From the IMG/VR virus record IMGVR_UViG_2609459830_000021: a stretch of 37,447 nt of DNA; one strand, given 5' to 3'. Below are positions 1 through 37,447 of this stretch, piece by piece. Origin of the DNA: a virus. Lineage: Duplodnaviria > Heunggongvirae > Uroviricota > Caudoviricetes. How positions within the stretch are numbered: the first letter of the stretch is position 1; each line of letters begins with the position of its first letter. The translations under genes and the position numbers were made by a program. The notes below the pieces were generated by a model. The model was not told where the DNA came from. It saw only the letters and a list, made by a program, of their open reading frames with translations, and did no database searches.

Positions 1-876
1 TCAGAAATGGCAGACAAACTCCGTCCTCTGTATATAGCGCTGAATGACTATGTTCTGGAGGCAGGAAAGGTGCACGCAGATGACACTCCGGTGAAAGTAC
101 TGGCCCCGGGGAACGGAAAGACGAAAACGGGTCGTCTGTGGGTATACGTCAGGGATGATCGTAATGCGGGTTCATTCCTGCCGGCAGCCGTCTGGTTCGC
201 GTATTCGGCAGATCGCAAAGGAGAACATCCGCAGCTCCACCTGGCAAAGTATCAGGGCGTACTGCAGGCTGATGCCTATGCAGGTTATAACGTACTGTAC
301 GAAACGGGCCGGGTGAAGGAAGCCGGGTGCCTGGCCCACGCCCGCCGAAAAATCCATGACGAGGATGTGCGCCGTCCGACAGAAATGACTCAGGAAGCGC
401 TCAGACGGATAGCAGAGTTATACGACATAGAAGCGGAGATACGTGGCAGTCCGGCAGAGGAACGGCTTGCAGTCAGAAAAGCCAGAAGCGTCCAGTTGAT
501 GCAGTCGTTGTACGACTGGATACAGTTGCAGAGGAAAACGCTGTCGAAACATGCGGAGATGGCGAAGGCGTTCGACTATATCCTGAATCACTGGAATGCG
601 CTGAACGAGTTCTGTCGTGACGGCTGGGTGGAAATAGACAACAACATCGGTGAAAACGCGTTACGATCGGTGGCGGTTGGAAGAAAAAATTATCTCTTCT
701 TCGGCTCAGACAAGGGGGGAGAAAGTGCGGCGATCATCTACAGTCTGCTGGTCACCTGTAAACTGAACGAAGTGGAGCCGGAGAACTGGTTGCGCGAAGT
801 GATCGTGAAGCTCAATGACTGGCCGTCAAACCGTGTGCATGAACTGCTGCCCTGGAACTGCTCAACTGTAAAATAA
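1..876 (+). CDS. IS66-family transposase, C-terminal portion (5' end outside window)
   Basis: Frame of ORF 7..876 is open from base 1; protein ends ...[14 protein letters not shown], recalled as typical of IS66/ISEc8-type transposases. Confidence 0.8.
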
Positions 877-908
877 TCCTTACGCTACGTACTTCTCGGG
901 GCGCTTAC
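1..908 (+). mobile_element. IS66-family insertion sequence, right-hand part (element continues beyond window start)
   Basis: C-terminal 289 aa of an IS66-type transposase (ORF 7..876) followed at 878-908 by a terminus whose reverse complement reads GTAAGCGCCCCGAG, the GTAAGCG-type end of IS66-family inverted repeats; exact boundary judged by eye. Confidence 0.75.
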
Positions 909-1245
909 CATTATTCTGTATCTGCCGGAAATCTGTCAGCAGTTCTCCGGGTATGCTAACCTCAACAAGACTGCGGCGTAACAGCATATTGAGCGTCACC
1001 GTACTTTCGGTCCCCTCAATACGCACACGTCCGTAGACAGCAGTCTTCCCTTTCACCGTCACCGAAACCGCATACTCCCCCGGATCCATCGTCATTCCGT
1101 AATATCCACCTTCACGGGTCACTGCCGACGCACTGGTGCCGCTGAGCGCATCCGGTGAAACTGTCAGCGCCGTCAGGGTAATATTTGCTCCTGATATCGC
1201 CTCACCATCAGGAGATTTCAGCGTCCCCGAAACAACAACACTCAC
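909..1245 (-). pseudogene. stf: side tail fibre gene, N-terminal fragment truncated by the IS66 insertion
   Basis: ORF 880..1245 starts MSVVVSGTLKSPDGEAISGANITL, matching the pattern of the lambda Stf N-terminus (MAVKISGVLKDGTGKPVQNCTIQL, from memory); reading frame runs straight into the IS end at ~908. Confidence 0.6.
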
Positions 1246-1892
1246 ACTCCACCTCCGTTAAACACTTTTTTACGGGCAGACAATGCACTGTCTGCCCCCT
1301 GTTTGATCCCAAGTTGCTCAACAAAACTCTGATAATGCTGCGCAGCCAGCCCCGATTCTGCGCCACCGGCAGCATCCTTACTGAAAGCGCGAAACAACAT
1401 CCACTCCACCAGTGGGTTAACATAAGCCTCTTCCAGTGGAACTGGCGTATCATCGTCCTGCGTCAGAACATACTCTGCCTCCGGTATCCGGCTTACCACT
1501 GCATCAATACTTATCTCTTTGTCAGGAGCAGGAAACAGCCAGAATACGCGCGGGGACAGGTCGTTGCTGATAAAACATTCAGGAATACCCTTCATTGTGG
1601 GCCACTCAGGATACTGCGCATCCAGCACCTCCCGGGATAATGGTCTGACTGCACTACCGTCACTGAGGCATATCACGTCAAGAAGTTGTATTACACCATC
1701 GGGCAAAACCTGACGGGCGCCAGGAACACAACTGATTGTTTCCAGGCTTGCGCCAGCATCCGGTCTCGCCAGAATCACTGCCCTCACAGCATCATTGTAA
1801 TAATCGCACAATTCCTGCAGGGGCCAGCGAACCATCATCGGGTCAACCAGTTGTGTATTCACACGTCCGATGATTTCTGTAATCGTCGTCAT
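1242..1892 (-). CDS. hypothetical virion/tail-associated protein (216 aa)
   Basis: ORF with ATG at 1892 overlapping upstream stop (ATGA-type coupling) and ending in ATGA overlap with stf start; position between head genes and tail fibre. Confidence 0.5.
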   Translation of the reverse strand: MTTITEIIGRVNTQLVDPMMVRWPLQELCDYYNDAVRAVILARPDAGASLETISCVPGARQVLPDGVIQLLDVICLSDGSAVRPLSREVLDAQYPEWPTMKGIPECFISNDLSPRVFWLFPAPDKEISIDAVVSRIPEAEYVLTQDDDTPVPLEEAYVNPLVEWMLFRAFSKDAAGGAESGLAAQHYQSFVEQLGIKQGADSALSARKKVFNGGGV

Positions 1893-2455
1893 CAGAAAAA
1901 CCTCTGCCTGCGTACAGGATTGCGGTATGAGGAGTACGGACTTGTCGCCAGTGTATCGCGATATGCCCGACGGATACCCTCAGAAAACTGCACAGAGAAA
2001 TACTGTGCACGCGACGGGTCTGACCATGAAACCCCGGTCTGCATAAACAACCGTTCAAGCGCCCCTGCTGCCACCTCTTCAGGCCATGCCCGCAGTTCAT
2101 CCGGCACCTGACGGCTCCCTGCTTTCGGAGCAATGGCATAAAGCACACTCACTTCTCCGGGCGAACAGGCAAAATGCATTACCCGCCCCGGGCGGATTTC
2201 CACATCATGACCGGCAAAAAGCTCACGCCCGTCAGCGAGGAGACGAATAATATGTACGCACTCTTCATTCTCCGCGTCATATGGCAGCACACAGTCCTCT
2301 CCGGCTGACGGTGACAACGTAGCCTCACGGCGGCACAACAGGGACTGACGGCAGAATGCCACTGCCGACATGGATAACGCATCCGTCATCATAATGCTCA
2401 GTGGACCGCTGATATGACGACGGACATAAGGCAAAAAATCAGTCAGTTCCGCCAT
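1892..2455 (-). CDS. hypothetical structural-module protein (187 aa from ATG 2455)
   Basis: ORF 1892..2515; first ATG with GGAGA upstream is at 2455 (MAELTDFLPY...); no family recognised. Confidence 0.45.
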   Translation of the reverse strand: MAELTDFLPYVRRHISGPLSIMMTDALSMSAVAFCRQSLLCRREATLSPSAGEDCVLPYDAENEECVHIIRLLADGRELFAGHDVEIRPGRVMHFACSPGEVSVLYAIAPKAGSRQVPDELRAWPEEVAAGALERLFMQTGVSWSDPSRAQYFSVQFSEGIRRAYRDTLATSPYSSYRNPVRRQRFF

Positions 2456-2900
2456 GTTGTTCAGTCTCCGCAACACGACGGCGAAATGCCTCACGCACAC
2501 GGATACGGAATGCATCAGCCGTTTCTTTCGGGTCTTTGTGAATATTCAGCTCTTCTGCCTCACACAACGTTGCCAGCCGTGCTGAGGTGAGCTTACTTAA
2601 ATCCACATTCTCTCCATTGACGGGAACAACAAAACTGCTCTCCGCTTCTTCCCGCGCGGCAAGCGCTCTTTCCTGTTCCTGCTGTGCCTGCCGCAACTGC
2701 CCATCCTGTTGTTGCTTTTTGAGCACACCATCAAGCTCTTCATGACGAATCCAGACTTCAGGAAAGGCCAGCAACTGCCAGGCGAGCGCACTGTCAACAT
2801 GCACCGGTTCAAGGCGCGGGAACAGTGTACGACTCCCGGTAAGGGTATCCTTTTTCACGGGTTTGGGGCCGATATAGACAACGGCAATTTTTTCGCTCAT
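2439..2900 (-). CDS. hypothetical structural-module protein (153 aa)
   Basis: ORF with ATG start, follows an intrinsic terminator; no family recognised. Confidence 0.45.
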   Translation of the reverse strand: MSEKIAVVYIGPKPVKKDTLTGSRTLFPRLEPVHVDSALAWQLLAFPEVWIRHEELDGVLKKQQQDGQLRQAQQEQERALAAREEAESSFVVPVNGENVDLSKLTSARLATLCEAEELNIHKDPKETADAFRIRVREAFRRRVAETEQHGGTD

Positions 2901-2913
2901 ATAATTCCCCGGA

Positions 2914-2937
2914 TAAAAAAGCCCGCATGACGCGGGC
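2914..2937 (-). terminator. Rho-independent terminator after capsid operon
   Basis: minus-strand reading gcccgcgtcatgcgggc followed by ttttttat. Confidence 0.6.
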
Positions 2938-2950
2938 CGGAAGGTTTATA

Positions 2951-3343
2951 TCAGTAACCCACCACGGTATAACGCAGCAGAACATTCAGGGTGCCGGTTG
3001 CAGCTGCTGTCTTAATGGTGACCGTAACCAGCTCTCCGTCACGCTGTGTGGTGTACGGCTCCACTGGCACATACTTGGTAAAGCTGGCAGTTACTGCACC
3101 ACTGTCACCAATGAGTTCATGTTCGCCAGATTTAACGCTGACAGTTGCTGTGCCGCCAAGTCCCTTGGTAGAAACCAGCTGTAACGCATTAATACGAACA
3201 CCGATCGGCAACGAAAGAAGATGAATAACACTGTCCGCTTCCGCAGCATTCACAGTAAACACACCTTCTGCCACCGACTCATTACCGTGCGTACCCGTAT
3301 AGACCCGTTCACTCAGTGACGGGGCAAGGATGGTCTTTGCCAT
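2951..3343 (-). CDS. hypothetical capsid-associated protein (130 aa)
   Basis: ORF immediately downstream of major capsid gene with AGGAG-type RBS; beta-rich composition suggests decoration or Ig-like protein (inference). Confidence 0.45.
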   Translation of the reverse strand: MAKTILAPSLSERVYTGTHGNESVAEGVFTVNAAEADSVIHLLSLPIGVRINALQLVSTKGLGGTATVSVKSGEHELIGDSGAVTASFTKYVPVEPYTTQRDGELVTVTIKTAAATGTLNVLLRYTVVGY

Positions 3344-3364
3344 AATTAATGACTCCTGAAAAAG

Positions 3365-3390
3365 CCGGGCGATAACCCGGCATGAGGAAA
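3365..3390 (-). terminator. hairpin plus U-tract (attenuator) downstream of major capsid gene
   Basis: minus-strand gccgggttatcgcccggc followed by tttttcagg. Confidence 0.45.
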
Positions 3391-3397
3391 GGAAAAA

Positions 3398-4612
3398 TCA
3401 GAGCTTCACTGCGGTATCAACAGCAATCACACCGTGATCCTGCATCCTGCCGCTCTTCTCCGGGAAACGGATTTTTTTCAGACCGTTGATCCAGCTGATT
3501 GCTATCTCAGTACGGTTATCCATATCCGTTTTCTTCTCAACCATGTTGAAGTGACCGCCGCCCTTCTGACCGTACGCATTCGCCAGTGCCTGAGCACCCA
3601 GCAGCATGGCGCGGTCAATGTTGGTTGCGGCCTGCTTCTCTTCTGTGGTTGCCGTCAGGTCGTTTTTCGATACCAGAACCTTTGACCCCTGATAGAAACG
3701 GATCGGCATCCCCGCATACTTGCGGACCAGGATATTGCGCCACATCGCACATTCGCCTTTGAACAACGGATGATTAAACCCTTTTGAACGGTTCACGGCA
3801 CGCGTCATCATCTGGTTCCAGTCCTTGCCGGAAGTTGAGGTGTACCAGTCATTCCACTGACGCGGCGTAACGTACAGGACGTAATACGGATCTTCGCCAT
3901 GCAGTTCATCTCCGGACAGACGCACCGGCTGTAACGGATGGGCCATCTCGTCAATAAACAGCGAGAGATTATCGACCAGCCCAAGGGTGAACAGGTCTGA
4001 CTGATCAATACCGTCAAAACTCGTCGCATCACCACCAAAAAAATGACGGTCATACGTCGGCGGCAGTACGTCGTTGATCATGATTTTTTTGAATTCAGGG
4101 TGATCTGCCGTTGGCAGAATGGTGTCGTCAGCAACAAAATCACCGCGGGCACCGGCAAGATGCACTATCGCACACTGGTCCTGCAGGTCGTTAAAGTACG
4201 TACCCAGCAGCGTTCTGGCAGAGGATGCCAGGTTGAACTTCGTACGCTGCTGGCTCATACGTCCGCCCGCATCCACCAGGTGACGGCCCTGATTAATTTT
4301 CAGGGAAAAATCAGCATGGCTGAGGTCTTCACCACGGCCTTCAACGCGCTCATCCCCCATCGTCGGACGTTTAGAGAGTTTGTGCATGATGCTGAACGTC
4401 ACTTCATCACCGGCCTGTTTGTTGAGGTCAGTGATCCGTACAACCGGCGCACCCGCGCTGGTCTGCTTCGTGCTTTGCTTGTCCGGCGAAACCGCTTTTG
4501 GCGCTTCCTGCTGTTCAGTGAGGATATTGACCATCGAGCGGTTGCGGTTGGCAGCGGTAAAAAGCGCCACCTGATACAGCTTATTCGCCTGGGCTGATGT
4601 TACAGTCGTCAT
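3398..4612 (-). CDS. major capsid protein (404 aa)
   Basis: size and position after scaffold gene; protein composition typical of HK97-fold coat proteins; ATG at 4612. Confidence 0.7.
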   Translation of the reverse strand: MTTVTSAQANKLYQVALFTAANRNRSMVNILTEQQEAPKAVSPDKQSTKQTSAGAPVVRITDLNKQAGDEVTFSIMHKLSKRPTMGDERVEGRGEDLSHADFSLKINQGRHLVDAGGRMSQQRTKFNLASSARTLLGTYFNDLQDQCAIVHLAGARGDFVADDTILPTADHPEFKKIMINDVLPPTYDRHFFGGDATSFDGIDQSDLFTLGLVDNLSLFIDEMAHPLQPVRLSGDELHGEDPYYVLYVTPRQWNDWYTSTSGKDWNQMMTRAVNRSKGFNHPLFKGECAMWRNILVRKYAGMPIRFYQGSKVLVSKNDLTATTEEKQAATNIDRAMLLGAQALANAYGQKGGGHFNMVEKKTDMDNRTEIAISWINGLKKIRFPEKSGRMQDHGVIAVDTAVKL

Positions 4613-4635
4613 TACTTCAGTTCTCCTTCAGTAAG

Positions 4636-5643
4636 TTACCCGAGCTTCTCCAGAAGCGCGTCTATTTCAGCATTCGTCATACCGCGCATAATCGCCTCTG
4701 CCTCTGAATGAGAAGCACCAAGTAACCGTTCAAAATTATCACCGGTTCCGACGGAAGCCGTGTTGCCAAGCTCTGACGGGGAAGCAGGCACTGCCATCTC
4801 CCGTTCAGCGGCTTTCACTTTTTCTTCCGCCGTTTTCCGGATATCCGTGTTGTCTGCCTTGTCATCAGAAGGCGGCTCACTGGCTTCACCGAAAGCGAGC
4901 TGCGTACGGCGGGCCACTTCGGCGAAACGTTCAGTGAGCGGTTTGTCTTTCCATGCGGGGTCATTCTGGAGCTTCCCGTCGATGGATACGGCAACCGAGA
5001 AGCGATCCGGATCGGAGTTCTGCCACGTTTTCAGCACCGGCACGTCATTCATTGCATCAAGAACCGGTGATAAATCCTCACCACCATGACCTTCTGCCTG
5101 CTGTGCTGATTGCTGAACACGGGACTGGAGATAGTTATTTTTACGGATAAGCGAAGCCACCGCGTCGCCAATTTCCGGATACATCTCCCTGATACGGGCA
5201 ATCTTCTCATCAGAGATTTTTTCGTTTTCCGGTAACGGTGCGGGTTTCATACCGGCCTGGTGGATCTGAGACGTCAGCAGTTCAACCAGGCGTTTTTCTT
5301 CGGCTATCTGTCCCCGAAGAAGTGCGGCTTCCTGTTCGGCCCGCTGCTTACCGGAACGTTCAGCCTCAAGGACTTCATAGGGAATGACGTGTTTACCATC
5401 GCGGGTGAGCACACCCTTCGCCTCCGGCTCCTTCACGTCCTGCGTCTGCTCAGCACTGGCATCCGGCGTCGGTGCCGCAGTGTTATCGCCCGTCTGTGTC
5501 TGTGCTGCCTCATCCGCATGATTTTCTGTGGCGGCCTCTGTCACGCCGTCCTGTTCGTGACCGTCAATATCCACATCTCCAAGCCCTTCCAGCATTTTTT
5601 CCAGTTGTTCCGGGGTTTCTTCACCCGTAAATTCAAAATCCAT
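4636..5643 (-). CDS. scaffolding protein (335 aa)
   Basis: acidic, low-complexity, coiled-coil-rich protein between portal and capsid genes. Confidence 0.6.
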   Translation of the reverse strand: MDFEFTGEETPEQLEKMLEGLGDVDIDGHEQDGVTEAATENHADEAAQTQTGDNTAAPTPDASAEQTQDVKEPEAKGVLTRDGKHVIPYEVLEAERSGKQRAEQEAALLRGQIAEEKRLVELLTSQIHQAGMKPAPLPENEKISDEKIARIREMYPEIGDAVASLIRKNNYLQSRVQQSAQQAEGHGGEDLSPVLDAMNDVPVLKTWQNSDPDRFSVAVSIDGKLQNDPAWKDKPLTERFAEVARRTQLAFGEASEPPSDDKADNTDIRKTAEEKVKAAEREMAVPASPSELGNTASVGTGDNFERLLGASHSEAEAIMRGMTNAEIDALLEKLG

Positions 5644-5756
5644 AAATAACTCCGCATGGTCTGTTTATCGGACAGATCCGAATGGTTGAGTAAATAAGGC
5701 TTATCGCTGCCCCCGCGAATAAGCGCACCGCTCCCGGAACGCTTATCTCCGGAGAC

Positions 5757-5784
5757 AAAAAACCCCGTACGATGACGGGGTTCC
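5757..5784 (-). terminator. hairpin plus U-tract between portal and scaffold genes
   Basis: minus-strand ccccgtcatcgtacgggg followed by ttttttgtc. Confidence 0.4.
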
Positions 5785-5800
5785 GTTAAGTTCAGGATAT

Positions 5801-7945
5801 TCATAGCGGCAATTCATGCATCCGCTGTTGTAGTGTATGTAGCATCTGTTGCTGAAGAGCTTCCTGCTCCTGTTCCATATTCTGTATGCCGGTAATGATT
5901 TCTGCCGTATGCGCCTGGTTGAGCGCATCCACATAACGCTGTCCCTGTGCCGCGGCGACATCCCGTTGTGCGCCAGCATTATCCCGTTGCGCAGCTGCCT
6001 GTGCCCTGGCAGCTTCTGCTTCCAGTTTAGCCACCCGGCCTGCCATTTCGCGCATCTGCAGTTCCTGTTGTTGCTGCTCCTGGGCCTGTTGCTGCTGAGC
6101 GGCCTGCTGCTCTTCCGGGGTCATCTCATCCGGTGATTTTGGTGTCCCCAGCGCCGCACGAATACGTTCGACAAATTCCTGTTTCTGCGGCACATCCAGA
6201 AGGTTAACCCACAGGTCGAGCACGACGGCCTGCACCTGAGGTGGCAGCCCCTGAATAACCTCTGACATTCGCTGTGCAAGCTGTGCCTTAAACGCCGGTG
6301 TCTGCTGAACAGGAGCCAGCGCAATATGTGTATTTAACCTTGAAATATCATTGGTCAGTTCACCATTATCACCTTCAGCATTGAGAACAATGGTCTGGCG
6401 ACGCTGGCGATCATCACGATTAATCACCACCGCATGATTACGCCGCTTTTTCAGGCCATCGAGAAGATAAGCGAGCAACAGCCTTCCCACCTGCTGGCAG
6501 GCAAACTGGTAGTTATCGTTGATTTCGGCAAGGGTTGTGGCTCCCTGCTCCACCAGGTTGCTGATCGCCACGCCGGACGATGCATTTGAATCCTGCCCGA
6601 GAAATGCGGAATAAACCCCCATCGTGTCCTGGATAAGTTTTTCCGACTCCTGCATGACCTGAAACTGCTGGCTGGCAACCTGAAAATCCTGTTCAACCCG
6701 GAAAACATCAGCAACGCTTTTCTGATTTTTTCGGGCCGGATTCAGTTTAATAATGCCATCCGGACGCTCGATCTGCTCCATCAGCTCGTTGTCTGACAAC
6801 TGGGTGGCATCCTCGTCCATAATCACGCGTTTGGCCTGAAGCAACCACGTCAGTTTTATACGACGAAAATTCACCTCATCCTGTGCCGGAATGGCCCGGG
6901 AAATCAGCCCGTAAGGCTCCCCGGTTTTATCCTTCCGGTATCCCCAGAAGGGAACCAGCGGGAACATCCCCTGCGGCGCACTGCAGGGGCGATCCACAAT
7001 AAAGTGCGGTCCCACAAACCAGGCTTCACGAATACGACTTACCCGCCCGACTCTCACCTGCACCCGCCCGGATGCCACAGCCACCGCATGCATCAGATTA
7101 TTTTTATCAAAGGCCACCACCCGTCCATTACTGAGTTCAATCACCGGAAGACGCTCGAATGTACGGTAATAAACCACCTGAAGCAGCACACGACGGCGTT
7201 CACGCTGAAGCCATTCGTTCTCCTTACGATCCCATGACTGATACTCTTCCCATGCACTCATCAACGGACTGGGCTGGCCTTCAGTAACCGTGGTATCGAC
7301 AAAACCACGCCAGTCATCAATGGCATAATCGATAACCTGAGCCATTCCCGGGAATGTGGCTTTTGCCTCATCGGTATCCATCCAGCGGCGGCGCATCAGC
7401 CAGCGGCAGTCACTTAAATCAGCTTCCCGGCTGAGCCAGTCCCAGAACACTTCATTCCGGCTGACAGTAGACACCTTAAACTCAGGCCCGAACGGATCGC
7501 TGTTCCGTCTGACCTCCACCCAGCTGAGCCCCGCCTTGATTTGTTCCGCATAGGCATCAGAGCGGGCTTTATTCATATTGCCAAGGCGGCATGCATCGGC
7601 AAATTCAGCATTAATAGCTTCAGCCAGTTTTTCAGTTTCATCATCTGGCTCGTCTGACATCACCACCAGATCAGTCCGCGTTTTGGCCTCCATACCCAGA
7701 ACACCATCAACGGTAGGCGCGATGAGGTTATGGATGGTCATCGGCTGACCGCGATCTTTCAGTACCTGAAGAACTTCTGGTGGCAACTGGTCACCATCGT
7801 AATACGCACAGGCCTTGTTTGCGGCATCGCGCCATTTAGGCTGACTGTCAATATCAGAACAAAGCGCCTGTAACTGGCGCTGAGAAAAACGCGGCGTGGC
7901 TCCGTTGTCGTTTTTCGTCGCCATGGTATTAGTTTCATTTTTCAT
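5801..7945 (-). CDS. portal protein (714 aa)
   Basis: large protein directly downstream of terminase large subunit with stop/start overlap, Q/A-rich C-terminal tail; typical portal size for P22-like or 933W-like head modules. Confidence 0.7.
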   Translation of the reverse strand: MKNETNTMATKNDNGATPRFSQRQLQALCSDIDSQPKWRDAANKACAYYDGDQLPPEVLQVLKDRGQPMTIHNLIAPTVDGVLGMEAKTRTDLVVMSDEPDDETEKLAEAINAEFADACRLGNMNKARSDAYAEQIKAGLSWVEVRRNSDPFGPEFKVSTVSRNEVFWDWLSREADLSDCRWLMRRRWMDTDEAKATFPGMAQVIDYAIDDWRGFVDTTVTEGQPSPLMSAWEEYQSWDRKENEWLQRERRRVLLQVVYYRTFERLPVIELSNGRVVAFDKNNLMHAVAVASGRVQVRVGRVSRIREAWFVGPHFIVDRPCSAPQGMFPLVPFWGYRKDKTGEPYGLISRAIPAQDEVNFRRIKLTWLLQAKRVIMDEDATQLSDNELMEQIERPDGIIKLNPARKNQKSVADVFRVEQDFQVASQQFQVMQESEKLIQDTMGVYSAFLGQDSNASSGVAISNLVEQGATTLAEINDNYQFACQQVGRLLLAYLLDGLKKRRNHAVVINRDDRQRRQTIVLNAEGDNGELTNDISRLNTHIALAPVQQTPAFKAQLAQRMSEVIQGLPPQVQAVVLDLWVNLLDVPQKQEFVERIRAALGTPKSPDEMTPEEQQAAQQQQAQEQQQQELQMREMAGRVAKLEAEAARAQAAAQRDNAGAQRDVAAAQGQRYVDALNQAHTAEIITGIQNMEQEQEALQQQMLHTLQQRMHELPL

Positions 7946-9651
7946 CAGTGAGCCATCCAGTGTGTGGTTCTGCGTTTATCCGTTTTCTGTCTTACCCTCA
8001 CCGGCATTCTGGCGCGCATCTCCTGGGCAATCATGTAGCTCATAAGCTGATCATCAAAACAGCCTTCCTGTGCATTCATGGAGCCTTTCGCGTCATAAAC
8101 GTAGGTGTTCATTTCTGATAATGTGCCCGTCCAGCGGATCCCCGACAGGCCGTTATTCAGCAGCGTTTTCATTCCCTCAGTCAGGACCGGTTTACTCTGG
8201 CGGGTTGTCAGCCAGCCAAGACGGGGCGTATCGTCGTCATATGCCTGGTCAAGGTGCTGTTCGTTGTAGATATAACGCATCGGATAGAGTTCCCGGAGTT
8301 TCAGGATAACGGCATGTCCGTGATTGTTACGCTCCGGCCCCACAAACGCGTTGTTGTACATACGGCAGACCTGCGCAATGAGATGAGCGAAAAGCTCCGC
8401 ATCGAGATGACCAAACCAGTGGGCTACCTGCTCACCATTACTACATCTGATGATATCCAGCGATGAGCGGTCTCCGTGCTCCAGCCCCTCAGCGGTATCC
8501 GCTCCGCATACATACTCTTCATCCGGATCCGGTAGCTCCCAGACCAGCAGATAATTCATCAGCGTCCGGTGCTGTTCGGCTTTATTCCCGTCACGCAGAG
8601 ACTGCGCTTTGGTCTTCGTTCCTGTAACCGGTTCAATGTCATAAACAATCAGCGGTGGCGAACAGAATGACTCTGCCTGCAGCGTGCTTTCCGCACTGAA
8701 CACCCGTCGTCCGGACGTCAGAAACGCCTCCTGTGGTGTTGAGGGAAACTCCTGCTTCATTTCCTCACGCTGTTCAGTTTCCTTGCAGATGTACCAGTGT
8801 TTCTGCTCATCGGTAAGCGTGATGTTCATTGCTTTTTCAACCGCAGAAAAATACGCTGTTTTTTCCCGTGACAGCTTAAGTCCGCTTTCCGGCACTCTGG
8901 CGCTGTATTTGAGATCCTGCCACCAGGCGTAAAAATGGAATTTATAATCCTGTGGCGTCAGCGCCAGCCCTGATGCAGTGATTTCCTGTGCCCGGTTACT
9001 CATCTCGTAAAAATCGCCACCCACACCTTCAGCAGTGGATTCATCAAAAATAATGCACTCATCAGAGACGGCATTAAGTGTACCGGTTCGCAGCTCTTTC
9101 GCCTTAGCCGGATATTTTGCGCAAATTTTGCCGTGCTCTGAGATATGCAGGCGCTGCACCGTACCTGAACGGAATGAGGTTGCCACCTGGATACTCGAGC
9201 CGTGCCCAAACAGGATATAGCCACCGCTGGCTCCGCTACGACGTTCAACGATGGTGAATGAGGCTCTCAGCCAGTCAGGAAGATGATCGAACGGTACAGC
9301 AATTTTGGTGCGGAAAATTTCACTGGCAGCCTGTTTATCCTGAGCGACAATCCCGCATTTGAGATGCGGTATGAATAATGCCTGGTCGAGAAGATAAATA
9401 TCAATGGCCGTGGAAAACCCCAGCTGGCGTGCTTTCAGGATAATATTTTTATTGTGCATGCTCCGGAACAACTGGCGCTGCGCCGGTCGCATTCTGAAGG
9501 TGACCAGCTCACCTTTTTCGTTCTGTATCTTGTAGAGATGATTGAGCCGCCACCAGGGATTGCTCAGTTTAGTCATGATGAACAGACGTTGTTCGGCCTC
9601 TGTCATTTCTGACGGTTCATCACATCGCGGTTCATTCTTCCGGAATGTCAT
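7945..9651 (-). CDS. terL: terminase large subunit (568 aa)
   Basis: size, position between small terminase and portal; ATPase/nuclease-type composition; overlaps TerS stop. Confidence 0.75.
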   Translation of the reverse strand: MTFRKNEPRCDEPSEMTEAEQRLFIMTKLSNPWWRLNHLYKIQNEKGELVTFRMRPAQRQLFRSMHNKNIILKARQLGFSTAIDIYLLDQALFIPHLKCGIVAQDKQAASEIFRTKIAVPFDHLPDWLRASFTIVERRSGASGGYILFGHGSSIQVATSFRSGTVQRLHISEHGKICAKYPAKAKELRTGTLNAVSDECIIFDESTAEGVGGDFYEMSNRAQEITASGLALTPQDYKFHFYAWWQDLKYSARVPESGLKLSREKTAYFSAVEKAMNITLTDEQKHWYICKETEQREEMKQEFPSTPQEAFLTSGRRVFSAESTLQAESFCSPPLIVYDIEPVTGTKTKAQSLRDGNKAEQHRTLMNYLLVWELPDPDEEYVCGADTAEGLEHGDRSSLDIIRCSNGEQVAHWFGHLDAELFAHLIAQVCRMYNNAFVGPERNNHGHAVILKLRELYPMRYIYNEQHLDQAYDDDTPRLGWLTTRQSKPVLTEGMKTLLNNGLSGIRWTGTLSEMNTYVYDAKGSMNAQEGCFDDQLMSYMIAQEMRARMPVRVRQKTDKRRTTHWMAH

Positions 9652-10447
9652 CCAGTCTCCCCGAATTACTCATTTCATGCAGCGATGACACGATGTCACT
9701 GACAGGCGTAACAACGCCCCGACGCTGGCTGGTCAGAATATCGGTTTCCGCTCTGAGTTTATCTCTGGCAGCGTTGGTTCTTTCCCGGTCAGCACGAAGT
9801 TTTGGTGCTGTTTCAGCCAGAACGTCCAGCGTCAGCAATGAGCGTTCAATTGACTCGATACGGGCAATATTCCGGTCAAGAGCCTGTTCAGCTTTGAGTA
9901 TTTTGTCGTACAGAGCAACACGGGTTTCCACGTCAGCCGCCTCTTTCAGGTCGGCGAACATTTTTTTCAGTGTTCCTGTTACTGAAAGTGCGCGGGCCCG
10001 GGTAAACACCAGTTCATCGGCAAGTTCCATTCCGACTGCATCATCTATGAGGTTATCTGCCTCGAGATACTTCGCGTATCCACGGTGTCTGACGGCGTGG
10101 GTGTTACGCTGAGAAAAAGCATTTGAAGGTGGCAAAAGTCTGGAACCACGAGTCCGTTTCGTTTCTGCCAAATTTGCGCATTTTTCATCACAACCATCAT
10201 CGCCTGAAGGCTCGTCATGACTGGAGTTGCCGTCAGATTTCTGCGCACTTTTTTGATCATCAATTTGCGCATTTTTCTGCGCACTTTTCTCTGTATTTCT
10301 GGGGGAGTGTTTGCGCAGTTTAATGTACCGCCGAGCCGTGTCATAACTGATATTGTTCTGACGGCACCAGTCCTGAAGCTTTATGCCGGTTTTGACATGT
10401 TCGCGTCGAAATGCCTGCTCCAGCTTTTTCCAGTCCAGCTTTGCCAT
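9632..10447 (-). CDS. terS: terminase small subunit (271 aa)
   Basis: N-terminal HTH-like segment (NNISYDTARRYIK), coiled-coil C-terminal part, immediately upstream of TerL. Confidence 0.65.
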   Translation of the reverse strand: MAKLDWKKLEQAFRREHVKTGIKLQDWCRQNNISYDTARRYIKLRKHSPRNTEKSAQKNAQIDDQKSAQKSDGNSSHDEPSGDDGCDEKCANLAETKRTRGSRLLPPSNAFSQRNTHAVRHRGYAKYLEADNLIDDAVGMELADELVFTRARALSVTGTLKKMFADLKEAADVETRVALYDKILKAEQALDRNIARIESIERSLLTLDVLAETAPKLRADRERTNAARDKLRAETDILTSQRRGVVTPVSDIVSSLHEMSNSGRLDDIPEE

Positions 10448-10985
10448 GTCACCTTCTGACGTTCTCTGTTAAAAACTGATGCACAATGACTGCTGTAAAT
10501 TTTCAGATTTCACACAGCAGAGCCATGTCTGATTAATGTTTAACCTTATTTAGGTTATATCCGCTTCATTCCACTACAGCACCAGATAGGCTGCCTCGCG
10601 GATAAATGCCAAAGTCTCCTGATATAGAAACCCGTCGCCACATCGAGCGCTGATCAACATTTGTATATTCACTGCGACAGAAAGAATTTATTTTATTGAA
10701 TAGTTAGAAATACAGAATTGCATGCTTTATAAGCATTGACGCACACTTCATTTTTAGCAATATATTCTGTTCTCATAGACGATCAGCCCTGCATGCACTG
10801 CCGGACACCGTCGGCAATTTTACAGACCTAAGAGGCAATACCAAAAAGCTAACGCGCTTTATCAAGACTTGAGCAACCAACCAATAAAAAAAGCACCAGT
10901 ACCGCTACCAATGCCCATTTCGTCGTTGTTCACAGCATTCTGTGTACCCACTGTATTTCGCGTCATATCACCACGTCAGACAATC

Positions 10986-11002
10986 CTTAAGGATTACATA
11001 AG
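10986..11002 (+). promoter_or_regulatory. PmrA/BasR-box-like direct repeat CTTAAG-N5-CATAAG upstream of ais-like gene
   Basis: sequence cttaag gatta cataag at 10986-11002, followed by cataat (11010-11015) as -10 candidate and AAGGGA RBS before ATG 11050; resembles YTTAAK-N5-YTTAAK PmrA box (recalled consensus). Confidence 0.35.
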
Positions 11003-11049
11003 ATTTACGCATAATAATGCCCATTTTCAACACAGACAAGGGAATTTAT

Positions 11050-11631
11050 ATGTTAAATCAAACGCTAACAAAATCTCTTCTTATATTTTTACTTGTCATA
11101 ATCGTTTCTGTATCCATCATATACATTGTAAGAACTCCAGTCAGACTTGATGTGAACGATGTCACTGAGATTAACCAGAAACATCCCATTATTTTTCTCA
11201 TCCGGCATGGGGAAAGATGCGATCGCTCCCAAAGAATATGTCTTTCAGCACATGAGGGAATCACAGTAAACGGAGCTAACAAAGCTCAACAATATGGAGA
11301 TAAATTCAGAAGAATGTTTCCATACTACAGTCTCTATTCTACAGACACACTCCGAACAATGCAGACAGCCACTTTTTTTTCGGGAGGTAAGACAGCAACT
11401 ATTCCGGACATATCGACATGTGATGATAACGCAGTAAATAATATCCTTAAAATATCAAAATCAGATCATGTTACTGTGATTTTCACACATAATCACTGTC
11501 TGTCCAGAATTGCAAAAAAAATGAATGGATGGAGATTTAAACCTGATTATATGGGCACACTGGTTCTGCATCGGGAAAATCACAATCTGATTCTCGACGG
11601 ACATTTAAAACCAAACGAGCTTACCCAGTGA
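11050..11631 (+). CDS. Ais/PmrG-like histidine phosphatase (putative LPS core heptose(II)-phosphate phosphatase), signal-anchored; moron
   Basis: RHGERCDRS (RHG catalytic motif), GITVNG, YSLYSTDTLRTMQTATFFSGGK, VIFTHNHCL, FKPDY motifs line up with E. coli Ais as recalled; N-terminal hydrophobic segment; opposite strand to flanking late genes, AT-rich flank. ORF track start 11017 trimmed to ATG 11050 with RBS. Confidence 0.6.
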   Translation: MLNQTLTKSLLIFLLVIIVSVSIIYIVRTPVRLDVNDVTEINQKHPIIFLIRHGERCDRSQRICLSAHEGITVNGANKAQQYGDKFRRMFPYYSLYSTDTLRTMQTATFFSGGKTATIPDISTCDDNAVNNILKISKSDHVTVIFTHNHCLSRIAKKMNGWRFKPDYMGTLVLHRENHNLILDGHLKPNELTQ

Positions 11632-11687
11632 TCCATTTGTTGATAATGCACTGGCATTGATTCAGGTTATATCTCTCCTCATAAAAA

Positions 11688-11705
11688 AGGCCAGCGATTG
11701 AGCTG
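11688..11705. terminator. hairpin between ais-like gene and Rz (possibly bidirectional)
   Basis: gccagcgattgagctggc flanked by A-run upstream and tctgtt downstream. Confidence 0.35.
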
Positions 11706-11711
11706 GCTCTG

Positions 11712-12170
11712 TTAATCGAGGCATTGCATCCTGATGTACTCCTGCAGGTAGTTAACCTGCGCGGTTATCTTGTCGATTCCACTTCGGAGACGGTAATAAT
11801 TGAGTTCAGCATCTGCTGTAAGTCCTGAGCTTTCTCCATCGCCCATGCCGCTGGCTCCGGTCGTTGACTTTGCACAGGTGGCGGCGACTTGCAGGCGCTT
11901 ACGCCCAGCAGAAACATCAGCACGGAGACTTTCAATAGTCGCGTTAGCATCAGCAAGCTCCCTGGTGTATCTGGCATCGAGTGCAGCAACATCACGCTGG
12001 CGCTGCTGTATGTCAGCAATGGTGGCGTTCGCCTGGCTGAGTTTTGTCTTCGCATCATCTCGCTGCTCTTTGTAGGTGATGGCGTTATCACGGTAATGGT
12101 CTGTTGCCAGCCACAGCGATCCACAACCAAGCAGCAGGACAATAAGCACGCCATACAGCACACGATTCAT
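11712..12170 (-). CDS. Rz: i-spanin Rz (152 aa from ATG 12170)
   Basis: MNRVLYGVLIVLLLGCGSLWLATDHYRDNAITYKEQRD... closely parallels lambda Rz (…AVNHYRDNAITYKAQRD…, from memory); N-terminal extension MPFVLW... in ORF track rejected. Confidence 0.85.
   Translation of the reverse strand: MNRVLYGVLIVLLLGCGSLWLATDHYRDNAITYKEQRDDAKTKLSQANATIADIQQRQRDVAALDARYTRELADANATIESLRADVSAGRKRLQVAATCAKSTTGASGMGDGESSGLTADAELNYYRLRSGIDKITAQVNYLQEYIRMQCLD
11765..11950 (-). CDS. Rz1: o-spanin Rz1 (61 aa lipoprotein) embedded in +1 frame of Rz
   Basis: MLTRLLKVSVLMFLLGVSAC with lipobox LGVSAC, proline-rich mature part KSPPPVQSQRPEPAAW; AGGGAG RBS 8 nt upstream of ATG 11950. Confidence 0.75.
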   Translation of the reverse strand: MLTRLLKVSVLMFLLGVSACKSPPPVQSQRPEPAAWAMEKAQDLQQMLNSIITVSEVESTR

Positions 12171-12171
12171 A

Positions 12172-12285
12172 TCACCACCAACGGATTGCCCAGACCAGAA
12201 CAGCAATTGCCACAATACGAATGGCAAAAGCTGCCGCTCTTGTTAAATCCAGACTTGCTGGCGTCTCCACCTCAATGCCTTTCAT
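12172..12285 (-). CDS. small hypothetical membrane peptide (37 aa) between endolysin and Rz
   Basis: hand translation MKGIEVETPASLDLTRAAAFAIRIVAIAVLVWAIRWW; GAGG 9 nt upstream; stop 1 nt before Rz ATG; not in ORF track (below 60 aa). Confidence 0.3.
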   Translation of the reverse strand: MKGIEVETPASLDLTRAAAFAIRIVAIAVLVWAIRWW

Positions 12286-12383
12286 AATGGACAACCTCAG
12301 AAAGAATCTTTTATACTTCCTCACAGGGAAAGAACCTCCCTACCCATAATTTCTCCCTTGCCTTATTCAAGGTCAGAAACACA

Positions 12384-12413
12384 AAACCCCGCTTGCTGCC
12401 AACAAACGGGGTT
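12384..12413. terminator. bidirectional-looking intrinsic terminator between endolysin and Rz
   Basis: aaccccgcttgctgccaacaaacggggtt with T-runs on both sides. Confidence 0.45.
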
Positions 12414-12505
12414 TTTACTTTTACTCACTTAAATTTTGCCAGTTCGCAGGATTTCGTGTTATCCGTTCGCGTTGGTCAACGGCATTTTTCAGCAGAATAT
12501 TCTGC

Positions 12506-13039
12506 TTATCTGTCGATACTCCAGCACGCCAGCGCGCTCTCCTGGTCACGCCGCGATACCTGCCCGTAACAGTTATTTGAGCGGTTCCGACAGTCCCTGC
12601 CGCCGTCATATATCCATCGGCGGATTTCAGCACATGCACCTTTCCGGTCTCCTGCGTTCAGTTTCCGGTAAAACGTTGAGGTGAAGCATTTCGAAGGCCC
12701 GATGTTGTACGGACAGAATGACGCGATGCCCGCTTTCTGCGGTTCGGTCAGTGGCACTCTGATGTTTTTCTCCACCCATGCCAGCGCCTTATCACGCTCA
12801 ATGGCGTTAACCCGGTCGCATTTTTCCTTCGACAACTTCATGCCCGGAACGACAGGTTTGCCATCCACCAGGATGGCACCGCGGCAGATAGTCCAGATAC
12901 CCGCACCATCACGGTATGCCGTGGTGTGGTTACCTTCTTTTTCGTCAAGAAACTGGTCGAGGATTTCAGGCGCAGAAGCGCCCGCAGCAATCAGCGCCAG
13001 AACGACCGCTGATAAACCATAGCGGAATTTCCTGCTCAT
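12506..13039 (-). CDS. R: SAR endolysin (phage lysozyme, glycoside hydrolase family 24-like)
   Basis: N-terminal weakly hydrophobic Gly/Ala-rich segment MSRKFRYGLSAVVLALIAAGASAPEIL (signal-arrest-release type) followed by T4-lysozyme-like core (…EGNHTTAYRDGAGIWTICRG…); paired with pinholin. Confidence 0.8.
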   Translation of the reverse strand: MSRKFRYGLSAVVLALIAAGASAPEILDQFLDEKEGNHTTAYRDGAGIWTICRGAILVDGKPVVPGMKLSKEKCDRVNAIERDKALAWVEKNIRVPLTEPQKAGIASFCPYNIGPSKCFTSTFYRKLNAGDRKGACAEIRRWIYDGGRDCRNRSNNCYGQVSRRDQESALACWSIDR

Positions 13040-13043
13040 CAGC

Positions 13044-13259
13044 TTACTCTCCCCGCGCCGCCTTACGCCGGTCCTCTTTGATTTTGAAATACAGGTTAGT
13101 CAGGTACGTCAGCAGCCCAAACAGCAGACTCCCCAGCACGCCTATTGCCGCCCACTGAGACGGGGAAACCCTGTCCAGCAACTGCAGGAACCAGTAGCCC
13201 GTTCCCACCGCTGACGTGGTGTATGACACACCTGTTGTGATTTTTTCCATCTGGTACAT
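13044..13259 (-). CDS. S: pinholin, phage 21 S-type (71 aa, dual start MYQM)
   Basis: …[65 protein letters not shown] nearly colinear with S21 as recalled; dual-start Met codons at 13259 and 13250; ORF track 5' extension rejected. Confidence 0.85.
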
Positions 13260-13335
13260 ACCCCGTCTCCCGCAATCCGGAAGCTCACAACAATATAAAG
13301 ACCACCGGCACACACCGATGGTCCCTTGCGCATGC

Positions 13336-13581
13336 TTACATCATCATGTCGCTGTCAGGTGTAGGTTCACCGCCATCTGAAGCACTCCCGTCACCCGCGA
13401 TACCTTCCGGCTCAGGAACCGCTGCTACGCCCAGCAGCTCATCCAGAATGGCATCCACTTCTGCATCAAGACGCGACTCAAGATTCTGGCGAAGTTTCTG
13501 TTTCAGTGCGCTCCGGACTTCTTCAGAGCGCAGGACTTCCTTCACTGCCTCTGCAGTGACCAGGGATGTGATTTCTGACAT
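13336..13581 (-). CDS. hypothetical acidic protein (81 aa from ATG 13581)
   Basis: ORF 13336..13743 trimmed to internal ATG ([16 protein letters not shown]...) because upstream part overlaps the next gene; no family recognised. Confidence 0.4.
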
Positions 13582-13606
13582 GGGATTTTCTCGCTGAAAG
13601 GGGTTG

Positions 13607-13789
13607 TTAAGGAGTAACGGGTTCTTCGGGTTTGCTTCCGGCTGACTGACTGGCGCTGATTTTCTCAGCGGCCCTTTTATCAATCTGCCTGCACCAGAAA
13701 TCGCGCACAGCCCTGTACCCACCCGAAAGAAGATACAGCACACAGACCGCCGTACAGAAGTACAGCATCACCTGATGAATAAATGTCAT
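13607..13789 (-). CDS. hypothetical small membrane protein (60 aa)
   Basis: one predicted TM helix (YFCTAVCVLYLLSGG); ATG start. Confidence 0.35.
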   Translation of the reverse strand: MTFIHQVMLYFCTAVCVLYLLSGGYRAVRDFWCRQIDKRAAEKISASQSAGSKPEEPVTP

Positions 13790-13928
13790 AATTTCTTACC
13801 GTTATGGTTGACAATGAGAATTGTTTTCATTTAAAAAACCAATGTACGAAAGCATCTTTTCTTTACATTCTCCATTGGGATTACCTCCGCCAGCTTCCAT
13901 TCCTGCCGCTGGCGGCTTTTTTTAGCAA

Positions 13929-15839
13929 TTATGCGGCTGCTCCAGCTTTGTTTGCTTTAACTTCCACCGTATCAATAAGTACAGGGTAGGTTTCTGCACT
14001 ACCTGTAATATCCGTAATGACAAACCTGTTGAGTCCATTAGCAGTATTGGCCCATTTCACCAGGTCAAACGCCTGTCCATCCACACCATCAAGCACCGGA
14101 GTAACATTAATGCTGTTACTGCCCTTAAATTTAAATGCAAGCGTATGCCAGTCATGGTCGAATGCGCCAAACGTGCCAAGTTCTTTTTGTTGATTAACTG
14201 TATGATGGTATGCAACATTAATACTGGCTTTATCTGTCTGGACAAAGAAAGAACTCAGATGGCCTTCACCACCCTCACCCGGCCATTCCGCTATTCGCCA
14301 GTACAAACCAAAGGCATACTTGTTTCTGGTTGTCTCAAGATTGACGTTTTCGGGGATTTTAAACCGGACAGCAATTTCCCCGCCTTTTTCCAGTAAAAGT
14401 TTTGCCTTGTCTGCAGCAATATCACAGTACATTGACCAGGATTTCGCGCTGTTATTTTTCTCAATTCGCAGAGCTTTATTGCCGCTGTCATCAACCAGTG
14501 TGCGCCTGCCATACACACCGTCCCAGCCATAGGGTTTCAGCTGATTGTCTGTAGCTTTTTTGGCATCGTAAAAAATTACAGACTCTGAGGTGGTAACCGG
14601 TCTGTCTGGAACAACCACCCCGGCAGTACCATTAACAAACGCAGAAGACTTACCCGCGCAGCTCAGAATCGCCGTTGCCAGACGGTCGGAAATAATCCCA
14701 CGGCGAGCCCATGAACTGAAATGGCTCGCCCTGTCCTGTGACGTCCAGGTGGCTGAGCTGTCACGCCATTTCGAACCGTAATAACCGATACCCGGAATGT
14801 CCGGGTCTTCTTCCGGTTTGTTCGTCGGCACATTCACCCCGTTCTCATCGGTCATGAACGGTACGAAATGGATATTCTTTTCCGTTTTATTTTTATAGCT
14901 GCCGTACACCGTCTGGTACGTGGATTCGTTCTTCTGCTTCCAGAAATACGTCGTGTCCCCGCATATCCAGGGAACACCGCCAGCAGAGCCACCGACGCAC
15001 TGGCCTGCCATATCCGCCAGGTCTGCACGGAATTTATCAACCAGCGCACCAAACTGTGCGGCATGATTTGCCGGCGTACCGCCAAAATCAAATTCCCCCT
15101 GCATCCACACCACGGCAAACAGCACATTTTTCGGGTTCTTCTCCAGTGCCGCTTTTGTTCGACCGATAAGGTCCTTATACAGCGGCTTGTCCACACCCCA
15201 GCGGGGTGAATTCTCCGAGGCGCCACTCGCGTCACTGTATGTGCCATCAGCTCCGGTGGTGAACGCTGAACCACCACGACAGCACGGAACCAGCAGAATG
15301 CCCGCATTCGCCGGTATAAACGGCAGCAGTTTTTTGGCGATATGCAGCCCCTGCCCCACGGTTCCGTACTGCCCCTTTGACAGGTCCGCTTTCGGATGGT
15401 TAAGACGGCTCATGTCCTGCACATCATGCAGACAATGGTCCGCCGGAATGATGTCGTTATATTTGCATGCTGCACCGCCCGGTGTCACCGTACTGCGACG
15501 CGCTAACTGTTTAATACGTGGATCAGGGCTGTCGAATGTATCCGGTAATGGCAGTCCCTCACCGTATGACATACCATTGGACTGACCAGCAAGCGCGATC
15601 ACATAGTAATATTCTGGCGCAACAGAAGGCGCTGAGGTCGTCGGACGGTTGCCTGGCTCCTCTGGTGATGAGATGCTCCCCTCACTCACAACTGGCTGGA
15701 TGAACTCCGCACCATAACCAGCTGTCGAAATCAGCGCACTACCATAAGGCTGCCACCCTTCCTTCAGTTTTTGAGTTATTCGTTTCGCAAGGTCTGACGG
15801 CGACGCCGCCCTGACAACATCATAGTGTTTAAATGCCAT
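13929..15839 (-). CDS. nanS-p: prophage 9-O-acetyl sialate esterase NanS-p (N-terminal DUF1737-like domain, SASA-type esterase domain, C-terminal lectin-like domain)
   Basis: 636-aa protein in the position downstream of Q that in Stx2 phages follows stxAB; MAFKHYDVVRAASPSDLAKRITQKLKEGWQPYG N-terminus and central GQSN esterase-type motif recalled from 933W L0105-type proteins. Confidence 0.7.
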   Translation of the reverse strand: MAFKHYDVVRAASPSDLAKRITQKLKEGWQPYGSALISTAGYGAEFIQPVVSEGSISSPEEPGNRPTTSAPSVAPEYYYVIALAGQSNGMSYGEGLPLPDTFDSPDPRIKQLARRSTVTPGGAACKYNDIIPADHCLHDVQDMSRLNHPKADLSKGQYGTVGQGLHIAKKLLPFIPANAGILLVPCCRGGSAFTTGADGTYSDASGASENSPRWGVDKPLYKDLIGRTKAALEKNPKNVLFAVVWMQGEFDFGGTPANHAAQFGALVDKFRADLADMAGQCVGGSAGGVPWICGDTTYFWKQKNESTYQTVYGSYKNKTEKNIHFVPFMTDENGVNVPTNKPEEDPDIPGIGYYGSKWRDSSATWTSQDRASHFSSWARRGIISDRLATAILSCAGKSSAFVNGTAGVVVPDRPVTTSESVIFYDAKKATDNQLKPYGWDGVYGRRTLVDDSGNKALRIEKNNSAKSWSMYCDIAADKAKLLLEKGGEIAVRFKIPENVNLETTRNKYAFGLYWRIAEWPGEGGEGHLSSFFVQTDKASINVAYHHTVNQQKELGTFGAFDHDWHTLAFKFKGSNSINVTPVLDGVDGQAFDLVKWANTANGLNRFVITDITGSAETYPVLIDTVEVKANKAGAAA

Positions 15840-15993
15840 GAATCCTCCCGGCCGGGATAATATTGTGAGTAAAATAAGGAGCGGGCTGAAGTCCGGAAGT
15901 TACAGGACAATGGCAGAAGGGAGACTACAGCCCGCAATTCGAAAAAGGTCGCGCAGTTGCGCAGAGTGATTACTATGGGGTATTATTCGCCAG

Positions 15994-16060
15994 CTGAAAT
16001 ATTACTTCACGTTTCATTGTTCATTCCTTGCCGCCCGCGTCTCCCAGCGCGGGCTTTTTT
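15994..16060 (+). ncRNA. candidate small RNA (promoter-to-terminator unit) antisense-oriented to the late operon
   Basis: TTGCGC (15957-15962), 18-nt spacer, TATTAT (15981-15986), then AU-rich stretch and intrinsic terminator gcccgcg-tctccca-cgcgggc + TTTTTT (16033-16060). Confidence 0.3.
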
Positions 16061-16324
16061 GTCCATAAGAAAGCCCCTCCGGAGAGGGGCTGGAGAGTGG
16101 CGCTATGTGCCATTGCATGGTGCCGGGTGCCTCCCGGTGAGTTCAGCCCGGTGCCACTAAACCCGCGTCATTCTCGTTTTGATAATCAGAGATTATACCG
16201 TCACCAGTCGCCCCTCCGCTCAGGGGGATTCACCATGCAGTTTTTTCTAACAAATTCTCATCCGGGCAGACAACATTCAACTGACTTAATTGTGAGGTAT
16301 GTAACATTCCCGTTGAACGGATAC

Positions 16325-16354
16325 AAAAAAAGCCAGCCACCAGGGGAGGCTGGC
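16325..16354 (-). terminator. Rho-independent terminator in Q-nanS-p intergenic region
   Basis: minus-strand gccagcctcccctggtggctggc followed by ttttttt. Confidence 0.6.
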
Positions 16355-16534
16355 AAACTCGTAGAGCAAAATGCTGTTACGCAAACTTCGTTACAGGGTT
16401 ATCCTGCAATACTTAAAATATACAATATTTAGAAAACTAATAGTGCCATATGAGATTTTTAAGATTTTGTTATTAATTGCGGTCGTACCTTCCTTTCTGT
16501 GTACTTTCCGTATAGCTCACAGGATTCTGGGTAC

Positions 16535-16557
16535 AAAAAAACCCGCGCATCGGCGGG
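16535..16557 (-). terminator. Rho-independent terminator just downstream of Q (tR'-like candidate)
   Basis: minus-strand cccgccgatgcgcggg followed by ttttttt. Confidence 0.55.
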
Positions 16558-16604
16558 TTCGGCTGCGTGGCAATGTAACCACTCTTATCATGATATGCAG
16601 ATTT

Positions 16605-17039
16605 TTACGATCGTAAACTATTTTTTCGCTGATAAAATACAGAGCTTCTCCCTCCCGGCAATTCACGCTCAACATACCGATCCATCTCAAGCCTCACTCC
16701 CAGCATCATCAGCATGCCTTCAACAATCCCCTCCGCTTTGTGAAGGCGTTTACCTATACAGGTGTCAGAGCACCCATGTTTCCGTGCCAGCGCCATGAAC
16801 GTCTCCCCCAACACGTAGTAATCAACCAGCAAGTCATGCAGATCGCGATTGTTCCGGTAAAGGCGGGCTATGCACCCGCATATCACCATCGCATCATCGT
16901 CACAGCACTGTGGACGTGATTTTACTTTTTCGGGGATCAGTCCCTTAAATCCGGCAGCAATGGGCGACCATGTAACATCCTCATAGTTATTTACCGCCCA
17001 TGCCCCCCAGCGCTCAAGAACCTGCCGGATATCACGCAT
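16605..17039 (-). CDS. Q: late antiterminator Q (144 aa from ATG 17039)
   Basis: [36 protein letters not shown]…[16 protein letters not shown]…[23 protein letters not shown] matches the 21/82/933W-type Q family as recalled; start chosen at ATG overlapping ninH stop, alternative starts 17081 or 17138 possible. Confidence 0.7.
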
Positions 17040-17226
17040 CAGTATCTTTACCCCATCCGCGATGAACCATAAGGACGCCATTGACGACGGCGTGCTTTTT
17101 CGCATCTTTATCATCAATGTATTTTCTGACTGTAGCACGATTGCAGTTCAGTATTCTGGCGACTTCTGTCTGATTTCCCCTGGTGCAGATCAGTAATTCA
17201 GGTATCGTTTGAATTTTAGCATTCAT
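17032..17226 (-). CDS. ninH: NinH-like DNA-binding protein
   Basis: [55 protein letters not shown] parallels lambda NinH (…[42 protein letters not shown], from memory); ORF track start 17229 is TTG, ATG at 17226 used. Confidence 0.8.
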
Positions 17227-17588
17227 CAAATGTTCTCCAGTTCGGTGATTTTTATCCCCACTCTACCGCCAGGCACTTTCACGCCGCGAATTACGCGAAT
17301 GTCATCGAATTGCTCGTCGTCTTCCGCAAATCCGGCGTGGATAAGAGAGTCGAGTAAACCTTTCAGGATGTTATCGAGGTCGCGACGGCGGGAATCTGGT
17401 GGTTCAGCAATAATTGTGATGCGAAGTCGTGATTTAGTGAAAATGTCTAATCTGAGTTGCCGGATGATTTGCTGTACGTCTTTTCGGTATTTCTGGCCTT
17501 TATCGCTGATGTAGTACTGGCTTCCCCGTCTTCGCCAGTAGGTATTCACCGTCGGCGGCCAGGGAAGCACAAACTCATATTCATTCAT
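17226..17588 (-). CDS. rusA: RusA-type Holliday junction resolvase (120 aa)
   Basis: size and motifs (…VNTYWRRRG…DLDNILKGLLDSL…) typical of RusA; ATGA overlaps with neighbours. Confidence 0.75.
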   Translation of the reverse strand: MNEYEFVLPWPPTVNTYWRRRGSQYYISDKGQKYRKDVQQIIRQLRLDIFTKSRLRITIIAEPPDSRRRDLDNILKGLLDSLIHAGFAEDDEQFDDIRVIRGVKVPGGRVGIKITELENI

Positions 17589-17875
17589 GACTTAATCTTC
17601 CCCTCCTTCAGCAATATCGCCTGCGTCCTGATCACGCCTTCCAGGTGGTAAAGTCTGGCGTCGTTGTTGTCGAGAATTCGGGTGCGTCGGTCGATCTCCG
17701 CGTGGCAGTCACTACAAGCCCATGCACCGATCAGGTCGTCAGGCTTCATTCCCGTTCCGCAAATTCCAGCCATCCGGTAATGTGCCAGAACTGTCGTTTC
17801 AGGATTGCCATTGCATACGCCGTAAATCCGTACCTGGCATTCTCTGCCGCGCGCTTCTTTGCGTAGGTTAGCCAT
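17585..17875 (-). CDS. YbcO-like DUF1364 protein (putative zinc-binding nuclease, 96 aa)
   Basis: MANLRKEARGRECQVRIYGVCNGNPETTVLAHYRM…CSDCHAEIDRR resembles DLP12 YbcO as recalled. Confidence 0.65.
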   Translation of the reverse strand: MANLRKEARGRECQVRIYGVCNGNPETTVLAHYRMAGICGTGMKPDDLIGAWACSDCHAEIDRRTRILDNNDARLYHLEGVIRTQAILLKEGKIKS

Positions 17876-18603
17876 TAAGCAGCCTCCCCTGTTACTTTCA
17901 GCATTCCGTTATCGAGCGGCTTTCTGGTCAGCCACTGTTGACCACGCCCGGTGATTTTTGTGGTGAACGAGATCTGTATTCCGTGATTTGTATTGACCGC
18001 TGTTTCTTTCACTGTGAAATAGCCGCGATCCATATATTCCTGCATTGGCACATTGCGCCGGGAACCTGAAGCAATAAGGATTTTGTGATCGCGCATCCAC
18101 GCAAACAGTTTGTTTGGACCAATACCAACAACCTTTGCAAAGTTTCCAATCAAAATTCCGCTGGCCTCGCCAACTCGATCGGCAAACTCAACTTTAGGTG
18201 CTGCGAGAGCAAGCTGTTTCTCCAGTTCAGCCTTCTGGTCTTCAAGGTCGGCCGCAAGGCGCAATGCCTCAGAAAAGGTTTGTGGTATTTTCGCGGTTGC
18301 CCCTTCAAGCTCTCGCCAACGGTCAACAAGACGAGCGGTGAATTCCGGCGACAATTGGGCGACGACAATAATGCTGTCTCGCTTACCTTGTTCGCCTTCG
18401 AAGACGTAAGCCTCGACACTACGGCGCAGTCCTAAGTTATTGATTTTTTCGAAAACCTGCAATGCAGGAAGTTGAATAACTCCAGATTCAGCCAGGCGCT
18501 CTATTGATATTTTTACGTTATCTGGACGACTCCCCACCAACTCAGCGATTTCAATGCTGGTCATTTTGATGATGCTGCTATTTATCAGCTCATTCATTGT
18601 CAT
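17875..18603 (-). CDS. Rha-family regulatory protein with C-terminal antirepressor (ANT/KilAC-like) domain
   Basis: N-terminal …TSIEIAELVGSRPDNVK… Rha-like motif and C-terminal …QEYMDRGYFTVKE… KilAC-like motif (recalled families). Confidence 0.55.
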   Translation of the reverse strand: MTMNELINSSIIKMTSIEIAELVGSRPDNVKISIERLAESGVIQLPALQVFEKINNLGLRRSVEAYVFEGEQGKRDSIIVVAQLSPEFTARLVDRWRELEGATAKIPQTFSEALRLAADLEDQKAELEKQLALAAPKVEFADRVGEASGILIGNFAKVVGIGPNKLFAWMRDHKILIASGSRRNVPMQEYMDRGYFTVKETAVNTNHGIQISFTTKITGRGQQWLTRKPLDNGMLKVTGEAA

Positions 18604-18629
18604 GTCCTCTCATATTGAAAATTCAGCAA

Positions 18630-18656
18630 TAAAAAACCCAGCCGAAGCTGGGTTTG
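18630..18656 (-). terminator. Rho-independent terminator after ORF6N gene A
   Basis: minus-strand aacccagcttcggctgggtt followed by ttttattg. Confidence 0.6.
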
Positions 18657-18671
18657 TTAAGTTGTCAATTG

Positions 18672-19355
18672 TCAGTAGCGATGCAGTGAAGGCGGCAACT
18701 CTTTGTTCTTAAGCCTTTCCCATGCCAGAAGGTTCGTCGGCCCGTCAGGCTCATAAATATCTATATCCCGCGTGTGATTAATTAAAACGCCCCTCGCCCT
18801 CCCGATGATATACGAGAACTCATAGCCGTAGTCGTGGCATATGCCGGAATAGCCAGACTGAATCAGTTTTAATGCGGGATACAACTCACGGAACAATGCC
18901 TGTGAGCGGTTGGCATAATCCCACAGCCATACAAGGCTGTCTGTTTCTTTTGCGGAAAGCCCGTTGGGCTTCTTCTCTTGTTTGCCAGTATTTTTCTCGC
19001 ACTGGCTGAAATAGCAGTCTTCCAGTTTTTCGAACACATCCCACGCCTGATCGGTTTCTAGCATTTTGGCGTGACGGGCTGCGCCTCGTTCTGTCCAGAG
19101 GATGAGGGAGCGAACGTTACGGGCAATTTTCACAGAGTAGTTAAAAGCTACTCTGTGCTTGAACTCACGTAAAGTTTCACCTTCAAGTTTGAAGAAGTGT
19201 TTTTCCTCAATGAAACGACCTTTGTTTTCGTGGTGATTCTGGCGAATACGAATAGCTTCTGTGCCGTAAAGGTGCGCCAAAAGTTCGGTAGTGATAACGG
19301 GGATCTGCTTGTAAGTAATCGTGGAGAGTGTTTCAACAGAGATTTGAGTTGTCAT
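18672..19355 (-). CDS. ORF6N/KilA-N-type domain protein, paralogue A (putative antirepressor, 227 aa)
   Basis: shares [16 protein letters not shown] and [39 protein letters not shown] blocks with paralogue B (20274..20939); C-terminal halves unrelated. Confidence 0.6.
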
Positions 19356-19513
19356 AATGACGCCCTCGAGTGGTTTCTTAATAACTCACCACCGACGACG
19401 CCAATCGTCTGGTGGTGAACTGTGCAGGGTTGGCGTAACCGGGAAACCGACCGGCGCGGATCTCTCCGCCCCCACACAGCCCACCATAATTCAGATGTGC
19501 GCGTGCATACGAC

Positions 19514-19593
19514 AATAAAAAACACGCTCGCGGCGTGTATCTGTCGCGGTCTCTATCCAGGACGCCAATCCCGACGCCAGATTTTGCTGGCGC
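19514..19593 (-). ncRNA. candidate small RNA A (promoter, 5' hairpin, intrinsic terminator) upstream of ORF6N gene A
   Basis: minus strand: TTGACG (19624-19629), 18-nt spacer, TATATT (19600-19605); 5' hairpin cgccag-caaaat-ctggcg (19575-19592); terminator acacgc-cgcga-gcgtgt + UUUUUU (19516-19538); whole unit conserved in copy B. Confidence 0.45.
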
Positions 19594-19808
19594 GTGAGGA
19601 ATATAGCCCCGAATAAATCATCACGTCAATCACCTTGTTTTCCTCGCACGATGTCTTAGCCACCGGATATCCCACAGGTGAGCCGTGTAATTGAAGGCTT
19701 TAACGTCAGATTCTTTTGGGATTGGCCTGGGTTTATTTCTGGAACGTTTCGTTGGAAGGTAATTGCAGTTTTCACAGACTATATCGGTAATGCTTCGTCG
19801 CTGTCGTC

Positions 19809-20219
19809 TCATTCATACCTCCTGTCGGTAAATCTGACACCCTGCTCCACAGCCCAGGAAGTTGTGTACTCAATCAGGCTTGCCATACGCTTCACGCTCA
19901 TCTGCGCACTGCTTTCGCGGATATTGACGTATTCACCTTCAAGACCAGGCAAAACATCAGCTTCCTGTTTTGTCGCCACGGCATGACCGCTGATTAACAA
20001 AACTTTCCACTGTTCTGGTTTTAGCCATCTGCCGCACCACTGAACCTGTCGGGAGATATCAGCGACCATCGCGTGAAATTTGGCATTTTGATCGAGATTC
20101 CGCTTGTAATCGGTGATGCGGATCGTAACGGGTTTGTCTTTATCGAGAGTTGTTGCAAGGATGGCGTTAATGGCGAATTGTTGCTGCTGCTTACTTCGGA
20201 GGAAGATAGTCTGGTTCAT
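19809..20219 (-). CDS. ninB: NinB (Orf-family recombination mediator, 136 aa)
   Basis: …[41 protein letters not shown]… parallels lambda NinB (…VTIQERNRSLDQNRKLWACLGDVSRQVEWHGRWLDAESWK…, from memory). Confidence 0.8.
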
Positions 20220-20248
20220 TATTCCCTCTCACTGGATTTTCCCAACAA

Positions 20249-20270
20249 AAAAGGAGCCGAAGCTCCTTTA
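20249..20270 (-). terminator. Rho-independent terminator after ORF6N gene B
   Basis: minus-strand aaggagcttcggctcctt followed by ttttgttggg. Confidence 0.55.
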
Positions 20271-20273
20271 GTT

Positions 20274-20939
20274 TCAGAATTCAAATTGTCTTGCCCGCAG
20301 GCTTTTCAGCATTGGCATGGCCCGCTGGATAACGGAACTTGACATGTCGAGACGTGTTACCTCCCTCAGTAGCGCGTCTCTGTTCTTCGTCACCATGTAG
20401 ATGGTCTCAAACGCAATGTCATACAGCTTGTTCGTGTATGAGGAGTTCAGCTCTTTCATAATGGGATACAGGTGTTTGCTGATGTCCTGGGCTTTTTCCA
20501 TCCAGAGCTGCATGTAGCAAAGGAGGATGATTTCTTCGGCTGTGAATTGTGGCTGAATCTGCGGCTGCTGTTCGGTTGGTGCTGTTTTTCCCTGGCTGAA
20601 ATAGCAGTCTTCCAGTTTTTCGAATACCTCCCACGCCCGATCGGTTTCGAGCATTTTTGCGTGACGGGCTGCGCCGCGTTCTGTCCAGAGGATGAGGGAG
20701 CGGGCATTTTTACCAACTAACCCGATTGTTTCGGGTCTGTTCTTAAACTCGCGTAATTCGTTTTTTTCAATTTTAAAGTAATGCTTTCCGGGCATGAATC
20801 GCGTCGTGTTGTTCAGAAAGTTATCAGAAATGTTTTTGATTTTTGTTCCGTAAAGGTGAGCCAACAGTTCAGTAGTAATTACGGGGATCTGGTTATAGGT
20901 AACAGGGGAAAGGTTTTCGACAGAAATTTGAACAGCCAT
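20274..20939 (-). CDS. ORF6N/KilA-N-type domain protein, paralogue B (putative antirepressor, 221 aa)
   Basis: see paralogue A; ATG at 20939. Confidence 0.6.
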   Translation of the reverse strand: MAVQISVENLSPVTYNQIPVITTELLAHLYGTKIKNISDNFLNNTTRFMPGKHYFKIEKNELREFKNRPETIGLVGKNARSLILWTERGAARHAKMLETDRAWEVFEKLEDCYFSQGKTAPTEQQPQIQPQFTAEEIILLCYMQLWMEKAQDISKHLYPIMKELNSSYTNKLYDIAFETIYMVTKNRDALLREVTRLDMSSSVIQRAMPMLKSLRARQFEF

Positions 20940-21101
20940 AATGACCTCGCGTTTCGATAATTTTTACCTCGCCACCGTCAGGTGCTAATCATCGTGGTGG
21001 CGAACTGTGCGGGGTTAGCACTACCGGTCGAAACATCCGGCGAGCCTTTCGGCTCCCCCACACAGCCCGCCATAAATCGCGAATGTGACTGTGCTTAGCG
21101 C

Positions 21102-21178
21102 ATAAAAAAACCGCCAGCGCGGTTATGCACCGTTTCGATATCCGGGGTGCTAATCCCGACGCCAGGTTTTGCTGGCGC
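21102..21178 (-). ncRNA. candidate small RNA B (paralogue of sRNA A) upstream of ORF6N gene B
   Basis: minus strand: TTGACA (21209-21214), 18-nt spacer, TATATT (21185-21190); 5' hairpin cgccag-caaaac-ctggcg; terminator aaccgc-gctg-gcggtt + UUUUUUU (21104-21122). Confidence 0.45.
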
Positions 21179-21281
21179 GTGAGGAATATAGCCCCGAACA
21201 CGCGACGTTGTCAAACTGATGGCATTGCAGATCCCTACGCAATGTAACACTATGTGTTATACATTAATAACGGAACAAAAA

Positions 21282-21652
21282 ATGCGCATTTTTAAAAACG
21301 CCTGGTTTGAGCGATTTGCACGCAAAACAAAATATCCGACCAATCACTGCGCGAAATTGTTAAACAGGCTGATAACGGGCTTATCTCAGCAAACCTGGGT
21401 AACGGCGTTATCAAGCAACGTCTGCCACGAGTCGGTGGCGGCAAATCTGGCGGTTATCGCACAATCATTTTCTATCGCGTCGGCACAAGGGCCTTTTTCG
21501 TATATGCATACGCAAAAAATGAACGTGAAAATATAACCGCTACTGCGGAAAGTGCATTTCGGAAGGCGGCTCCTCACGTACTCAATCTAACAGATGAACA
21601 ACTGGCACAACTGATTCTACAGGGTCAGTTTACGGAGGTACCCAATGAGTAA
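21282..21652 (+). pseudogene. RelE/ParE-superfamily (HigB-like) toxin gene interrupted by a frameshift in an A-run
   Basis: frame a: MRIFKNAWFERFARK… (21282 onward); frame b from ~21325: KISDQSLREIVKQADNGLISANLGNGVIKQRLPRVGGGKSGGYRTIIFYRVGTRAFFVYAYAKNERENI…EVPNE ending TAA 21650-21652; the switch lies in aaaacaaaa (21324-21332). Confidence 0.6.
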
Positions 21653-21962
21653 AAATTACCGCAGTGATGCGCTTGCATCCGTACATGAAATGATGGAATC
21701 GCTTCATGATATCGGCGCAGTAACGAAACAGACTATGCGAGAATTCGATGAAACTTGTCTCCAGCCAGCGCCGGTAATGTCTCCGGAAAGGATCCGTGCA
21801 CTGCGCGAACGAGAGCATCTGTCTCAACCTGTTTTTGCCAGATACCTCAACGTCAGTAAAAACCTGATATCAGACTGGGAACGTGGTGTAAAACGGCCGG
21901 GAGGTGCCGCTCTTCGCCTTCTTTCAGTCGTAGAGAAAAACGGGATCCAGGTAATATCATGA
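21645..21962 (+). CDS. HTH (XRE-type) antitoxin, HigA-like (105 aa)
   Basis: ATG overlaps toxin stop (ATGAGTAA); C-terminal HTH …LSQPVFARYLNVSKNLISDWERGVKRP…; toxin-first order typical of higBA-type modules. Confidence 0.6.
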   Translation: MSKNYRSDALASVHEMMESLHDIGAVTKQTMREFDETCLQPAPVMSPERIRALREREHLSQPVFARYLNVSKNLISDWERGVKRPGGAALRLLSVVEKNGIQVIS

Positions 21963-21981
21963 TACTCCAATACAACAAAAC

Positions 21982-22000
21982 CCGCCGAAGCGGGTTTTCA
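21982..22000. terminator. bidirectional intrinsic terminator between convergent higA-like and doc genes
   Basis: cccgccgaagcggg flanked by aaaa and tttt; identical hairpin recurs at 22822-22840. Confidence 0.6.
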
Positions 22001-22012
22001 TTAGAAGCACCT

Positions 22013-22498
22013 TTAGTTTTGCTGTTCTATTTTAAGCTTGATAGTTTCATACAAAACAATAGTTGCGCCTGTTTTACATAATTCCCGGCTGTCATACGCA
22101 CGAGACCAATAACACAACCAGTTCTCGAGATCTTCTCGAGTATAGGTTTTGCAGGCCAGTCCCTCTGCCATTTCCACGATTTCATCGCCTGGTGCTGTTA
22201 ACTCATAGCCATTCAACAACAAGAAGACATAACCAGCCATCATAGCTGTTCGTTTGTTTGCATTAGCAAATGGATGATTCTGAATCAGACTTTCAATCAA
22301 TACTGATGCCAGTACAAACATGTCATTAGTCTGTTCATACCATCGAACCATGCTGGGACGAGACTGAGAAGAACTTAAATTATCAACACTCAGCACACTA
22401 ACAGGTTCATCTGGTGTTTGAAGCTCAATTAAAAGGCGATTAATTTCGGTAAGATCATCAAACGAAAGGTAGTGCACTCCTTCAACAATCTCAGCCAT
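22013..22498 (-). CDS. doc: Fic/Doc-family toxin (Doc-like, 161 aa from ATG 22498)
   Basis: Fic motif HPFANANKRTAMMAGYVFL (HxFx(D/N)xNKR); ORF track start 22507 is TTG, ATG 22498 preferred. Confidence 0.7.
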   Translation of the reverse strand: MAEIVEGVHYLSFDDLTEINRLLIELQTPDEPVSVLSVDNLSSSQSRPSMVRWYEQTNDMFVLASVLIESLIQNHPFANANKRTAMMAGYVFLLLNGYELTAPGDEIVEMAEGLACKTYTREDLENWLCYWSRAYDSRELCKTGATIVLYETIKLKIEQQN

Positions 22499-22516
22499 AG
22501 AGCACAATACCCATCA

Positions 22517-22696
22517 TTACACTTTTGAAAGTTCTTCCATTGCCTTCTCGTAACGAGAAAAACCGAAATCGAAAGCATTTTTCACCTGCTCACGATGAGT
22601 GCAATTTTCATCGATAGCCGGGCGCGGAGCTGCCACAACGCTTTTATCGCGAGGGGGAATAGTCAATCGCGGGTGTTTTTTTAGTGCGTAGCTCAT
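22517..22696 (-). CDS. putative antitoxin for Doc (59 aa from ATG 22696)
   Basis: small ORF immediately upstream of doc on same strand (phd-doc-type arrangement); ORF track start 22741 is TTG; family not recognised from sequence. Confidence 0.4.
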   Translation of the reverse strand: MSYALKKHPRLTIPPRDKSVVAAPRPAIDENCTHREQVKNAFDFGFSRYEKAMEELSKV

Positions 22697-22821
22697 TGGG
22701 TGTACCCTTACTTCTCCGTCCTGTTCTTTAACAAAAATCAAGTCAATACAAAATTAGTCAGGCTAATGTTGTTAGCATAGCCTAATACCAATCGTATTCA
22801 CAACCACAGTAAGTGAAAAAA

Positions 22822-22840
22822 CCCGCCGAAGCGGGTTAAG
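22822..22840 (-). terminator. Rho-independent terminator downstream of hok
   Basis: minus-strand aacccgcttcggcggg followed by ttttttcac. Confidence 0.55.
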
Positions 22841-22905
22841 TGCGGGTGCGTTGAGGATGCCTGACACATCAGAGGTGGCGAGGGATTTCTCCCTCGCCTG
22901 GTCTC

Positions 22906-23061
22906 TTACTCCTCAGGTTCGTAAGCTGTGAAGACAGCAACCTCCGTCTGACCGGTTCGGATTCGTACCTCGCAGAGGTCTTTCCTCGTTACCAGTGCCG
23001 TCACTACGACGGTAATACAGATGACGATCAGGGCGACTAACATCGCCTTTTGCTGCTTCAT
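22906..23061 (-). CDS. hok: Hok/Gef-family type I toxin (51 aa)
   Basis: MKQQKAMLVALIVICITVVVTALVTRKDLCEVRIRTGQTEVAVFTAYEPEE is near-identical to HokD/RelF as recalled; overlapping upstream in-frame ORF to 23118 corresponds to mok. Confidence 0.85.
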   Translation of the reverse strand: MKQQKAMLVALIVICITVVVTALVTRKDLCEVRIRTGQTEVAVFTAYEPEE

Positions 23062-23104
23062 AGCCTGCTTCTCCTTGCCTTTCGGCGCGTAAGAGGCTAA
23101 CCTA

Positions 23105-23170
23105 CATATGTCTAGCATGAAATTGGCCTCAGATTAATGTTAGGCGTCTTGCAGGACGCGTAATGTTAAC
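23105..23170 (+). ncRNA. sok: candidate Sok-type antisense RNA overlapping mok translation initiation region
   Basis: expected by hok/sok architecture; plus-strand TTGCCT-17-TAACCT promoter-like elements near 23085-23112 and hairpin gcgtc-ttgcag-gacgc at 23145-23160; boundaries approximate. Confidence 0.3.
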
Positions 23171-23306
23171 TGGGGCTTTTCTCTGTCTGCCTTACGGTGG
23201 CATGCCCGAGGCAGACAGCCTCAAGCACCCGCAGCAATTCTACTTAACTCTCGCTTTACCGCAAACCGTTTTTACCCGATATGGGAATTCCCATATCGTA
23301 ATGAAT

Positions 23307-23411
23307 TCAGTTCCCTAGTCGATCCATCAAAAACACAACCAGGCAGTAAACGCCCACAACAGCAATAACAGCCAGCGCACCTTCCATTGCCAGTGATATA
23401 TCATCCGACAT
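23307..23411 (-). CDS. small hydrophobic peptide (34 aa) with strong RBS
   Basis: hand translation MSDDISLAMEGALAVIAVVGVYCLVVFLMDRLGN; AAAGGAGGGAAT immediately upstream of ATG 23411; not in ORF track. Confidence 0.35.
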   Translation of the reverse strand: MSDDISLAMEGALAVIAVVGVYCLVVFLMDRLGN

Positions 23412-23529
23412 ATTCCCTCCTTTGGTGTTAATCCCGGCGAACGTTTTTACCCCCACCGACAAATAACATATACTAAAAAATCAATAGCCATAGCAACGCC
23501 TGTAATTGCAAATGCTTCAGGCCAGTTCA

Positions 23530-24111
23530 TTAGCGCACCTCCTGCGGCGGTTCTGGTAGCGGCATCCAGTCGGTTACATTGCGGCTCTGTGTTTCGAAAA
23601 ATTCATCACCATTACGGACTACATCAAAAAACTCACCGTCTCGATATTGCGCATAAAGAACGAATGCGCCATCACATAAAATAATTACGTGCTGACCGTC
23701 ATCCGGCATTCGCTCACTACAGCTTATCCAACCATCCAGAGTTACCGGATGGTTGGTTGACGTTTCCGAGATTTCCCGAAAATTATTGGTTGACGAACCC
23801 TTATTTTCCCGAAAGTTTCCAGCCTGAAGCATGGCGGCGCTGTCTGGCGGGGCAGCATATAGCGGCACGTATATTTCCGGTTCCTTATCAGCACCGGGTT
23901 GCTCTTCCAGTGAGAATGTCTTTCCGGTAAATCGATTCATATAAAGCACGGGCTCTGCTTCCAGCGAAGCCTGAGCAACAAGGGCCAGTGCTAAATCCAA
24001 CTCAATTGCCTCGAGAGAATTTTTGAATGCTGTCTGTTTTACTGCAAATTTCATCGCCTTTACATTTTCACTAACATGACTGATTAACTGCTCTTTTGTA
24101 AAAGTGGTCAT
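23530..24111 (-). CDS. DUF551-like phage protein (193 aa from ATG 24111)
   Basis: C-terminal …DGWISCSERMPDDGQHVIILCDGAFVLYAQYRDGEFF… resembles DUF551; AAGGAG 7 nt upstream of ATG 24111 (ORF track start 24171 is GTG). Confidence 0.5.
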   Translation of the reverse strand: MTTFTKEQLISHVSENVKAMKFAVKQTAFKNSLEAIELDLALALVAQASLEAEPVLYMNRFTGKTFSLEEQPGADKEPEIYVPLYAAPPDSAAMLQAGNFRENKGSSTNNFREISETSTNHPVTLDGWISCSERMPDDGQHVIILCDGAFVLYAQYRDGEFFDVVRNGDEFFETQSRNVTDWMPLPEPPQEVR

Positions 24112-24167
24112 CTCATTCTCCTTTGATGCGAATGCCAGCGACAATTGAAGCCTGATAGCTAATTTAC

Positions 24168-24578
24168 TCACAGTACCGCCTCCTGAAAATTCCCCTGATA
24201 GAAAGCCAGCACGCGCTGCATAACTTCACTATTCCGGCACTCGCGACAGATTATGTTCAGGCGTCTATCGTAGCGGCGAATTTCTCCGTCTGGTAACTTT
24301 CGAATCAATGTCTGGTCAGTTGTTTTCTCCGGTGTCTTACGCCATACGCGATACACCTGTTCTGATGCAAAAACACCGTATTTACCGGACATGTATAAAT
24401 CGCCACAAGCCAGTACATCCACAAGGCAACGTCTGACTGAATGCCAGCCTGCTCCCGTCGCTCTCTCCAGTTGCGATATCGTCATGCGTTCATTTTTGCG
24501 TACCAATCCGATAATTCGTGCCTTCAGTTCTTCCCGCTGTTCGTGTGTAAAAGGTTTCGCCATAAGCGCCTCCGGCAA
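24168..24578 (-). CDS. hypothetical HTH-containing protein (136 aa)
   Basis: …RMTISQLERATGAGWHSVRRCL… HTH-like; coupled to flanking genes. Confidence 0.4.
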   Translation of the reverse strand: MPEALMAKPFTHEQREELKARIIGLVRKNERMTISQLERATGAGWHSVRRCLVDVLACGDLYMSGKYGVFASEQVYRVWRKTPEKTTDQTLIRKLPDGEIRRYDRRLNIICRECRNSEVMQRVLAFYQGNFQEAVL

Positions 24579-25349
24579 TCACTTTTCCGACACAATACGA
24601 CCGGATGAATCGACAATCTGTCGAACAATATCCCGGTGCTTGTTCAGCTCCCGCAGCGCGGCGCAGACTCGCTCCCACTTCTGGACCTGTTTTTTGGCGC
24701 GACGAAGTTCTCGACTGGCAGCATGCAGCGATGGAAGCATCACCGAACTGGCAGATTTTTCGGTGAATGATGGAACTTCTCGGATAAACTCATCTGTACT
24801 GGCCTTTGCCGTGCTCTCTGATGCCAACGGAAAACGATTCATTTCATCGCCTGCCGCGCTGTTTTCTGCGTCATGGTGTGATTGCTTATTCTGCGATGAT
24901 AAGGCGCTCAAATCGCCGTTTTCGACATCAGGCATTTTGTAACGGAATTTTCCGTTGCTGATCTCGCGTACCAGGCGTCTCGTTGCTGTTACCACCGCCA
25001 ACGTGGAAGCAACCTTACGAGTGCTGACACCGAACTTCCCCGCCAGTTCCTCACAGGTTTTAGCCCCCTCCTGAGAGATAAACTCAATCATCATGTCAGC
25101 GCTAACTTTTGGAGCGACCTCTTCGGTCAGCATATCCTGTGTTTCAGATTTTACTGGCCGCTCTTCGGTTACCCGGGATTCACCTTCGACAGCCAGAAAC
25201 CAGGTGTGACCCGTTTTATCAACAACGCCATTTTTTTTGAGCTCCCACAGTTCGTTGAGAACTTCTTCACGGCTGATATCAAGTCGTGCCGCCAGTTCAA
25301 CAGAATTGGCTTTTCCCATCGCTTTCAGTGCATGTAATACGGTTTCCAT
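24579..25349 (-). CDS. hypothetical protein with N-terminal winged-helix DNA-binding domain (256 aa)
   Basis: …ANSVELAARLDISREEVLNELWELKKNGVV… wHTH-like; follows DnaC-like gene. Confidence 0.4.
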   Translation of the reverse strand: METVLHALKAMGKANSVELAARLDISREEVLNELWELKKNGVVDKTGHTWFLAVEGESRVTEERPVKSETQDMLTEEVAPKVSADMMIEFISQEGAKTCEELAGKFGVSTRKVASTLAVVTATRRLVREISNGKFRYKMPDVENGDLSALSSQNKQSHHDAENSAAGDEMNRFPLASESTAKASTDEFIREVPSFTEKSASSVMLPSLHAASRELRRAKKQVQKWERVCAALRELNKHRDIVRQIVDSSGRIVSEK

Positions 25350-25374
25350 CGAAAATTTACCTCGTCAAAAATTC

Positions 25375-26115
25375 TCACATACCCTGACGTCCAACGTTTG
25401 ACCGCCAGCTCTCCCAGTTAAAATTCACCCAACGACCACCGTTCATGGTCATCCGGTCCATAATCCTCTCACCAAGAAGCGTGCTCATTGCGGCATGATT
25501 CAGGTTTGTCAGCATCCCGACACTGCGCAGTGATGCCGTCCGGCGGTCAACAATCTGGTGCAGTACCACCTGCTCGTTTTTCGTCTCACGCTGGATGCCA
25601 ATTTCGTCAAGAACCAGGAGGTCCACTTCGCACAGTTCACGCAAAAATTTTTCCCCTGACAGTCCGTCGTCATAGCTGGCATGTAACGCGCTCATCACAT
25701 CCGCCACGGTGACCACTATCACGGATTTACCGGCCTTCAGCAGACGATTACCCACAGCCGCCGCCAGATGATTTTTTCCGGTTCCCGGATTCCCGCTGAA
25801 CACGAAGTTTGTATAACCGGTCATCAATTCATCGACAATGGATTTCGCCTGGCTCAGAGCATGGCGCTGACCGTCGTTCTGCACCCGGTAGTTCCCGAAT
25901 GAGCACTTCCTGTGAAGCGGCTGGATGCCCGCACGGTTCAGGATTTTTTCAACCCGCGCCTGATGATTCAGGCGGTTAATTTCCTCGCTGCGCTTACGGC
26001 CCTCAGCCAGTTGCCATTCCCGCCATTCGTCGGTCGTCCGGAACGGTGCTGCCACGTGCGGTGGTGCCAGACGGCGCACCCGTTCAAGAATCCCTCCAGT
26101 CGAAATGTTTTTCAT
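25375..26115 (-). CDS. DnaC-family helicase loader (IstB-like AAA+ ATPase)
   Basis: Walker A FSGNPGTGKNHLA, Walker B LLVLDEIG; position after replication initiator. Confidence 0.8.
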   Translation of the reverse strand: MKNISTGGILERVRRLAPPHVAAPFRTTDEWREWQLAEGRKRSEEINRLNHQARVEKILNRAGIQPLHRKCSFGNYRVQNDGQRHALSQAKSIVDELMTGYTNFVFSGNPGTGKNHLAAAVGNRLLKAGKSVIVVTVADVMSALHASYDDGLSGEKFLRELCEVDLLVLDEIGIQRETKNEQVVLHQIVDRRTASLRSVGMLTNLNHAAMSTLLGERIMDRMTMNGGRWVNFNWESWRSNVGRQGM

Positions 26116-26121
26116 GGCTGA

Positions 26122-27198
26122 TTACCCCCTGAAACCCGGCGGAATTTCGGTGTCCGGTTCAGAAATGTGATTCACGCAACGCAGGCTGACTGCGCCAGCC
26201 TTCGGCAGCGACCACGGATTTTCGAAATTCCTGTTCGGGCCAAAAAACGTCGATGCCTGCTGAACAAATTCAGTTCCCGCTTTCCCGGTAGCCTCCAGGT
26301 ATCTTGCGTAACGCCTCACGCCATCCAGCACGACATCCGGTGACACCCCTTCGCGTAATCTGGCCCTCCAGGCATTGAACGCGGATTTCTTCGGGTTTGA
26401 CCCTGCCCGATGCGGATATTCACGCCAGACCCGTTCGAACACGTCAGGATAATCAACTCGTCCCGCAGACGGTCCCGGCATCGCCCGGGTTAACCCAATC
26501 GGCTTCCCGCTCATCGCGGAATCGGCTTCAGGCTGCTGCGGTTGGCGTTGTTGCTCCGGTTCGACGATCAGCACCTGCTGCACACAACGCCCGGAATCTG
26601 CTTCCGGTGTCGTGCCAGCTGGTCCTGGACGTTCAGTCAGAACAGGACAAAAATCCCCCTGTGGGTCCGTGGCGATTTTTTCGCCATGGACCAGAAGGGT
26701 TTTATCCCTTTCCTGTTCCTGTTCCTGTTCTTGGCTTGAAAGGGGCTCTGAAGGGGCTTCAATTTTCCGACATGATTCACGTCTGACATCCAGGTGGAAA
26801 TCATCCTTATATCTATCATAAAAGGATGATAAAAAAGGATTTTCCAGCAACGCGGAATATTCATTTCTTACCCCAGCACAACGGTTATCGCCAGGTTTCA
26901 GCGATTCACCAACCTGCCATGCTGCCATTTCATGCACCCATACAACCTCAGAATCATGGTCATAGCTGCAAAAACCAGCCTCGCAAGCCATTTGAAGCCC
27001 CTTAGAAGCCCCTTCAGGAGCAAGTCCGGTTTCGTGAGCAATGTACAAAACAGGCAGGTAATAAAGGCCCAGCATATTGGAATGAGGCGAGGTCATCATA
27101 TACAACGCCACTACCATACATTCCGGACCAGACTTCCTTAGTTTTCGCCCTGTATCGCCTAACCAGAACTGAGGTGAAATTGTTGCGTAATTACGCAT
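26122..27198 (-). CDS. replication initiation protein (O-like replisome organiser, 358 aa)
   Basis: position between cII and DnaC-like gene; internal acidic SQEQEQEQE linker encoded by gttcct repeats; C-terminal domain …YPDVFERVWREYPHRAG…. Confidence 0.6.
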   Translation of the reverse strand: MRNYATISPQFWLGDTGRKLRKSGPECMVVALYMMTSPHSNMLGLYYLPVLYIAHETGLAPEGASKGLQMACEAGFCSYDHDSEVVWVHEMAAWQVGESLKPGDNRCAGVRNEYSALLENPFLSSFYDRYKDDFHLDVRRESCRKIEAPSEPLSSQEQEQEQERDKTLLVHGEKIATDPQGDFCPVLTERPGPAGTTPEADSGRCVQQVLIVEPEQQRQPQQPEADSAMSGKPIGLTRAMPGPSAGRVDYPDVFERVWREYPHRAGSNPKKSAFNAWRARLREGVSPDVVLDGVRRYARYLEATGKAGTEFVQQASTFFGPNRNFENPWSLPKAGAVSLRCVNHISEPDTEIPPGFRG

Positions 27199-27361
27199 AG
27201 TCCCCTCGCATACAAGATTTACTCCATACCGCAGACGGTCCCGGTATCTCCCGGGTTAACCCAATCGGCTTCAGGCTGCTGCGGTTGGTGTTGTTGCTGG
27301 CGAAATTCTTCCAGATGTGGCAGAATTATTCCCGTGTATTGCTCCATGCCCTGCCTGAATA

Positions 27362-27658
27362 TCAGATATTCATCAGGATTTGCTCAGAACGTCCGGCCCC
27401 AACCGGACGTTTTTTATTTGCATGAACGTTAATGGCATGCTGGAAAGCCCGGCTGATCGGACTGATATCAGATGCCATCTGGAACGCGCATAAAATCGCC
27501 GCGATGTATCGCCAGTCGGTACGACTGACCTTCGATTCATGGCAGCCAATCATCTTTGCCAGTCCCCTTTGCGTCAGAGCTGACAGGTTGATGAGTAAAT
27601 CTGTTTCTGCGCGATCAACGTCACGCTGGGATAGTTTGCTGTAACTTGTTTGTGTCAT
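27362..27658 (-). CDS. cII: CII-like transcriptional activator
   Basis: C-terminus …NKKRPVGAGRSEQILMNI parallels lambda CII …NKKRPAATERSEQIQMEF (from memory); position downstream of cro. Confidence 0.7.
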   Translation of the reverse strand: MTQTSYSKLSQRDVDRAETDLLINLSALTQRGLAKMIGCHESKVSRTDWRYIAAILCAFQMASDISPISRAFQHAINVHANKKRPVGAGRSEQILMNI

Positions 27659-27743
27659 TTCTTATGATTTCCAATAGTGAATAGCTAGTTGAAAGGTATG
27701 CGTGGAAACGCATATGGCCTTAGTTGGTCAGATATCTTGGGAC

Positions 27744-27789
27744 TCGCTTTGTCAGCGACGTAGGACGAATGTCCATTGTGAAAAGAGCG
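27744..27789 (-). promoter_or_regulatory. nutR-like site: boxA-like CGCTCTTTT and P22-type boxB hairpin
   Basis: minus-strand CGCTCTTTT (27781-27789) and UCGCUGACAAAGCGA (27744-27758), same GACAA pentaloop hairpin as the nutL boxB upstream of N. Confidence 0.5.
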
Positions 27790-27796
27790 GTGTTAC

Positions 27797-27997
27797 TTAT
27801 GCAGTTGTTTTTTTGTTACTTGGGAAGGGCTTTATTTCTTCCGCATAAACGCTTCCATCAGCGTTTATAGTTAAAAAAATCTTTCGGCCTGCATGAATGG
27901 CCTTGTTAATCGCGCTTTGATATACGCCGAGATCTTTAGCCGTCTTGGTTTGCCCAAAGCGTATTGCATAATCTTTCAGGGTTATGCGTTGTTCCAT
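27797..27997 (-). CDS. cro: Cro repressor (66 aa), lambda-type
   Basis: [66 protein letters not shown] is essentially lambda Cro as recalled. Confidence 0.95.
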
Positions 27998-28023
27998 ACA
28001 ACCTCCTTAGTACATGCAACCAT

Positions 28024-28087
28024 TATCACCGCTAGAGGTAAAATAGTCAACACGCAAGGTGTTAGATATTTATCCCTTGCGGTGATA
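28024..28087. promoter_or_regulatory. OR1-OR2-OR3 operators with divergent PR/PRM
   Basis: 17-mers tatcaccgctagaggta (28024-28040), caacacgcaaggtgtta (28048-28064), tatcccttgcggtgata (28071-28087); lambda-like with single-base differences in OR1 and OR2 relative to recalled lambda sequence. Confidence 0.85.
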
Positions 28088-28094
28088 GATTTAA

Positions 28095-28811
<717 letters not shown>

Positions 28812-28842
28812 TTGTTTTATTTTTCACGTAATAGGATGATTT

Positions 28843-29604
28843 ATGACACAGTTTCAACTTGCATTAATCGCTAGAGAAGTTGATGGAGAAGTCATCCATC
28901 TTCGCACCAAAGACGGATACATCAATGCCACCGCGATGTGCAAGTCTGCGGGGAAGCTACTTGCTGACTATACACGACTAAAAACAACACAAGATTTTTT
29001 TGATGAATTATCACGCGATATGGGGATTCCCATATCGGAGTTAATTCAATCATTTAAAGGCGGAAGAGCAGAGAATCAAGGGACTTGGGTTCATCCAGAC
29101 ATCGCAATTAATTTAGCTCAGTGGCTATCTCCAAAATTTGCAGTGCAAGTATCGAGATGGGTGCGTGAGTGGATGTCAGGTGAAAGAGCGCCTGCCGAAC
29201 TCCCTATCCACCTTAAGCGGTATATGACAAACCGAGGCAGAGTTCCTCATACGCACTTTTCTATGCTTAATGAACTGACGTTTAACTTGGTTGCGCCACT
29301 TGAACAGGCCGGATATACGCTGCCAGAAAAAATGGTCCCTGATATTTCAGAGGGTAGGGTTTTCTCGCAATGGCTCCGTGACAACCGGGGGGTTGAGCCG
29401 AAGACATTCCCAACATATAACCATGAGTACCCAGATGGCCGGACATTCCCGGTACGTCTATACCCAAACGAATATCTTGCAGATTTCAAACAACACTTCA
29501 ACGAAGTGTGGCTGCCTCAGTACGCTCCTAAATATTTTGCTGAACGAGACCAAAGGGCATTGACGTTGATTGAGAAAATCATGCTACCTGACCTTGATTC
29601 CTAA
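28843..29604 (+). CDS. KilA-N domain protein (253 aa) occupying the rexAB position downstream of cI
   Basis: N-terminal ~110 aa resembles KilA-N/APSES-type domain (…HLRTKDGYINATAMCKSAGKLLADYTRLKTTQDFFDEL…WVHPDIAINLAQWLSPKFAVQVSRWV…); C-terminal ~140 aa unassigned; 32 nt after cI stop, same strand. Confidence 0.6.
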   Translation: MTQFQLALIAREVDGEVIHLRTKDGYINATAMCKSAGKLLADYTRLKTTQDFFDELSRDMGIPISELIQSFKGGRAENQGTWVHPDIAINLAQWLSPKFAVQVSRWVREWMSGERAPAELPIHLKRYMTNRGRVPHTHFSMLNELTFNLVAPLEQAGYTLPEKMVPDISEGRVFSQWLRDNRGVEPKTFPTYNHEYPDGRTFPVRLYPNEYLADFKQHFNEVWLPQYAPKYFAERDQRALTLIEKIMLPDLDS

Positions 29605-29612
29605 ATGTTATT

Positions 29613-29635
29613 CCCGGCCACAGAGCCGGGTTTTC
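29613..29635 (+). terminator. Rho-independent terminator after KilA-N gene (t-imm-like)
   Basis: cccggccacagagccggg followed by ttttctttg. Confidence 0.6.
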
Positions 29636-29790
29636 TTTGCCTCACCCCCCCACCTAAAGACACATAACCAAATGTATTTATTGAAAAATAAATAGATACA
29701 ACTCACTAAACATCGCAATTCAGATCTCTCGATCACCTCCCAAGCCACTCAACCCTGCAAAAAATAAATCCATATAAAAAACATACAGAT

Positions 29791-29853
29791 AACCATCTGC
29801 GGTGATAAATTATCTCTGGCGGTGTTGACATAAATACCACTGGCGGTGATACT
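29791..29853 (+). promoter_or_regulatory. OL3-OL2-OL1 operators and PL promoter
   Basis: aaccatctgcggtgata, tatctctggcggtgttg, taccactggcggtgata; -35 TTGACA (29825-29830), -10 GATACT (29848-29853); matches lambda PL/OL as recalled. Confidence 0.9.
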
Positions 29854-29921
29854 AAACACATCAGCAGGACGCACTACTCACCAGGGCGGTGAATATACAA
29901 CGATTCAAATATGAATCTACG

Positions 29922-29936
29922 GCGCTGACAAAGCGC
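29922..29936 (+). promoter_or_regulatory. nutL boxB hairpin, P22-type (GCGCUGACAAAGCGC)
   Basis: 5-bp stem with GACAA pentaloop in PL leader; no clear boxA found by eye. Confidence 0.55.
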
Positions 29937-30101
29937 AATAACCAAAGTGAACTTTGGGGTGTGGTGAAGGGTTCATGGACGGGAATATGTCGCACGTAAA
30001 GCGGCGAGGCCTGCGGGACTATTGCCGAATTGAAGTAGGCCGAAACAGGTCGAAATGGGTCTCCCACCTACCACACCACCAAAGTTCATCAGGAGGTCTA
30101 T

Positions 30102-30485
30102 ATGACACGCAGAACTCAGTTCAAAGGCAATTCACGTTCTCGTCGTCGTGAGCGTTTAAAGGCAAAGGCATTAGCTAACGGCGTGCTGGCCCGCGAAGAA
30201 GCAATAAGTTCAGAAGTATTACACCGCCCTACTCTAAGCAGAGCGCAGATTCAGGCTAAAGGTACTCACGAAACGCCTGAGCGCATAGAAGACGCTAAGC
30301 CAATTAAGTTCATGGCACAGGACGTGATCTGGCAACAGAAAGAATACAGACGCAATCTGGAGCGAGCAGCCATTGTGTACGCGAATGAGTTTGGACATAA
30401 GCAACCAGAAACTGGTGTATGTCTTCCAAACGTAGCCATTTACGCGGCAGGCTACCGGAAATCAAAACAACTGACGGCGAGGTGA
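30102..30485 (+). CDS. N: N-type antiterminator, P22 gene 24-like (127 aa)
   Basis: N-terminal arginine-rich motif NSRSRRRERLKAKA; C-terminus …LPNVAIYAAGYRKSKQLTAR parallels P22 gp24 …LPGVALYAAGHRKSKQITAR (from memory); AGGAGG RBS. Confidence 0.75.
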   Translation: MTRRTQFKGNSRSRRRERLKAKALANGVLAREEAISSEVLHRPTLSRAQIQAKGTHETPERIEDAKPIKFMAQDVIWQQKEYRRNLERAAIVYANEFGHKQPETGVCLPNVAIYAAGYRKSKQLTAR

Positions 30486-30488
30486 TTG

Positions 30489-31202
30489 ATGACCACGCCT
30501 TCAGTTTTGCCGCAAAAGTTATGGCGTCCGCTTGCAGAGATTAAAAACTTCGTTGAAAAAATGCCTGATGGAGTTCGCCTTACGGAAGTTACTAAAAAAG
30601 TTAAGACATTTGCCGAACTGTCAGGAAAGGAGAGAAACCAGCTCATAGATTTTATCGATAAACGGGAAAGCATCATTGTATTTAAGGTCAGAAAAGAAGG
30701 TTCTGGTAACGGAGTAACCTTTTTACGCTACAAAAAATATGGATATCCCAAGCGGGAAGGAAACGTCACAATCATTAAGGACCTTCAATCAAAATTATGT
30801 ACCAGATGCGGGCAGACAAAATCAGTCAATGATTTTTATTCAGATGCCAGCAAGCGTGACGGGAGAGCCATTTATTGCAAGAAGTGCGAATCTGCAATGA
30901 AACGCTCACGCAGAGAATGCAACAAATTAATTCTGCAACAACAGGAACCTGAAATGAATAACCTCAAAGCAGTTTCACCTTCACCAGAAATACTCAGAAA
31001 ACAGGCTGAAGAATTGCTGAAAGCCGCCGAAATTGCGGAGAAAAAACGCCAGGAAGATGATGCATTCAACAAAAAACTTGCGCCCTTAAAACTTGAAATC
31101 CTTCAGGCCGCCGGAAAAATGCAGCTTAAACTGGACGAATTCATCGACTGTATGGATGAAATGAATAAAGCAGTTCAGAAGCTTAAAGAGCTGACCGCCT
31201 GA
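30489..31202 (+). CDS. hypothetical early-left protein with CxxC…CxxC zinc-ribbon-like motif and coiled-coil C-terminus (237 aa)
   Basis: CTRCGQTK…YCKKCES; GAGGTGA RBS; ORF track TTG start at 30486 moved to ATG 30489. Confidence 0.5.
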   Translation: MTTPSVLPQKLWRPLAEIKNFVEKMPDGVRLTEVTKKVKTFAELSGKERNQLIDFIDKRESIIVFKVRKEGSGNGVTFLRYKKYGYPKREGNVTIIKDLQSKLCTRCGQTKSVNDFYSDASKRDGRAIYCKKCESAMKRSRRECNKLILQQQEPEMNNLKAVSPSPEILRKQAEELLKAAEIAEKKRQEDDAFNKKLAPLKLEILQAAGKMQLKLDEFIDCMDEMNKAVQKLKELTA

Positions 31203-31233
31203 TATTAATAAATTGCAACTACCGGAGTTAACT

Positions 31234-31593
31234 ATGAATGAAACAGAACTGAAGCACATTATCGCCCTGCTTCTGGAAGATGCCAGACAGGTTTATCGAC
31301 TTAGCCCAAATTCCGCAACGCAGGAACGCATCCGGATAGCGGAAACAGCACTGAAACAGGACAATGGAAACGGCATATCCAAATTTAGCGCCGCCAGTGA
31401 AAATGAAGTAATAGAAATAAACAGCAATATCAGCGATAGTTGCGTCGCTTACAGCCACCAAATAATTCGTGTAAGCGCAAGAATAATGGAAGTGATGGCA
31501 AGTGAGCTTGAAAAGAACAACATCAAGCCCACTGATTGTTGTTTAAGAACCGTAATGAACGTTATTTATTACTCGATGTTCCGAAGTCGCTAA
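31234..31593 (+). CDS. hypothetical early-left protein (119 aa from ATG 31234)
   Basis: GGAG RBS 7 nt upstream of ATG; ORF track start 31213 is TTG. Confidence 0.45.
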   Translation: MNETELKHIIALLLEDARQVYRLSPNSATQERIRIAETALKQDNGNGISKFSAASENEVIEINSNISDSCVAYSHQIIRVSARIMEVMASELEKNNIKPTDCCLRTVMNVIYYSMFRSR

Positions 31594-31771
31594 CAGCGTC
31601 GAGTTTTTCATCAAAAAATGATTCAAATGCATCGTAAAATACGGCAATAGCACCGCCCTTATCTACCGCGGCAGGAACTGCCTTTTGAGGTATATCTTTC
31701 TCCCTGAATTGTGTGTTGTAGGTATCGACAGCCAGCCGCATCAGAAACATCACTTTTTCTTCTTGTGTCAT
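31562..31771 (-). CDS. hypothetical small acidic protein (69 aa) on opposite strand within the PL operon
   Basis: strong RBS TAAGGAGAGTGAATT before ATG 31771; convergent with and overlapping the 3' end of the preceding plus-strand ORF by 32 nt. Confidence 0.45.
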   Translation of the reverse strand: MTQEEKVMFLMRLAVDTYNTQFREKDIPQKAVPAAVDKGGAIAVFYDAFESFFDEKLDAVSDFGTSSNK

Positions 31772-32011
31772 AAATTCACTCTCCTTACGGGGTTTGTAGT
31801 TGAGGAGTTCTCCACGGGTGAGGTGGAGATCGTGCGCCGGACACGGGTGAGTTCCGGCACTCTCACTTTACTGAACAGACATTACCCTGAAAAGCCAGGG
31901 TACTACACGAAAGCGCGAGGCGAAGACTCTTTCCCATAGAAGGATTGTCGTTAGATTTCTTCGACCGTGCGCTTCCGGTTGTGAATAACAACATTGCTGT
32001 GTGTAACCCTT

Positions 32012-32052
32012 GGCGGATATCGGTTTGCCGATTGCTGATGTCCGCCCTTTTT
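32012..32052 (+). terminator. intrinsic terminator-like hairpin in early-left intergenic region
   Basis: ggcggatatcgg…ccgattgctgatgtccgcc followed by cttttt. Confidence 0.4.
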
Positions 32053-32228
32053 AAAGTGAATTTTGTGATGCGGTGAATGCGGCTCAGCGCACGCGGAACA
32101 GTTAAACCGACAGGATGTCACGGAAAGTCATCGTCCCCTGACCCGGCGTTAATTGTTAACTGGTTAACGCCACCTGGAGGCACCAGGCACCGCATCAACA
32201 AAGTTCATTTGTGAAAATGGAGATAATT

Positions 32229-32450
32229 ATGATTGCTCATCACTTCGGAACTGATGAAATACCACGTCAGTGCGTGACGCCTGGCGATTATGTTCTTCAT
32301 GAAGGTCGGACATATATCGCTTCAGCAAACAATATTGAAAAGAGAAAACTCTATATTCGTAACTTCACAACAAAAACATGCATTACCGACTGCATGATTA
32401 AAGTTTTCATCGGGCGCGATGGCTTACCCGTAAAAGCAGAGTCGTTGTGA
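32229..32450 (+). CDS. hypothetical small protein (73 aa from ATG 32229)
   Basis: GGAG 8 nt upstream of ATG 32229; ORF track start 32211 is GTG. Confidence 0.4.
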
Positions 32451-32523
32451 CGAGTAATAAAATACACCTTCCATATCTGCCGAAATAAAAACCGCATTAA
32501 TTATCAATCACGGAAAAATCAAA

Positions 32524-32910
32524 ATGAAAGAACTTGCGCAAAATGAAATATTTTCCGAAACCAGTCCTGATGCAATAAATGAACTCAAAGAAATTGCAGA
32601 ACGCATCAGTAAAATATGCAAAGAATACAAAATCGACTTTGTATTTTCTTTTTCAGTGCTTACAGAAGTTGGAAATAACGAATATAAAGACAGTCGTTTG
32701 GTTTCATGTGGGTTAAATGGCAAAACACCAAGCCCATATATTCATGCTGCATGTGAAGTCGTCAGAAGCAACATTGGAGCACAACAAATCCATACACTGG
32801 CGCAGGCTCTTGAATTTGCAAGAGAAAATTCTGAGTGCGACTGCTCTGAATGCCAGCACGAAAAGGGAAAAACAACTCACAAAACAGCAAACCAGGCAAC
32901 CTTCCACTGA
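32524..32910 (+). CDS. hypothetical protein (128 aa) with C-terminal CDCSEC motif
   Basis: ATG start; no family recognised. Confidence 0.4.
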   Translation: MKELAQNEIFSETSPDAINELKEIAERISKICKEYKIDFVFSFSVLTEVGNNEYKDSRLVSCGLNGKTPSPYIHAACEVVRSNIGAQQIHTLAQALEFARENSECDCSECQHEKGKTTHKTANQATFH

Positions 32911-33017
32911 AATAAAAATCCGGCAGCGCAGGCTACCGGATTTCTCCCTGCGTCACCGTATTCGGAGAAATCAGACAAAGGGCCTCTAATTCTAATCCAG
33001 CCAGAGGTTTAAATACA

Positions 33018-35090
33018 ATGAGCGCTGATAAACAGACTTTTGCACTACACTGCGAAGCAAAAAACGATAAAGTCAGAAAACGCCTTGGCATCAAAGGCGG
33101 TTTTTTCTGGGCTGATGCCAGAAAACTTTCTGTCGCAGTTTCCCGCTGCATTGCAGCCATGGACGATGCAGGCTACGACGAGGATGATTTCAAAAAACCC
33201 GTTCGCGTAAATTTCCCCGTCGTGAATGACCTTCCACCGGAAGGCGTGTTTGATACTGAATTCTGCAACCGCTATGAAAAAGGCGGGGAAGATGGCATCA
33301 CCATGATGGCTATACCCTTCAATGACAACATCAACGGTGAAGATGCCACAACTGCTGGCGATGACAACGATGACCCGGACGGAACTATTCCGGATGATGT
33401 GGAGAAAAACGAATCCCCGGACAGCGACGATGACTGTTCTGAGTGTGAAATTCCCGTCGCCACTCTGAGCCTTACTCATCGCTTCCTTCACCTCTTCTTA
33501 TTCAGCAAAGATGAAGATGGAAAATACCGGCATCATGCCACACCAGAACAACGCAATAACGTGATCCGTATGGAGATGGACACAGAGGACAGTTACCTTC
33601 AGAGCCTGCTTACTGCTGTGCGCGCCGCGCATCATGAACTGGATAAACTGACGAACTATCACCTTAGTCGCCTGGCTGAATCTGTAGGGAAAGCATTCCC
33701 CCACTCTGCAAATCATCGCATCAGCCCGGCTGAATTCGACAAGTTCATTTCCACCTGGATGAAAACTGACTACCTTGATCAGGGCCTGCTGACAAAAGAA
33801 TGGCAGAACGGAAATTATGTTTCAGGCATTACCCGTACGCCTTCCGGTGCTAACGCTGGCGGCGGAAATATTACCGATCGTGGTGAAGGATTCAAACATG
33901 ATAAGACATCACTCGCACGAGATGTAGCCACCGGCGTTCTGGCCCGTTCAATGGATGTGGATATTTATAACCTGCACCCAGCACACGCAAAACGCGTTGA
34001 AGAAATCGTGTCAGAGAATAAGCCGCCCTTTTCTGTTTTTCGCGACAAATTTATCGCCATGCCCGGTGGGCTGGATTATTCCCGCGCCATTGTGGTGGCT
34101 TCCGTGAAAGAAGCACCAATCGGCATTGAGGCCATCCCGGCACGCGTGACTGAATATCTCAACAAAGTGTTGACCGAAACCGATCACGCTAACCCGGATC
34201 CGGAAATCGTGGAAATTGCCTGCGGTCGCTCATCAGCACCGATGCCGCAGCGCGGAACAGCAGAAGGAAAACATGGCGATGAAGAAAAGCAACAAACATC
34301 GGACACAATGGCTAATGAACAGGCAGCGCCTGAATCAGTGGAAGAAATTCCAGTTAAACATAATGAGGACACGCAATCACTGGAAAATGTCTCATCTGTA
34401 GAAACGAAATACCAGGAACTGAGGGAGGAACTCAATAAAGCCAGGGAAAACATCCCCCCAAAAAATCCAGTCGATGCCGACAAATTACTGGCTGCCTCGC
34501 GTGGAGAATTCGTTGAAGGCATCAGTAACCCTGCTGATCCGAAGTGGGTGAAGGGGATCCAGACTCGCGACACTGAGGACCAGAATCAGCCCAAAGTGGA
34601 ACAAATTGCCCCAGAAGCGGGACAAAACAGCCCGGATACGCAACAAAACGGGCCAGAAGAGCAACAGCCAGGGCCAGTAATGCAACAGGAAGTGGAAAAG
34701 GTTTGCACCACATGCAGTCAGAACGGTGGCGGCCATTGCCCTGACTGTGGTCCAGTAATGGGAGATGAAACTTACGCTGAAACTTTTGGAGAAAATGACG
34801 CCGCTGATGGAGAAGACTCAGCACAAACTGAGGAGAAGATCATTCAGGAAAACTCTGTTGATGCCGCTCAGGAGGGCGAAACCGTTGTTCAGAACGAGCC
34901 AGGCAGTGATACGTCCGGCGATGACGCCAATTCTGAGCCAGTAACTCTCGACTGGAAAAGACAGCTCGTGATTGCCGCCGTCTATGGTTTGTGCGCCAAC
35001 CCCGCATGTATAGCCACAGCGCCAGCAATCCCTGATATCGCCATCATGATTGCCAACAGGCTTGAAAATTTCGAAGGTGATAAATCATGA
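33018..35090 (+). CDS. large acidic early protein (690 aa), function unknown
   Basis: long ORF with multiple acidic low-complexity tracts and two Cys clusters ([20 protein letters not shown]); stop overlaps gam start (ATGA). Confidence 0.55.
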
Positions 35091-35383
35091 ATGCCTGGCT
35101 TATCCCCGATCGCATTGAAGAGCAGTCATGGGCACGACACTACCAGCAAATTGCCCGTGAAGAAACTGAAGCTGAGCTGGCAGACGACCTGGAAAAAGGT
35201 CTGCCCCAACACCTGTTTGAATCGCTATGCATCGATAATCTGCAACGTCACGGGGCCAGCAAAAAAGCTATTTCCCGTGCATTTGATGACGATGTCGATT
35301 TTCAGGAACGCATGGCAGAACACATCCGCTACATGGCTGAAACCATCGCCCGTCACCAAATTAATATTGATTCAGAGGTATAA
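35087..35383 (+). CDS. gam: Gam (RecBCD inhibitor, short 98-aa form)
   Basis: …[48 protein letters not shown]… parallels lambda Gam as recalled. Confidence 0.9.
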
Positions 35384-35388
35384 AACGG

Positions 35389-36174
35389 ATGAGTACAGCA
35401 CTCGCAACGCTGGCAGGGAAGCTGGCTGAACGTGTCGGCATGGATTCTGTCGACCCACAGGAACTAATCACCACTCTTCGCCAGACGGCATTTAAAGGTG
35501 ATGCCAGCGATGCGCAATTTATCGCATTGTTGATCGTCGCCAACCAGTACGGCCTTAATCCCTGGACGAAAGAAATTTACGCCTTCCCTGACAAGCAGAA
35601 CGGCATCGTTCCGGTGGTTGGCGTTGATGGCTGGTCCCGCATTATCAATGAAAACCAGCAGTTTGATGGCATGGACTTTGAGCAGGACAATGAGTCCTGT
35701 ACATGCCGGATTTACCGCAAAGATCGCAATCACCCGATCTGCGTTACCGAGTGGATGGATGAATGTCGCCGCGCACCATTCAAAACCCGCGAAGGCAGAG
35801 AAATCACCGGACCGTGGCAGTCGCATCCCAAACGGATGTTACGGCACAAAGCCATGATTCAGTGTGCTCGCCTGGCCTTCGGATTTGCTGGCATCTATGA
35901 CAAGGATGAAGCCGAGCGTATTGTCGAAAATACTGCATATACTACAGAACGTCAGCCGGAACGCGACATCACCCCGGTTAACGAAGAAACCATGTCGGAA
36001 ATTAACGCCCTTCTTACTTCCATGGAAAAAACGTGGGATGACGACCTGTTGCCGCTCTGTTCCCAGATTTTTCGCCGCAACATTTACACATCTTCAGAAC
36101 TAACACAGGCTGAAGCTGTGAAGGTTCTTGGATTCCTGAAACAGAAAGTCACAGAGCAGAAGGTAGCAGCATGA
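35389..36174 (+). CDS. bet: Bet (Red-beta single-strand annealing protein, 261 aa)
   Basis: [66 protein letters not shown]… matches lambda Beta as recalled. Confidence 0.95.
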
Positions 36175-36851
36175 CACCGGACATTATCCTGCAACGTACA
36201 GGGATCGACGTGAGAGCTGTCGAACAGGGGGATGATGCGTGGCACAAATTACGGCTCGGCGTCATCACCGCTTCAGAAGTTCACAACGTGATAGCAAAAC
36301 CCCGCTCAGGAAAGAAATGGCCTGACATGAAAATGTCCTACTTCCACACCCTGCTGGCTGAGGTTTGCACCGGTGTGGCTCCGGAAGTTAACGCTAAAGC
36401 GCTGGCCTGGGGAAAACAGTACGAGAACGACGCCAGAGCCCTCTTTGAGTTCACTTCCGGCGTGAATGTTACTGAATCCCCGATCATCTATCGCGACGAA
36501 AGTATGCGCACCGCCTGCTCTCCCGATGGTTTATGCAGTGACGGCAACGGCCTTGAACTGAAATGCCCGTTTACCTCCCGGGATTTCATGAAATTCCGGC
36601 TCGGTGGTTTCGAGGCCATAAAGTCGGCTTACATGGCCCAGGTGCAGTACAGCATGTGGGTGACGCGAAAAGATGCCTGGTACTTTGCCAACTATGACCC
36701 GCGTATGAAGCGTGAAGGCCTGCATTATGTCGTGGTCGAACGGGATGAAAAATACATGGAGGTTTTTGACGAAATGGTACCGGAGTTCATCGAAAAAATG
36801 GACGAGGCACTGGCTGAAATTGGTTTTGTATTTGGGGAGCAATGGCGATAG
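36171..36851 (+). CDS. exo: Exo (lambda exonuclease, 226 aa)
   Basis: [65 protein letters not shown]… matches lambda Exo as recalled. Confidence 0.95.
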
Positions 36852-36899
36852 CCAGTAGCAACGAGGTGCAAATGATATGACAATTAAGGAATACTACCG

Positions 36900-37151
36900 G
36901 TGTTCGTTCTAATCCAGCGCGGGCAGTCTTTCGTCGATGCCAACAACTATCCGGTTGAAGTCTGCAAAATCACTCTGACGCAGGTAATCTTCCGAAGGCT
37001 GGATGGGAGAACCAGAGCCGCTTCAATTAGCGCATTTAATGCAGAATTTGAGCGAATCGATCACAACGAACTACACATGATTAAAGCAGAAATTGAGAAG
37101 GAAAAGCATATTGCCAGCCTTCGCAAAATGCGCCGCACATCAATCAACTGA
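36900..37151 (+). CDS. hypothetical ORF downstream of exo (83 aa; GTG start, start uncertain)
   Basis: open frame ending at a strong terminator; an 11-codon ATG ORF (MTIKEYYRCSF, 36874-36909) precedes it in another frame. Confidence 0.3.
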   Translation: MFVLIQRGQSFVDANNYPVEVCKITLTQVIFRRLDGRTRAASISAFNAEFERIDHNELHMIKAEIEKEKHIASLRKMRRTSIN

Positions 37152-37154
37152 CAA

Positions 37155-37173
37155 CCGCCTTCGGGCGGTTTTT
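37155..37173 (+). terminator. Rho-independent terminator
   Basis: ccgcc-ttcg-ggcgg followed by ttttt. Confidence 0.75.
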
Positions 37174-37204
37174 CGATGATTAAACAATTCAACTGGAGAA
37201 TAAA

Positions 37205-37447
37205 ATGAACGACATTACAAAAACAAATGAAATCTTGTTAACCAAAGATATTCTGGAACGATATAAAATTTCACGAAGCACTCTGTATTTCTGGAGTACT
37301 CCAGACAGAAAGCCAAAGTCCCTCAGCAAACCATTTCCTAAACCAACAATAAAGGGAAACCCCAATCGTTGGTGGCTTTCTGATATTCTGGAGTGGGAAA
37401 GAAATAATGCTCAGGTTAATGGCGCATCAACTAACCCTTCAAGATAA
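37205..37447 (+). CDS. AlpA-family excisionase/transcriptional regulator (80 aa)
   Basis: …LLTKDILERYKISRSTLYFWSTPDRKPKSLSKPFPKPTIKGNPNRWWLSDILEWERNN… HTH_17/AlpA-like; position at prophage end where xis-int is expected. Confidence 0.65.
   Translation: MNDITKTNEILLTKDILERYKISRSTLYFWSTPDRKPKSLSKPFPKPTIKGNPNRWWLSDILEWERNNAQVNGASTNPSR

What the first reader, a model, noticed from the sequence alone, without database searches (positions are those of the whole stretch)
1..1245. IS66-family insertion truncating the side tail fibre gene
The stf-like reading frame runs ~112 codons and then enters the IS66 terminus (~908); the rest of the fibre gene must lie beyond the IS, outside the window. The prophage is therefore probably tail-fibre-defective.
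Basis: partly seen in the sequence, partly recalled or inferred. Interest (0 to 1): 0.4.

Follow-up and report, generated by a model that had tools for sequence, protein, structure and literature searches.

The report
IS66 element interrupting prophage tail-fibre gene
A common jumping gene (an IS66-family insertion sequence) has landed in the lateral tail-fibre gene of a Shiga-toxin-phage-like, toxin-less prophage of E. coli and cut it after 112 codons; this very probably stops the prophage from making infectious particles, and it is an ordinary kind of event.

Summary
Window 1-908 is the last 908 bp of a 2,757-bp IS66-family element (tnpA-tnpB-tnpC). It is 100% identical to full copies elsewhere in E. 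coli, and the element ends at base 908 (...GGGGCGCTTAC).

From 909 onward the window is collinear at 99.96% with a stx-negative, 933W-like short-tailed prophage of E. coli ML35. In ML35 the same reading frame is open for 645 codons and runs straight through the insertion point (...FRQIQNN|VADDLATI...). ML35 is therefore an empty-site reference.

The interrupted gene is the orthologue of 933W L0121, Sp5 ORF67 and phi24B gp61 (99.2% amino-acid identity over the full length). This is the collagen-like lateral tail fibre, related to lambda Stf only in its N-terminal domain. What remains is 112 native codons, namely the adaptor-binding beta-sandwich and 12 residues of coiled coil, followed by 9 IS-templated codons.

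Deleting ORF67 in Sp5 abolishes plaque formation and lysogenisation but not packaging. "Tail-fibre-defective" is thus a well-founded inference.

One thing could not be shown: the other IS end, the second copy of the predicted 8-bp duplication (CATTATTC) and the rest of the gene. Every public contig with this junction stops inside the IS, and no complete genome carries it.

Verdict: real, correctly interpreted, ordinary, of low interest.

The parts
1..908 (+). Right-hand 908 bp (element positions 1850-2757) of a 2,757-bp IS66-family insertion sequence. The window begins inside the element.
   Evidence: 100% identical to the last 908 bp of full copies L005 1152-3908 and L007 352-3108. The sister contig L003 carries 1,193 bp of the same IS, also 100% identical.
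1..876 (+). tnpC (DDE transposase), codons 243-533 plus the stop codon.
   Evidence: Pfam DDE_Tnp_IS66 E=3.6e-80 and DDE_Tnp_IS66_C E=1.8e-13. NCBIfam transpos_IS66 304 bits, cut-off 180. Frame and length follow from the annotated 533-aa tnpC of L005, 2275-3876.
883..908 (.). Right terminal inverted repeat of the IS. Its reverse complement is GTAAGCGCCCCGAGAAGTACGTAGCG. The outermost 12 nt match the left end GTAAGCGCTCCG at 11 of 12 positions.
   Evidence: The ends of three full copies were read directly. The window sequence was read.
909..916 (.). Target sequence CATTATTC. This is the predicted right-hand copy of the 8-bp target-site duplication. It is present once in the uninterrupted ML35 allele.
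   Evidence: ML35 reads ...gtcatcagcca|cattattc|tgtatc.... The same IS has 8-bp duplications at two other sites: TTTTCACG in L005 and GAGTACGC in L008. The left-hand copy was not observed.
909..1245 (-). 5' remnant (codons 1-112 plus 1 nt) of the lateral tail-fibre gene, the orthologue of 933W L0121, Sp5 ORF67 and phi24B gp61. It holds the adaptor-binding beta-sandwich domain and the first ~12 residues of the coiled coil.
   Evidence: 100% identical to ML35 L001 8001-8337, where the ORF continues to 645 aa. The ML35 protein is 99.2% identical to L0121 and the VT2-Sakai fibre over its full length. The domain map of gp61 comes from bioRxiv 10.64898/2026.04.10.717836; K65 and K67 are present in the remnant.
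880..1245 (-). Chimeric ORF of 121 codons plus stop: 112 fibre codons followed by GKRPEKYVA read from the IS terminus.
   Evidence: The exact protein is deposited as KDT57862.1, KDU21120.1, CTT13290.1 and CUA22032.1.
1242..1892 (-). Context: the tail adaptor gene (SU10_adaptor/DUF6682, the counterpart of phi24B gp62), which is the docking partner of the fibre N-terminus. Its stop codon overlaps the fibre GTG start by 4 nt.
   Evidence: Pfam SU10_adaptor E=4.1e-31. The overlap was read.

Best explanation
A 2,757-bp IS66-family element (tnpA-tnpB-tnpC) transposed into codon 113 of the lateral tail-fibre gene of a stx-negative, 933W-like short-tailed lambdoid prophage. In ML35 the same prophage lies next to sapC. 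The IS is antisense to the phage late operon.

Shown: the IS terminus abuts the fibre gene at base 908/909, and an otherwise near-identical prophage in ML35 carries the uninterrupted 645-codon gene.

The remnant is still translationally coupled to the adaptor gene. It can only yield a 121-residue product: the adaptor-binding beta-sandwich, 12 residues of coiled coil and 9 IS-encoded residues. It lacks the trimerising coiled coil, the collagen-like shaft, the Phage_fiber_2 repeat and the Phage_fiber_C distal domain.

Inferred: (a) this was a simple insertion, so the other IS end, a second CATTATTC and codons 113-645 lie about 1.85 kb to the left of the window start; (b) after induction the prophage would package DNA but release fibre-less, non-infectious particles, so it is effectively locked in the chromosome.
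For: - IS identity and exact terminus.
- Empty site: ML35 is 100% identical over window 909-3000 and 99.96% over 909-37447. Its ORF L001 6400-8337 (-) is open for 645 aa across the site.
- All fetched alleles that reach the site (more than 50 distinct sequences) read FRQIQNN|VADDLATI.
- The same IS makes 8-bp duplications at two other sites.
- The junction is present in 6 contigs from independent data sets, so it is not an assembly chimera.
- Orthology: the ML35 fibre is 99.2% identical to 933W L0121 and the VT2-Sakai fibre. The lost domains are Collagen, Phage_fiber_2 and Phage_fiber_C.
- Function: Sp5 delta-ORF67 is packaging +, plaque -, lysogenisation -, and can be complemented (PMC5155283).
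- Structure: phi24B gp61 binds adaptor gp62 through its N-terminal beta-sandwich (Lys65 and Lys67 named) and forms a coiled coil from residue 100 (bioRxiv 10.64898/2026.04.10.717836).
Against: The left IS junction, the second copy of the duplication and the 3' 1.6 kb of the gene were not found anywhere. No complete E. coli genome out of 5,426 carries the junction. All contigs with it end inside the IS. Guessed remnant proteins are not in the protein collection. The homologue search and cluster listings gave only uninterrupted N-terminal fragments. DNA scans of three collections were empty, but the right junction is absent there too, so those scans are uninformative.

Only 908 bp of the IS lie in the window (1,193 bp in a sister contig), so a complete element is assumed, not shown. 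Essentiality of the fibre was tested in Sp5, not in this prophage. The phi24B authors regard the biological role of the lateral fibres as open.
Confidence: 0.85

Rival explanations
1. IS-mediated rearrangement instead of, or after, a simple insertion. Recombination between IS66 copies, or an adjacent deletion or inversion, would mean the left IS end no longer borders the rest of the fibre gene. The distal tail module would then be deleted or sit elsewhere in the genome.
For: The left junction could not be found. One of the three full copies of this IS examined (L007) lacks a target duplication and sits directly against another IS66-family element, so such rearranged copies do exist. The contig break 1,193 bp into the IS in L003 would fit, as an inference, with the left part of the element being repeated in that genome.
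Against: Two of the three full copies have clean 8-bp duplications. The right junction is exact to the base against an empty-site allele, as expected for transposition. The failure to find the left junction is explained by assemblies breaking in repeats: most deposited copies of this gene are partial, ending in the collagen repeats.
Confidence: 0.12
2. The insertion is real but harmless to the phage. As with lambda stf, which is frameshifted in laboratory lambda (my own knowledge, not checked here), the lateral fibre would be dispensable and the prophage would remain able to spread.
For: The phi24B cryo-EM study argues that the central needle gp56, not gp61, is the likely BamA binder, and it lists the role of the lateral fibres as an open question. 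The N-terminal domain is homologous to that of lambda Stf. Frameshifted alleles of this gene occur in other strains: P0019, P0020 and P0026.
Against: Deletion of the 99.2%-identical Sp5 ORF67 abolished both plaque formation and lysogenisation and was complemented in trans. A 2.76-kb antisense IS may in addition lower expression of the downstream essential tail genes (inference).
Confidence: 0.1
3. Assembly artefact: a chimeric contig joins an IS read pile-up to the prophage.
For: The window starts inside a repeated element, which is the typical place for misjoins.
Against: An identical junction, and the identical 121-aa chimeric ORF, occur in 6 contigs from different projects and assemblers, with four separate GenBank protein records. 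The junction falls exactly at the canonical IS terminus.
Confidence: 0.01

Closest known systems
IS66 family insertion sequences (three-ORF type: tnpA, tnpB, tnpC)
   Same: The TnpC fragment passes the NCBIfam equivalog model transpos_IS66 and Pfam DDE_Tnp_IS66 plus IS66_C. Identical full copies have tnpA, tnpB and tnpC (NF038385, NF033819, NF033517), terminal repeats beginning GTAAGCGC, and 8-bp target duplications.
   Different: Nothing unusual. RefSeq labels it only 'IS66 family transposase', with no element name, and ISfinder could not be consulted. Copies covering at least 80% of the 908-bp query occur in only 46 of 5,426 complete E. coli genomes.
Lateral tail fibre of short-tailed Stx phages: 933W L0121, Sp5 (VT2-Sakai) ORF67/ECs1228, phi24B gp61
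   Same: The uninterrupted ML35 allele is 645 aa, 99.2% identical over its full length, with the same gene order (adaptor, then fibre, then an 89-aa Phage_fiber_C cassette) and the same domain series.
   Different: Here only codons 1-112 remain next to the adaptor gene, and the prophage carries no stx. There is no annotated gene between Q and the esterase gene in the collinear ML35 prophage, and no tRNA genes in the window.
Lambda side tail fibre Stf
   Same: The N-terminal beta-sandwich is homologous: PF08400 at 36.7 bits, and PDB 9e7m 'Tail fiber protein', whose aligned sequence I recognise as the lambda Stf N-terminus, matches residues 1-77 at E=7e-4. A Phage_fiber_2 repeat is present in the intact allele.
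   Different: The host virion is a podovirus of the 933W/GP4 type: N4-gp56-type capsid, P22-type portal and an SU10-type adaptor. The fibre docks on the adaptor ring, not on a long tail. It has a collagen-like shaft and a Phage_fiber_C end. The counterpart was essential in Sp5, whereas stf is dispensable in lambda (the latter from my own knowledge).
E. coli prophage collagen-like proteins (Ghosh et al. 2012, PMC3368898)
   Same: The abstract describes collagen-like ORFs carried on prophages of O157:H7. The intact ML35 allele has five Collagen stretches in Pfam.
   Different: The collagen part is precisely what the IS has cut off. Only the abstract of that paper was seen here.

Membership tests
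IS66 family | DDE transposase of the IS66 type (TnpC) | tested here: met
   Window 1-876: NCBIfam NF033517 at 304 bits (cut-off 180). Pfam PF03050 E=3.6e-80 and PF13817 E=1.8e-13.
IS66 family | Accessory genes tnpA and tnpB upstream of tnpC | tested here: inconclusive
   They lie outside the window. They are present in full copies (L005, L007) whose last 908 bp are 100% identical to window 1-908 (NF038385 at 293 bits, NF033819 at 126 bits). The copy in the fibre gene is seen for only 908 bp in the window and 1,193 bp in L003.
IS66 family | Imperfect terminal inverted repeats beginning GTAAGCG | tested here: met
   The right end at window 883-908 is the reverse complement of GTAAGCGCCCCGAG.... 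The left end of full copies is GTAAGCGCTCCGTC....
IS66 family | 8-bp target-site duplication | tested here: inconclusive
   Seen for this IS at two other sites: TTTTCACG and GAGTACGC. At this site only the right copy, CATTATTC at 909-916, is visible. The left junction was not retrievable.
933W L0121 / Sp5 ORF67 / phi24B gp61 lateral tail fibre | N-terminal adaptor-binding beta-sandwich encoded directly after the tail adaptor gene | tested here: met
   Residues 1-86 match PF13620 and PF08400. K65 and K67 are present. The start codon overlaps the stop of the SU10_adaptor gene.
933W L0121 / Sp5 ORF67 / phi24B gp61 lateral tail fibre | Sequence orthology over the full length | tested here: met
   Window 909-1245 is 100% identical to ML35. 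The ML35 645-aa product is 99.2% identical to L0121 and to the VT2-Sakai fibre.
933W L0121 / Sp5 ORF67 / phi24B gp61 lateral tail fibre | Coiled coil, collagen-like shaft, Phage_fiber_2 repeat and Phage_fiber_C domain in one reading frame | tested here: not met
   The frame ends 9 codons into the IS. These domains exist only in the uninterrupted ML35 allele. The window therefore holds a truncated pseudogene of this family, not a functional member.
Lambda Stf (side tail fibre of a siphovirus) | Homologous N-terminal domain | tested here: met
   PF08400 at 36.7 bits, cut-off 26.6. PDB 9e7m E=7e-4 over residues 1-77.
Lambda Stf (side tail fibre of a siphovirus) | Part of a long-tailed lambda-type tail module (J, tfa and so on) | tested here: not met
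   The structural module is the 933W podovirus type: N4-gp56 capsid, P22-type portal, SU10-type adaptor. No tail tube, tape-measure or tfa genes appear in the ML35 counterpart.

The most novel reading that the evidence does not exclude
The surviving 121-residue product is exactly the domain that docks on the adaptor ring, and it is still translationally coupled to the adaptor gene. If expressed, it could act as a dominant-negative cap. It would occupy fibre-docking sites on particles of co-resident or superinfecting 933W-type (Stx) phages and lower their infectivity. The IS-crippled prophage would then behave as an interference element rather than a mere wreck.
Probability: 0.03. Interest if true: 0.5.

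Novelty: already known. Interest (0 to 1): 0.1.

Why it matters
It matters little beyond annotation. It marks this prophage as very probably unable to spread. It explains why the deposited 121-aa 'tail fiber protein' records (for example KDT57862.1) are chimeric stubs. It also offers a natural knockout of the gp61-type lateral fibre, whose biological role the phi24B structural study lists as open. Inactivation of prophage genes by insertion sequences in E. coli is, to my knowledge, routine.

Tried and rejected
1. Looked for a complete genome carrying the junction: none of 5,426 RefSeq complete E. coli genomes covers 80% or more of window 1-3000.

2. Extended leftward through public contigs that encode the exact 121-aa ORF. 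There are 6 contigs. The two fetched stop 1,193 bp (L003) and 27 bp (L004) into the IS, and the four others were not fetched.

3. Reconstructed the expected left junction and the three possible start codons of the downstream remnant ORF (570, 561 and 533 aa) and looked them up exactly. None is present, but neither is the intact 645-aa ML35 protein.

4. Ran a homologue search with the predicted chimeric N-terminus plus the coiled-coil region. It gave 14 hits, all ordinary N-terminal fragments. Listing four of their clusters showed no member with IS-derived residues. I ran no further search on edge-truncated guesses. Most deposited copies break in the collagen repeats, so I judged the chance of an exact match to be below 5%.

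5. Scanned genome contigs, metagenome contigs and viral contigs for the exact left-junction sequence: 0 hits. The control scans for the right junction were also 0, so these collections simply do not hold the carrier strains.

6. Rejected the reading that ML35 itself is disrupted. RefSeq annotates a pseudogene plus a 408-aa CDS there, but the ORF is continuous for 645 codons.

7. Could not give the IS an ISfinder name. No tool gives access to ISfinder, and RefSeq gives only the family.

Full report
**What is in the sequence**

Window 1-876 on the plus strand is an open frame. It translates to the C-terminal 291 residues of an IS66-type DDE transposase. Pfam gives DDE_Tnp_IS66 at E=3.6e-80 and IS66 C-terminal element at E=1.8e-13. 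NCBIfam gives transpos_IS66 at 304 bits against a cut-off of 180.

Window 1-908 is 100% identical to the end of full-length copies on the chromosome and a plasmid of E. coli NMBU-W12E19. Three full copies were read. All are 2,757 bp, carry tnpA (225 aa), tnpB (115 aa) and tnpC (533 aa), begin GTAAGCGCTCCG... and end ...CTCGGGGCGCTTAC. That last base is window position 908. Two of the three copies are flanked by 8-bp direct repeats, TTTTCACG and GAGTACGC. The third lies against another IS66-family element and has none.

The window therefore starts at position 1850 of the element, at the first base of tnpC codon 243.

**The fibre remnant**

On the minus strand, ORF 880-1245 has 121 codons. Bases 909-1245 supply 112 codons plus one nucleotide. 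The remaining nine codons (GKRPEKYVA) and the TAA stop are read from the IS terminus.

Residues 1-76 match Pfam 'Prophage tail fibre N-terminal' at 36.7 bits (cut-off 26.6), and residues 5-86 match the carboxypeptidase-regulatory-like beta-sandwich. The GTG start overlaps the stop of the upstream gene, 1242-1892, which is an SU10-type tail adaptor (E=4.1e-31).

**Proof that this is an insertion**

E. coli ML35 carries the same prophage. It is 100% identical over window 909-3000. Over 909-37447 it is 99.96% identical and collinear, with 13 substitutions and one 90-bp length difference. ML35 has no match to the IS in that search.

In ML35 the frame that starts MSVVVSG is open for 645 codons (L001 6400-8337, minus strand). 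It reads ...LLTDFRQIQNN-VADDLATIRRLNED... straight across the point where the window switches to IS sequence. The DNA there is ...gtcatcagcca-CATTATTC-tgtatc..., with a single CATTATTC.

All other alleles fetched that reach this position, more than 50 distinct sequences, read the same way. The IS-bearing state is thus derived.

It is not an assembly artefact. The identical 121-aa chimeric ORF is found on 6 contigs from different projects and in four GenBank protein records. A sister contig carries 1,193 bp of the IS, again 100% identical.

**Which gene is hit**

The prophage has a terminase, a P22-type portal, an N4-gp56-type major capsid protein and an SU10-type adaptor. In ML35, downstream of the fibre, it has an 89-aa Phage_fiber_C cassette, a 541-aa protein and a tail-tip fibre protein. 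In ML35 it sits next to sapC. This is the late module of short-tailed Stx phages.

The ML35 fibre is 99.2% identical over all 645 residues to 933W L0121 and to the VT2-Sakai (Sp5) fibre. Its Pfam domains are the N-terminal beta-sandwich, five collagen stretches, a Phage_fiber_2 repeat and Phage_fiber_C.

The prophage itself appears stx-negative. ML35 has no annotated gene between Q and the esterase gene. The window is collinear with it and has no tRNA genes.

The 'stf' label holds only loosely. The N-terminal domain is distantly related to a PDB 'Tail fiber protein' chain (9e7m, E=7e-4, residues 1-77) whose aligned sequence I recognise as the N-terminus of lambda Stf. But the virion is a podovirus and the fibre docks on the adaptor ring.

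**How it most likely works**

In phi24B, gp61 (645 aa) forms six trimeric lateral fibres. Each subunit is anchored to adaptor gp62 by the N-terminal beta-sandwich, with Lys65 and Lys67 named. The trimeric coiled coil begins at residue 100, the collagen-like shaft spans 243-567, and a small globular domain spans 568-644 (bioRxiv 10.64898/2026.04.10.717836).

The IS entered at codon 113. The stub therefore keeps the whole docking domain (K65 and K67 are present) and loses everything that makes a fibre.

In Sp5, deletion of ORF67 left excision and DNA packaging intact. It abolished plaque formation and lysogenisation, and it was complemented in trans (PMC5155283).

By inference, the prophage in the window can at best release DNA-filled, fibre-less, non-infectious particles. 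The IS lies antisense to the late operon and may also reduce expression of the downstream essential tail genes. That step is inferred, not tested.

**What could not be shown**

I could not obtain it.
- No complete E. coli genome carries the insertion.
- Both carrier contigs that were fetched end inside the IS, and the other four were not fetched.
- Predicted remnant proteins are absent from the protein collection.
- A homologue search and cluster listings returned only uninterrupted N-terminal fragments, most of them broken in the collagen repeats.
- Exact-pattern scans of three contig collections found neither junction.

A simple insertion with a CATTATTC duplication is therefore the most likely state, at about 0.85. 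I put an IS-mediated deletion or inversion that removed or displaced the distal tail module at about 0.1.

**Comparison and novelty**

Both components are known: an IS66-family element with identical copies elsewhere, and the L0121/ORF67/gp61 fibre. IS disruption of prophage genes is, to my knowledge, commonplace. The chimeric protein is already in GenBank under generic names.

This is a correct but ordinary finding. Its only modest value is as a natural knockout of the lateral fibre, whose role is still debated, and as a flag that the deposited 121-aa 'tail fiber protein' entries are IS-truncated stubs.

Noticed in passing
L001 6400-8337 (ML35, NZ_CP025747.1 2198608-2200545 region): RefSeq annotates the ML35 fibre as a 'missing C-terminus' pseudogene (66 codons) plus a separate 408-aa CDS. 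The reading frame is in fact continuous for 645 codons, so this looks like an annotation artefact rather than a real disruption.
   Followed up: yes
window about 27291 (ML35 L006 about 14531-14653): The window lacks 90 bp (30 codons, in frame) that ML35 has. In ML35 the position falls in a small hypothetical gene just downstream of cII, and the ML35 sequence there shows a short direct repeat (GGTGTGACTGCACAT twice). This is the only length difference between the two prophages.
   Followed up: partly
window 15840-16604, between the Q antiterminator (16605-17039, -) and the SASA/NanS-type esterase gene (13929-15839, -): This is the position where 933W-type phages carry stx and tRNA genes (from my own knowledge). 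Here it is a gap of about 0.77 kb with no annotated gene in the collinear ML35 prophage and no tRNA found by ARAGORN. The prophage is a stx-negative relative of Stx phages.
   Followed up: partly
P0019, P0020, P0026 (other E. coli strains, e.g. TW10119); P0031, P0039: The same fibre N-terminus occurs with frameshifts in the coiled-coil/collagen region in other strains. In others it is joined to a quite different C-terminal module with no Phage_fiber_C end (...SDKRNKRNLVKLDNALDRLEALTGYLYEIQY...), which resembles an intramolecular-chaperone domain (not tested). The gene is mosaic and often decayed.
   Followed up: partly
window 11050-11631 (+): A gene for a lipopolysaccharide core heptose(II)-phosphate phosphatase (histidine phosphatase family) sits between the lysis genes and the terminase, in the opposite orientation to the late genes. 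It is a cargo gene inside the late region.
   Followed up: no
window about 21314-23061: Three toxin or toxin-antitoxin loci lie together in the early-right region, by collinearity with the ML35 annotation: a RelE/ParE toxin with an HTH partner, a Doc-family toxin, and hokD. Seven of the 13 substitutions relative to ML35 cluster just beside them, at 23480-23803.
   Followed up: no
window 19002-19112 and 20592-20702: A 111-bp segment is repeated at about 95% identity 1.6 kb apart, as seen in cross-matches to ML35, in the region of the two antirepressor genes (Ant, KilAC).
   Followed up: no
L007 352-3108 (pNMBU-W12E19_01): One full copy of the same IS has no target duplication and abuts a second, different IS66-family element whose tnpA is truncated at the junction. 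This is an IS-in-IS insertion.
   Followed up: partly

Follow-up and report, generated by a model that had tools for sequence, protein, structure and literature searches.

At promoters activated by PmrA (BasR), the −35 element is replaced by a PmrA box, two hexamers spaced by 5 bp, in which an imperfect second half-site, CCTAAG, is tolerated and PmrA contacts the TAA bases (PMC3973317, PMC10570014). The promoters of arnB (pbgP), ugd, waaH (yibD) and eptA (pmrC) are of this type, with paired xTTAAk hexamers standing 5 nt apart in the −35 place. PmrA also activates pmrG, whose product removes the heptose II phosphate (PMC8129183, PMC4312571). Salmonella PmrG and E. coli Ais (b2252) belong to the NF011945 subfamily of histidine phosphatases. 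Members of the same family are found on mobile elements: pESBL encodes a TraG to which this phosphatase annotation has been given (PMC4288162), and TraG of IncI1 plasmids (R64-type) and island paralogues are about 45% identical to the phage protein described here. Lambda bor and Bor-like morons provide a positional precedent, since they occupy a slot at the Rz/terminase junction, lie on the opposite strand and encode an envelope-directed product.

We analysed a window of 37,447 nt, from an stx-less Oslovirus-type lambdoid prophage of E. coli O104:H4, in which an Ais-like phosphatase gene preceded by a candidate PmrA box lies between terS and the lysis cassette (Table 1). Taken as a whole, the locus is probably a moron encoding a membrane-anchored, Ais-like LPS-core phosphatase activated by PmrA/BasR, a reading drawn from comparison of sequences. 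The gene shares with the bor-type morons the junction slot, the opposite strand and the envelope-directed product. It differs in that its product is an enzyme and not a lipoprotein, and in that its promoter has a predicted tie to a host two-component system.

Table 1. Features of the Ais-like locus and its flanks, in window coordinates
Feature	Position	Strand	Remark
Terminase small subunit gene terS	9632–10447	−	flank; start at 10447
Variable cargo slot (Ais-like module and upstream gene remnant)	10602–11718		~1.1 kb, GC ~39%
Decayed lipoprotein gene (60 aa, LVGC lipobox, o-spanin-like)	10786–10953	−	three in-frame stops
Candidate PmrA/BasR box CTTAAG-GATTA-CATAAG	10986–11002	+	two direct hexamers, 5-nt spacing
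Best-supported −10 hexamer AATAAT	11013–11018	+	10 nt after box; overlaps CATAAT 11010–11015
Shine-Dalgarno-like AAGGGA	11039–11044	+	5 nt before ATG; read from sequence
CDS of Ais/PmrG-subfamily histidine phosphatase, WP_000934362.1 (193 aa)	11050–11631	+	membrane-anchored or exported (predicted)
N-terminal hydrophobic helix, residues 2–26	11053–11127	+	AlphaFold model
R52-H53 of RHG motif	11203–11208	+	catalytic motif
H147	11488–11490	+	invariant residue
GC-rich hairpin GCCAGC-N6-GCTGGC	11690–11707	−	followed by TTTTTT; good intrinsic terminator for Rz
Rz-like spanin (lysis protein) gene	11712–12170	−	flank; stop at 11712; last gene of lysis cassette

An earlier note on this DNA had placed the gene between terS and the lysis cassette, on the opposite strand and in an AT-rich block, and both the positions and the composition agree with that description (GC 39.2% in 10448–11711 versus 49.3% in the whole window). 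DNA homology to the Oslovirus relatives TL-2011c and P13374 ends at 10601 and restarts at about 11719; in these relatives the same slot holds Bor, or Ant together with Rha, the Bor-like gene of TL-2011c lying in exactly this slot. Phages with differing terminases and endolysins also carry an Ais-like gene at the same junction. The opposite strand, the low GC content (37–39% versus 49%), slot content that varies among relatives and the edges at 10602 and 11718 identify the Ais-like module as a self-contained moron at the lysis/packaging junction. The upstream part of the interval, however, is a decayed lipoprotein gene on the minus strand, which does not belong to this unit. In tblastn, 56 aa of a WP_215415841-type protein from L044 align to the remnant at 66% identity, its copy in the window being broken by 3 stop codons, and a DNA match spanning it (10614–10974) has 79% identity. 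An Rfam scan of 10300–11900 at a permissive threshold gave no match.

The gene product belongs to the Ais/PmrG subfamily of histidine phosphatases, as had been proposed from its motifs. It scores above the cut-offs of both NCBIfam NF011945 (202 versus 142 bits) and Pfam His_Phos_1 (PF00300, 28.7 versus 21.7 bits; match at residues 59–125 of a 204-aa form), and shares 43% identity with K-12 Ais across 158 aa. The motif blocks RHGERCDRS, R102 and H147-N-H149-C are kept. Among 33 family members R52, H53, E55, R56, C57, D58, R59, C64, H147 and C150 are invariant and R102 is nearly so. The AF2 model has a pLDDT of 91.9, and its top Foldseek matches in the PDB are phosphoserine phosphatase 5zkk, SixA 1ujb and the histidine-phosphatase domain of MutT1 (probability 1.00 each); a PDB sequence search with the window protein found no match. 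Cysteines are conserved across the Ais-like lineages, and basic residues precede the hydrophobic helix in all lineages. The gene is under purifying selection (dN/dS 0.19–0.39, with dS ~1 between lineages).

Within the subfamily the phage protein stands apart from the chromosomal enzymes. With these it has in common the RHGERCDRS, R and THNHC blocks, the cysteines, a similar size (193 versus 200 aa for chromosomal Ais), an N-terminal hydrophobic segment predicted to serve in export or as an anchor and, by prediction, the PmrA link. Its NF011945 score, however, is far below the 366–392 bits of chromosomal Ais/PmrG, and it forms a separate cluster from chromosomal Ais at a 45% distance threshold. 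The NF052369 'PmrG equivalog' model was discarded as a membership test: the window protein scores 113 against a cut-off of 170, but K-12 Ais and Salmonella PmrG (146) fall below it as well. An orthologue would be expected in the same clade as chromosomal ais and divergent from arnB, and the phage gene is in neither position: chromosomal ais adjoins arnB, whereas the phage gene belongs to a separate cluster and lies on a prophage. It is thus a paralogue of chromosomal ais and not its orthologue. Among 5426 complete E. coli genomes, 83 carry a relative, and Ais-like homologues at about 45% identity are present in 1440 plasmid records. A scan of species-representative genomes returned chromosomal orthologues and distant Pseudomonas relatives, with no phage-type copy among them. 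Unlike the phage copy, the TraG and island copies sit inside a transfer operon or beside EAL-domain and SPATE genes, and the sequences upstream of the island copies L038 and L041 gave no PmrA box.

Because identity to Ais is only 43%, the clade is separate and E. coli Ais itself is annotated 'putative', the substrate of the phage protein is extrapolated from PmrG. The gene might be PmrA-activated as proposed while the phage clade acts on something other than the Ais/PmrG substrate, for instance on Hep(I) phosphate or diphosphoethanolamine, the LpxT-made lipid A 1-diphosphate, Kdo-linked groups or a periplasmic phosphoprotein; in that case lysogenic conversion would have a phenotype unlike that of PmrG. 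The sequence divergence, the separate cluster and the low NF011945 score all lean this way, as does the N-terminus: in the phage protein a long hydrophobic helix is followed by a conserved R-T-P and looks like an uncleaved anchor, whereas the chromosomal protein carries a signal peptide in which H-A-A resembles a cleavage site. In addition, with ais present in the host, a redundant second copy calls for an explanation. We nevertheless consider a different substrate rather unlikely. Every family-invariant residue is kept, including those of RHGERCDRS and THNHC, the predicted co-regulation with the PmrA LPS-modification regulon suits an LPS substrate, and the evidence names no specific alternative.

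We then consider the promoter of this Ais-like phosphatase gene. The sequence CTTAAG-N5-CATAAG is present where the earlier note had located it. It matches the consensus YTTAAK-N5-YTTAAK at 11 of 12 positions with the TTAA and TAA cores intact, the one departure being a T to A change at position 2 of the second half-site. Within the window alone the box is not above chance, either in a consensus search or in a PWM scan. The consensus with at most one mismatch has 3 hits (2 sites) against 1.87 expected, a count equalled or exceeded in 29 of 100 shuffles. Scored with a PWM derived from 8 chromosomal PmrA boxes, it ranks first in the window (15.3 bits; runner-up 12.1), and a random window reaches this score in 20% of cases. 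[quoted passage not shown] The significance of the box comes from its position and from its conservation in related loci. An RcsAB-like or OmpR-like site was rejected by eye, conservation being confined to the TTAA/TAA cores.

The position of the box agrees with that in known PmrA-activated promoters. CATAAT, 7 nt after the box, had been put forward as the −10 element; the sequence is indeed there (11010–11015), but comparison favours the overlapping AATAAT, since a hexamer at 7 nt is not conserved as a −10 and the one at 10 nt is. The 10-nt spacing is also that of K-12 arnB, ugd and waaH, and of arnB in 12 other enterobacterial genomes. The distance from box to start codon, 64 nt, falls within the 63–65 nt of eptA and waaH. 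A promoter scan listed no plus-strand promoter here, no −35-like hexamer is present, and transcription would start near 11025. A start codon at ATG 11017 overlaps the −10, and homologues all start at the position aligned to 11050; it was replaced by ATG 11050, in agreement with PGAP. At the other end, a terminator scan reported the hairpin behind Rz on the minus strand only, and the T tract on the plus strand is weak (fold of 11625–11725); it is uncertain whether the Ais-like transcript terminates there. The phage promoter differs from its chromosomal counterparts in lying on a mobile element and in its lower PWM score. It is also unlike the chromosomal ais loci, which have only an arnB-oriented box, 160–210 nt upstream, whereas the box of the phage gene points forward and sits where a −35 element would be. 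With no forward box near ais at those loci, the chromosomal ais promoter is ruled out as the origin of the phage promoter.

We compared the promoters of phage-borne homologues 50–85% identical at the protein level, which fall into five promoter types that cannot be aligned apart from the motif described next. All five retain xTTAAk-N5-xxTAAk followed, after exactly 10 nt, by a −10 hexamer (AATAAT, TATAAT, TATATT or CATAAT), and in every type the box starts 64–71 nt before the ATG. This layout was found in the window and in the lineages L026; L015, L016 and L048; L030, L031 and L049; L018 and L050; L035 and L036; L023, L052 and L053; and L051. In 9 lineage representatives the box is conserved, with the TTAA/TAA cores at 100%. 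Identity between promoter types is 0.77 for the box and 0.78 for the −10, versus 0.29 upstream and 0.34 downstream, and the probability of finding the core motif at that distance from the ATG is 0.0074 per sequence by shuffling. The variation that does occur is of kinds already known for PmrA boxes, with any base at position 1 and either G or T at position 6; L018 and L035 even have a perfect box. A search of 824 kb of retrieved DNA gave 53 occurrences of the composite pattern, of which 38 lie upstream of Ais-like phage genes, 14 at known arnB or ugd promoters, and 1 elsewhere. The resemblance to a PmrA box that had been pointed out thus extends to all five promoter types, with the geometry of the arnB, ugd and waaH promoters. 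Cores kept at 100% against flanks of 0.29–0.34 at dS ~1 indicate conservation beyond neutral expectation.

These comparisons bear on a further possibility, that the box is an inherited sequence with no PmrA function and that transcription from the AT-rich −10-like sequences is constitutive, under another regulator or silenced by H-NS. In keeping with this, the box lies within chance in the single window, its second half-site is imperfect, and conservation could partly reflect descent, given the shared ancestry of the phage copies. Moreover, half-site 1 has been lost in a close lineage, L028, whose gene is intact (83% identity at the protein level), and a Salmonella copy has an IS element where the promoter should be; the wiring is therefore dispensable in some hosts. 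Yet descent would hardly leave intact cores and an exact −10 spacing between flanks so diverged, confine variation to the known degeneracy, or make the composite pattern almost absent elsewhere save at known PmrA promoters, and there is no −35-like hexamer for activator-independent initiation. We regard a non-functional box as improbable.

Two readings of the gene itself fare worse. One family member (P0066) is labelled 'transcriptional activator AfrS' in one source, which would make the protein a regulator of adhesin expression and no LPS enzyme. P0066 is, however, a frameshifted copy of an L023-type phage gene; the family has the complete catalytic set and fold of a histidine phosphatase and no DNA-binding domain, and the name is a database label for which no paper was found, a search of the AfrS/AfrR literature having given unrelated papers only, so that this assignment is very improbable. 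That the gene is a decaying passenger without function, as its rarity in E. coli and the adjoining pseudogene remnant might suggest, is hardly credible, since the reading frames are intact in all lineages, dN/dS values contradict decay and the catalytic residues are invariant.

Overall, we suggest the following for a PmrA/BasR-activated Ais-like phosphatase. The promoter appears to have the PmrA/BasR box in place of a −35 element, with its −10 hexamer 10 nt further on. Activation of BasS/BasR (PmrB/PmrA) by Fe3+, Al3+, Zn2+ or mild acid would lead phospho-BasR to bind the box and to recruit or reposition RNA polymerase, in the manner of the arnB, eptA, ugd and waaH promoters. Transcription would begin at about 11025, and the message would be translated from ATG 11050 into 193 aa. 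The N-terminal helix would insert in the inner membrane with the phosphatase domain facing the periplasm, where H53 of the RHG motif is the predicted nucleophile, acting with R52, R56, R102 and H147. Its most probable action would be removal of phosphate from the inner-core LPS, at heptose(II) as for Salmonella PmrG, which may lower the negative surface charge of the lysogen alongside the host's own PmrA-controlled LPS modifications. Since the gene is read against the late operon, it should be expressible in the lysogen, and since the predicted site is kept in related phages, the envelope-remodelling signal of the host very probably turns it on.

The gene itself has already been named by PGAP. 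Our open-access literature search found no description of a phage-borne ais/pmrG, and no paper describing conserved PmrA wiring of the phage-borne clade. We tentatively raise the broader possibility that temperate lambdoid phages of E. coli have more than once acquired, at the lysis/packaging junction, a periplasmic phosphatase of the Ais type and kept it under a dedicated PmrA-dependent promoter, so that core charge is remodelled only under PmrAB-inducing conditions. If so, these conditions would be those of iron, acid and the gut, and the outcome could be conditional protection, either because receptors for core-dependent phages or for conjugation are masked or because the lysogen better withstands metals and cationic peptides; the phage and chromosomal enzymes could act on different substrates. 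Receptor modification, antimicrobial-peptide resistance and superinfection exclusion had been put forward in the earlier note as possible effects. The homologue in the IncI1 plasmid transfer region would then point to general core dephosphorylation by mobile elements. The box, the −10, the start codon and the catalytic histidine are each defined to the nucleotide, which makes the prediction cheap to test. If the wiring works as predicted, a cargo gene of a prophage would here be clearly connected, without intermediary, to a two-component regulon by which the host sets its LPS charge. The PmrA/BasR regulon would thereby gain a member that can move horizontally, in a medically relevant strain background (E. 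coli O104:H4, some STEC and ETEC), with a bearing on polymyxin, cationic peptide and metal resistance and on phage adsorption.

The 193-aa product of the Ais-like gene (WP_000934362.1, PGAP start) passes the Pfam model His_Phos_1 with 28.7 bits (cut-off 21.7). The earlier note had likened it to the chromosomal Ais/PmrG heptose(II)-phosphate phosphatase, and both checks of this likeness agree: the product scores 202 bits against NF011945 (cut-off 142), which in NCBIfam models the subfamily of LPS core heptose(II)-phosphate phosphatases, and K-12 Ais is 43% identical over 158 residues. It falls below the cut-off of the 'PmrG equivalog' model NF052369; K-12 Ais and a Salmonella enterica PmrG-clade protein fail this model too (∼146 bits versus a cut-off of 170), so the failure is uninformative on the phage product. 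NF052369 seems to have been built for another lineage. Two family alignments, one of 21 and one of 33 members, show no variation at R52, H53, E55, R56, C57, D58, R59, C64, H147 and C150, and hardly any at R102 and H149. The AlphaFold model, built on the family alignment, is confident (pLDDT 91.9) and shows a long helix at the N-terminus (residues 2-26) ahead of an alpha/beta domain, whose top PDB fold matches (phosphoserine phosphatase, SixA and the MutT1 phosphatase domain) are all histidine phosphatases. We regard membership of the Ais-family phosphatases as practically certain. The helix is hydrophobic, basic residues precede it in all lineages and the cysteines are conserved, which fits a phosphatase domain probably exposed to the periplasm.

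The gene is the sole sizeable plus-strand ORF (11017/11050-11631) in the interval 10448-11711, the whole gap between terminase start and Rz stop. GC content is 39.2% in this interval, 36.8% from box to stop codon and 49.3% in the window. Direct reading of the sequence placed the candidate PmrA box and CATAAT exactly where the earlier note had them. Comparison of lineages favours the overlapping AATAAT over CATAAT as the -10 element. An ATG at 11017 was rejected as start codon because it lies inside the promoter; transcription should, as predicted from the promoter layout, start near 11025.

Features of the Ais-like unit and its surroundings (window coordinates)
Feature	Coordinates	Strand	Remarks
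Small terminase gene	9632-10447	-	start bounds the interval
Lipoprotein gene remnant	10786-10953	-	60-aa gene; LVGC lipobox; 3 in-frame stops; surrounding homologous stretch 10614-10974
Candidate PmrA box	10986-11002	+	CTTAAG-GATTA-CATAAG
CATAAT	11010-11015	+	
-10 hexamer AATAAT	11013-11018	+	best supported by lineage comparison
Start codon ATG	11050	+	AAGGGA ahead; agrees with PGAP and aligned N-termini of all homologues
Hairpin	11690-11707	-	good terminator for the Rz transcript; plus-strand T tract weak
Rz-like lysis gene	11712-12170	-	stop bounds the interval

Within the single window the box carries no proof. A consensus search allowing one mismatch finds sites as numerous as in shuffles, and when sites are scored by a PWM derived from eight PmrA boxes of chromosomal genes, the box ranks first (15.3 bits, next 12.1), a score that one in five random windows reaches. 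Weak PmrA-like matches elsewhere, at 22428-22444 (-) and 16458-16474 (+), are both within chance expectation; the first reads ATTAATCGCCTTTTAAT and probably falls in coding sequence belonging to the early operon, and the second, with a PWM score of 12.1 bits, reads TTTAAGATTTTGTTATT.

What decides is the comparison of related loci. Nine lineage representatives fall into five promoter types with flanks unalignable between types (identity 0.29 over 40 nt upstream and 0.34 over 24 nt downstream, equal to background). The pattern xTTAAk-N5-xxTAAk is present at the matching position in all nine, and the probability of its core motif at 60-75 nt from the ATG is 0.0074 per sequence in shuffled upstream regions. 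Conservation of the TTAA and TAA cores is 100%, and identity between types is 0.77 over the 12 positions of the box and 0.78 over the -10. The box starts 64-71 nt before the ATG, and the hexamer exactly 10 nt past it is AATAAT, TATAAT, TATATT or CATAAT, with a poor AACAGT in the plasmid copy L051. One E. coli locus with 83% protein identity (L028 2896-3000, GCA_016655505.1) has half-site 1 replaced (..ccaaaaaGATTACATAAT..) and the gene intact, a natural 'box-minus' variant.

Boxes upstream of Ais-like genes (window and compared loci, L-numbers) and of K-12 PmrA-regulated genes
Source	Box	Hexamer 10 nt downstream
Window	CTTAAG-gatta-CATAAG	AATAAT
L026	CTTAAG-gatta-CGTAAG	
L015, L016, L048	CTTAAG-gat(t/c)a-CATAAG	
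L030, L031, L049	ATTAAT-tgcct-CATAAG	
L018, L050	CTTAAG-ga(t/c)tc-CTTAAG	
L035, L036	CTTAAG-gattt-TTTAA(G/T)	
L023, L052, L053	GTTAAG-attt(t/c)-CTTAAT	
L051	ATTAAG-cgtta-TTTAAT	
K-12 arnB	CTTAAG-gttaa-GTTAAT	TAAAAT
K-12 ugd	CTTAAT-attaa-CTTAAT	TATTCT
K-12 waaH	CTTAAT-agttt-CTTAAT	TAAAAC

By its published definition, a PmrA box consists of two hexamers (CTTAAG/xTTAAT, or xTTAAY) 5 bp apart, which stand in place of the -35 element; PmrA makes contact with the TAA bases, and the second half-site may be imperfect, as CCTAAG in K. pneumoniae pbgP (PMC3973317, PMC10570014). The phage Ais-like genes have a compact promoter of the eptA/waaH/arnB type; from box start to start codon K-12 eptA has 63 nt and waaH 65 nt. 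As a specificity control, both strands of the 824 kb of DNA collected for the analysis were searched for a composite pattern in which the cores of the box are separated by 10 nt from a hexamer resembling a -10. Of 53 matches, 38 lie upstream of phage Ais-like genes, 14 are arnB/ugd promoters (Escherichia, Citrobacter, Intestinirhabdus) and one is elsewhere. If the numbering used for K. pneumoniae is followed, with the box at about -37 to -21, the gap would come to 8 nt on a synthetic scaffold versus 10 nt here, and the exact start site at the phage promoter is therefore only predicted.

The phage promoter might be a copy of the chromosomal ais promoter, a possibility we rejected: the intergenic region of ais and arnB holds a single, arnB-oriented box 160-210 nt upstream of ais in E. 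coli, other Escherichia, Salmonella arizonae and diarizonae, Citrobacter and Intestinirhabdus (L003 3621-3910, L055-L072), and no forward-oriented PmrA box was found near ais in these loci. The arnB box is quasi-symmetric (ATTAAT-ttaac-CTTAAG on the ais strand), and the mode of activation of chromosomal ais itself is not obvious from its sequence.

A prophage found in C227-11, 2009EL-2050 and other E. coli O104:H4 strains matches the window with 100% identity. It has genes for an N4-gp56-type capsid, portal, terminase, Q and a nanS-p-like esterase; stx and tRNA genes are absent from its annotation (L002). By this annotation the prophage is of the Stx-phage type (Q, nanS-p-like SASA esterase, class II holin) and further carries Cor, the HokD toxin and several toxin-antitoxin genes. 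Identity to GER2, a Stx1 phage of the genus Oslovirus, is 99.4% here. In close relatives the corresponding slot holds a Bor-like gene (TL-2011c) or ant and rha (P13374, the Stx2a phage of O104:H4), and homology to these two phages breaks off at 10601 and restarts at ∼11719. Hence, the unit is a classical moron, in the slot where lambda has bor. The upstream part of the interval, with the lipoprotein gene remnant, is outside the unit. The lipoprotein gene is intact in other E. coli prophages beside M15-peptidase lysis cassettes (L044 2671-2853), which suggests that the Ais-like module came in along with the last part of a lysis region from another phage.

Protein searches returned relatives graded from 85% to ∼50% identity, nearly all from E. 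coli, and the phage-type proteins cluster separately from chromosomal Ais/PmrG. Wherever context sufficed, the gene lies between the lysis-cassette end and the small terminase gene, on the opposite strand, next to varying terminases (lambda Nu1/GpA, Terminase_2 or DUF1441 types) and endolysins (lysozyme, GH108 or M15 peptidase types). Exceptions are L051, where the gene sits on a plasmid and IS elements flank it, and L033/L034 from Salmonella enterica (1212-2933, 70% identity), where an IS lies directly upstream. IS3-family transposase genes end there 68 nt before the ATG, so that the Salmonella copy has lost its original promoter. Purifying selection acts on the gene (dN/dS 0.19-0.39; dS ∼1 between lineages, near saturation). 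The gene is uncommon: of 5426 complete E. coli genomes, 83 have a relative at DNA level and 43 the exact allele, and GER2 is the only carrier among 50,697 phage records. Its 193-aa ORF is intact (tblastn, 99.5% identity); the GER2 record (MG710528; L001 6603-7184) lists no more than a 273-nt CDS for it, along with a spurious ORF in antisense.

Other members of the family were also seen. P0066 (E. coli UMNF18, 150 aa), named 'transcriptional activator AfrS' by one source, corresponds to the L023-type phage gene with a frameshift. A ∼45% identical homologue, annotated as traG or histidine phosphatase, is present in about 1440 plasmid records (H74-H101), most of them conjugative and of IncI1 type; TraG of the O104:H4 plasmid pESBL, annotated as this phosphatase, was scored mostly dispensable for transfer (PMC4288162). 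Paralogues with 43-49% identity lie directly downstream of an EAL-domain gene (L038-L040 3001-3582, L041-L043), those of L038-L040 adjoining two hydrolases and a serine-protease autotransporter (Peptidase_S6); none has a PmrA box in the 200 nt upstream.

We propose that upon BasS/BasR activation BasR-P would bind the box, transcription would begin, and a membrane-anchored periplasmic histidine phosphatase would be produced that may take phosphate off the LPS inner core, namely heptose II phosphate, perhaps to the benefit of the lysogen. Salmonella PmrG removes heptose II phosphate (PMC8129183, PMC4312571). Judging from the promoter comparison, the gene is very probably PmrA-activated, and heptose II phosphate is marginally favoured as the substrate. 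Combining these two grades with that of family membership, we consider the whole explanation, a PmrA-activated, periplasmic Ais-family phosphatase that dephosphorylates heptose II, fairly likely. The analysis shows the family, fold and catalytic residues, the selection on the gene, its location as a moron, and how the box is conserved and spaced; BasR-P binding, start site, topology, substrate and benefit are inferred. Against it stand the imperfect half-site 2 with its lower PWM score, the loss of half-site 1 in one lineage (L028) and the divergence from Ais (43% identity).

The enzyme family and the PmrA box are textbook items, and the gene has already been named by PGAP. In the open-access library searched, no paper was found on ais/pmrG genes forming a phage-borne clade or on their link to PmrA. 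All aspects of the unit are of known kinds, with a paralogue of Ais as product, a promoter of the PmrA regulon type and a moron's place in the bor slot. Overall, the prediction is precise and easily tested, and it would make a mobile gene part of the regulon controlling LPS charge.

Follow-up and report, generated by a model that had tools for sequence, protein, structure and literature searches.

Predicted small RNA genes around an empty cargo slot in the late-operon leader of a toxin-free 933W-type prophage

The interval between Q and nanS-p

The window, a stretch of 37,447 nucleotides of Caudoviricetes DNA (IMG/VR record IMGVR_UViG_2609459830_000021), carries its late operon on the minus strand, with 765 bp (15840–16604) between Q and nanS-p. 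Features of this interval and its flanks, with the basis of each call in parentheses, were as follows.

16605–17039, minus strand: Q, antiterminator of 144 aa, Q933/PF06530 type (Pfam Phage_antitermQ, E 2.1e-50)
16590–16617, minus strand: late promoter pR′ (TTTACG-16-TATCAT), overlapping the Q stop codon, with its start predicted at ~16582 (consensus scan)
16535–16560, minus strand: hairpin with T-run (sequence), the first leader hairpin with U7 at ~+23 to +48 of the pR′ transcript, equal to the 933W 'possible rho-independent terminator' 20726–20748
16325–16582, minus strand: StxS-L homolog, the 258-nt pR′-to-tR′ leader RNA (near-identical alignment with Sp5, Sp15 and 933W)
16325–16410, minus strand: StxS-S homolog, a ~74–85-nt 3′ fragment including tR′ (alignment, GUAUU motif)
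16325–16356, minus strand: hairpin with T-run, tR′ (sequence)
16309–16316, no strand: empty cargo ('moron') slot of 8 bp, TCAACGGG on the minus strand (pairwise BLAST, breakpoints)
16061–16266, minus strand: STnc100-family sRNA, homolog of EcOnc05/EcOnc27/sRNA103 (Rfam RF02076)
16192–16197, minus strand: ATTATA, that is, TATAAT on the minus strand (sequence)
16091–16072, minus strand: STnc100's own terminator
16033–16060, plus strand: hairpin with T6, terminator of the antisense sRNA (sequence)
16026–16032, plus strand: CCUUGCC, seed of the antisense sRNA
15868–16060, plus strand: predicted antisense Hfq-type sRNA, homolog of EcOnc08/21/42 (EHEC) and 'E2348C_1409.E2348C_1408.IGR' (EPEC)
15957–15986, plus strand: TTGCGC-18-TATTAT (sequence)
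15833–15861, plus strand: promoter-like ATGCCA-17-GATAAT (scan)
13929–15839, minus strand: nanS-p, 636 aa, predicted to be of the prophage 9-O-acetyl sialic acid esterase type (DUF1737, SASA, DUF6645)
13844–13923, plus strand: candidate RNA of ~80 nt, antisense to the nanS-p/DUF1378 spacer (fold, conservation)
13887–13923, plus strand: hairpin with T7 (sequence)

The Q DNA was ~96% identical to that of 933W Q, and 14667–15964 was 98.5% identical to 933W L0105. In nanS-p, the N-terminal DUF1737, the SASA esterase domain and the C-terminal DUF6645 all scored above the Pfam cut-offs; RefSeq names the product 'SASA family carbohydrate esterase' and annotates nothing in the gap between Q and the esterase. 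The gene order (Q933-type Q, pR′/tR′, nanS-p, DUF1378, DUF826, holin, lysozyme) is that of the 933W/Sepvirinae-type late-region backbone. An E. coli O104:H4 prophage, lambdoid and short-tailed, with an N4-gp56-type capsid and no stx, matches the interval at 100% identity.

The original prediction had placed nanS-p directly downstream of Q with neither a toxin ORF nor a tRNA between them, and this was confirmed. ARAGORN found 0 tRNAs across the entire window, the interval ORFs (134, 81 and 67 aa, all on the plus strand) had no Pfam match, and by ORF list and Pfam stxA and stxB were absent between Q/tR′ and nanS-p, so the prophage is not of the Stx-converting kind. ARAGORN, the ORF list and Pfam showed no toxin or tRNA remnants inside the interval. 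The hairpins and hexamers that had been pointed out were all present in the sequence. A terminator scan of 13500–17300 returned 16 sites, versus 4.1 ± 2.2 in shuffles, and each of the strong sites was kept in related phages. A promoter consensus scan selected TTTACG-16-TATCAT (16617–16590, minus) and ATGCCA-17-GATAAT (15833–15861, plus); both promoters proposed earlier (TATAAT at 16192–16197 and TTGCGC-18-TATTAT) failed it.

The cargo slot and the minus-strand RNAs

Modules were aligned with a panel of 933W, Sp5, Sp15, phi296 and Nil3, the interval being taken module by module against 933W, Sakai Sp5 (stx2a) and Sakai Sp15 (stx1). The segment 17176–16323 was 94–96% identical to the Q-pR′-tR′ region of 933W, Sp5 and Sp15, and 16308–15787 was 90% identical to the Sp15 sequence that follows stx1B. 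Pairwise BLAST and the printed breakpoints show that the tRNA and stx cassettes are lacking exactly between these two homology blocks, where relatives hold ileZ-argN-argO (phi296), stx1AB (Sp15) or tRNAs plus stx2AB (933W, Sp5). Aligning the junction with Stx2 phages had been proposed as a way of locating the stxAB insertion point, and that point falls at 16309–16316; the precise 8-bp gap in place of the cassettes agrees with the suggestion that this phage is related to Stx phages but free of stx. Lying between tR′ and the STnc100 module, the gap offers a clean reference for the tRNA/stx cassette insertion site.

The two minus-strand terminators predicted upstream of the slot are genuine, being the same ones annotated in 933W, whose pR′, qut and both terminators stand at positions matching the window; tR′ is the 933W terminator 20929–20957. 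The position of pR′ is that annotated in 933W (L003 1167–1194), its sequence is identical in Sp5, Sp15 and 933W, and its start site in Sakai has been determined by dRNA-seq (Sy et al., 2020; PMC7547250). StxS (EcOnc15) is the pR′-tR′ leader sRNA of Stx1 and Stx2a phages, and RNase E processing, Hfq binding, rpoS activation and Term-seq data have been reported for its Sakai copies (Sy et al., 2020; PMC7547250). Because the second minus-strand terminator is tR′, the pR′-to-tR′ segment encodes a StxS copy: the distance from the pR′ start to the end of the U-run (16325) is ~258 nt, as published (Sy et al., 2020; PMC7547250), and the functional 3′ fragment is conserved in both its seed region and its RNase E motif, GU|AUU at 16412–16408. 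In the last 74 nt the only differences from Sakai StxS1/StxS2 are one extra U and two nucleotides of the terminator loop; just upstream, Sp15 StxS has one further substitution. The StxS-S region folds with z = −3.3. The locus thus shares with StxS of Sakai the Q type, pR′, the 258-nt spacing to tR′ and the RNase E motif. Unlike the StxS loci, it has no stx and, the prophage being without stx genes, no cis-linked stx1B target; unlike Stx2a phages, it has no tRNA promoter or tRNA genes after tR′. Rfam matches to RprA, DsrA and Qrr over 16322–16438 were far below threshold and were taken to reflect no more than the StxS terminator and rpoS-type seed. From the DsrA/rpoS pairing we take CCCUGUAACGAA to be the rpoS-pairing stretch; since Sakai StxS shares the sequence, this stretch included, the window copy should activate rpoS translation in trans.

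In a lysogen, pR′ (16617–16590) would be constitutive and its transcript would end at tR′ near 16325, 258 nt downstream, after which RNase E cleavage at GU|AUU would free a StxS copy of ~74–85 nt. On induction, Q would load at pR′/qut, and RNA polymerase would run past tR′, the leader hairpin before it and the terminator of STnc100, so that nanS-p and the lysis genes are transcribed. The first leader hairpin resembles a strong terminator, yet the literature puts the 3′ end at +258, a point that counts against this explanation; the 3′ end mapped in the Sakai homologs lies elsewhere than this hairpin (Sy et al., 2020; PMC7547250).

To the right of the slot (the left homology block ends at 16317), the next predicted product is the STnc100-family RNA (16266–16061), ending at its own terminator. 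The RF02076 match was full length (model 1–206 of 206) and scored 165.1 bits, where the gathering score is 47. STnc100, EcOnc27 and sRNA103 are the same RNA (PMC12711010). The Northern probes for EcOnc27 and EcOnc05 map inside the homologous RNAs, which are Hfq-bound (Hfq-CRAC, Northern) and measure ~222 nt (EcOnc05) and ~235/247 nt (EcOnc27); the EDL933 STnc100 copies are expressed. The window RNA shares with these relatives the position between cargo slot and nanS-p as well as the terminator of its own. PasD is likewise a STnc100 relative; on sequence inspection, the window RNA was without the UGUGAG seed reported for PasD. The central stretch, including TATAAT, varies, the window being 79% identical to the 933W copy and 98% to that of phi296. 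STnc100, the largest RNA element of the interval, and the pR′-tR′ leader, which is StxS, had both been overlooked in the original prediction.

TATAAT at 16192–16197 had itself been proposed as the late promoter. The hexamer has no −35, does not occur in the homologs from 933W and Nil3 and lies inside the variable centre of STnc100, and the late promoter is found at 16617–16590, as annotated in 933W; the STnc100 location, the scan, the 933W annotation and the homologs together rule the proposal out.

The plus-strand RNAs

The predicted plus-strand terminator at 16033–16060 does end an antisense sRNA, and the suspected sRNA cargo is present, its homologs being documented by Hfq-CRAC, Northern and RIL-seq. 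EcOnc08/21/42 show Hfq-CRAC peaks and Northern signal in Sp4 and Sp15 of EHEC Sakai (Tree et al., 2014). The EPEC RIL-seq entry notes homology to EcOnc08/21/42 (Table S6) and has the target motif GGCAAGG (Table S7; Pearl Mizrahi et al., 2021); GGCAAGG-type sites occur in the EPEC targets cfa, dppA, tir and others, with 767 RIL-seq chimeras for cfa. Because the Tree 2014 coordinates are offset differently from NC_002695.2 (0 at Sp4, ~+140 at Sp5 and Sp15), homolog positions were anchored on probe sequences.

EcOnc08/21/42 and the EPEC IGR sRNA are equivalent, and the window RNA is 92–94% identical to them over 256 nt with an identical seed, CCUUGCC. Against five homologs (phi296, Nil3, Sp4, EPEC PP6 and Sp15) identity was 92–99%; over 255–257 nt it was 92.5–94.2% to Sp4, EPEC PP6 and Sp15 and 99% to phi296, values that identify the RNA as a homolog. 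The seed is invariant in six homologs, as is the terminator stem (the same in the window, Sp4 and EPEC PP6) except for one substitution in Sp15; on the 5′ side of the seed a few nucleotides differ (UUUCAUUGUUC in the window versus UUUUGUUGUUU in the homologs). The arrangement is also that of the family, with the seed beside an intrinsic terminator and the RNA transcribed towards STnc100 and, at the nanS-p leader, antisense to the late operon. The sRNA was found in 1117 of 5426 complete E. coli genomes, where it is unannotated, and the EcOnc08/21/42 family is without a name, Rfam model or validated function.

The antisense sRNA would converge on STnc100, probably starting at ~15868 and ending at 16033–16060. 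Its likely Hfq-dependent seed is the single-stranded CCUUGCC immediately before the terminator, which pairs with GGCAAGG-type sites. Estimates for the 5′ end differ: the probe-positive EcOnc08/21/42 RNA in Sakai is ~271 nt by Northern, the EPEC RNA is 182 nt by RNA-seq (equivalent to 15880–16060 of the window), and the predicted promoter gives ~193 nt. That promoter, ATGCCA-17-GATAAT, is conserved in phi296, Sp4, EPEC PP6 and Sp15, and the start that it predicts, ~15868, lies near the EPEC 5′ boundary; no convincing promoter accounting for ~271 nt (start ~15790) was found by eye or scan. Folding the long form to minimum energy leaves part of the seed base-paired.

AsxR, AgvB and EcOnc03 occupy the same slot in the same orientation, 3′ of the cargo, convergent with a STnc100-type RNA and antisense to the late operon. 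They are 51–60 nt long with a conserved 3′ 42 nt (GUAUCUCAUGC..UUGCCCGAACCCAYUCGGGC), and the window RNA differs from them in sequence and length. The RF02703/RF02702 covariance models gave no match at E ≤ 10 in 13700–16700, and identification of the plus-strand RNA as AsxR/AgvB was rejected, the slot alone being shared. The 149-bp segment 16113–15965 had no blastn match to 933W.

The −35 element at 15833–15838 overlaps the nanS-p start codon (15837–15839) and the RNA is antisense to 15868–16060, the nanS-p 5′ leader, an arrangement kept upstream of nanS-p in Sp4, Sp15, EPEC PP6 and phi296. This layout would suit an RNA acting mainly in cis, in which convergent transcription or duplex formation damps nanS-p and late genes from read-through in lysogens and trans targets are secondary. 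Such a role is unlikely, however, given that the RIL-seq partners are mostly trans and share a seed-complementary motif, and that the slot in 933W and Sp5 holds the unrelated 54-nt AsxR, a trans-acting sRNA sponge.

Less likely still is the model originally put forward, of a ~67-nt plus-strand sRNA (15994–16060) from TTGCGC-18-TATTAT together with a minus-strand late promoter at TATAAT 16192–16197 yielding a short terminated transcript. The hexamers exist, the Hfq-CRAC peak EcOnc08 is the equivalent of 15986–16058 and hence nearly the proposed RNA, and a 71-nt RNA folds well with its seed free (z = −3.4). However, TTGCGC matches 3/6 of the −35 consensus in a pair that fails the scan, and the homologous RNAs span the supposed promoter (the ~271-nt RNA, the EcOnc21 peak at the equivalent of 15895–15980 and the EPEC 182-nt RNA); the minus-strand half of the model meets the objections given above for TATAAT and pR′. 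The antisense sRNA family stands, but the proposed size and promoter are doubtful, the homolog RNAs being 182–271 nt. The published EcOnc08/21/42 Northern probe (exact in Sp4, Sp15, PP6 and Nil3; 6 mismatches in the window) maps precisely onto the TTGCGC-18-TATTAT stretch, upstream of the proposed start, and is blind to a ~67-nt species. A shorter 3′ species, invisible to this probe, may exist beside the ~180–270-nt RNA.

The second predicted plus-strand terminator, given as 13893–13922, was found as a hairpin with T7 at 13887–13923, just after the nanS-p stop (stem 13887–13894/13908–13915 plus U7). Upstream lies TTGACA (13808–13813), 17/18 nt from TTAAAA/TAAAAA, and an RNA ending at 13923 is plausible; it may represent a fourth, antisense RNA. 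The candidate (13844–13923) folds with z = −2.7, is 86% identical to 933W and Sp15 and occurs in 299 of 5426 E. coli genomes. An IMG/VR scan gave 96 extractable copies, 74 of them resembling the window element, with 18 variants in which TTGACA is invariant; these are of just two types, too little variation for a covariation signal in the hairpins. One variant breaks a stem pair, and the predicted 5′ hairpin of the window candidate is not kept in the 933W type. In the literature on homologs, no experimental support was found for an RNA ending at 13923, and no RNA is reported for the 933W/Sp15 variant, the one that the window carries. Comparison with Esr41 (RF02676) gave 20.7 bits at 13849–13923 on the plus strand (gathering score 102, E 0.85), and this identification was rejected.

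The same place, just past the esterase stop codon, is taken by the antisense RNAs PasA and PasC (EPEC) and EcOnc52 (Sakai Sp4), each ending in a GCCAGC...GCUGGC terminator. Local alignments with the candidate cover 10–17 nt, confined to terminator and U-run, and score 20–22 versus shuffle means of 13.5–14.5 (sd ~2.3); homology to PasA, PasC or EcOnc52 was rejected, the similarity being at terminator level. The invariant TTGACA −35, the conserved UUCUCCAU and the strong terminator tentatively suggest an undescribed Hfq-type sRNA of 933W/Sp15-type phages, and it is possible, though doubtful, that the RNA is an analogous, non-homologous occupant of the PasA/PasC and EcOnc52 slot. If so, every intergenic gap from Q to DUF1378 in the examined late-region segment would be an sRNA landing pad.

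sRNA genes without the toxin

The interval is very probably the late-operon leader of a Shiga-toxin-type (933W-type, Sepvirinae-like) lambdoid prophage with its cargo slot empty and with three, possibly four, sRNA genes that belong to the standard set of Stx-phage late regions. Sequence identity, module boundaries, Rfam membership and conservation of seeds and terminators were computed directly; transcription, Hfq binding, RNase E processing and targets come from papers on homologs, functional statements being transferred from copies 90–100% identical to the window, whose own copy presumably behaves alike. It is highly improbable that the hairpins are inert remnants of deleted stx/tRNA-flanking DNA, or plain insulating terminators, with no RNA product of their own: such sequences do flank stx in Stx phages, and covariation support is absent (sequence variation is too small for any structure), but the elements are kept at 90–100% identity in stx+ and stx− phages and across those 1117 E. 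coli genomes, their homologs show Hfq-CRAC peaks, Northern bands, RIL-seq chimeras and, for StxS, validated targets, and promoters and seeds are intact in the window.

Because the hairpins belong to sRNAs already described in EHEC/EPEC, the interval is ordinary though unannotated; its content is already known and is not new biology. An interval blank in RefSeq would encode a StxS copy, a STnc100 copy and an EcOnc42-type sRNA. The 'Shiga-toxin-associated' sRNAs travel with the late-region backbone and not with the toxin, and a strain like O104:H4 therefore has StxS- and EcOnc42-type regulators in a toxin-free prophage, which raises the copy number of RNAs acting in trans on rpoS, cfa, dppA or tir.

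Late-region backbone and empty cargo slot

Late-region genes around the Q–nanS-p gap all lie on the minus strand, and the gap measures 765 bp, as originally estimated. Genes were called with Pfam support, and promoter and terminator positions were taken from annotation at matching positions in phage 933W or from consensus scans.

Features of the late region around the Q–nanS-p gap
16605-17039, minus: Q, 144 aa (Pfam Phage_antitermQ, E 2e-50)
16617-16590, minus: pR′ promoter; matching position annotated in 933W; found independently by promoter scan as TTTACG-16-TATCAT
16576-16569, minus: qut; matching position annotated in 933W
16557-16535, minus: leader hairpin (terminator 1); 933W "possible rho-independent terminator"
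16354-16326, minus: terminator 2, tR′; 933W "possible rho-independent terminator"
16091-16072, minus: STnc100's own terminator, at the 3′ end of the RNA
15833-15861, plus: promoter-like ATGCCA-17-GATAAT from the consensus scan; kept in homologs; predicted start ~15868
13929-15839, minus: nanS-p, 636 aa (Pfam DUF1737, SASA and DUF6645)
after nanS-p, minus: DUF1378 and DUF826 genes (gene and Pfam calls)

ARAGORN returned zero tRNAs across the whole window, in keeping with the tRNA-free gap that had been claimed, and the three plus-strand ORFs of the gap (134, 81 and 67 aa) matched no Pfam family. Each hairpin and hexamer listed in the original prediction was present in the sequence; a consensus scan of 13500-17300 gave 16 terminator-like sites, compared with 4.1 ± 2.2 in shuffled sequence.

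The stretch 17176-16323 takes in the end of ninH and then Q, pR′, qut and a pair of terminators. It was 95.8% identical to 933W and Sakai prophage Sp5 (stx2a); for Sakai Sp15 (stx1) the figure was 94%. Homology broke after this block and restarted at 16308 (Sp15 and the stx-negative phage phi296) or 16295 (933W). The pieces absent from the window were 469 bp with ileZ-argN-argO relative to phi296, 1490 bp with stx1AB relative to Sp15, and 1786 bp relative to 933W, comprising the tRNA promoter, three tRNAs and stx2AB. Just 8 bp, TCAACGGG (16316-16309), separate these two regions of homology. The conserved blocks on either side indicate, at the level of sequence, that this part of the window keeps the late-region backbone of a Stx phage, with nothing in its cargo slot (the site where relatives have tRNA or stx genes); this may reflect loss or an ancestral state. 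The proposal of a stx-free relative of Stx phages was thus supported by the Q-pR′-tR′ block and by the missing stx and tRNA pieces. The empty-slot junction (tR′, 8 bp, then the STnc100 module) was found in 64 of 5426 complete E. coli genomes and in none of the INPHARED phages, where all seven near-full matches carried the tRNA insert (ileZ-argN-argO).

Across the junction, 851 bp were 100% identical to a prophage that occurs in outbreak genomes of E. coli O104:H4 and in a small number of further strains. In O104:H4 str. 2011C-3493 this prophage encodes RecE, Kil, CI/Cro/CII, NinB/E/H and Q, followed downstream of Q by esterase, DUF1378, DUF826, holin, lysozyme, terminase, portal and an N4-gp56-type capsid, which is the layout of the short-tailed 933W/Sepvirinae group without stx; its RefSeq record has no annotation between Q and the esterase. 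Outside the junction the window was only ~98% identical to 2011C-3493 and had an extra duplication. Relative to that genome, a duplication or insert lies around 17876-20843.

The pR′-tR′ leader and StxS

The two minus-strand terminators of the original prediction coincided exactly with the two annotated in 933W. In the Sakai Stx1 and Stx2a phages, pR′ is constitutively active, Term-seq places the 3′ end of its transcript at tR′, 258 nt downstream, and RNase E cleavage at GU|AUU (+173) releases a 3′ fragment of ~74 nt, StxS, which is Hfq-bound, activates rpoS and represses stx1B (Sy et al., 2020; PMC7547250). The window leader was near-identical to those of Sp5, Sp15 and 933W over its full length. 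It spans 258 nt between the predicted start (~16582) and the last base of the U-run (16325), and the GUAUU motif lies at 16412-16408. Across the final 74 nt, two nucleotides in the loop and an additional U are the sole differences from the Sakai StxS copies. This spacing, the motif and the near-identity of the final 74 nt identify the second terminator as tR′ and show that a StxS copy is encoded in the interval. Rfam matches to RprA, DsrA and Qrr over 16322-16438 were sub-threshold; they were consistent with an rpoS-type seed plus terminator and were given no weight.

The first leader hairpin (16535-16560, minus; 8 bp then U7, covering roughly +23 to +48 counted from the pR′ start) looks like a strong, efficient intrinsic terminator. 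In the Sakai homologs RNA polymerase evidently passes it; the Term-seq 3′ end of these near-identical leaders is at +258. It may act in pausing, Q loading or partial termination.

STnc100 and the antisense sRNA

STnc100 (Rfam RF02076) was matched with the full-length model at 16266-16061 (minus), scoring 165 bits against a gathering score of 47; both this sRNA and StxS had been missed in the original prediction. The TATAAT proposed as a late promoter (16197-16192, minus) falls inside the variable central loop of the STnc100 model, has no -35 and has no counterpart in the copies of 933W and Nil3, so this assignment was dropped. Hfq-CRAC peaks and Northern bands are reported for EcOnc27 (= sRNA103; Sp5, downstream of stx2B; ~235/247 nt) and for EcOnc05 (Sp4; ~222 nt), and both probe sequences are located inside RNAs that align with the window STnc100. 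According to PMC12711010, STnc100 is equivalent to EcOnc27 and sRNA103; in EDL933 eleven copies of STnc100 are present and expressed, and STnc100 is related to PasD (Zhu et al., 2026). The right-hand conserved block (16270-16308, minus) begins AATGTTAnAT..C(A/T)CAATTnAGnCAGTTG in all relatives, right at the cargo boundary. It may contain a putative -10 (CACAAT) of the STnc100-type RNA, which would agree with the Northern sizes of ~220 nt.

"Convergent sRNAs" sit between moron coding sequences and a conserved downstream ORF in lambdoid prophages, the antisense member being AsxR in 933W and Sp5 (Tree et al., 2014). The window has the same slot but a different sequence: the 149-bp segment 16113-15965 had no match in 933W, and covariance models for AsxR and AgvB, the anti-sRNAs of this slot, did not match the plus-strand RNA. 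Over 256 nt it was 92–99% identical to Sakai Sp4 and Sp15, EPEC E2348/69 PP6, Nil3 and phi296. In Sakai the same RNA is EcOnc08/EcOnc21 (Sp4) and EcOnc42 (Sp15), discovered by Hfq-CRAC and giving a ~271-nt Northern band (Tree et al., 2014). The two Sp4 Hfq peaks convert to window positions 15986-16058 and 15895-15980. In EPEC RIL-seq the 182-nt entry "E2348C_1409.E2348C_1408.IGR", equivalent to window 15880-16060, is noted by its authors as homologous to EcOnc08/21/42; it formed 767 chimeras with the cfa 5′ UTR, its further partners include dppA, tir, emrA, pcm, espC, gadX and perA, and the partners share the motif GGCAAGG/GGCAGGG. The complement of this motif, CCUUGCC, lies at 16026-16032, abuts the terminator on its 5′ side and is invariant in 6 of 6 homologs. 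The family occurred in 1117 of 5426 complete E. coli genomes at up to 6 copies per genome, unannotated throughout.

The plus-strand terminator proposed to end an antisense sRNA therefore does end a known one; the predicted size (67 nt) and promoter did not hold. TTGCGC-18-TATTAT has a poor -35, and the stretch falls within the RNA of the homologs, whose Northern probe, a late-operon-strand sequence, is equivalent to window 15955-15990. The -35 of the promoter-like element at 15833-15861 shares bases with the nanS-p start codon. In addition, a shorter 3′ species of ~70 nt may exist: the Northern probe is located upstream of it, its position coincides with the EcOnc08 Hfq peak, and the predicted fold of a 71-nt form leaves the seed unpaired (z = -3.4). 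It is not required by any of the data, and the -35 proposed for it is poor.

The region most likely works as follows. In the lysogen, pR′ transcription would stop at tR′, giving StxS, while STnc100 and the EcOnc42-type RNA would be made from their own promoters and bound by Hfq. On induction, Q-modified RNA polymerase would transcribe across three sites, the leader hairpin, tR′ and the terminator of STnc100, and continue through nanS-p to the genes for lysis. The sequence relationships were observed directly and the RNA biology comes from work on 90–100% identical copies, from which we infer the behavior of the window copy. Overall, the stx-free backbone, the terminators and antisense sRNA cargo were retained from the original prediction, and the late promoter and the size and promoter of the antisense RNA were not.

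The post-nanS-p element and neighboring loci

A plus-strand terminator (13887-13923) lies 5 bp past the nanS-p stop codon, and the 220 bp flanking it were 86% identical to 933W and Sp15, unlike the C-terminal third of nanS-p, which had no nucleotide match in 933W. A perfect TTGACA at 13808-13813 (plus) is followed 17 or 18 bp on by TTAAAA or TAAAAA, and the RNA predicted from this putative promoter to 13923 is ~80 nt (fold z = -2.7). The slot after the esterase is occupied in EPEC by PasA/PasC and in Sakai Sp4 by EcOnc52, which likewise run antisense to the late operon. The window element (13844-13923) shares slot and orientation with these, but in sequence only its terminator arm and U-run resemble them. 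A hit to Esr41 at 20.7 bits, where the gathering score is 102, was noise. A scan of IMG/VR yielded 96 copies that could be extracted (74 resembling the window element), in only 18 variants of two types; TTGACA was invariant across the variants, the 5′ hairpin was not conserved and no compensatory changes were found. The element was present in 299 of 5426 E. coli genomes, and no published Hfq peak or RNA was found for the window's variant. It is a reasonable but unproven candidate sRNA, and it alone is undocumented, all well-supported content of the region being already described in the literature. In EPEC E2348/69 PP2 (L007 4268-4500), two antisense terminator elements lie past the esterase gene, an EcOnc52-like element directly after the stop and PasA ~150 bp further, so two or more antisense RNAs can be encoded in this gap.

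The nanS-p gene is mosaic. Its N-terminal two thirds (14667-15964, minus) were 98.5% identical to 933W L0105, the C-terminal ~245 aa (DUF6645 region, 13929-14666, minus) had no blastn match to 933W, and matching resumed at 86% right past the stop.

Elsewhere in the window, two tandem sets of C4 antisense RNA, isrK and c4-a1b1 (19408-19606 and 20993-21191, both minus) scored above Rfam thresholds; these are P1/Gifsy-type antirepressor immunity modules. A sok antitoxin RNA (114 bits; 23056-23230, minus) adjoins a hokD-type toxin gene in the prophage early region. A lipopolysaccharide core heptose(II)-phosphate phosphatase gene (11017-11631, plus) lies just past the lysis genes on the strand opposite the late operon, a cargo position resembling that of bor in lambda and 933W.

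Follow-up and report, generated by a model that had tools for sequence, protein, structure and literature searches.

Two genes for ORF6N-domain proteins lie on either side of ninB in the 37,447-nt stretch of viral DNA analysed here (the window), and each is preceded by a conserved block without an obvious coding function. What do these blocks specify? The initial annotation left two answers side by side: a c4/IsrK-like regulatory RNA acting on an antirepressor gene, or paired operators bound by the module's own protein. Antirepressors decide the timing of prophage induction, including that of Stx-converting phages. Judged from their sequences, both blocks are copies of a known phage RNA switch, described as c4 in P1 and as IsrK in Salmonella Gifsy-1, that governs an antirepressor gene. 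The cassette is catalogued and very common, and its mechanism is not of a new kind; family membership, structures and three-way complementarity with covariation were found for both modules (A and B).

Organization of the two cassettes

The ORF6N domain was confirmed in both proteins, which additionally carry P22_AR_C, and not only ninB but also ninE lies between the two genes. Antirepressor A is 67% identical to Gifsy-1 AnrP over 126 N-terminal aa and antirepressor B is 80% identical over 144 N-terminal aa. The RefSeq name of antirepressor A is 'phage antirepressor Ant'. The other ORFs scanned in 16605–21962 were ninB, ninE, KilAC, a RelE-like ORF and an HTH protein; a homologue of the C-terminal half of Ant1 is encoded one gene downstream (17875–18603). 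Each antirepressor gene is followed by an intrinsic terminator.

18672–19355, minus strand: antirepressor A, 227 aa, ORF6N + P22_AR_C (Pfam)
18634–18655, minus strand: closing intrinsic terminator of module A, 9-bp stem then T-run
20274–20939, minus strand: antirepressor B, 221 aa, ORF6N + P22_AR_C (Pfam)
20250–20269, minus strand: closing intrinsic terminator of module B, 8-bp stem then T-run

The leader of each gene contains, in order on the minus strand, a sigma70-like promoter, a terminated small RNA of ~77 nt, a structured RNA of ~76 nt and the ribosome-binding site. The elements are listed below, with sites named after the P1 nomenclature.

Module A
19600–19629, minus: promoter, −35 TTGACG, 18-nt spacer, −10 TATATT (10/12 consensus matches)
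19517–19593, minus: IsrK-A small RNA (Rfam isrK 75.5 bits, threshold 50; terminator scan; helix covariation)
19593–19574, minus: 5' hairpin of IsrK-A
19568–19562, minus: a1 core UUGGCGU of IsrK-A, displayed by a hairpin (10-mer at 19570–19561)
19553–19548, minus: b1 GAGACC of IsrK-A, of the second site pair
19554–19606, minus: c4-a1b1 match (RF03163, 50.5 bits, threshold 46.7)
19538–19522 and U-tract, minus: intrinsic terminator of IsrK-A (terminator scan)
19410–19485, minus: c4-A (Rfam C4 66.7 bits, threshold 45, at 19408–19491), with a 16-bp closing stem, hairpin 1 (GCGGA-GAGA-UCCGC), hairpin 2, an unpaired junction and a 3' ACCA tail
19448–19443, minus: b' loop GGUUUC in hairpin 2 of c4-A
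19436–19430, minus: a' ACGCCAA in the unpaired junction of c4-A
19387–19417, minus: a2 hairpin, CACCACC/GGUGGUG, with a2 in the loop (from sequence)
19404–19398, minus: a2 core UUGGCGU (10-mer at 19406–19397)
19353–19377, minus: translation-initiation region, with b2 GAAACC (19377–19372, complementary to the c4 hairpin-2 loop), Shine-Dalgarno GAGGG (19367–19363) and ATG (19355–19353)

Module B
21185–21214, minus: promoter, −35 TTGACA, 18-nt spacer, −10 TATATT (11/12 consensus matches)
21104–21178, minus: IsrK-B small RNA, including the 5' hairpin (Rfam isrK 74.3 bits, threshold 50)
21153–21147, minus: a1 core UUAGCAC of IsrK-B (10-mer at 21155–21146)
21138–21132, minus: b1 UCGAAAC of IsrK-B, of the second site pair
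21139–21191, minus: c4-a1b1 match (RF03163, 47.4 bits, threshold 46.7)
21124–21109 and U-tract, minus: intrinsic terminator of IsrK-B (terminator scan)
20995–21071, minus: c4-B, 3' ACCA tail (Rfam C4 75.1 bits, threshold 45, at 20993–21077)
21034–21028, minus: b' GUUUCGA in the hairpin-2 loop of c4-B
21021–21015, minus: a' GUGCUAA in the junction of c4-B
20937–20990, minus: leader of antirepressor B, with the a2 core (20988–20982; 10-mer at 20990–20981)
20957–20937, minus: initiation elements, b2 UCGAAAC (20957–20951), Shine-Dalgarno GAGG (20948–20945) and ATG (20939–20937)

The c4/IsrK-like reading was thus borne out, with the isrK, c4-a1b1 and C4 antisense RNA families all scoring above their curated gathering thresholds in both modules. 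As controls, Gifsy-1 gave the same three families and P1 gave C4 and c4-a1b1; Gifsy-1 IsrK itself scores 79.3 bits with the isrK model (RF01394) and P1 c4 scores 68.8 bits with the C4 model (RF01695). No RNA feature is listed at the positions of the blocks in the RefSeq annotation.

All of the individual elements described in the initial annotation were recovered at the positions it gave. The two sigma70-like promoters are the best two of only four promoter-like sites found by a consensus scan of 18500–21700, and the promoter of module A is kept in homologous leaders. Transcription would start at 19593 in A and 21178 in B, where the isrK model also starts, and numbering from 19593 reproduces the published Gifsy-1 positions. 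The cgccag/ctggcg 5' hairpins, the terminators with their T-runs, the GNRA hairpins (GCGGA-GAGA-UCCGC in A, GAGCC-GAAA-GGCUC in B) and the long hairpins (CACCACC/GGUGGUG in A, CGCCACC/GGUGGCG in B) are all present. The idea that the promoter-to-terminator unit, that is IsrK, was the only RNA turned out to be wrong: the antisense RNA proper, c4, follows the terminator and precedes the gene. Two elements previously seen as separate, the GNRA hairpin and the long hairpin's 5' arm, are parts of this single 76–77-nt RNA with its 16-bp stem. Since one segment serves both as the 5' arm of the a2 hairpin and as the 3' end of the c4 stem, the two structures exclude each other.

The predicted c4 folds are stable (−44 kcal/mol, z −3.9 in A; −48.6 kcal/mol, z −6.2 in B), and the minimum free energy folds agree with the proposed long stem around two hairpins, whereas the IsrK folds are not thermodynamically exceptional (z −0.6 and −1.5). 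A leader hairpin sequestering the Shine-Dalgarno sequence was considered; it is predicted in A (−23 kcal/mol, z −2.4) and not in B (z −0.65), and because module B lacks it we left it out of the mechanism.

Covariation and specificity of the pairing sites

In an analysis of 83 distinct homologous leaders, stem changes preserved pairing: 98.7% of cells were paired in the proposed structure and 13 pairs changed on both sides, while shifting the partners by 1–3 columns left at most 43% paired. The 16-bp c4 stem was paired in 99.6% of cells with six pairs changed on both sides, all five pairs of c4 hairpin 1 covaried, and the a2 hairpin was paired in 95.4% of cells with one covarying pair. It is scarcely credible that the blocks are functionless remnants of decayed repeats or of recombination in the nin region. 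Mosaicism is pronounced in this region among lambdoid phages, and the modules at a few loci (L182, L102, L097) are chimeric or truncated, but covariation preserved the structure in every helix tested, three Rfam families scored above threshold, and Salmonella lysogens express homologous RNAs at high levels (PMC7067206).

The 10-mers pointed out in the initial annotation, GACGCCAATC (19397 and 19561) and GGTGCTAATC (20981 and 21146), each occur exactly twice in the window, against chance expectations of 0.14 and 0.04, respectively, and none of 100 shuffles reached two matches. They are the a1 and a2 sites, that is, target sites of the RNA: their 7-nt cores are complementary to the unpaired c4 stretch a'. 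Across 581 cells (83 distinct leaders), a1:a' was paired in 100% and a':a2 in 99.8%, with five of the seven positions covarying in each case. One lineage (L050) illustrates a single-base triple change, from GCGUC to GCAUC in both targets and from ACGCC to AUGCC in c4. A second module-specific pair, b1/b2, which the initial annotation had missed, is complementary to the c4 hairpin loop b'.

These data bear directly on the proposal that the 10-mers are paired DNA operators through which each ORF6N protein would regulate its own module's transcription. ORF6N is a predicted DNA-binding domain, and the two copies per module do lie ~165 bp apart; yet variation is confined to the 7-nt core and follows a third element, in c4, in exact Watson-Crick register, the sites are not palindromic, and both copies lie downstream of the promoter within RNA hairpin loops. 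B-type leaders, moreover, precede proteins that are 79–84% identical to protein A. Because the cores covary with the c4 stretch in 83 distinct homologues, which operators do not predict, we rejected this reading as very improbable.

Among the homologues, 29 combinations of a' and b' were seen, composed of 8 a' and 21 b' variants that reassort. Cognate a complementarity was 7–8 nt in all 29 combinations, compared with a non-cognate mean of 3.65. Because MAFFT columns cannot be relied on in the b regions, where indels occur, column-based covariation counts were dropped for the b sites, which were instead scored by an alignment-free longest-complement test with a non-cognate control. In this test the mean complementarity over the 29 combinations was 6.4 for cognate and 3.8 for non-cognate pairs, and b':b2 extended over 6–10 nt in every type, with G.U pairs allowed. 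In 25 specificity types, the median distance from the end of b2 was 0 nt to the Shine-Dalgarno sequence and 11 nt to the start codon.

Modules A and B look largely, but not fully, orthogonal in their predicted pairing, since they differ mainly at the a sites. The a2 duplexes have predicted energies of −10.3 and −9.0 kcal/mol for cognate and −3.3 and −4.9 kcal/mol for non-cognate partners, while those of b2 are close to each other (cognate, −8.8 and −8.9; non-cognate, −8.0 and −6.1 kcal/mol). Orthogonality is partial because the b sites of both modules have a GAAAC/GUUUC core in common and because c4-B is able to pair with the a sites of module A via three G.U pairs. The initial annotation had called the modules paralogous; the term is overstated, as leader types and antirepressor genes form mosaics that reassort among phages, so that a local duplication is not the obvious origin.

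Proposed regulation and the Gifsy-1 model

We consider it highly probable that each block forms a complete immI-type cassette in itself, of the kind known from P1 c4 and Gifsy-1 IsrK, and controls its antirepressor at the RNA level. Transcripts from a constitutive sigma70 promoter would mostly be halted at the intrinsic terminator, yielding the ~77-nt IsrK with a1 and b1. Those that read through would enter c4 (76–77 nt, with the 16-bp stem and a tRNA-like 3' ACCA), whose two exposed elements, a' (junction) and b' (hairpin-2 loop), would pair with the antirepressor leader at a2 and b2; as b2 abuts the Shine-Dalgarno sequence, this pairing would block translation of the ORF6N/P22_AR_C antirepressor. 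Abundant IsrK, which carries copies of the same sites and would therefore compete for a' and b', would turn translation on, and the antirepressor would then inactivate a phage repressor and favour induction. By analogy with experiments in P1 and Gifsy-1, repression by c4 and relief by IsrK are the most likely mode of action. Given that the a sites differ (UUGGCGU versus UUAGCAC) and the b sites overlap partly, one prophage would have two largely independent channels.

The source of c4 in this scheme is the upstream promoter. A separate c4 promoter was rejected, because a consensus scan detected no promoter-like site between the IsrK terminator and c4; c4 would accordingly depend on read-through, and in both modules a read-through transcript is the candidate mRNA for the AnrP-type protein, with no promoter-like site in between. 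In Gifsy-1, the c4 homologue STnc1160 depends on the isrK promoter (PMC4825925). The RNA has features compatible with RNase P (AU followed by GG at the 5' end, a 16-bp acceptor-like stem and a 3' tail of ACCA, as in A and B, or ACCC), and it is probably excised by this enzyme as in P1, whose c4 is matured by RNase P according to Hartmann et al. 1995, as cited in PMC11143913.

Experiments on Gifsy-1 support parts of this scheme and argue against others. IsrK supplied in trans raised anrP translation ~139-fold, and the compensatory pairs G28/C162 and G31/C159 (PMC4825925) are exactly a1:a' pairs in the numbering of module A. However, the a1 mutations G28A and G31A raised basal anrP translation in cis, which is the opposite of what a pure decoy model predicts and which the authors explained by a silent structure that the read-through RNA forms in cis. 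Growth arrest became stronger, rather than weaker, with constitutive STnc1160 in addition to IsrK (PMC4825925).

In the model as published, the read-through isrK-orf-ant mRNA is kept silent by a cis fold of the a1 region with the 3' half of c4; IsrK in trans exposes a ribosome-binding site, that of a small ORF whose start lies at the 5' end of c4, translation of this ORF is coupled to that of the antirepressor, and the processed c4-like RNA does not act as a repressor. For the window cassettes we regard this as possible but rather doubtful. In Gifsy-1 it draws on native gels, compensatory mutations, SPA-tagged orf45 and start- and stop-codon mutants (PMC4825925), it fits the cis effect of G28A/G31A better than a decoy does, and the ATG at +107 is kept in both modules (19487 and 21073). 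The small ORF is nevertheless not conserved: the Gifsy-1 ORF has 45 codons and an ATGA overlap with the antirepressor gene, whereas the window ORFs have 33 (A) and 31 (B) codons and stop 31 and 39 nt before the antirepressor ATG, the ORF ranges from 8 to 76 codons among the 29 specificity types, and two leaders (L099 and L200) have TTG for ATG. The model alone also leaves unexplained the a2/a' covariation and the fact that b2 is always placed on the ribosome-binding site of the antirepressor itself. The two models are not exclusive; trans repression by c4 may be supplemented by a cis fold.

A conserved small protein equivalent to orf45 was rejected, as the ATG frame varies in length, frame and end over the 29 types, in keeping with the earlier remark that no ORF is conserved over the blocks; the Gifsy-1 authors likewise noted that the amino-acid sequence of the small ORF varies (PMC4825925).

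Distribution and comparison with known systems

Leaders of this type occur in ~47% of complete E. coli genomes, where RefSeq annotates nothing. Stx1a and Stx2 phages carry near-identical leaders (99% identity), and the Stx phage Phi24B has a related one (75% identity) upstream of its ant gene, which the authors knocked out and which they proposed to promote efficient induction (PMC3064807). The specificity boxes are readable from sequence, and the possible mutual influence of prophages in a polylysogen should therefore be predictable. A further idea, which we put forward tentatively and consider unlikely, is that the a and b boxes, with at least 8 a' and 21 b' variants freely reassorting, form a combinatorial address code shared among enterobacterial lambdoid prophages, by which IsrK and c4 cross-activate or cross-repress the antirepressors of other phages. 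If so, cross-action would reach resident or incoming phages whose a or b box is identical. Two cassettes with different addresses would let one prophage both send and receive on two channels, between which the G.U pairing of c4-B with the a sites of A, predicted to go one way, would add a hierarchy, and RNA-based crosstalk and heteroimmunity would extend well beyond the P1/P7 pair.

Among known systems, the authors of the Gifsy-1 study pointed to the CI RNA of P4 with seqA/seqC as structurally analogous (PMC4825925). According to the literature, the P4 RNA too is a processed untranslated-leader RNA pairing with two sites, one upstream and one downstream, but it differs in causing premature transcription termination of replication genes. 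P4 CI RNA has no known action on an antirepressor ribosome-binding site. The immI region of P22 is similar in that an antirepressor is controlled in a lambdoid phage and the controlled protein has P22_AR_C. There, ant is controlled by the protein repressors Mnt and Arc and by sar RNA, which is antisense to the ant start. This control logic differs from that of the window cassettes; the whole-window Rfam scan gave no match to sar, and no Arc/Mnt-type (ribbon-helix-helix) match was found among the ORFs scanned in 16605–21962.

The likeness to P1 is closer in the RNA itself. As in the window, the order in the P1 record NC_005856 is promoter, a1, b1, c4 RNA, a2, b2, with b2 adjoining a ribosome-binding site, which in P1 is that of icd; a 5' hairpin precedes a1, a terminator-like hairpin precedes c4, and within c4 the junction contains a' and the loop of hairpin 2 contains b'. 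P1 c4 starts at a G after AU and ends with CC(A), consistent with RNase P processing, and so do the window RNAs. P1 differs in falling below the isrK gathering score, which both window modules exceed, in having a C1 operator in the promoter region, of which no counterpart was identified in the window, and in the controlled protein, a KilAC-type Ant1 rather than an ORF6N/P22_AR_C protein. In P1, b2 covers the icd ribosome-binding site and ant is expressed through icd, whereas in the window b2 lies directly on the antirepressor's own ribosome-binding site; no icd-like ORF was found in the window leaders, in which the antirepressor ATG directly follows b2 and the Shine-Dalgarno sequence. The icd dependence of ant is a trait of the P1 operon and not of the C4 RNA family. 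The two-channel arrangement proposed here is comparable to P1/P7 heteroimmunity, which rests on short complementary boxes (Citron and Schuster 1990, as summarised in PMC12197685).

Gifsy-1 isrK-orf45(STnc1160)-anrP (Hershko-Shalev et al. 2016, PMC4825925), in which experiments in Salmonella demonstrated Hfq binding by IsrK and trans-activation of antirepressor translation, has the same three Rfam families in the same order, and shares the promoter, 5' hairpin, terminator and c4 stem with the window cassettes. Its a specificity is that of module A (UUGGCGU/ACGCCAA), whereas its b specificity (CGGUGAU) differs from those in the window. The Gifsy-1 cassette sits between the Q-like antQ, upstream, and IsrJ, downstream, whereas both cassettes of the window are found in the nin region, upstream of Q, and isrJ had no match in the Rfam scan of the window; unlike the Gifsy-1 locus, one prophage here carries two cassettes. 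The numbering is identical, with a1 at 26–32, a' at 158–164 and the ATG at +107. The Salmonella 'IsrK/orf45' and the P1 'c4' systems are usually described separately, and in this comparison the two correspond nucleotide by nucleotide.

Prophage setting and identity of the RNA elements

The window is an E. coli lambdoid prophage; nine complete genomes, FORC_069 and ML35 among them, match its segment 18604-21300 with 100% identity. Its early-right operon, comprising CII and replication genes, the nin region, and Q, lies on the minus strand. The products of antirepressor genes A (18672-19355) and B (20274-20939) both have ORF6N and P22_AR_C domains. One of the two is named "phage antirepressor Ant" in RefSeq, where neither upstream block carries an RNA annotation. 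When the entire window was scanned with Rfam models at curated thresholds, both blocks contained isrK, c4-a1b1, and C4. The features noted in the initial annotation are real and its first interpretation, a c4/IsrK-like regulatory RNA for the antirepressor, is correct. The experimentally studied Gifsy-1 and P1 served as positive controls: Gifsy-1 gave isrK, c4-a1b1, and C4 in the same order as modules A and B, and P1 gave C4 and c4-a1b1.

Features of the prophage and of the two IsrK-c4-antirepressor modules
16605-17138, minus, Q antiterminator gene, early-right operon
17875-18603, minus, KilAC-domain antirepressor gene, nin region, directly 3' of the module A terminator
19408-19491, minus, C4 antisense RNA, module A, Rfam 66.7 bits (threshold 45)
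19517-19593, minus, isrK, module A, Rfam 75.5 bits (threshold 50)
19554-19606, minus, c4-a1b1, module A, Rfam
19630-19812, minus, ninE, nin region
19809-20219, minus, ninB, nin region
20993-21077, minus, C4 antisense RNA, module B, Rfam 75.1 bits (threshold 45)
21104-21178, minus, isrK, module B, Rfam 74.3 bits (threshold 50)
21139-21191, minus, c4-a1b1, module B, Rfam
about 21314-21652 and 21645-21962 (RefSeq coordinates), plus, RelE/ParE-like toxin and HTH protein
22013-22507, minus, Doc/Fic toxin with a small ORF upstream
22906-23118, minus, hok-like ORF (RefSeq hokD)
23056-23230, minus, sok (RF01794, 114 bits), Rfam
27362-27658, minus, CII, early-right operon
28098-28811, plus, LexA-like CI repressor
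nin region, minus, YbcO and RusA, early-right operon

Every element described in the initial annotation was recovered in place. The proposed promoters, TTGACG-18-TATATT (19629-19600) and TTGACA-18-TATATT (21214-21185), are the top two promoter-like sites in 18500-21700, and each is followed by an intrinsic terminator (19538-19522 and 21124-21109, respectively). Each module-specific 10-mer occurs exactly twice within 37 kb (0.14 and 0.04 expected by chance), and no shuffle reached two matches. Leaders A and B align with a mean column identity of 81%, and most of what differs between them falls in a small number of short boxes and in compensating stem positions. The hairpin with GNRA loops corresponds to c4 hairpin 1, and the 5' arm of the "long hairpin" to the 3' strand of the 16-bp closing stem of c4. 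The predicted folds of c4-A (19485-19410; -44 kcal/mol, z -3.9) and c4-B (21071-20995; -48.6 kcal/mol, z -6.2) are exactly those of the family model.

The KilAC protein resembles the C-terminal half of P1 Ant1 (53% identity over 179 aa); Ant1 is under c4 control in P1. An STnc100 match (Rfam, 165 bits; 16061-16266, minus), just downstream of Q, is presumably a late-promoter leader RNA. A hok/sok type I toxin-antitoxin system occupies 22906-23230 (minus), and two further toxin-antitoxin-like pairs adjoin module B (21219-22741), of which the RelE/ParE-like pair diverges from the module B promoter.

Pairing sites and their covariation

The P1 record (NC_005856) has the order promoter P1c4, a1, b1, the 77-nt c4 RNA, a2, and b2 adjoining the icd ribosome-binding site, with a' (CUGUCAA) in the junction that links hairpin 2 to the closing stem; b' occupies the loop of hairpin 2. 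Both window modules have the same layout. Since the 7-nt core of each 10-mer is the exact complement of its own a', the 10-mers are a1 and a2; the second hairpin of IsrK presents a1 in its loop, and the CACCACC/GGUGGUG hairpin likewise presents a2. The b sites had been overlooked.

Pairing sites of modules A and B (minus strand, RNA sense)
Module A, 10-mer GAUUGGCGUC, core UUGGCGU, c4 junction a' ACGCCAA at 19436-19430
Module B, 10-mer GAUUAGCACC, core UUAGCAC, c4 junction a' GUGCUAA at 21021-21015
19448-19443, minus, b' of module A, c4 loop, GGUUUC
19553-19548, minus, b1 of module A, GAGACC, pairs with b' GGUUUC with one G.U pair
19377-19372, minus, b2 of module A, GAAACC, pairs with b' GGUUUC
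21034-21028, minus, b' of module B, c4 loop, GUUUCGA
21138-21132 and 20957-20951, minus, b1 and b2 of module B, UCGAAAC, pair with b' GUUUCGA

The b2 site lies 4 nt upstream of the Shine-Dalgarno sequence in A and 2 nt in B. Across 25 types, the median distance from the end of b2 is 0 nt to the Shine-Dalgarno sequence and 11 nt to the start codon; the position of b2 is conserved, unlike its sequence. In the module A leader (19350-19415, minus), the a2 box is also predicted to pair with GGCGUCA, located between the Shine-Dalgarno sequence and AUG (-23 kcal/mol, z -2.4); folding of module B downstream of c4 gave no equivalent (z -0.65).

Homologous leaders were collected from IMG/VR contigs, GTDB genomes, Gifsy-1, and P1, yielding 210 modules (89 unique) from Escherichia, Shigella, Salmonella (Gifsy-1), and Enterobacter, Lelliottia, and Leminorella genomes. 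Among 83 distinct aligned leaders, the IsrK hairpins, terminator, and c4 were paired in 98.7% of cells, as compared with 27-43% when partners were slid by 1-3 columns, and 13 pairs of the proposed structure had changes on both sides. Pairing of a1 with a' was found in 100% of 581 cells and that of a' with a2 in 99.8%, each with both-side changes at 5/7 positions; in the L050 lineage, a single-nucleotide change occurs in a1, a', and a2 together. The covariation noted for the a2 hairpin was also seen, as its sole covarying pair (95.4% of cells paired).

The leaders contain 8 variants of a' and 21 of b' in 29 combinations, and the types reassort: leaders L009 and L068 share b and differ in a. Cognate complementarity at the a site is 7-8 nt in 29/29 types (non-cognate mean 3.65 nt), and at the b site it averages 6.4 nt (non-cognate mean 3.8 nt).

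Three modules (L182, L097, and L102) are chimeric or decayed. L182 (7953-8198), the source of the mismatched a':a2 cell, has a1 and a' of the GGAAC/GUUCC type and a2 of the GGCGU type; no antirepressor start is present in the aligned leader of L182 or L097, and L102 departs from the family beyond a2. In a more divergent Enterobacter subgroup of the cassette (L083-L086, L090, L092, and L093), no terminator with a U-tract separates a1/b1 from c4, and the gene that follows encodes a different protein (N-terminus MTTSNALFTTPFDH...). Even so, the boxes a and b match the c4 of their own leader.

Predicted selectivity between modules A and B

Calculated duplex energies indicate that the two modules are largely, not fully, orthogonal, because the a duplexes discriminate between them and the b duplexes do so poorly. 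Cognate a2 duplexes reach -10.3 (A) and -9.0 kcal/mol (B), as opposed to -3.3 for c4-A on B and -4.9 for c4-B on A. This cross-pairing is asymmetric: a' of c4-B (GUGCUAA, 21015-21021) can form 7 pairs, three of them G.U wobbles, with the A sites 19398-19404 and 19562-19568, and c4-A meets A.C/C.A mismatches at the a sites of module B. The two modules have a GAAAC core in common at their b sites, and the b duplexes are calculated at -8.8 and -8.9 (cognate) versus -8.0 and -6.1 kcal/mol (non-cognate).

Sequence comparison indicates that the modules did not arise by simple local duplication: elsewhere, leaders of the B type occupy the module A position, before proteins 79-84% identical to protein A, and identity between proteins A and B is only 48%. 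Two IsrK/c4/ORF6N cassettes are also present in at least one further contig, L105 (3958-4747 and 7220-8015), with the same a' (ACGCCAA) and different b' loops (UUUCCGUAC and AUGUUUCGA). In L105, a prophage fragment, a Q gene precedes the second cassette, an arrangement shared with Gifsy-1.

Proposed mechanism and relation to Gifsy-1 and P1

We propose, as the most likely mechanism, that c4 is released from read-through transcripts and that its a'/b' pair with a2/b2, thereby occluding the antirepressor ribosome-binding site. This step is supported by the covariation and by where b2 lies, and P1 offers a precedent, as outlined in a 2025 review (PMC12197685). The AU|GG 5' junction, acceptor-like stem, and ACCA tail suggest that c4 is probably processed by RNase P, like P1 c4 (Hartmann et al. 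1995, cited in PMC11143913). By analogy with Gifsy-1, IsrK, which carries a1 and b1, probably competes for c4 and turns translation on.

The Gifsy-1 locus is closely comparable. With module A numbered from its inferred transcription start at 19593, a1 (26-32), a' (158-164), and the ATG (+107) have identical numbers in Gifsy-1, and the compensatory pairs G28/C162 and G31/C159 reported there (PMC4825925) are therefore a1:a' base pairs. Its orf45/STnc1160 is a c4 homologue (Rfam C4, 69 bits). The N-terminal domain of AnrP is 67% identical to that of antirepressor A and 80% to that of B. When supplied in trans, IsrK increases the translation of anrP about 139-fold, IsrK G28A and G31A mutants do not trans-activate anrP, and deletion of the isrK promoter abolishes STnc1160 (PMC4825925).

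In the same study, a1 mutations in cis raised basal expression and added STnc1160 did not suppress IsrK toxicity. Since neither observation fits a pure trans decoy, folding of the read-through RNA in cis probably contributes. The cis effect of the a1 mutations agrees better with the published Gifsy-1 model, a cis switch with ORF coupling that is not exclusive of c4 antisense action. We consider that model the less likely one for the window. The 45-codon Gifsy-1 ORF ends in ATGA and couples to the antirepressor, whereas the equivalent frames in modules A and B end 31 and 39 nt short of the antirepressor ATG; across types, the frame ranges from 8 to 76 codons. The coupling is thus not conserved here.

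Cassettes of this kind are widespread. Of 5426 complete E. coli genomes, 2534 gave a match in a leader-only search, with a maximum of six matches in one genome, and leaders with 98-99% identity to that of module A are carried by many Stx1- and Stx2-converting phages. In Salmonella lysogens, transcription of IsrK and STnc1160 is high (PMC7067206). Our literature search found no mechanistic work on IsrK with STnc1160 beyond the Gifsy-1 paper, which drew its comparison with P4 CI RNA, not P1 c4 (PMC4825925); the 2025 review treats IsrK and c4 as separate entries (PMC12197685). In APSE phages, the co-occurrence of c4 and isrK has already been noted, and the a'/b' regions were analyzed by the same authors. 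The element type is thus a known system and not new in itself. Our additions are modest: the nucleotide-level equivalence of the Gifsy-1 and P1 elements, the extent of the a/b repertoire, and the finding that a single prophage carries two cassettes with different addresses, whose partial orthogonality is much like P1/P7 heteroimmunity.

Follow-up and report, generated by a model that had tools for sequence, protein, structure and literature searches.

Toxin-antitoxin cassettes in the nin region of an Escherichia coli lambdoid prophage: two intact toxin genes and one frameshifted

Layout of the locus

The window analysed here, the whole stretch of 37,447 nucleotides, is an E. coli lambdoid prophage in which a stack of toxin-antitoxin (TA) genes lies in the nin region, between the replication genes and Q. 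The minus-strand genes run in the order cII, O/P-like, DUF1627, DUF977 and DUF551, and further along ninB, ninE, rusA, ninH and Q, and this order bears out the nin-region placement proposed in an initial annotation of the sequence. All of the elements described there were found at or very near the positions given for them, with matches far above chance, and profile searches assigned them to the expected families, namely RelE/HigB-like with a helix-turn-helix (HTH) partner (PF06296, HTH_3), Doc (TIGR01550) and Hok (PF01848). That annotation had counted three neighbouring TA modules; three there are by family, two of type II and one of type I, but just two of these have an intact toxin gene. Transcription from the early-right promoter side, along the minus strand, would pass through the DUF551 gene and two small membrane-peptide ORFs, then through hok/mok/sok, and then through a two-gene Doc module. 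Past the Doc module, on the opposite strand, lies the remnant of a RelE(PF06296)/HigA2-like type II module.

Intrinsic terminators had also been expected between the modules, and hairpins are present at both places. The one at 21977–21998 was found by the terminator scan as a bidirectional terminator hairpin and is the first copy of a 20-nt repeat, AAAACCCGCCGAAGCGGGTT; the second copy, at 22818–22837 on the minus strand, came from the same scan and from the repeat itself, and would close the hok transcript. Together they form a perfect direct repeat flanking the Doc cassette, where none is expected by chance, and the scan as a whole returned 7 terminator-like sites against 2.8 ± 1.6 in shuffled sequences. 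The O157, O111 and C325 loci, which have no Doc, carry a single copy of the hairpin, downstream of hok. A sigma-70 promoter scan returned 4 sites against 3.8 expected, no more than chance would give; where a promoter is named in this work, be it for hok, for sok or for the Doc cassette, it was assigned by eye or by homology.

The RelE-like toxin gene is frameshifted and its HTH partner is intact

The toxin gene at 21282–21652 on the plus strand was recognised as RelE/HigB2-like by Pfam and by alignment to an intact allele. PF06296 is matched in the downstream frame with 115 bits against a cut-off of 27, and the Pfam match is divided between two frames, with residues 1–34 in the frame of the ATG and profile positions 22–120 in the other. 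When the gene is aligned to an intact 123-aa allele (P0001, from loci L005, L006 and L012), a single A is seen to be missing from a run of five, CGCAAAAAC having become CGCAAAAC at about 21324–21327. The ATG frame from 21282 is out of frame at codon 15/16 and stops at 21536, and the homologous frame (about 21311–21652) has no ATG, GTG or TTG start; among the ORFs that begin with a canonical start codon, none has its end at 21652. Judged from its sequence, the gene is a pseudogene, and the toxin is dead because of the frameshift. The proposed pair of a RelE/HigB-like toxin and an HTH protein thus holds for both families (PF06296 and HTH_3), but not for an intact toxin ORF.

A single base lost from an A run is typical of sequencing or assembly error at a homopolymer, and between the ORF as repaired and the intact allele there are just 3 residue differences and 10 synonymous codon changes, which would fit a toxin that is truly intact and was misread. 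However, the four-A allele is found together with linked SNPs in 34 independently finished complete E. coli genomes and in phage PhiR12_3, and the five-A allele occurs in 10 other complete genomes, away from Doc and hok in every context examined. The frameshift is present in the window and in all three of the stack copies that were aligned, and in the O104:H4 assemblies the toxin gene has a further 1-nt deletion, distinct from this one, while the antitoxin protein is unchanged. An error of this kind is therefore highly improbable, and we treat the gene as a pseudogene. Programmed frameshifting or transcriptional slippage at the four-A run was considered and rejected, as a slippery heptamer is lacking, the run itself is short and an intact allele with five A exists elsewhere. 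In ML35, PGAP calls a 112-aa RelE product starting at ATT, and it is conceivable that a truncated RelE-like protein is made from this non-canonical start.

The HTH partner, a HigA2-like antitoxin or regulator of 105 aa, is encoded intact at 21645–21962 on the plus strand, where its start overlaps the stop of the toxin gene (ATGAGTAA) and is served by its own GGAGG ribosome-binding site. The protein matches HTH_3 (E 1e-7), HigA-2 in PDB entry 5jaa (E 8e-8) and phrog_2104 (E 3e-43), and ML35 and O104:H4 both encode an identical protein (WP_000042397.1). From what remains of the module the HTH partner alone would still be made; it is probably an autorepressor, and it may also serve as an antitoxin when related toxins come in. 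Even as an orphan it could still count as an anti-addiction factor or a regulator.

Compared with HigB2-HigA2 of Vibrio cholerae and with the PF06296 'RelE' family (formerly DUF1044), the window unit has the same toxin-first order, the same overlap of stop and start, and an antitoxin consisting of an N-terminal tail and a C-terminal HTH. It differs in that its toxin is frameshifted, in that the similarity to HigB-2 is weak (E 0.012), and in that it stands back-to-back with an isrK-C4-antirepressor operon. This divergent arrangement of RelE/HTH with isrK, C4 and an ORF6N antirepressor gene is always kept, both in nin regions and beside int. By analogy, the HTH protein, retained after the death of its toxin, might have been recruited to repress the isrK-C4-ORF6N antirepressor operon, which we liken to the control of ant by Mnt in P22 immI.

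Doc is paired with a 59-aa protein unlike Phd

The Doc (death-on-curing, Fic-fold kinase) toxin is encoded at 22013–22498 on the minus strand. The 161-aa protein scores 122.2 bits against TIGR01550, where the cut-off is 38.65 (E 1.3e-35), and is also matched by PF02661 and by phrog_577 'Doc-like toxin' (E 1e-50). Its motif HPFANANKR is a kinase-type Fic motif, HxFx(D/N)(A/G)NKR, and aligns across NANKRTA to the Doc chains of PDB entries 9vzc and 3k33. The initial annotation had put this gene in an antitoxin-Doc pair, and while Doc itself is upheld, the partner proves to be an unclassified 59-aa protein, encoded at 22517–22696 on the minus strand. The 59-aa protein matched phrog_2208 alone, and no match was found in Pfam, NCBIfam or PDB by sequence or profile; hhalign against Phd gave a probability of 0.2%, and there was no similarity to Phd/YefM or to known antitoxins.

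What the 59-aa gene does have is constant company. It lies 7–18 nt upstream of a Fic/Doc gene in Ewingella, in Salmonella, in a DinI/UmuDC context and in E. coli nin regions, and it adjoins Fic/Doc in 4 of the 4 other contexts where a downstream Fic/Doc was called; in a fifth context, on the short contig L022, the ORF downstream is an unassigned one of 76 aa. The N-terminal half of the protein is predicted to be disordered, AlphaFold2 models residues 34–57 as a conserved helix (block-mean pLDDT 84–94), and the C-terminal 23 residues are nearly invariant. Because of the Fic/Doc pairing in all four called contexts, and with the predicted C-terminal helix, the 59-aa protein is a probable antitoxin for Doc, of a kind other than Phd/YefM.

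The protein could instead be an unrelated leader or moron product, with Doc solitary or controlled in some other way, and the missing resemblance to Phd/YefM or antitoxin families would suit this, as would the model itself, which is a single helix with no folded DNA-binding domain predicted. We consider this unlikely: the pair is kept at its close spacing across genera and unrelated contexts, the conserved part of the protein is a single helix, as is the C-terminus of Phd, and a Doc without an inhibitor would be lethal. Phd neutralises Doc through its C-terminal helix, and if the 59-aa protein is likewise the antitoxin, Doc should halt translation by phosphorylating EF-Tu, except when the C-terminal helix of this partner is bound to it. 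Such a partner would define, as far as the model goes, a helix-only antitoxin family unrelated to Phd.

The window module resembles Phd-Doc as known from phage P1 and from chromosomal Doc modules (PDB 3k33, 3dd7, 9vzc) in its Doc domain with a kinase-type Fic motif and in the small gene directly upstream, whose product ends in a conserved (here predicted) helix. It differs in that the 59-aa protein has neither Phd/YefM similarity nor a predicted DNA-binding domain, and in that the window Doc has 161 aa rather than 126 aa, with a C-terminal extension of about 30 residues. The promoter scan found no strong sigma-70 promoter for the Doc cassette, and the upstream sequence, aligned across genera, was too diverged for an operator to be defined. 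A literature search returned nothing on Doc in lambdoid prophages, and one on TA genes of the nin region turned up a single paper.

A complete hok/mok/sok locus

The proposal of a hok/mok/sok type I locus was borne out at the level of sequence. The full-length hok mRNA corresponds to 22843–23230 on the minus strand, as judged from PF01848, RF01794 and homology to 933W. Within it are the hok coding sequence of 51 aa (22906–23061, minus strand; PF01848, E 1.3e-23) and, in frame with it, the mok coding sequence of 70 aa (22906–23118, minus strand), laid out as annotated for mokW. The sok family Rfam RF01794 is matched by the sense-strand leader at 23056–23230 with 114 bits against 59. A Sok-like antisense RNA would cross the mok start at 23110–23180 on the plus strand, a position transferred by alignment from the annotated sokW of 933W, and its predicted fold is a strong stem-loop (−33.9 kcal/mol, z = −5.4) followed by a U-rich tail; a putative sok promoter, TTGCCT-17-TAACCT, is at 23075–23103. 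The hok mRNA is predicted to fold back 5′ to 3′ by pairing of GGGUGCUUGAGG with CCUCAACGCACCC, and its minimum-energy fold pairs nt 1–12 with the 3′ end (z = −7.6). Between the hok promoter and the stop of the neighbouring 34-aa ORF is a perfect 22-nt palindrome, CGATATGGGAATTCCCATATCG, at 23277–23298, which is conserved in the O157, O111 and C325 copies.

The nearest relative is hokW-mokW-sokW of the Stx2 phages 933W and Sp5, which has 92% nucleotide identity over about 435 bp and a HokW to which the window Hok is 86% identical. The likeness extends to the in-frame mok extension, the Sok antisense over the mok start and the mRNA fold-back. Unlike hokW of 933W, which is near attR, the window locus is in the nin region, ends 3′ in a terminator hairpin that 933W does not have, and has DUF551 and peptide genes upstream. 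Plasmid R1 hok/sok and the chromosomal hokC (gef) and hokD (relF) are more distant relatives, and R1 Hok is 45% identical to the window Hok.

By homology to hokW-sokW and R1 hok/sok, the stable folded-back hok mRNA would be kept silent, and the short-lived Sok would block translation of mok, to which translation of hok would be coupled. Once Sok is lost, for example on induction or loss of the prophage, Hok would depolarise the inner membrane. HokW has been tested experimentally and sokW neutralises it, and in the experimental data this pair seems to assist lysis and the release of phage once the prophage is induced (Takada et al. 2021, PMC8621323).

Two small membrane-peptide ORFs beside hok probably belong with DUF551

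The initial annotation had placed a 34-aa hydrophobic peptide after the stack, but by direction of transcription it is located upstream of hok. The strong ribosome-binding site reported for it is there (AAGGAGG, 5 nt before the ATG), but it is not a single small ORF, as one of 27 aa stands beside it. Both follow the gene for a DUF551 protein (23530–24171, minus strand; PF04448, E 6.6e-21), the first of a run of DUF551, 27-aa and 34-aa genes that is always upstream of the hok locus. The 34-aa ORF, at 23307–23411 on the minus strand, encodes a predicted single-pass membrane peptide (MSDDISLAMEGALAVIAVVGVYCLVVFLMDRLGN) that is net acidic, with a best 19-aa Kyte-Doolittle window of 2.72, and is a hypothetical protein in RefSeq (WP_001278450.1). 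No match to it was found in Rfam, Pfam, NCBIfam or PHROG; when 1.8 billion representative proteins were searched exhaustively with phmmer, relatives were found only at ≥79% identity, and text searches found no papers carrying its sequence or accession. Of 5,426 complete E. coli genomes, 673 have the region that contains it; it stands between the DUF551 gene and hok in 10 of 10 contexts, and against the 90%-identical C325 copy it has 6 synonymous changes and 1 conservative replacement. On this synonymous-biased divergence and fixed synteny, the 34-aa ORF is a real, conserved orphan membrane-protein gene.

The 27-aa hydrophobic ORF, taken from the ORF list and from comparison of copies, is at 23447–23530 on the minus strand and is unannotated; its start overlaps the DUF551 stop (TAATG), and it may encode a second small membrane protein. 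In C325 a deletion of 6 nt leaves its frame open, and the C-terminal residues FLVYVICRWG are conserved, but several residues are replaced in the N-terminal half and a premature stop interrupts the O111 copy. The exact 27-aa sequence was absent from the protein collection searched.

The 34-aa peptide, perhaps with the 27-aa one, might be functionally tied to hok. It could be a membrane partner of Hok, could antagonise Hok or confer immunity to it, or could act as a second membrane toxin or a holin-like helper that is expressed from the early-right transcript. The gene is immediately upstream of hok in every one of the ten contexts, purifying selection acts on it, its ribosome-binding site is strong, and its product, like Hok, is a single-pass membrane peptide. 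Yet the experimentally functional hokW-sokW of 933W and Sp5 lacks the 34-aa peptide, the peptide has no homology to type I toxins or other families, its net acidic character is unlike that of typical type I toxins, and promoter-like sites on the opposite strand are at chance level. A tie to hok is rather doubtful on balance, and we instead place both peptides provisionally in the DUF551 operon, outside any TA pair. The suggestion that the 34-aa peptide is an extra component of the stack is accordingly kept as to its lack of a family, but not as to a place in a TA module. The invariable linkage of the 34-aa gene and hok, which we have treated as synteny, could nonetheless mean a functional tie, and the two peptides could modulate Hok as immunity-giving membrane antagonists or as lysis-timing co-effectors; if so, there would be a three-part membrane module instead of a plain type I pair.

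Discussion

The three cassettes are of known TA families and have previously been annotated in public genomes, and the finding is mostly ordinary and low in novelty. A 2.7-kb stretch with the stack is present in 33 of 5,426 complete E. coli genomes, O104:H4 included. The cassettes appear to move independently, because the block shared by the window and 933W is limited to hok (between about 22843 and 23277), because the 59aa-Doc pair occurs in four unrelated contexts, because the 20-nt hairpins bracket Doc and are single where Doc is absent, and because the RelE/HTH-isrK-C4-ORF6N unit is found both in nin regions and beside int. The duplicated hairpins around the Doc cassette suggest insertion or recombination at terminators. 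The region is thus very probably a mosaic of independently mobile nin-region cassettes ('morons'), with two live TA modules, an orphan antitoxin and the peptides in the DUF551 operon, and within this mosaic hok/mok/sok would be a self-contained type I module.

A plausible role proposed for the stack was that of a prophage-stabilisation or anti-phage island, in which all three modules would be functional TA pairs and the 34-aa peptide an extra. All three toxin families are indeed recognised, and such stacking recurs, as 125 complete E. coli genomes have hok next to Doc, and in one Salmonella locus hok, 59aa-Doc, ParDE and VapBC are neighbours. In the three aligned stack copies, however, a frameshift breaks the RelE-like ORF and leaves it without a usable start, a PADLOC scan of all products matched no defence system model and gave weak generic HTH and Fic matches only, and the hokW-sokW data (PMC8621323) speak of help with lysis on induction, not of defence. 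That all of this would operate together as one island is improbable, and the mosaic of mobile cassettes is the reading that we prefer.

The lambdoid Qin prophage remnant of E. coli K-12 carries relBE beside hokD (relF), that is, a type II RelE-family module next to a Hok-family gene. The window differs from it in RelE family and antitoxin type, in a hok locus that keeps all of its regulatory elements, and in the Doc module that separates the two.

It is unlikely that the two linkages noted here, of the 34-aa and 27-aa peptides with hok and of the HTH protein with the antirepressor operon, are functional. What the analysis corrects is a count, since automated and by-eye annotation would find three TA systems, in the O104:H4 outbreak lineage too, where two toxins are intact. 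TA biology as currently understood is unaltered by any of the leads that can be followed from here, which are the Phd-unrelated partner of Doc, the coupling of RelE/HTH to isrK-C4-antirepressor, and the two orphan membrane peptides, which about 12% of complete E. coli genomes have in a fixed place beside hok.

Setting of the toxin-antitoxin block

The window, a lambdoid prophage of E. coli, carries its early-right operon on the minus strand. Genes run from cII (27362–27658) through replication genes, DUF1627, DUF977 and DUF551 to the toxin-antitoxin region, then through an ORF6N antirepressor, ninB, ninE, more antirepressors, DUF1364, rusA, ninH and Q, with lysis and head genes beyond Q, and this order shows that the initial annotation correctly placed the block in the nin region. 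At a coverage threshold of at least 80%, the 2.7-kb stretch 20900–23600 is present in 33 of 5,426 complete E. coli genomes (97.5–99.8% identity), including ML35, FORC strains and the O104:H4 outbreak lineage, where the RefSeq labels read RelE/ParE toxin, HTH protein, death-on-curing toxin, hypothetical, HokD and hypothetical. Among deposited phage genomes, none contains the entire block. In 125 complete genomes hok is followed by Doc, and about 33 of those additionally carry the RelE remnant. Rfam places an STnc100 sRNA (165 bits; 16061–16266, minus strand) immediately after the Q antiterminator gene, and the comparison locus L005 has two tandem copies of it.

A decayed RelE-like toxin gene with an intact HTH partner

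Profile searches recognized the families assigned to the three modules, namely RelE (PF06296), HTH_3, Doc (TIGR01550) and Hok (PF01848). For module 1 (21282–21962, plus strand), described earlier as a RelE/HigB-like toxin with an HTH antitoxin, the families hold and the intact toxin frame does not, owing to a 1-nt deletion. The Pfam PF06296 match is split in two pieces over two frames, with residues 1–34 of the ATG frame matching profile positions 1–34 and a 103-residue stretch of the second frame matching positions 22–120 (115 bits vs a cut-off of 27). This second frame is open only from 21311, contains no ATG, GTG or TTG start codon and has no listed ORF; the PGAP product for the gene in ML35 depends on an ATT start. 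Conceptual repair gives 98% identity to P0001, an intact 123-aa E. coli protein present on 654 contigs. By aligning the window DNA with three P0001-encoding loci, we placed the frameshift at about 21324–21327, where one A of an A5 run is missing (CGCAAAAAC to CGCAAAAC).

The identical lesion occurs in ML35, O104:H4 and phage PhiR12_3, and 61-nt allele-specific megablast queries detected the frameshift in 34 complete genomes against 10 with the intact allele, so a sequencing artefact is ruled out. The O104:H4 toxin gene has a further 1-nt deletion, and its antitoxin protein is still identical. Between the repaired ORF and the intact allele, 10 codons differ synonymously and 3 by replacement, so the gene was under constraint until recently. 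The downstream 105-aa HTH protein is intact, matches HTH_3 and resembles V. cholerae HigA-2 (E = 8e-8); its start overlaps the toxin stop and it has its own GGAGG. With its toxin frameshifted and its HTH gene intact, module 1 appears to be a dead toxin with a live antitoxin or regulator.

The RelE/HTH unit is always back-to-back with isrK, C4 and an ORF6N antirepressor (window 20274–21962; L003, L005, L006 and L012 among the comparison loci), both in the nin region and beside an integrase, and the two sides behave as a single mobile unit. The region between them contains a near-palindrome, TGTAACAC-TAT-GTGTTA, at about 21240–21260. A P1-immI-like RNA unit, comprising C4 antisense RNA, a1/b1 targets and isrK (Rfam), occurs twice on the minus strand (19408–19606 and 20993–21191), each copy upstream of an antirepressor gene (18672–19355 and 20274–20939), with ninB and ninE between the two.

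Wherever examined, the intact RelE allele sits in other contexts, usually with a second HTH gene next to it rather than Doc and hok. At most intact loci (L005–L011, about 5696–6001), this third gene encodes a second HTH_3 protein of about 90–101 aa; the window lacks it, and a terminator and the Doc cassette occupy that place.

Doc and a probable antitoxin

The intrinsic terminators reported between modules are present as hairpins formed by a perfect 20-nt repeat, AAAACCCGCCGAAGCGGGTT, at 21977–21996 and 22818–22837, which brackets the Doc cassette exactly. Loci with hok but without Doc have a single copy, downstream of hok, and from this layout the cassette looks to have been inserted or exchanged at the terminator. 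Within it, module 2 (22013–22696, minus strand) encodes a 161-aa protein of the Doc family (TIGR01550, E = 1.3e-35; phrog_577, 'Doc-like toxin') that aligns with solved Doc structures over HPFANANKRTA and fits the kinase-type motif HxFx(D/N)(A/G)NKR.

Eighteen nucleotides upstream of the Doc gene lies the 59-aa gene. Its product has no relatives in Pfam, NCBIfam or PDB, profile comparison found no similarity to Phd, and it falls outside the Phd/YefM family, with no evident DNA-binding domain. The family is small (17 clusters, all Enterobacterales), and its members immediately precede a Fic/Doc gene in widely differing surroundings: inside a myovirus tail and baseplate module in Ewingella (L016, L017; 3001–3670), in a Salmonella enterica island with hok/sok, ParDE and VapBC within 2.5 kb (L018, 2496–5009), beside dinI and umuDC, and in several E. 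coli nin regions. On one short metagenomic contig, the Doc position is taken by a 76-aa gene with no assignment. The final 23 residues are almost invariant, and AlphaFold2 predicts residues 1–33 without regular structure and residues 34–57 as a confident helix. The C-terminus of Phd blocks Doc by helix-only partnering, and because the conserved helix is like it we read the 59-aa protein as the probable antitoxin. The proposed antitoxin-Doc pair thus stands firmly for Doc and, from conserved pairing and the helix, as probable for its partner.

A hok/mok/sok locus related to that of 933W

Module 3 (22843–23230, minus strand) is the type I locus first proposed. Hok (51 aa) matches PF01848 (E = 1.3e-23), mok is a 70-aa in-frame extension of hok, and the Rfam RF01794 match (114 bits), lying on the hok-sense strand, corresponds to the leader targeted by Sok. 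The locus shares 92% identity with hokW/mokW/sokW of phage 933W, with homology limited to about 22843 to about 23277, and Hok shares 86% identity with HokW. Sok, positioned at 23110–23180 (plus strand) from the sokW annotation, folds into a long U-tailed hairpin (z = −5.4) and overlies the mok AUG with its 5′ tail. The first 12 nt of the 393-nt hok mRNA pair with its 3′ end in the predicted fold (z = −7.6), and this pairing is the hok-mRNA fold-back element. Toxicity of HokW and its rescue by SokW have been published, as have dependence on RNase III and Hfq and a part played in faster lysis and a doubling of phage release after mitomycin C (PMC8621323).

Small hydrophobic peptides beside hok

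The 34-aa ORF (23307–23411, minus strand) has the strong ribosome-binding site ascribed to it (AAGGAGG, 5 nt before the ATG) and a hydrophobic core of 19 residues; in RefSeq it is a hypothetical protein. Compared with a 90%-identical copy, it differs by six synonymous changes and a single conservative replacement, which marks it as a genuine coding gene. The region that contains it is present in 673 of 5,426 complete genomes. Family-profile searches gave no assignment, 1.8 billion representative proteins held no relative below 79% identity, and no literature on it was found. It is not the sole small peptide: a 27-aa hydrophobic ORF (23447–23530, minus strand) starts on the DUF551 stop (TAATG) and keeps frame across a 6-nt deletion in one relative, under lower constraint than the 34-aa gene. 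The DUF551–27-aa junction (23482–23532) is 88% identical over 51 nt to 81526–81576 of Salmonella phage SJ46, a P1-like phage-plasmid.

The 34-aa gene lies between DUF551 and hok in 10 of 10 sampled contexts, and a functional link of the small peptides to Hok is a minority possibility. The experimentally functional 933W hokW locus lacks the 34-aa gene, so the peptide is not required for hok/sok. Both peptides are placed here in the DUF551 operon.

An 11-nt direct repeat, CGTTTTTACCC, lies on either side of the 34-aa gene (23267–23277 and 23442–23452); the 933W homology stops precisely at the first copy, pointing to a recombination junction there. Between the ORF and the hok promoter is a perfect 22-nt palindrome, CGATATGGGAATTCCCATATCG (23277–23298), also conserved in the copies from O157, O111 and C325; it has no T-run after it, and we rejected it as a classic terminator.

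Function of the block

The initial observation of three stacked modules is partly confirmed and its interpretation partly supported; a stabilization or anti-phage role is plausible, and no PADLOC model fits the block. Novelty is low, the families being known, the genes already annotated and one close homologue characterized. The mechanisms that have support are those of the families: Hok would kill via the membrane under Sok control, as shown in that homologue, Doc would arrest translation unless held in check by its 59-aa partner, and the HTH protein may be an autorepressor left over from a decayed module.

Follow-up and report, generated by a model that had tools for sequence, protein, structure and literature searches.

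The window analysed here, a 37,447-nt stretch of DNA, corresponds by sequence identity to positions 2162406-2199852 of the Escherichia coli ML35 chromosome (NZ_CP025747.1), in reverse orientation. It holds a lambdoid, 933W/Stx-phage-like prophage whose gene content includes an N4-gp56-type capsid protein, a NanS-p-like esterase, Q, nin, O/P-like and Bet/Exo/Gam genes; no stx genes were found in the prophage. Its nin region contains, on the strand that does not carry the phage early genes, a toxin-first toxin-antitoxin operon (21282-21962, plus strand) composed of a PF06296 toxin and a HigA2/YiaG-like antitoxin with a helix-turn-helix, flanked by an ORF6N/Ant antirepressor gene on one side and a convergent doc toxin gene on the other.

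Two frames share the coding sequence of the toxin. From the ATG at 21282, frame 0 encodes the authentic toxin codons 1-15 (MRIFKNAWFERFARK; 21282-21326, plus strand), which form strand beta1 and helix alpha1 in the structural model, and then runs on out of frame (TKYPTNHC...) to a stop codon at 21534-21536, such that the open reading frame from the toxin ATG (21282-21536, plus strand) yields 84 aa, of which 15 are authentic and 69 are out-of-frame residues. Codons 16-123 lie in the -1 frame (21326-21652, plus strand), as identified by translation, Pfam and HigB-2 alignment; this translation (...NKISDQSLREIVKQADNGL...TEVPNE*, with a further excerpt reading NKISDQSLREIVKQ...QFTEVPNE) includes residues R47, R60, Y77 and K79 and ends at a stop codon at 21650-21652. 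Because the -1-frame toxin segment 21326-21652 contains no ATG, GTG or TTG start, the list of open reading frames has no entry ending at 21652.

The antitoxin gene (21645-21962, plus strand) encodes an intact protein of 105 aa, and its ATG at 21645 overlaps the toxin stop codon (21650-21652) by 8 nt, so that the operon has the HigBA-type organisation of an upstream toxin and an overlapping gene for an XRE helix-turn-helix antitoxin. The protein matches Pfam HTH_3 and HTH_31, and among solved structures V. cholerae HigA-2 ranks as its best relative (E 7.9e-8). NCBIfam returned weak matches to MqsA and PRK10072 (the latter, which we take to represent YiaG, at E 1.9e-5), and PADLOC returned generic helix-turn-helix matches and nothing else. 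The N-terminal part is presumably the toxin-neutralising segment and the C-terminal part the XRE-type helix-turn-helix domain. The exact antitoxin sequence occurs on at least 1000 contigs, and it is annotated as WP_000042397.1 alike in genomes with intact and with broken toxins; the whole reading frame and the shared accession bear out an earlier, sequence-only reading of this DNA, in which the antitoxin was described as intact.

The sequence signals around the operon, namely the Shine-Dalgarno of the antitoxin, an upstream palindrome and a terminator, are likewise intact. The imperfect palindrome TGTAACAC-TAT-GTGTTATA (21243-21263 or, more narrowly, 21243-21261, plus strand) is conserved across lineages and is the longest upstream block common to the 99% and 84% lineages, which otherwise diverge ahead of the toxin ATG. 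The palindrome shares positions with a TGnTATACA motif similar to an extended -10 element. We regard the palindrome as the putative operator and extended -10 promoter of the operon. Because a strict sigma-70 scan returned no plus-strand promoter for the operon and nothing within the toxin gene, it is the conserved palindrome by itself that suggests this assignment. Frame-0 translation stops 109 nt before the antitoxin ATG, and translational coupling is therefore lost; the strong GGAGG Shine-Dalgarno of the antitoxin (21634-21638, plus strand), placed 6 nt before the ATG, should nonetheless permit initiation uncoupled from the toxin. Downstream, a terminator scan identified a GC-rich hairpin, AAAACCCGCCGAAGCGGGTTTT, flanked on either side by A/T runs (21977-21998, called on the minus strand); this symmetric hairpin, which lies where the operon and the doc gene converge, is likely a bidirectional terminator.

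Toxin family, fold and the site of the break

Searches against Pfam placed both toxin pieces in the same family. An intact homologue (99.3% identical in DNA) matched PF06296 over the complete profile (positions 1-120 of 120; 157.8 bits against a cutoff of 27; E 1.7e-46). The -1 frame of the window matched profile positions 15-120 of 120 (123.8 bits, E 5.5e-36), and the frame-0 stub matched the start of the profile (reported stretch 1-34, E 5.7e-4), the match in the 84-aa product being limited to its first residues. At the level of sequence, these matches confirm that the two pieces are halves of one PF06296 domain and no chance resemblance. The recognition of toxin halves in different frames, made from the letters of the sequence before any search, is thus upheld by matches in both frames and by an intact homologue that spans the whole profile; in the window the domain does not form one uninterrupted open reading frame and is split between frame 0 and the -1 frame by a 1-nt deletion.

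The same reading had called the toxin HigB-like, a label that holds in one sense and fails in another. HigB-2 belongs to PF06296 and Rts1 HigB to PF05015 (PMC11980606), and the toxin is accordingly HigB-like in the HigB2 sense; it shows no membership of the classical HigB families (Rts1 HigB / VcHigB1; PF05015, PF09907), neither of which, nor any other Pfam family, matched the toxin at E <= 0.01. No NCBIfam model and no entry in the PADLOC anti-phage defence library matched the toxin. Its best solved relatives by sequence are HigB-2 chains (E ~0.003), and the alignment to them (phmmer, 5JA9/5JA8) places R47, R60, Y77 and K79 opposite R51, R64, Y82 and K84 of VcHigB2, mutation of which cripples that toxin (PMC5416850). 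The RelE-type active site of two arginines, a tyrosine and a lysine is therefore present, and all four residues are encoded 3' of the break.

Conservation was examined across 30 homologues (58-86% identity). R47 and R60 do not vary, Y75 and K79 hardly do, and most homologues other than those of E. coli have F in place of Y77. The longest run of conserved positions in the family is K5-K15, with 10 of 11 positions invariant and A13 nearly invariant. For P0001, which represents the cluster and is 98% identical to the intact query, an AlphaFold2 model built from the 30 homologues had a mean pLDDT of 87 and a pTM of 0.81, and placed residues 2-6 in a strand (beta1) and residues 7-15 in a helix (alpha1) with a pLDDT of ~94. 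Foldseek comparison of the model with the PDB returned V. cholerae HigB2 at all of ranks 1-8, with probabilities of 0.99-1.00 and moderate TM scores of 0.46-0.58. The portion left in frame 0 is the family's longest conserved block and is probably needed; with this segment being the most conserved in the family and modelled confidently as strand plus helix, its separation from the rest is expected to inactivate the toxin.

DNA alignment with intact genes, together with pairwise indel calls, located the lesion at an A4 run (21324-21327, plus strand) that is A5 in intact alleles, corresponding to a deletion of A at gene position 43 (delA43). The intact CGC-AAAAA-C becomes CGC-AAAA-C in the window; at the junction, intact genes read CGCAAAAACAAAATA and the window CGCAAAACAAAATA, or, over a longer stretch, CGCAAAAAC is converted to CGCAAAAC. 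The missing A is the only indel in the toxin gene of the window relative to three intact 372-nt (123-aa) genes, from HCP4S3_I4 (99.3%), SCU-104 (93%) and strain 48 (84%), these identities referring to the DNA of the 741-nt operon query. A frame switch equivalent to the loss of one nucleotide, as originally proposed, is thus what comparison with intact homologues revealed. The proposed span of 21324-21332 contains the lesion and proved too wide: the lesion is confined to the first run, 21324-21327, and the second A-run, 21329-21332, is the same as in intact genes.

Possible routes around the frameshift

One way in which the toxin could survive is a bypass of the break during translation. The sequence A_AAA_U (21329-21333, plus strand), read directly from the sequence, lies 2-3 codons past the lesion and is the sole site at which a -1 slip of P-site tRNA-Lys would re-pair perfectly, AAA onto AAA one base back. 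The computed product of such a slip at this hypothetical leak site is a full-length toxin with a single change, N16T (junction peptide FARKTKISDQSLR). That change is confined to residue 16, a variable position occupied by N, H, Q or R in homologues; every catalytic residue is still encoded; and the allele is old and widespread. The signals that would promote such a slip are nevertheless missing from the surrounding sequence. No X_XXY_YYZ slippery heptamer is present at the junction, where the frame-0 codons read CGC AAA ACA AAA UAU, and without a tandem heptamer the A-site tRNA-Tyr would have to re-pair from UAU to AUA. The 88 nt at 21333-21420 are predicted to fold no better than shuffled sequence (-17.9 kcal/mol versus -16.8 +/- 3.1; z = -0.35), the sole stem downstream of the junction begins ~35 nt away, and inspection by eye revealed no internal Shine-Dalgarno-like stimulator.

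Nor is the frameshift conserved. The two-frame arrangement occurs in none of the relatives at 99.3%, 93% and 84% identity, all of which, down to the 99.3% identical gene, are single open reading frames. The sampled family proteins are similarly uniform, with 24 of 30 being 123-124 aa long and the others 122-129 aa, and 29 of the 30 being single open reading frames at 98-100% query coverage; the exception, P0009, is internally frameshifted. Moreover, three carriers of the A4 allele (FDAARGOS_772, AST198 and cM8a) have acquired a further, uncompensated deletion, delC287, and the downstream frame is therefore not under selection there. A small amount of active toxin may still be made in this way, but nothing suggests any enhancement of a leak. 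We consider it very unlikely that tRNA-Lys slippage at A_AAA_U supplies a low but functional dose of N16T toxin and leaves the allele attenuated and not dead, and see an equally slim chance that the A4 allele is leaky to the extent that a rare slip rebuilds this toxin at perhaps 1% of the normal level, or lower. If true, such a leak would reduce a costly prophage toxin to a low dose, and could explain the wide spread of the allele, including in O104:H4-labelled genomes and a phage genome.

Programmed -1 frameshifting, as in dnaX and the IS1/IS3 transposases, resembles the present locus in that two overlapping frames jointly encode one protein and the switch adjoins an A-run. It differs in its signals, since no heptamer, hairpin, pseudoknot or internal stimulator was seen here, and the two-frame arrangement is missing from all intact relatives here, close or distant; with heptamer, downstream structure and conservation in relatives all negative, we rejected this candidate. 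Runs of four A are too short for transcriptional slippage, which weighs against a bypass at that level as well, and this candidate was rejected because the runs are only 4 nt long. Slippage had been ranked as the least likely option from the outset, and the lack of a heptamer, the unremarkable downstream fold, the single-ORF relatives and the second lesion in some carriers all agree with that ranking.

An alternative gene model is offered by RefSeq/PGAP, in which a 112-aa coding sequence with an ATT start (WP_226867305.1; 21314-21652, plus strand; locus coordinates 3215-3553) would encode an N-terminally truncated, functional toxin. PGAP annotates this model in ML35, FORC_069 and PS2Canimalfeces12, and its product keeps the PF06296 match at positions 15-120. 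ATT is, however, exceptionally rare as a start codon in E. coli, and the 10 nt upstream (GGTTTGAGCG) contain no usable Shine-Dalgarno. The product would also lack residues 1-11, including most of K5-K15 and the sheet strand beta1, and this start is used by none of the 30 natural homologues in the alignment. PGAP gives fragments of 68, 98 and 104 aa for other alleles of this gene, as would a pipeline that fits pieces and does not describe a real gene model. We rejected the ATT-start model on the missing ribosome-binding site and the loss of most of K5-K15, hold it to be highly improbable that it represents a working toxin, and judge this coding sequence to be an annotation workaround that masks a pseudogene.

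Distribution of the A4 allele and of other toxin lesions

A 65-nt probe across the site matched 28 complete E. coli genomes with the A4 allele and 6 with A5. Direct alignment added two further A4 carriers, PS2Canimalfeces12 and LZHX12, for a total of at least 30 complete genomes, and the allele also occurs in the deposited genome of phage PhiR12_3, from ECOR13. All listed O104:H4-labelled genomes are among the carriers, as are four Korean isolates (FORC strains and NCCP15648) and pig and environmental isolates. Across public assemblies (NCBI, JGI, ENA and Logan), the exact 84-aa frame-0 product occurs on 188 contigs, and its F12L variant, named for O104:H4 strains, on 210 more. The deletion is found together with G63A in ML35, FORC_069, FDAARGOS_772, AST198, cM8a and PhiR12_3, and without G63A in PS2Canimalfeces12 and LZHX12; it also occurs with two different antitoxin 3' halves. 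Judged by this pattern, A4 is an old, inherited and horizontally spread haplotype, whose occurrence with and without G63A would fit recurrence of the deletion as well as recombination.

Long-read assemblies often contain false indels in homopolymers, yet a homopolymer error in the ML35 assembly that hides an intact gene is scarcely credible when the identical allele recurs in those independently assembled genomes, from many laboratories, and in PhiR12_3, the exact frame-0 product is found on 188 contigs, runs of four or five bases are no typical error hotspot, and the allele is linked to private SNPs (G63A, for instance) as an inherited haplotype would be. The population evidence thus effectively excludes the sequencing or assembly error that had initially been offered as one option.

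Loss of the toxin frame extends well beyond this single deletion. Among lineages of at least 90% identity, the toxin is broken in ~32 of ~38 complete genomes; 30 of these carry delA43, and 2 carry delA269 together with delC287 and without delA43, a combination checked in 23CRST047 and assigned to 23CRST049 from its identical score. The double lesion delA43 plus delC287 was checked in FDAARGOS_772, AST198 and cM8a, and ~16 further matches with the same identity and score as FDAARGOS_772, most of them O104:H4-labelled, probably carry delC287 as well, with the F12L variant as their frame-0 product. In the 84% sister lineage (169 genomes), an inserted G (insG95, G4 to G5) is present in 20 of 60 evenly sampled genomes. 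In the E. coli homologue P0009, two mutually compensating frameshifts have removed the catalytic Tyr and Lys, and the 90% protein cluster holds many other shortened toxin forms. At least four different frameshifts were found in all, and the antitoxin was intact in every copy inspected; these distinct lesions in aligned genes show that related lineages broke the toxin independently.

Amino acid substitutions in the sampled broken-toxin alleles comprise F12L, A13T, I26M, I44L and E89A, four of the five lying at invariant or nearly invariant positions. In the same alleles the toxin has 5 non-synonymous and 2 synonymous changes against 0 and 3 in the antitoxin, a contrast that is suggestive and, with few events, not significant (Fisher p = 0.17).

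Probable erosion of a prophage HigB2/HigA2-kind module

Collectively, the locus is very probably an ordinary eroded module, in which a real, inherited A5-to-A4 deletion has pseudogenised the toxin of a prophage type II operon of the HigB2/HigA2 kind. Ribosomes starting at the ATG at 21282 would incorporate 15 residues, translate 69 out-of-frame codons and stop at 21536. With the RNase catalytic body left in the -1 frame without a start codon of its own, essentially no toxin would be made, and we infer that toxicity is lost. The antitoxin is probably still made, and this autoregulated helix-turn-helix protein may survive because it does no harm or is of slight use, such as in neutralising related toxins that enter the cell. 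That the toxin is genuinely inactivated and its antitoxin retained, the first of the options in the sequence-only reading, is supported by the inherited allele, the independent lesions and the intact antitoxin, and the predicted loss of toxicity would follow from the split frame.

The closest characterised counterpart is V. cholerae HigB2/HigA2 (VcHigBA2; PDB 5JA8, 5JA9, 5JAA and 8A0X). It shares with the present operon the PF06296 'PF_RelE' family, the toxin-first order, the aligned catalytic residues and a ~105-aa antitoxin with a C-terminal XRE helix-turn-helix, and HigB2 accounts for the eight best structural matches. The two differ in that sequence identity is ~21-26% and the TM scores of 0.46-0.58 are modest, in that VcHigBA2 resides in a Vibrio superintegron and the present operon in the nin region of a lambdoid prophage, and in that the toxin reading frame is split here, so that the module is not functional as a pair; the E. 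coli subfamily is known from sequence and model. The bicistronic relE-yiaG modules of E. coli (mBio 2025, PMC11980606) likewise place a PF06296 toxin upstream of a YiaG-like helix-turn-helix antitoxin, but their toxins have extended disordered N-termini, whereas the toxin described here is compact (123 aa) with a highly conserved N-terminus.

Pseudogenisation of the toxin before loss of the antitoxin has been reported to be the common route of toxin-antitoxin erosion (PMC13617665). The eroded systems surveyed in Photorhabdus (Mol Biol Evol 2026, PMC13617665) resemble ours in that the toxin alone is disrupted, the antitoxin is kept, and several independent lesions are found; in contrast to their in-place decay within a single lineage, the broken allele described here is mobile prophage cargo that has spread across diverse E. 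coli. In a pair of this kind the toxin would be lost before the antitoxin because this is the only safe order of decay. An old, widespread allele that occurs with two antitoxin 3' halves and in a phage could be tolerated or even favoured, and not simply decaying.

The phenomenon is ordinary and already understood, it raises no new mechanistic question, and its significance is mostly practical. RefSeq lists the pseudogene as an ordinary 'RelE/ParE family toxin', begun at ATT in ML35 and represented by other fragments elsewhere; censuses of E. coli toxin-antitoxin systems, including those of O104:H4-labelled genomes, would therefore count a dead toxin as a live one. For the family, the breakage of the toxin in ~32 of 38 close copies and in about one third of the 169-genome sister lineage agrees with a model in which the erosion of such modules begins with the toxin.

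Toxin lesions in relatives and their annotation

Comparison with related loci revealed further lesions in the HigB2-type toxin gene. The sister lineage that shares 84% DNA identity with the operon query carries its own toxin frameshift, a G4-to-G5 insertion at gene position 95 that is independent of the lesion in the window. This insertion was present in E. coli P15-385 (at ~418-452 of locus L009) and in about one-third of the 169 related genomes of the lineage. A different outcome was seen in an E. coli homologue on a 4.56 Mb contig (P0009 in our toxin protein sample), in which a compensated double frameshift leaves the ORF full-length and places A-FSSMRTQRM where AFFIYAYAKNE, the segment with the catalytic Tyr and Lys, would otherwise stand.

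Automated annotation renders these alleles in several ways. For the frameshifted toxin of the window, the RefSeq pipeline PGAP models 21314-21652 with an ATT start as a 112-aa protein (WP_226867305.1), with no pseudogene flag, and further alleles of the same gene appear as fragments of 68, 98 and 104 aa labelled 'RelE/ParE family toxin'. The G4-to-G5 frameshifted toxin of the 84% lineage is annotated by PGAP as two 'toxin' CDSs.

Mosaicism within the antitoxin gene

Across loci L006, L008 and L015, the antitoxin gene proved to be mosaic, with the divergent part corresponding to ~21754-21962 of the window (operon nt ~473-682). The '99%' and '93%' lineages, named by their DNA identity to the operon query, are near-identical in the toxin gene and in the opening third of the antitoxin gene; their divergence arises wholly from inside the antitoxin, beginning where the helix-turn-helix half starts. 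Divergence that begins within the gene implies a recombination breakpoint located in the antitoxin gene itself.

Neighboring immunity and toxin-antitoxin modules

Two P1/P7-type immunity cassettes, each composed of a C4 antisense RNA, isrK and a c4-a1b1 target, lie on the minus strand: one (20993-21191) upstream of the ORF6N/Ant antirepressor gene (20274-20939), the other (19408-19606) upstream of a second antirepressor gene at ~18672-19355, whose name, 'phage antirepressor Ant', comes from PGAP and whose position was obtained by coordinate conversion. A near-consensus minus-strand promoter (TTGACA-18-TATATT, 21214..21185) adjoins the toxin-antitoxin control region.

Convergent with the HigBA2-type operon is a minus-strand pair (22013-22741) comprising a toxin of the Doc/Fic family (22013-22507), matched by Pfam Fic and by PHROG 'Doc-like toxin', and, upstream of it, a small ORF (22517-22741; phrog_2208) that had no Pfam match and is probably its Phd-like antitoxin. 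Beside them lies a minus-strand hok/sok type I locus (22906-23230), made up of the hokD ORF and a sok RNA that scores 114 bits in Rfam, and the nin region of this prophage therefore holds three adjacent toxin-antitoxin loci.

Wider state of the prophage

Rfam places the sRNA STnc100 at 16061-16266 on the minus strand (165 bits), flanked by the genes for the Q antiterminator and a NanS-p-like esterase, the position at which Stx phages carry their stx genes; neither stx nor tRNA genes were found in the window. PGAP flags two pseudogenes, a truncated tail-fibre N-terminal fragment (1048-1245) and a truncated 'regulator' fragment (30507-30575), both positions being converted from locus L014. These remnants suggest that the prophage may be partly degraded.

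Follow-up and report, generated by a model that had tools for sequence, protein, structure and literature searches.

A predicted BstA-family gene in the position of rexAB within a lambda-type immunity region of a tailed phage

The window, that is, the whole 37,447-nucleotide stretch of tailed-phage DNA analysed here (IMG/VR record IMGVR_UViG_2609459830_000021), contains a lambda-type immunity region in reverse orientation, as read from its list of open reading frames (ORFs). On the minus strand lie a DnaC-type gene (25375-26115), an O-like gene (26122-27198), cII (27362-27658) and cro (27797-27997). The cI repressor gene is on the plus strand (28098-28811), and its 237-aa product is of the lambda immunity type; the same cI protein at related loci carries the Pfam domains HTH_3 and Peptidase_S24. 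The right operator consists of OR1 (28024-28040), OR2 (28048-28064) and OR3 (28071-28087). A promoter scan placed a PR-like promoter at 28050-28022 on the minus strand; PRM would be expected within the OR region from the lambda layout, the simple scan itself having detected no PRM. OL3, OL2, OL1 and PL occupy 29791-29853 (+), with PL (TTGACA-17-GATACT) at 29825-29853 in the scan. The first-pass annotation called cI, cro and the operators nearly identical to those of lambda, and this holds: cI agrees with lambda cI at 235 of 237 residues and Cro at 64 of 66, OL1-3 and OR3 are exact, and OR1 and OR2 are each one base off. The gene for the N antiterminator (127-aa type; ORF at 30102-30485, +) forms the far border of the cI-N slot. 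The same N gene matches Pfam PF25694 N_peptide at a related locus (L005) and is annotated as N in phage PhiR5_2, which is 99.9% identical to the window over 28000-30100; a literature search found no paper mentioning PhiR5_2.

Positions 1-25000 of the window have their best matches (91-94%) in the Stx-type short-tailed lambdoid phages POCJ13, phiSTEC1589-Stx1c and Min27, and the phage is thus a 933W-like mosaic with lambda immunity. Three antirepressor-type genes lie on the minus strand, at 17875-18603, 18672-19355 and 20274-20939; one has an ANT/KilA-C domain and two combine ORF6N with P22_AR_C, and both of the latter weakly match the PADLOC candidate PDC-S05. A small gene pair on the plus strand (21219-21536 and 21645-21962) encodes a weakly RelE/HigB-like toxin and an HTH_3 antitoxin-like protein, and its counterparts in PhiR5_2 are annotated HigB and HigA. 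Between the replication and antirepressor genes, an ORF at 22013-22507 (-) has a Fic/DOC family domain (Pfam E=3e-11) and no PADLOC match. Downstream of N, the plus-strand ORFs 30486-31202, 31213-31593 and 32524-32910 are without Pfam or PADLOC matches; paired CxxC motifs occur in the first (238 aa), and all three are conserved beside the 127-aa N in related prophages.

The interval directly downstream of cI is where the window departs from lambda. BLASTN aligns window 27783-28812 with lambda 38255-37226 (96.7%) and window 29613-29892 with lambda 35824-35550 (88.9%). Only these flanks match, and the 800 bp between them (28813-29612, +) are therefore a replacement cassette standing in for lambda 37225-35825, which comprises the cI-rexA spacer, rexA and rexB. 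The downstream matching block starts at the terminator, one base beyond the rexB coding sequence (lambda 35825-36259). The cassette shows no homology to RexA or RexB: by BLASTN it has no lambda match, and no Rex family appeared in the Pfam, PADLOC and PHROG scans.

The cassette holds one bstA-like gene of 253 codons (28843-29604, +, ATG start, stop included). A 31-nt spacer (28812-28842, +) with an AGGA ribosome-binding site separates it from cI, and a terminator scan found no terminator-like site on the plus strand between the two genes. Behind the gene lies an intrinsic terminator (29613-29640, +), composed of a hairpin (29613-29630) and a T-run, CCCGGCCACAGAGCCGGG then TTTTCTTTGC; placed at the start of the downstream block that matches lambda, it is the counterpart of the lambda terminator behind rexB. 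The BLASTN gap and the ORF bear out the earlier statement that a single gene fills the rexA-rexB slot, on the same strand as cI and before the terminator. The span first given for it, 28843-29635, is correct at its start and too long at its end, since the gene stops at 29604 and position 29635 takes in the hairpin and T-run.

The cI-N slot is known to vary. Among lambda-immunity phages, cargo between identical flanks includes rexAB, hicAB (mEp234, HK106), HK97 gp48/gp49 and unnamed genes (HK244, HK542, HK544, CL707). The window shares with mEp234, HK106, HK97, HK244, HK542, HK544 and CL707 the same flanks with swapped cargo, but differs from them in gene content, as none of these phages has a KilA-N/BstA_C gene. 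Relative to lambda RexA-RexB, the window gene occupies exactly the same slot, from the cI stop codon to the post-rexB terminator, and presumably the same lysogen transcripts, and by homology its outcome class would also be abortive infection. The two show no sequence kinship, however: the window gene encodes one predicted soluble DNA-binding protein, whereas RexAB is a sensor plus a membrane protein, and the reported target of the BstA family is phage DNA replication, whereas that of RexAB is membrane potential.

The 253-aa protein has two domains. Its N-terminal part is a KilA-N DNA-binding domain (residues 13-112, window 28879-29178, +), matched by Pfam at E=8.2e-27 and 93.6 bits against a cut-off of 23.8 bits, in agreement with the KilA-N-like domain read from the letters at first. 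The C-terminal half, approximately residues 120-251 (29200-29595, +), is a BstA_C domain according to Pfam (PF26567), PADLOC, BLASTP and hhalign. The first-pass annotation had left this half as an unassigned domain of about 140 aa and proposed a Pfam search; the search confirmed KilA-N, and precomputed Pfam results for the exact protein list both PF04383 KilA-N and PF26567 BstA_C. The PADLOC BstA profile matches residues 120-237 (E=2.5e-20), covering only profile positions 149-271 of 292 and scoring 70.8 bits vs 412 bits for the BstA of Salmonella prophage BTP1. The protein is also matched over its full length (residues 1-252, E=1.8e-82) by PHROG 6287, "BstA abortive infection system, replication inhibitor". 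No NCBIfam model exists for it, and no relative of the BstA_C fold has a solved structure.

Direct comparison with BTP1 BstA points the same way. BLASTP aligns residues 133-251 with residues 171-302 of BTP1 BstA at 29% identity (E=5e-15) and finds no N-terminal similarity. Profile-profile comparison by hhalign, with 36 homologues of the window protein set against 31 homologues of BTP1 BstA, gives 97.8% probability (E=1e-12) over 231 columns, of which the N-terminal part is of low confidence. The residues that are invariant in each clade coincide in the alignments: P135, S140, E144, D167, S169, G171, W177, H194, P197, Y207-P208 and F215 of the window protein correspond to P173, S178, E182, D204, S206, G208, W215, H232, P235, Y251-P252 and F259 of BTP1 BstA. 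BTP1 BstA itself has no Pfam KilA-N match at all, and its homologues carry PF26567 only, some under the name "BstA-like C-terminal domain-containing protein". The textbook KilA-N domain, the similarity restricted to the C-terminal domain and the partial PADLOC coverage therefore indicate a sister clade to BstA with the same two-domain plan. On sequence criteria, the 253-aa protein is a diverged BstA-family member from a clade with a canonical KilA-N domain.

BstA has been characterized in some detail (Owen et al. 2021, PMC8585504). In BTP1, bstA is located downstream of cI and is highly expressed in lysogeny. The protein protects at the population level via abortive infection; it co-localises with phage DNA, and phage DNA replication is blocked. 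It is active on lambda, phi80, P1 and T7, and not on T4 or T5. Defence has been shown directly for three homologues, from BTP1, Klebsiella pneumoniae and Escherichia coli NCTC10963, and a small group of homologues is similar to BstA in the C-terminal region only. The common position of BstA and RexAB was already pointed out there, and the slot was described as a hotspot of mosaic diversity (PMC8585504, citing Degnan et al. 2007).

The window gene resembles BTP1 bstA in layout as well as in domain plan. In both, a KilA-N or KilA-N-like domain precedes BstA_C, with the invariant BstA_C residues in common; both are single genes directly 3' of the repressor, on the same strand, with a Rho-independent terminator before PL and N; and both have Gram-negative prophages as hosts. 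They differ in length (253 vs 307 aa), in sequence (the 29% identity being confined to the C-terminal domain), in the N-terminus, which is a compact canonical Pfam KilA-N in the window protein and a longer diverged version in BTP1, and at the gene start, where the window lacks flanking CCCGCC-type aba repeats. The earlier proposal of a lysogen-expressed defence or exclusion candidate thereby gains support from homology to a characterized abortive-infection protein in the same position behind cI. The mechanism, which was first described as unknown, has a published family phenotype: a block of phage DNA replication together with aba self-immunity.

The KilA-N domain also allows a different reading, in which the protein would act on other prophages or on host genes as an antirepressor or transcription regulator of the KilA-N type (compare P1 KilA and the Bro/Ant family) and would abort no infections. 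The strong canonical KilA-N domain fits such a role, PHROG 129 ("transcriptional regulator") matches residues 13-116 (E=8e-24), KilA-N proteins are labelled regulator or antirepressor in many phage records, and the N-terminal domain of the tested BstA proteins is more diverged. However, these database labels come from the domain name and not from experiments, and the C-terminal half is BstA_C rather than the ANT/KilA-C or P22_AR_C domains present in three other window genes; a Pfam search at E<=1 found no ANT or P22_AR_C match in the 253-aa protein, only KilA-N. It would also make little sense for a lysogen to produce an antirepressor from the operon of the repressor itself. A regulatory role of this kind is unlikely. 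KilA-N/APSES proteins more generally (yeast Mbp1 and Bqt4; phage P1 KilA) differ from the window protein in their C-terminal partner domain and biological role.

The gene is widespread in closely similar form and is conserved as a protein. In the assembly collection, 2229 blocks contain the exact 253-aa protein. An S24 repressor lies directly upstream on the same strand in all eight related places shown, seven with lambda cI and one (L012) with an unrelated repressor; the seven lambda-cI places have either lambda O/P with lambda N or the DnaC-type module with the 127-aa N. At another locus (L095) the identical protein stands behind a third repressor type, also S24. Similarity between the window and L012 begins about 40 bp upstream of the ATG and includes TTGGGTGA, which are the last bases of lambda cI and are intergenic in L012; it stops just past the terminator, where the stem is kept and three loop bases differ. 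The gene thus travels as a cassette behind different repressors. It is also under strong purifying selection: it differs from L012 at 29 positions and from L095 at 28, and every difference is synonymous. These two independent comparisons, with 57 synonymous and 0 non-synonymous differences, therefore show a real gene and not a chance ORF.

The same counts bear on whether the gene might be a decaying or silent passenger with no current function, as could be suspected from records that annotate it only as hypothetical or "KilA-N domain-containing protein". Against that stand the substitution pattern, 55 invariant columns in the alignment of 36 homologues, the abundance of the exact protein in the collection, and an intact ribosome-binding site and terminator. 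The passenger reading is hardly credible; judged from the sequences compared, the substitution pattern effectively refutes it.

Further copies extend the picture. Proteus phage vB_BPM-V3 has an 80%-identical copy directly behind cI. A homologue occurs in 139 of 5426 complete E. coli genomes, and an E. coli variant of 257 aa with ~78% nucleotide identity is found in ~117 complete E. coli genomes (for example, L094 3468-4241 and L003 3001-3774); its copy in vB_EcoS-673R7 shows 86.5% protein identity. This variant sits near hokD, in the interval from the replication genes to Q; it is on the strand opposite to its neighbours and therefore needs its own promoter.

The clade as a whole extends far beyond enterobacterial prophages. 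A scan of one genome per species found a relative in 365 species, and members 53-60% identical occur in Proteobacteria, Verrucomicrobiota, Bacteroidota, Planctomycetota, Spirochaetia, Nitrospirota and candidate-phyla bacteria. The immediate upstream neighbour is an S24 repressor in 3 of 52 loci of this species scan; neighbours of other kinds include IS transposases, AbiTii, a Schlafen-type protein and, at seven Stenotrophomonas loci, aceK. The prophage-immunity position is true of enterobacterial members and is not a rule for the clade. In the seven Stenotrophomonas genomes (L036, L038, L042, L045, L049, L053, L058), aceK adjoins the KilA-N/BstA_C gene in divergent orientation, which suggests a fixed site in the chromosome rather than a prophage one. 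The BstA_C domain on its own is found in 416 cluster representatives (E<=0.001) among 1.84 billion, mostly proteins of 230-300 aa with the domain at the C-terminus. BstA_C-like stretches also occur in three very long proteins (P0268, P0312 and P0346; 1230, 1770 and 1656 aa), in two of them mid-protein, which suggests domain fusions to other modules.

This distribution is one of the points raised for a role in lysogenic conversion, with the protein acting on host physiology or virulence, as first proposed for BTP1 st313-td, and phage defence being incidental. The clade is 53-60% identical across many phyla and often sits outside recognisable prophage immunity regions, and the BTP1 homologue is annotated ST313-td in its record, a name that recalls virulence phenotypes to which the gene was earlier tied (PMC8585504). 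However, no mechanism was ever offered for the virulence link, whereas BstA defence was shown directly for three homologues (PMC8585504), and the cI-N slot repeatedly holds exclusion or toxin-antitoxin cargo (rexAB in lambda; hicAB in mEp234 and HK106). Such a conversion role is very improbable.

Against the BstA reading it can be said that the similarity to tested BstA proteins is confined to the C-terminal domain, and that outside Enterobacterales the clade is mostly not beside a repressor, with the E. coli variant (117 genomes) elsewhere in the prophage. There is a small but real chance that the canonical-KilA-N/BstA_C clade is functionally distinct from BstA rather than one more version of it. 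The 53-60% identity across phyla, the usual siting outside immunity regions and the lack of a recognisable aba at the gene start mean that a distinct trigger, self-immunity or role could apply, and some probability is kept on a distinct role mainly because the immunity position is not clade-wide. If this were true, the protein might sense another trigger through its different DNA-binding domain, have another form of self-immunity or none, or serve a non-defence role. A literature search found no paper testing KilA-N/BstA_C proteins of the canonical-KilA-N clade.

Self-immunity in the characterized system depends on aba, a DNA element of 63 bp that begins and ends with CCCGCC and spares the carrier prophage. 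In BTP1 it reaches from 29 bp upstream of bstA to 34 bp into the gene, and each BstA homologue has a cognate aba (PMC8585504). A search for 6-mer direct and inverted repeats from -90 to +90 around the gene start covered the window, L012, two phage homologues and BTP1 as a control. It recovered the CCGCCA pair of BTP1 and found no aba-like terminal direct repeat pair around the window gene start. The upstream sequence of the gene is not conserved among homologues. Since aba elements are homologue-specific, the missing repeat pair does not count against the BstA model, and sequence alone cannot decide the matter.

Two candidate elements within the gene were rejected. A 7-bp inverted repeat from +11 to +41 (TCAACTT/AAGTTGA) looks conserved in close relatives and shifts register between them. 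Nor does the 5' segment that holds it behave as a conserved structure: across 81 homologues the median stability percentile is 0.65, with 5% of loci in the lowest decile. Codons 37-102 contain no synonymous changes between the window and L012, as an embedded DNA element might; L095, however, has 8 changes there and diverged homologues show near-normal synonymous divergence, and the stretch is most likely a recombination patch.

Taken with its position, the homology favours, at a probability of roughly three in four, a diverged BstA-family abortive-infection protein carried as a cassette in the variable cI-N slot that holds rexAB in lambda. The function of the window protein rests on homology and gene position, and the proposed working is as follows. 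In the lysogen, the bstA-like gene would be transcribed together with cI from the repressor promoter, and the transcript would end at the terminator that follows rexB in lambda; we infer this co-transcription because the spacer measures 31 nt, the gene has a ribosome-binding site of its own and no terminator intervenes. The N-terminal KilA-N domain, judging by its fold, would bind DNA. When another phage infects and lytic replication begins, the protein would go to the replicating phage DNA, and the BstA_C domain would stop its replication, so that the infected cell dies and releases no progeny, which protects the clonal population. The replication block and cell death are transferred by homology, being shown only for the BstA proteins of BTP1, Klebsiella pneumoniae and Escherichia coli NCTC10963. 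An induced carrier prophage would escape its own protein through a putative cognate aba-like DNA element in or next to the gene start.

This is no new kind of system: the family, the C-terminal domain, the phenotype and the rexAB parallel have been in the literature since 2021 and are by now covered by Pfam, PADLOC and PHROGs. The survey indicates that the BstA family includes a large clade with a textbook KilA-N domain. Its members are labelled "hypothetical protein" (as in PhiR5_2) or "KilA-N domain-containing protein" (as in RefSeq), and so name-based surveys of RefSeq and GenBank miss the clade. What is new is a predicted member from a sister clade of the known BstA kind, and with it a candidate tractable model in a lambda background. 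It places a BstA-type gene in the best-understood immunity region, with lambda cI, Cro and operators, in a phage that grows on E. coli K-12. Such a background would be convenient for two questions arising from the BstA work, namely the trigger of the protein and the way in which a short DNA element silences it.
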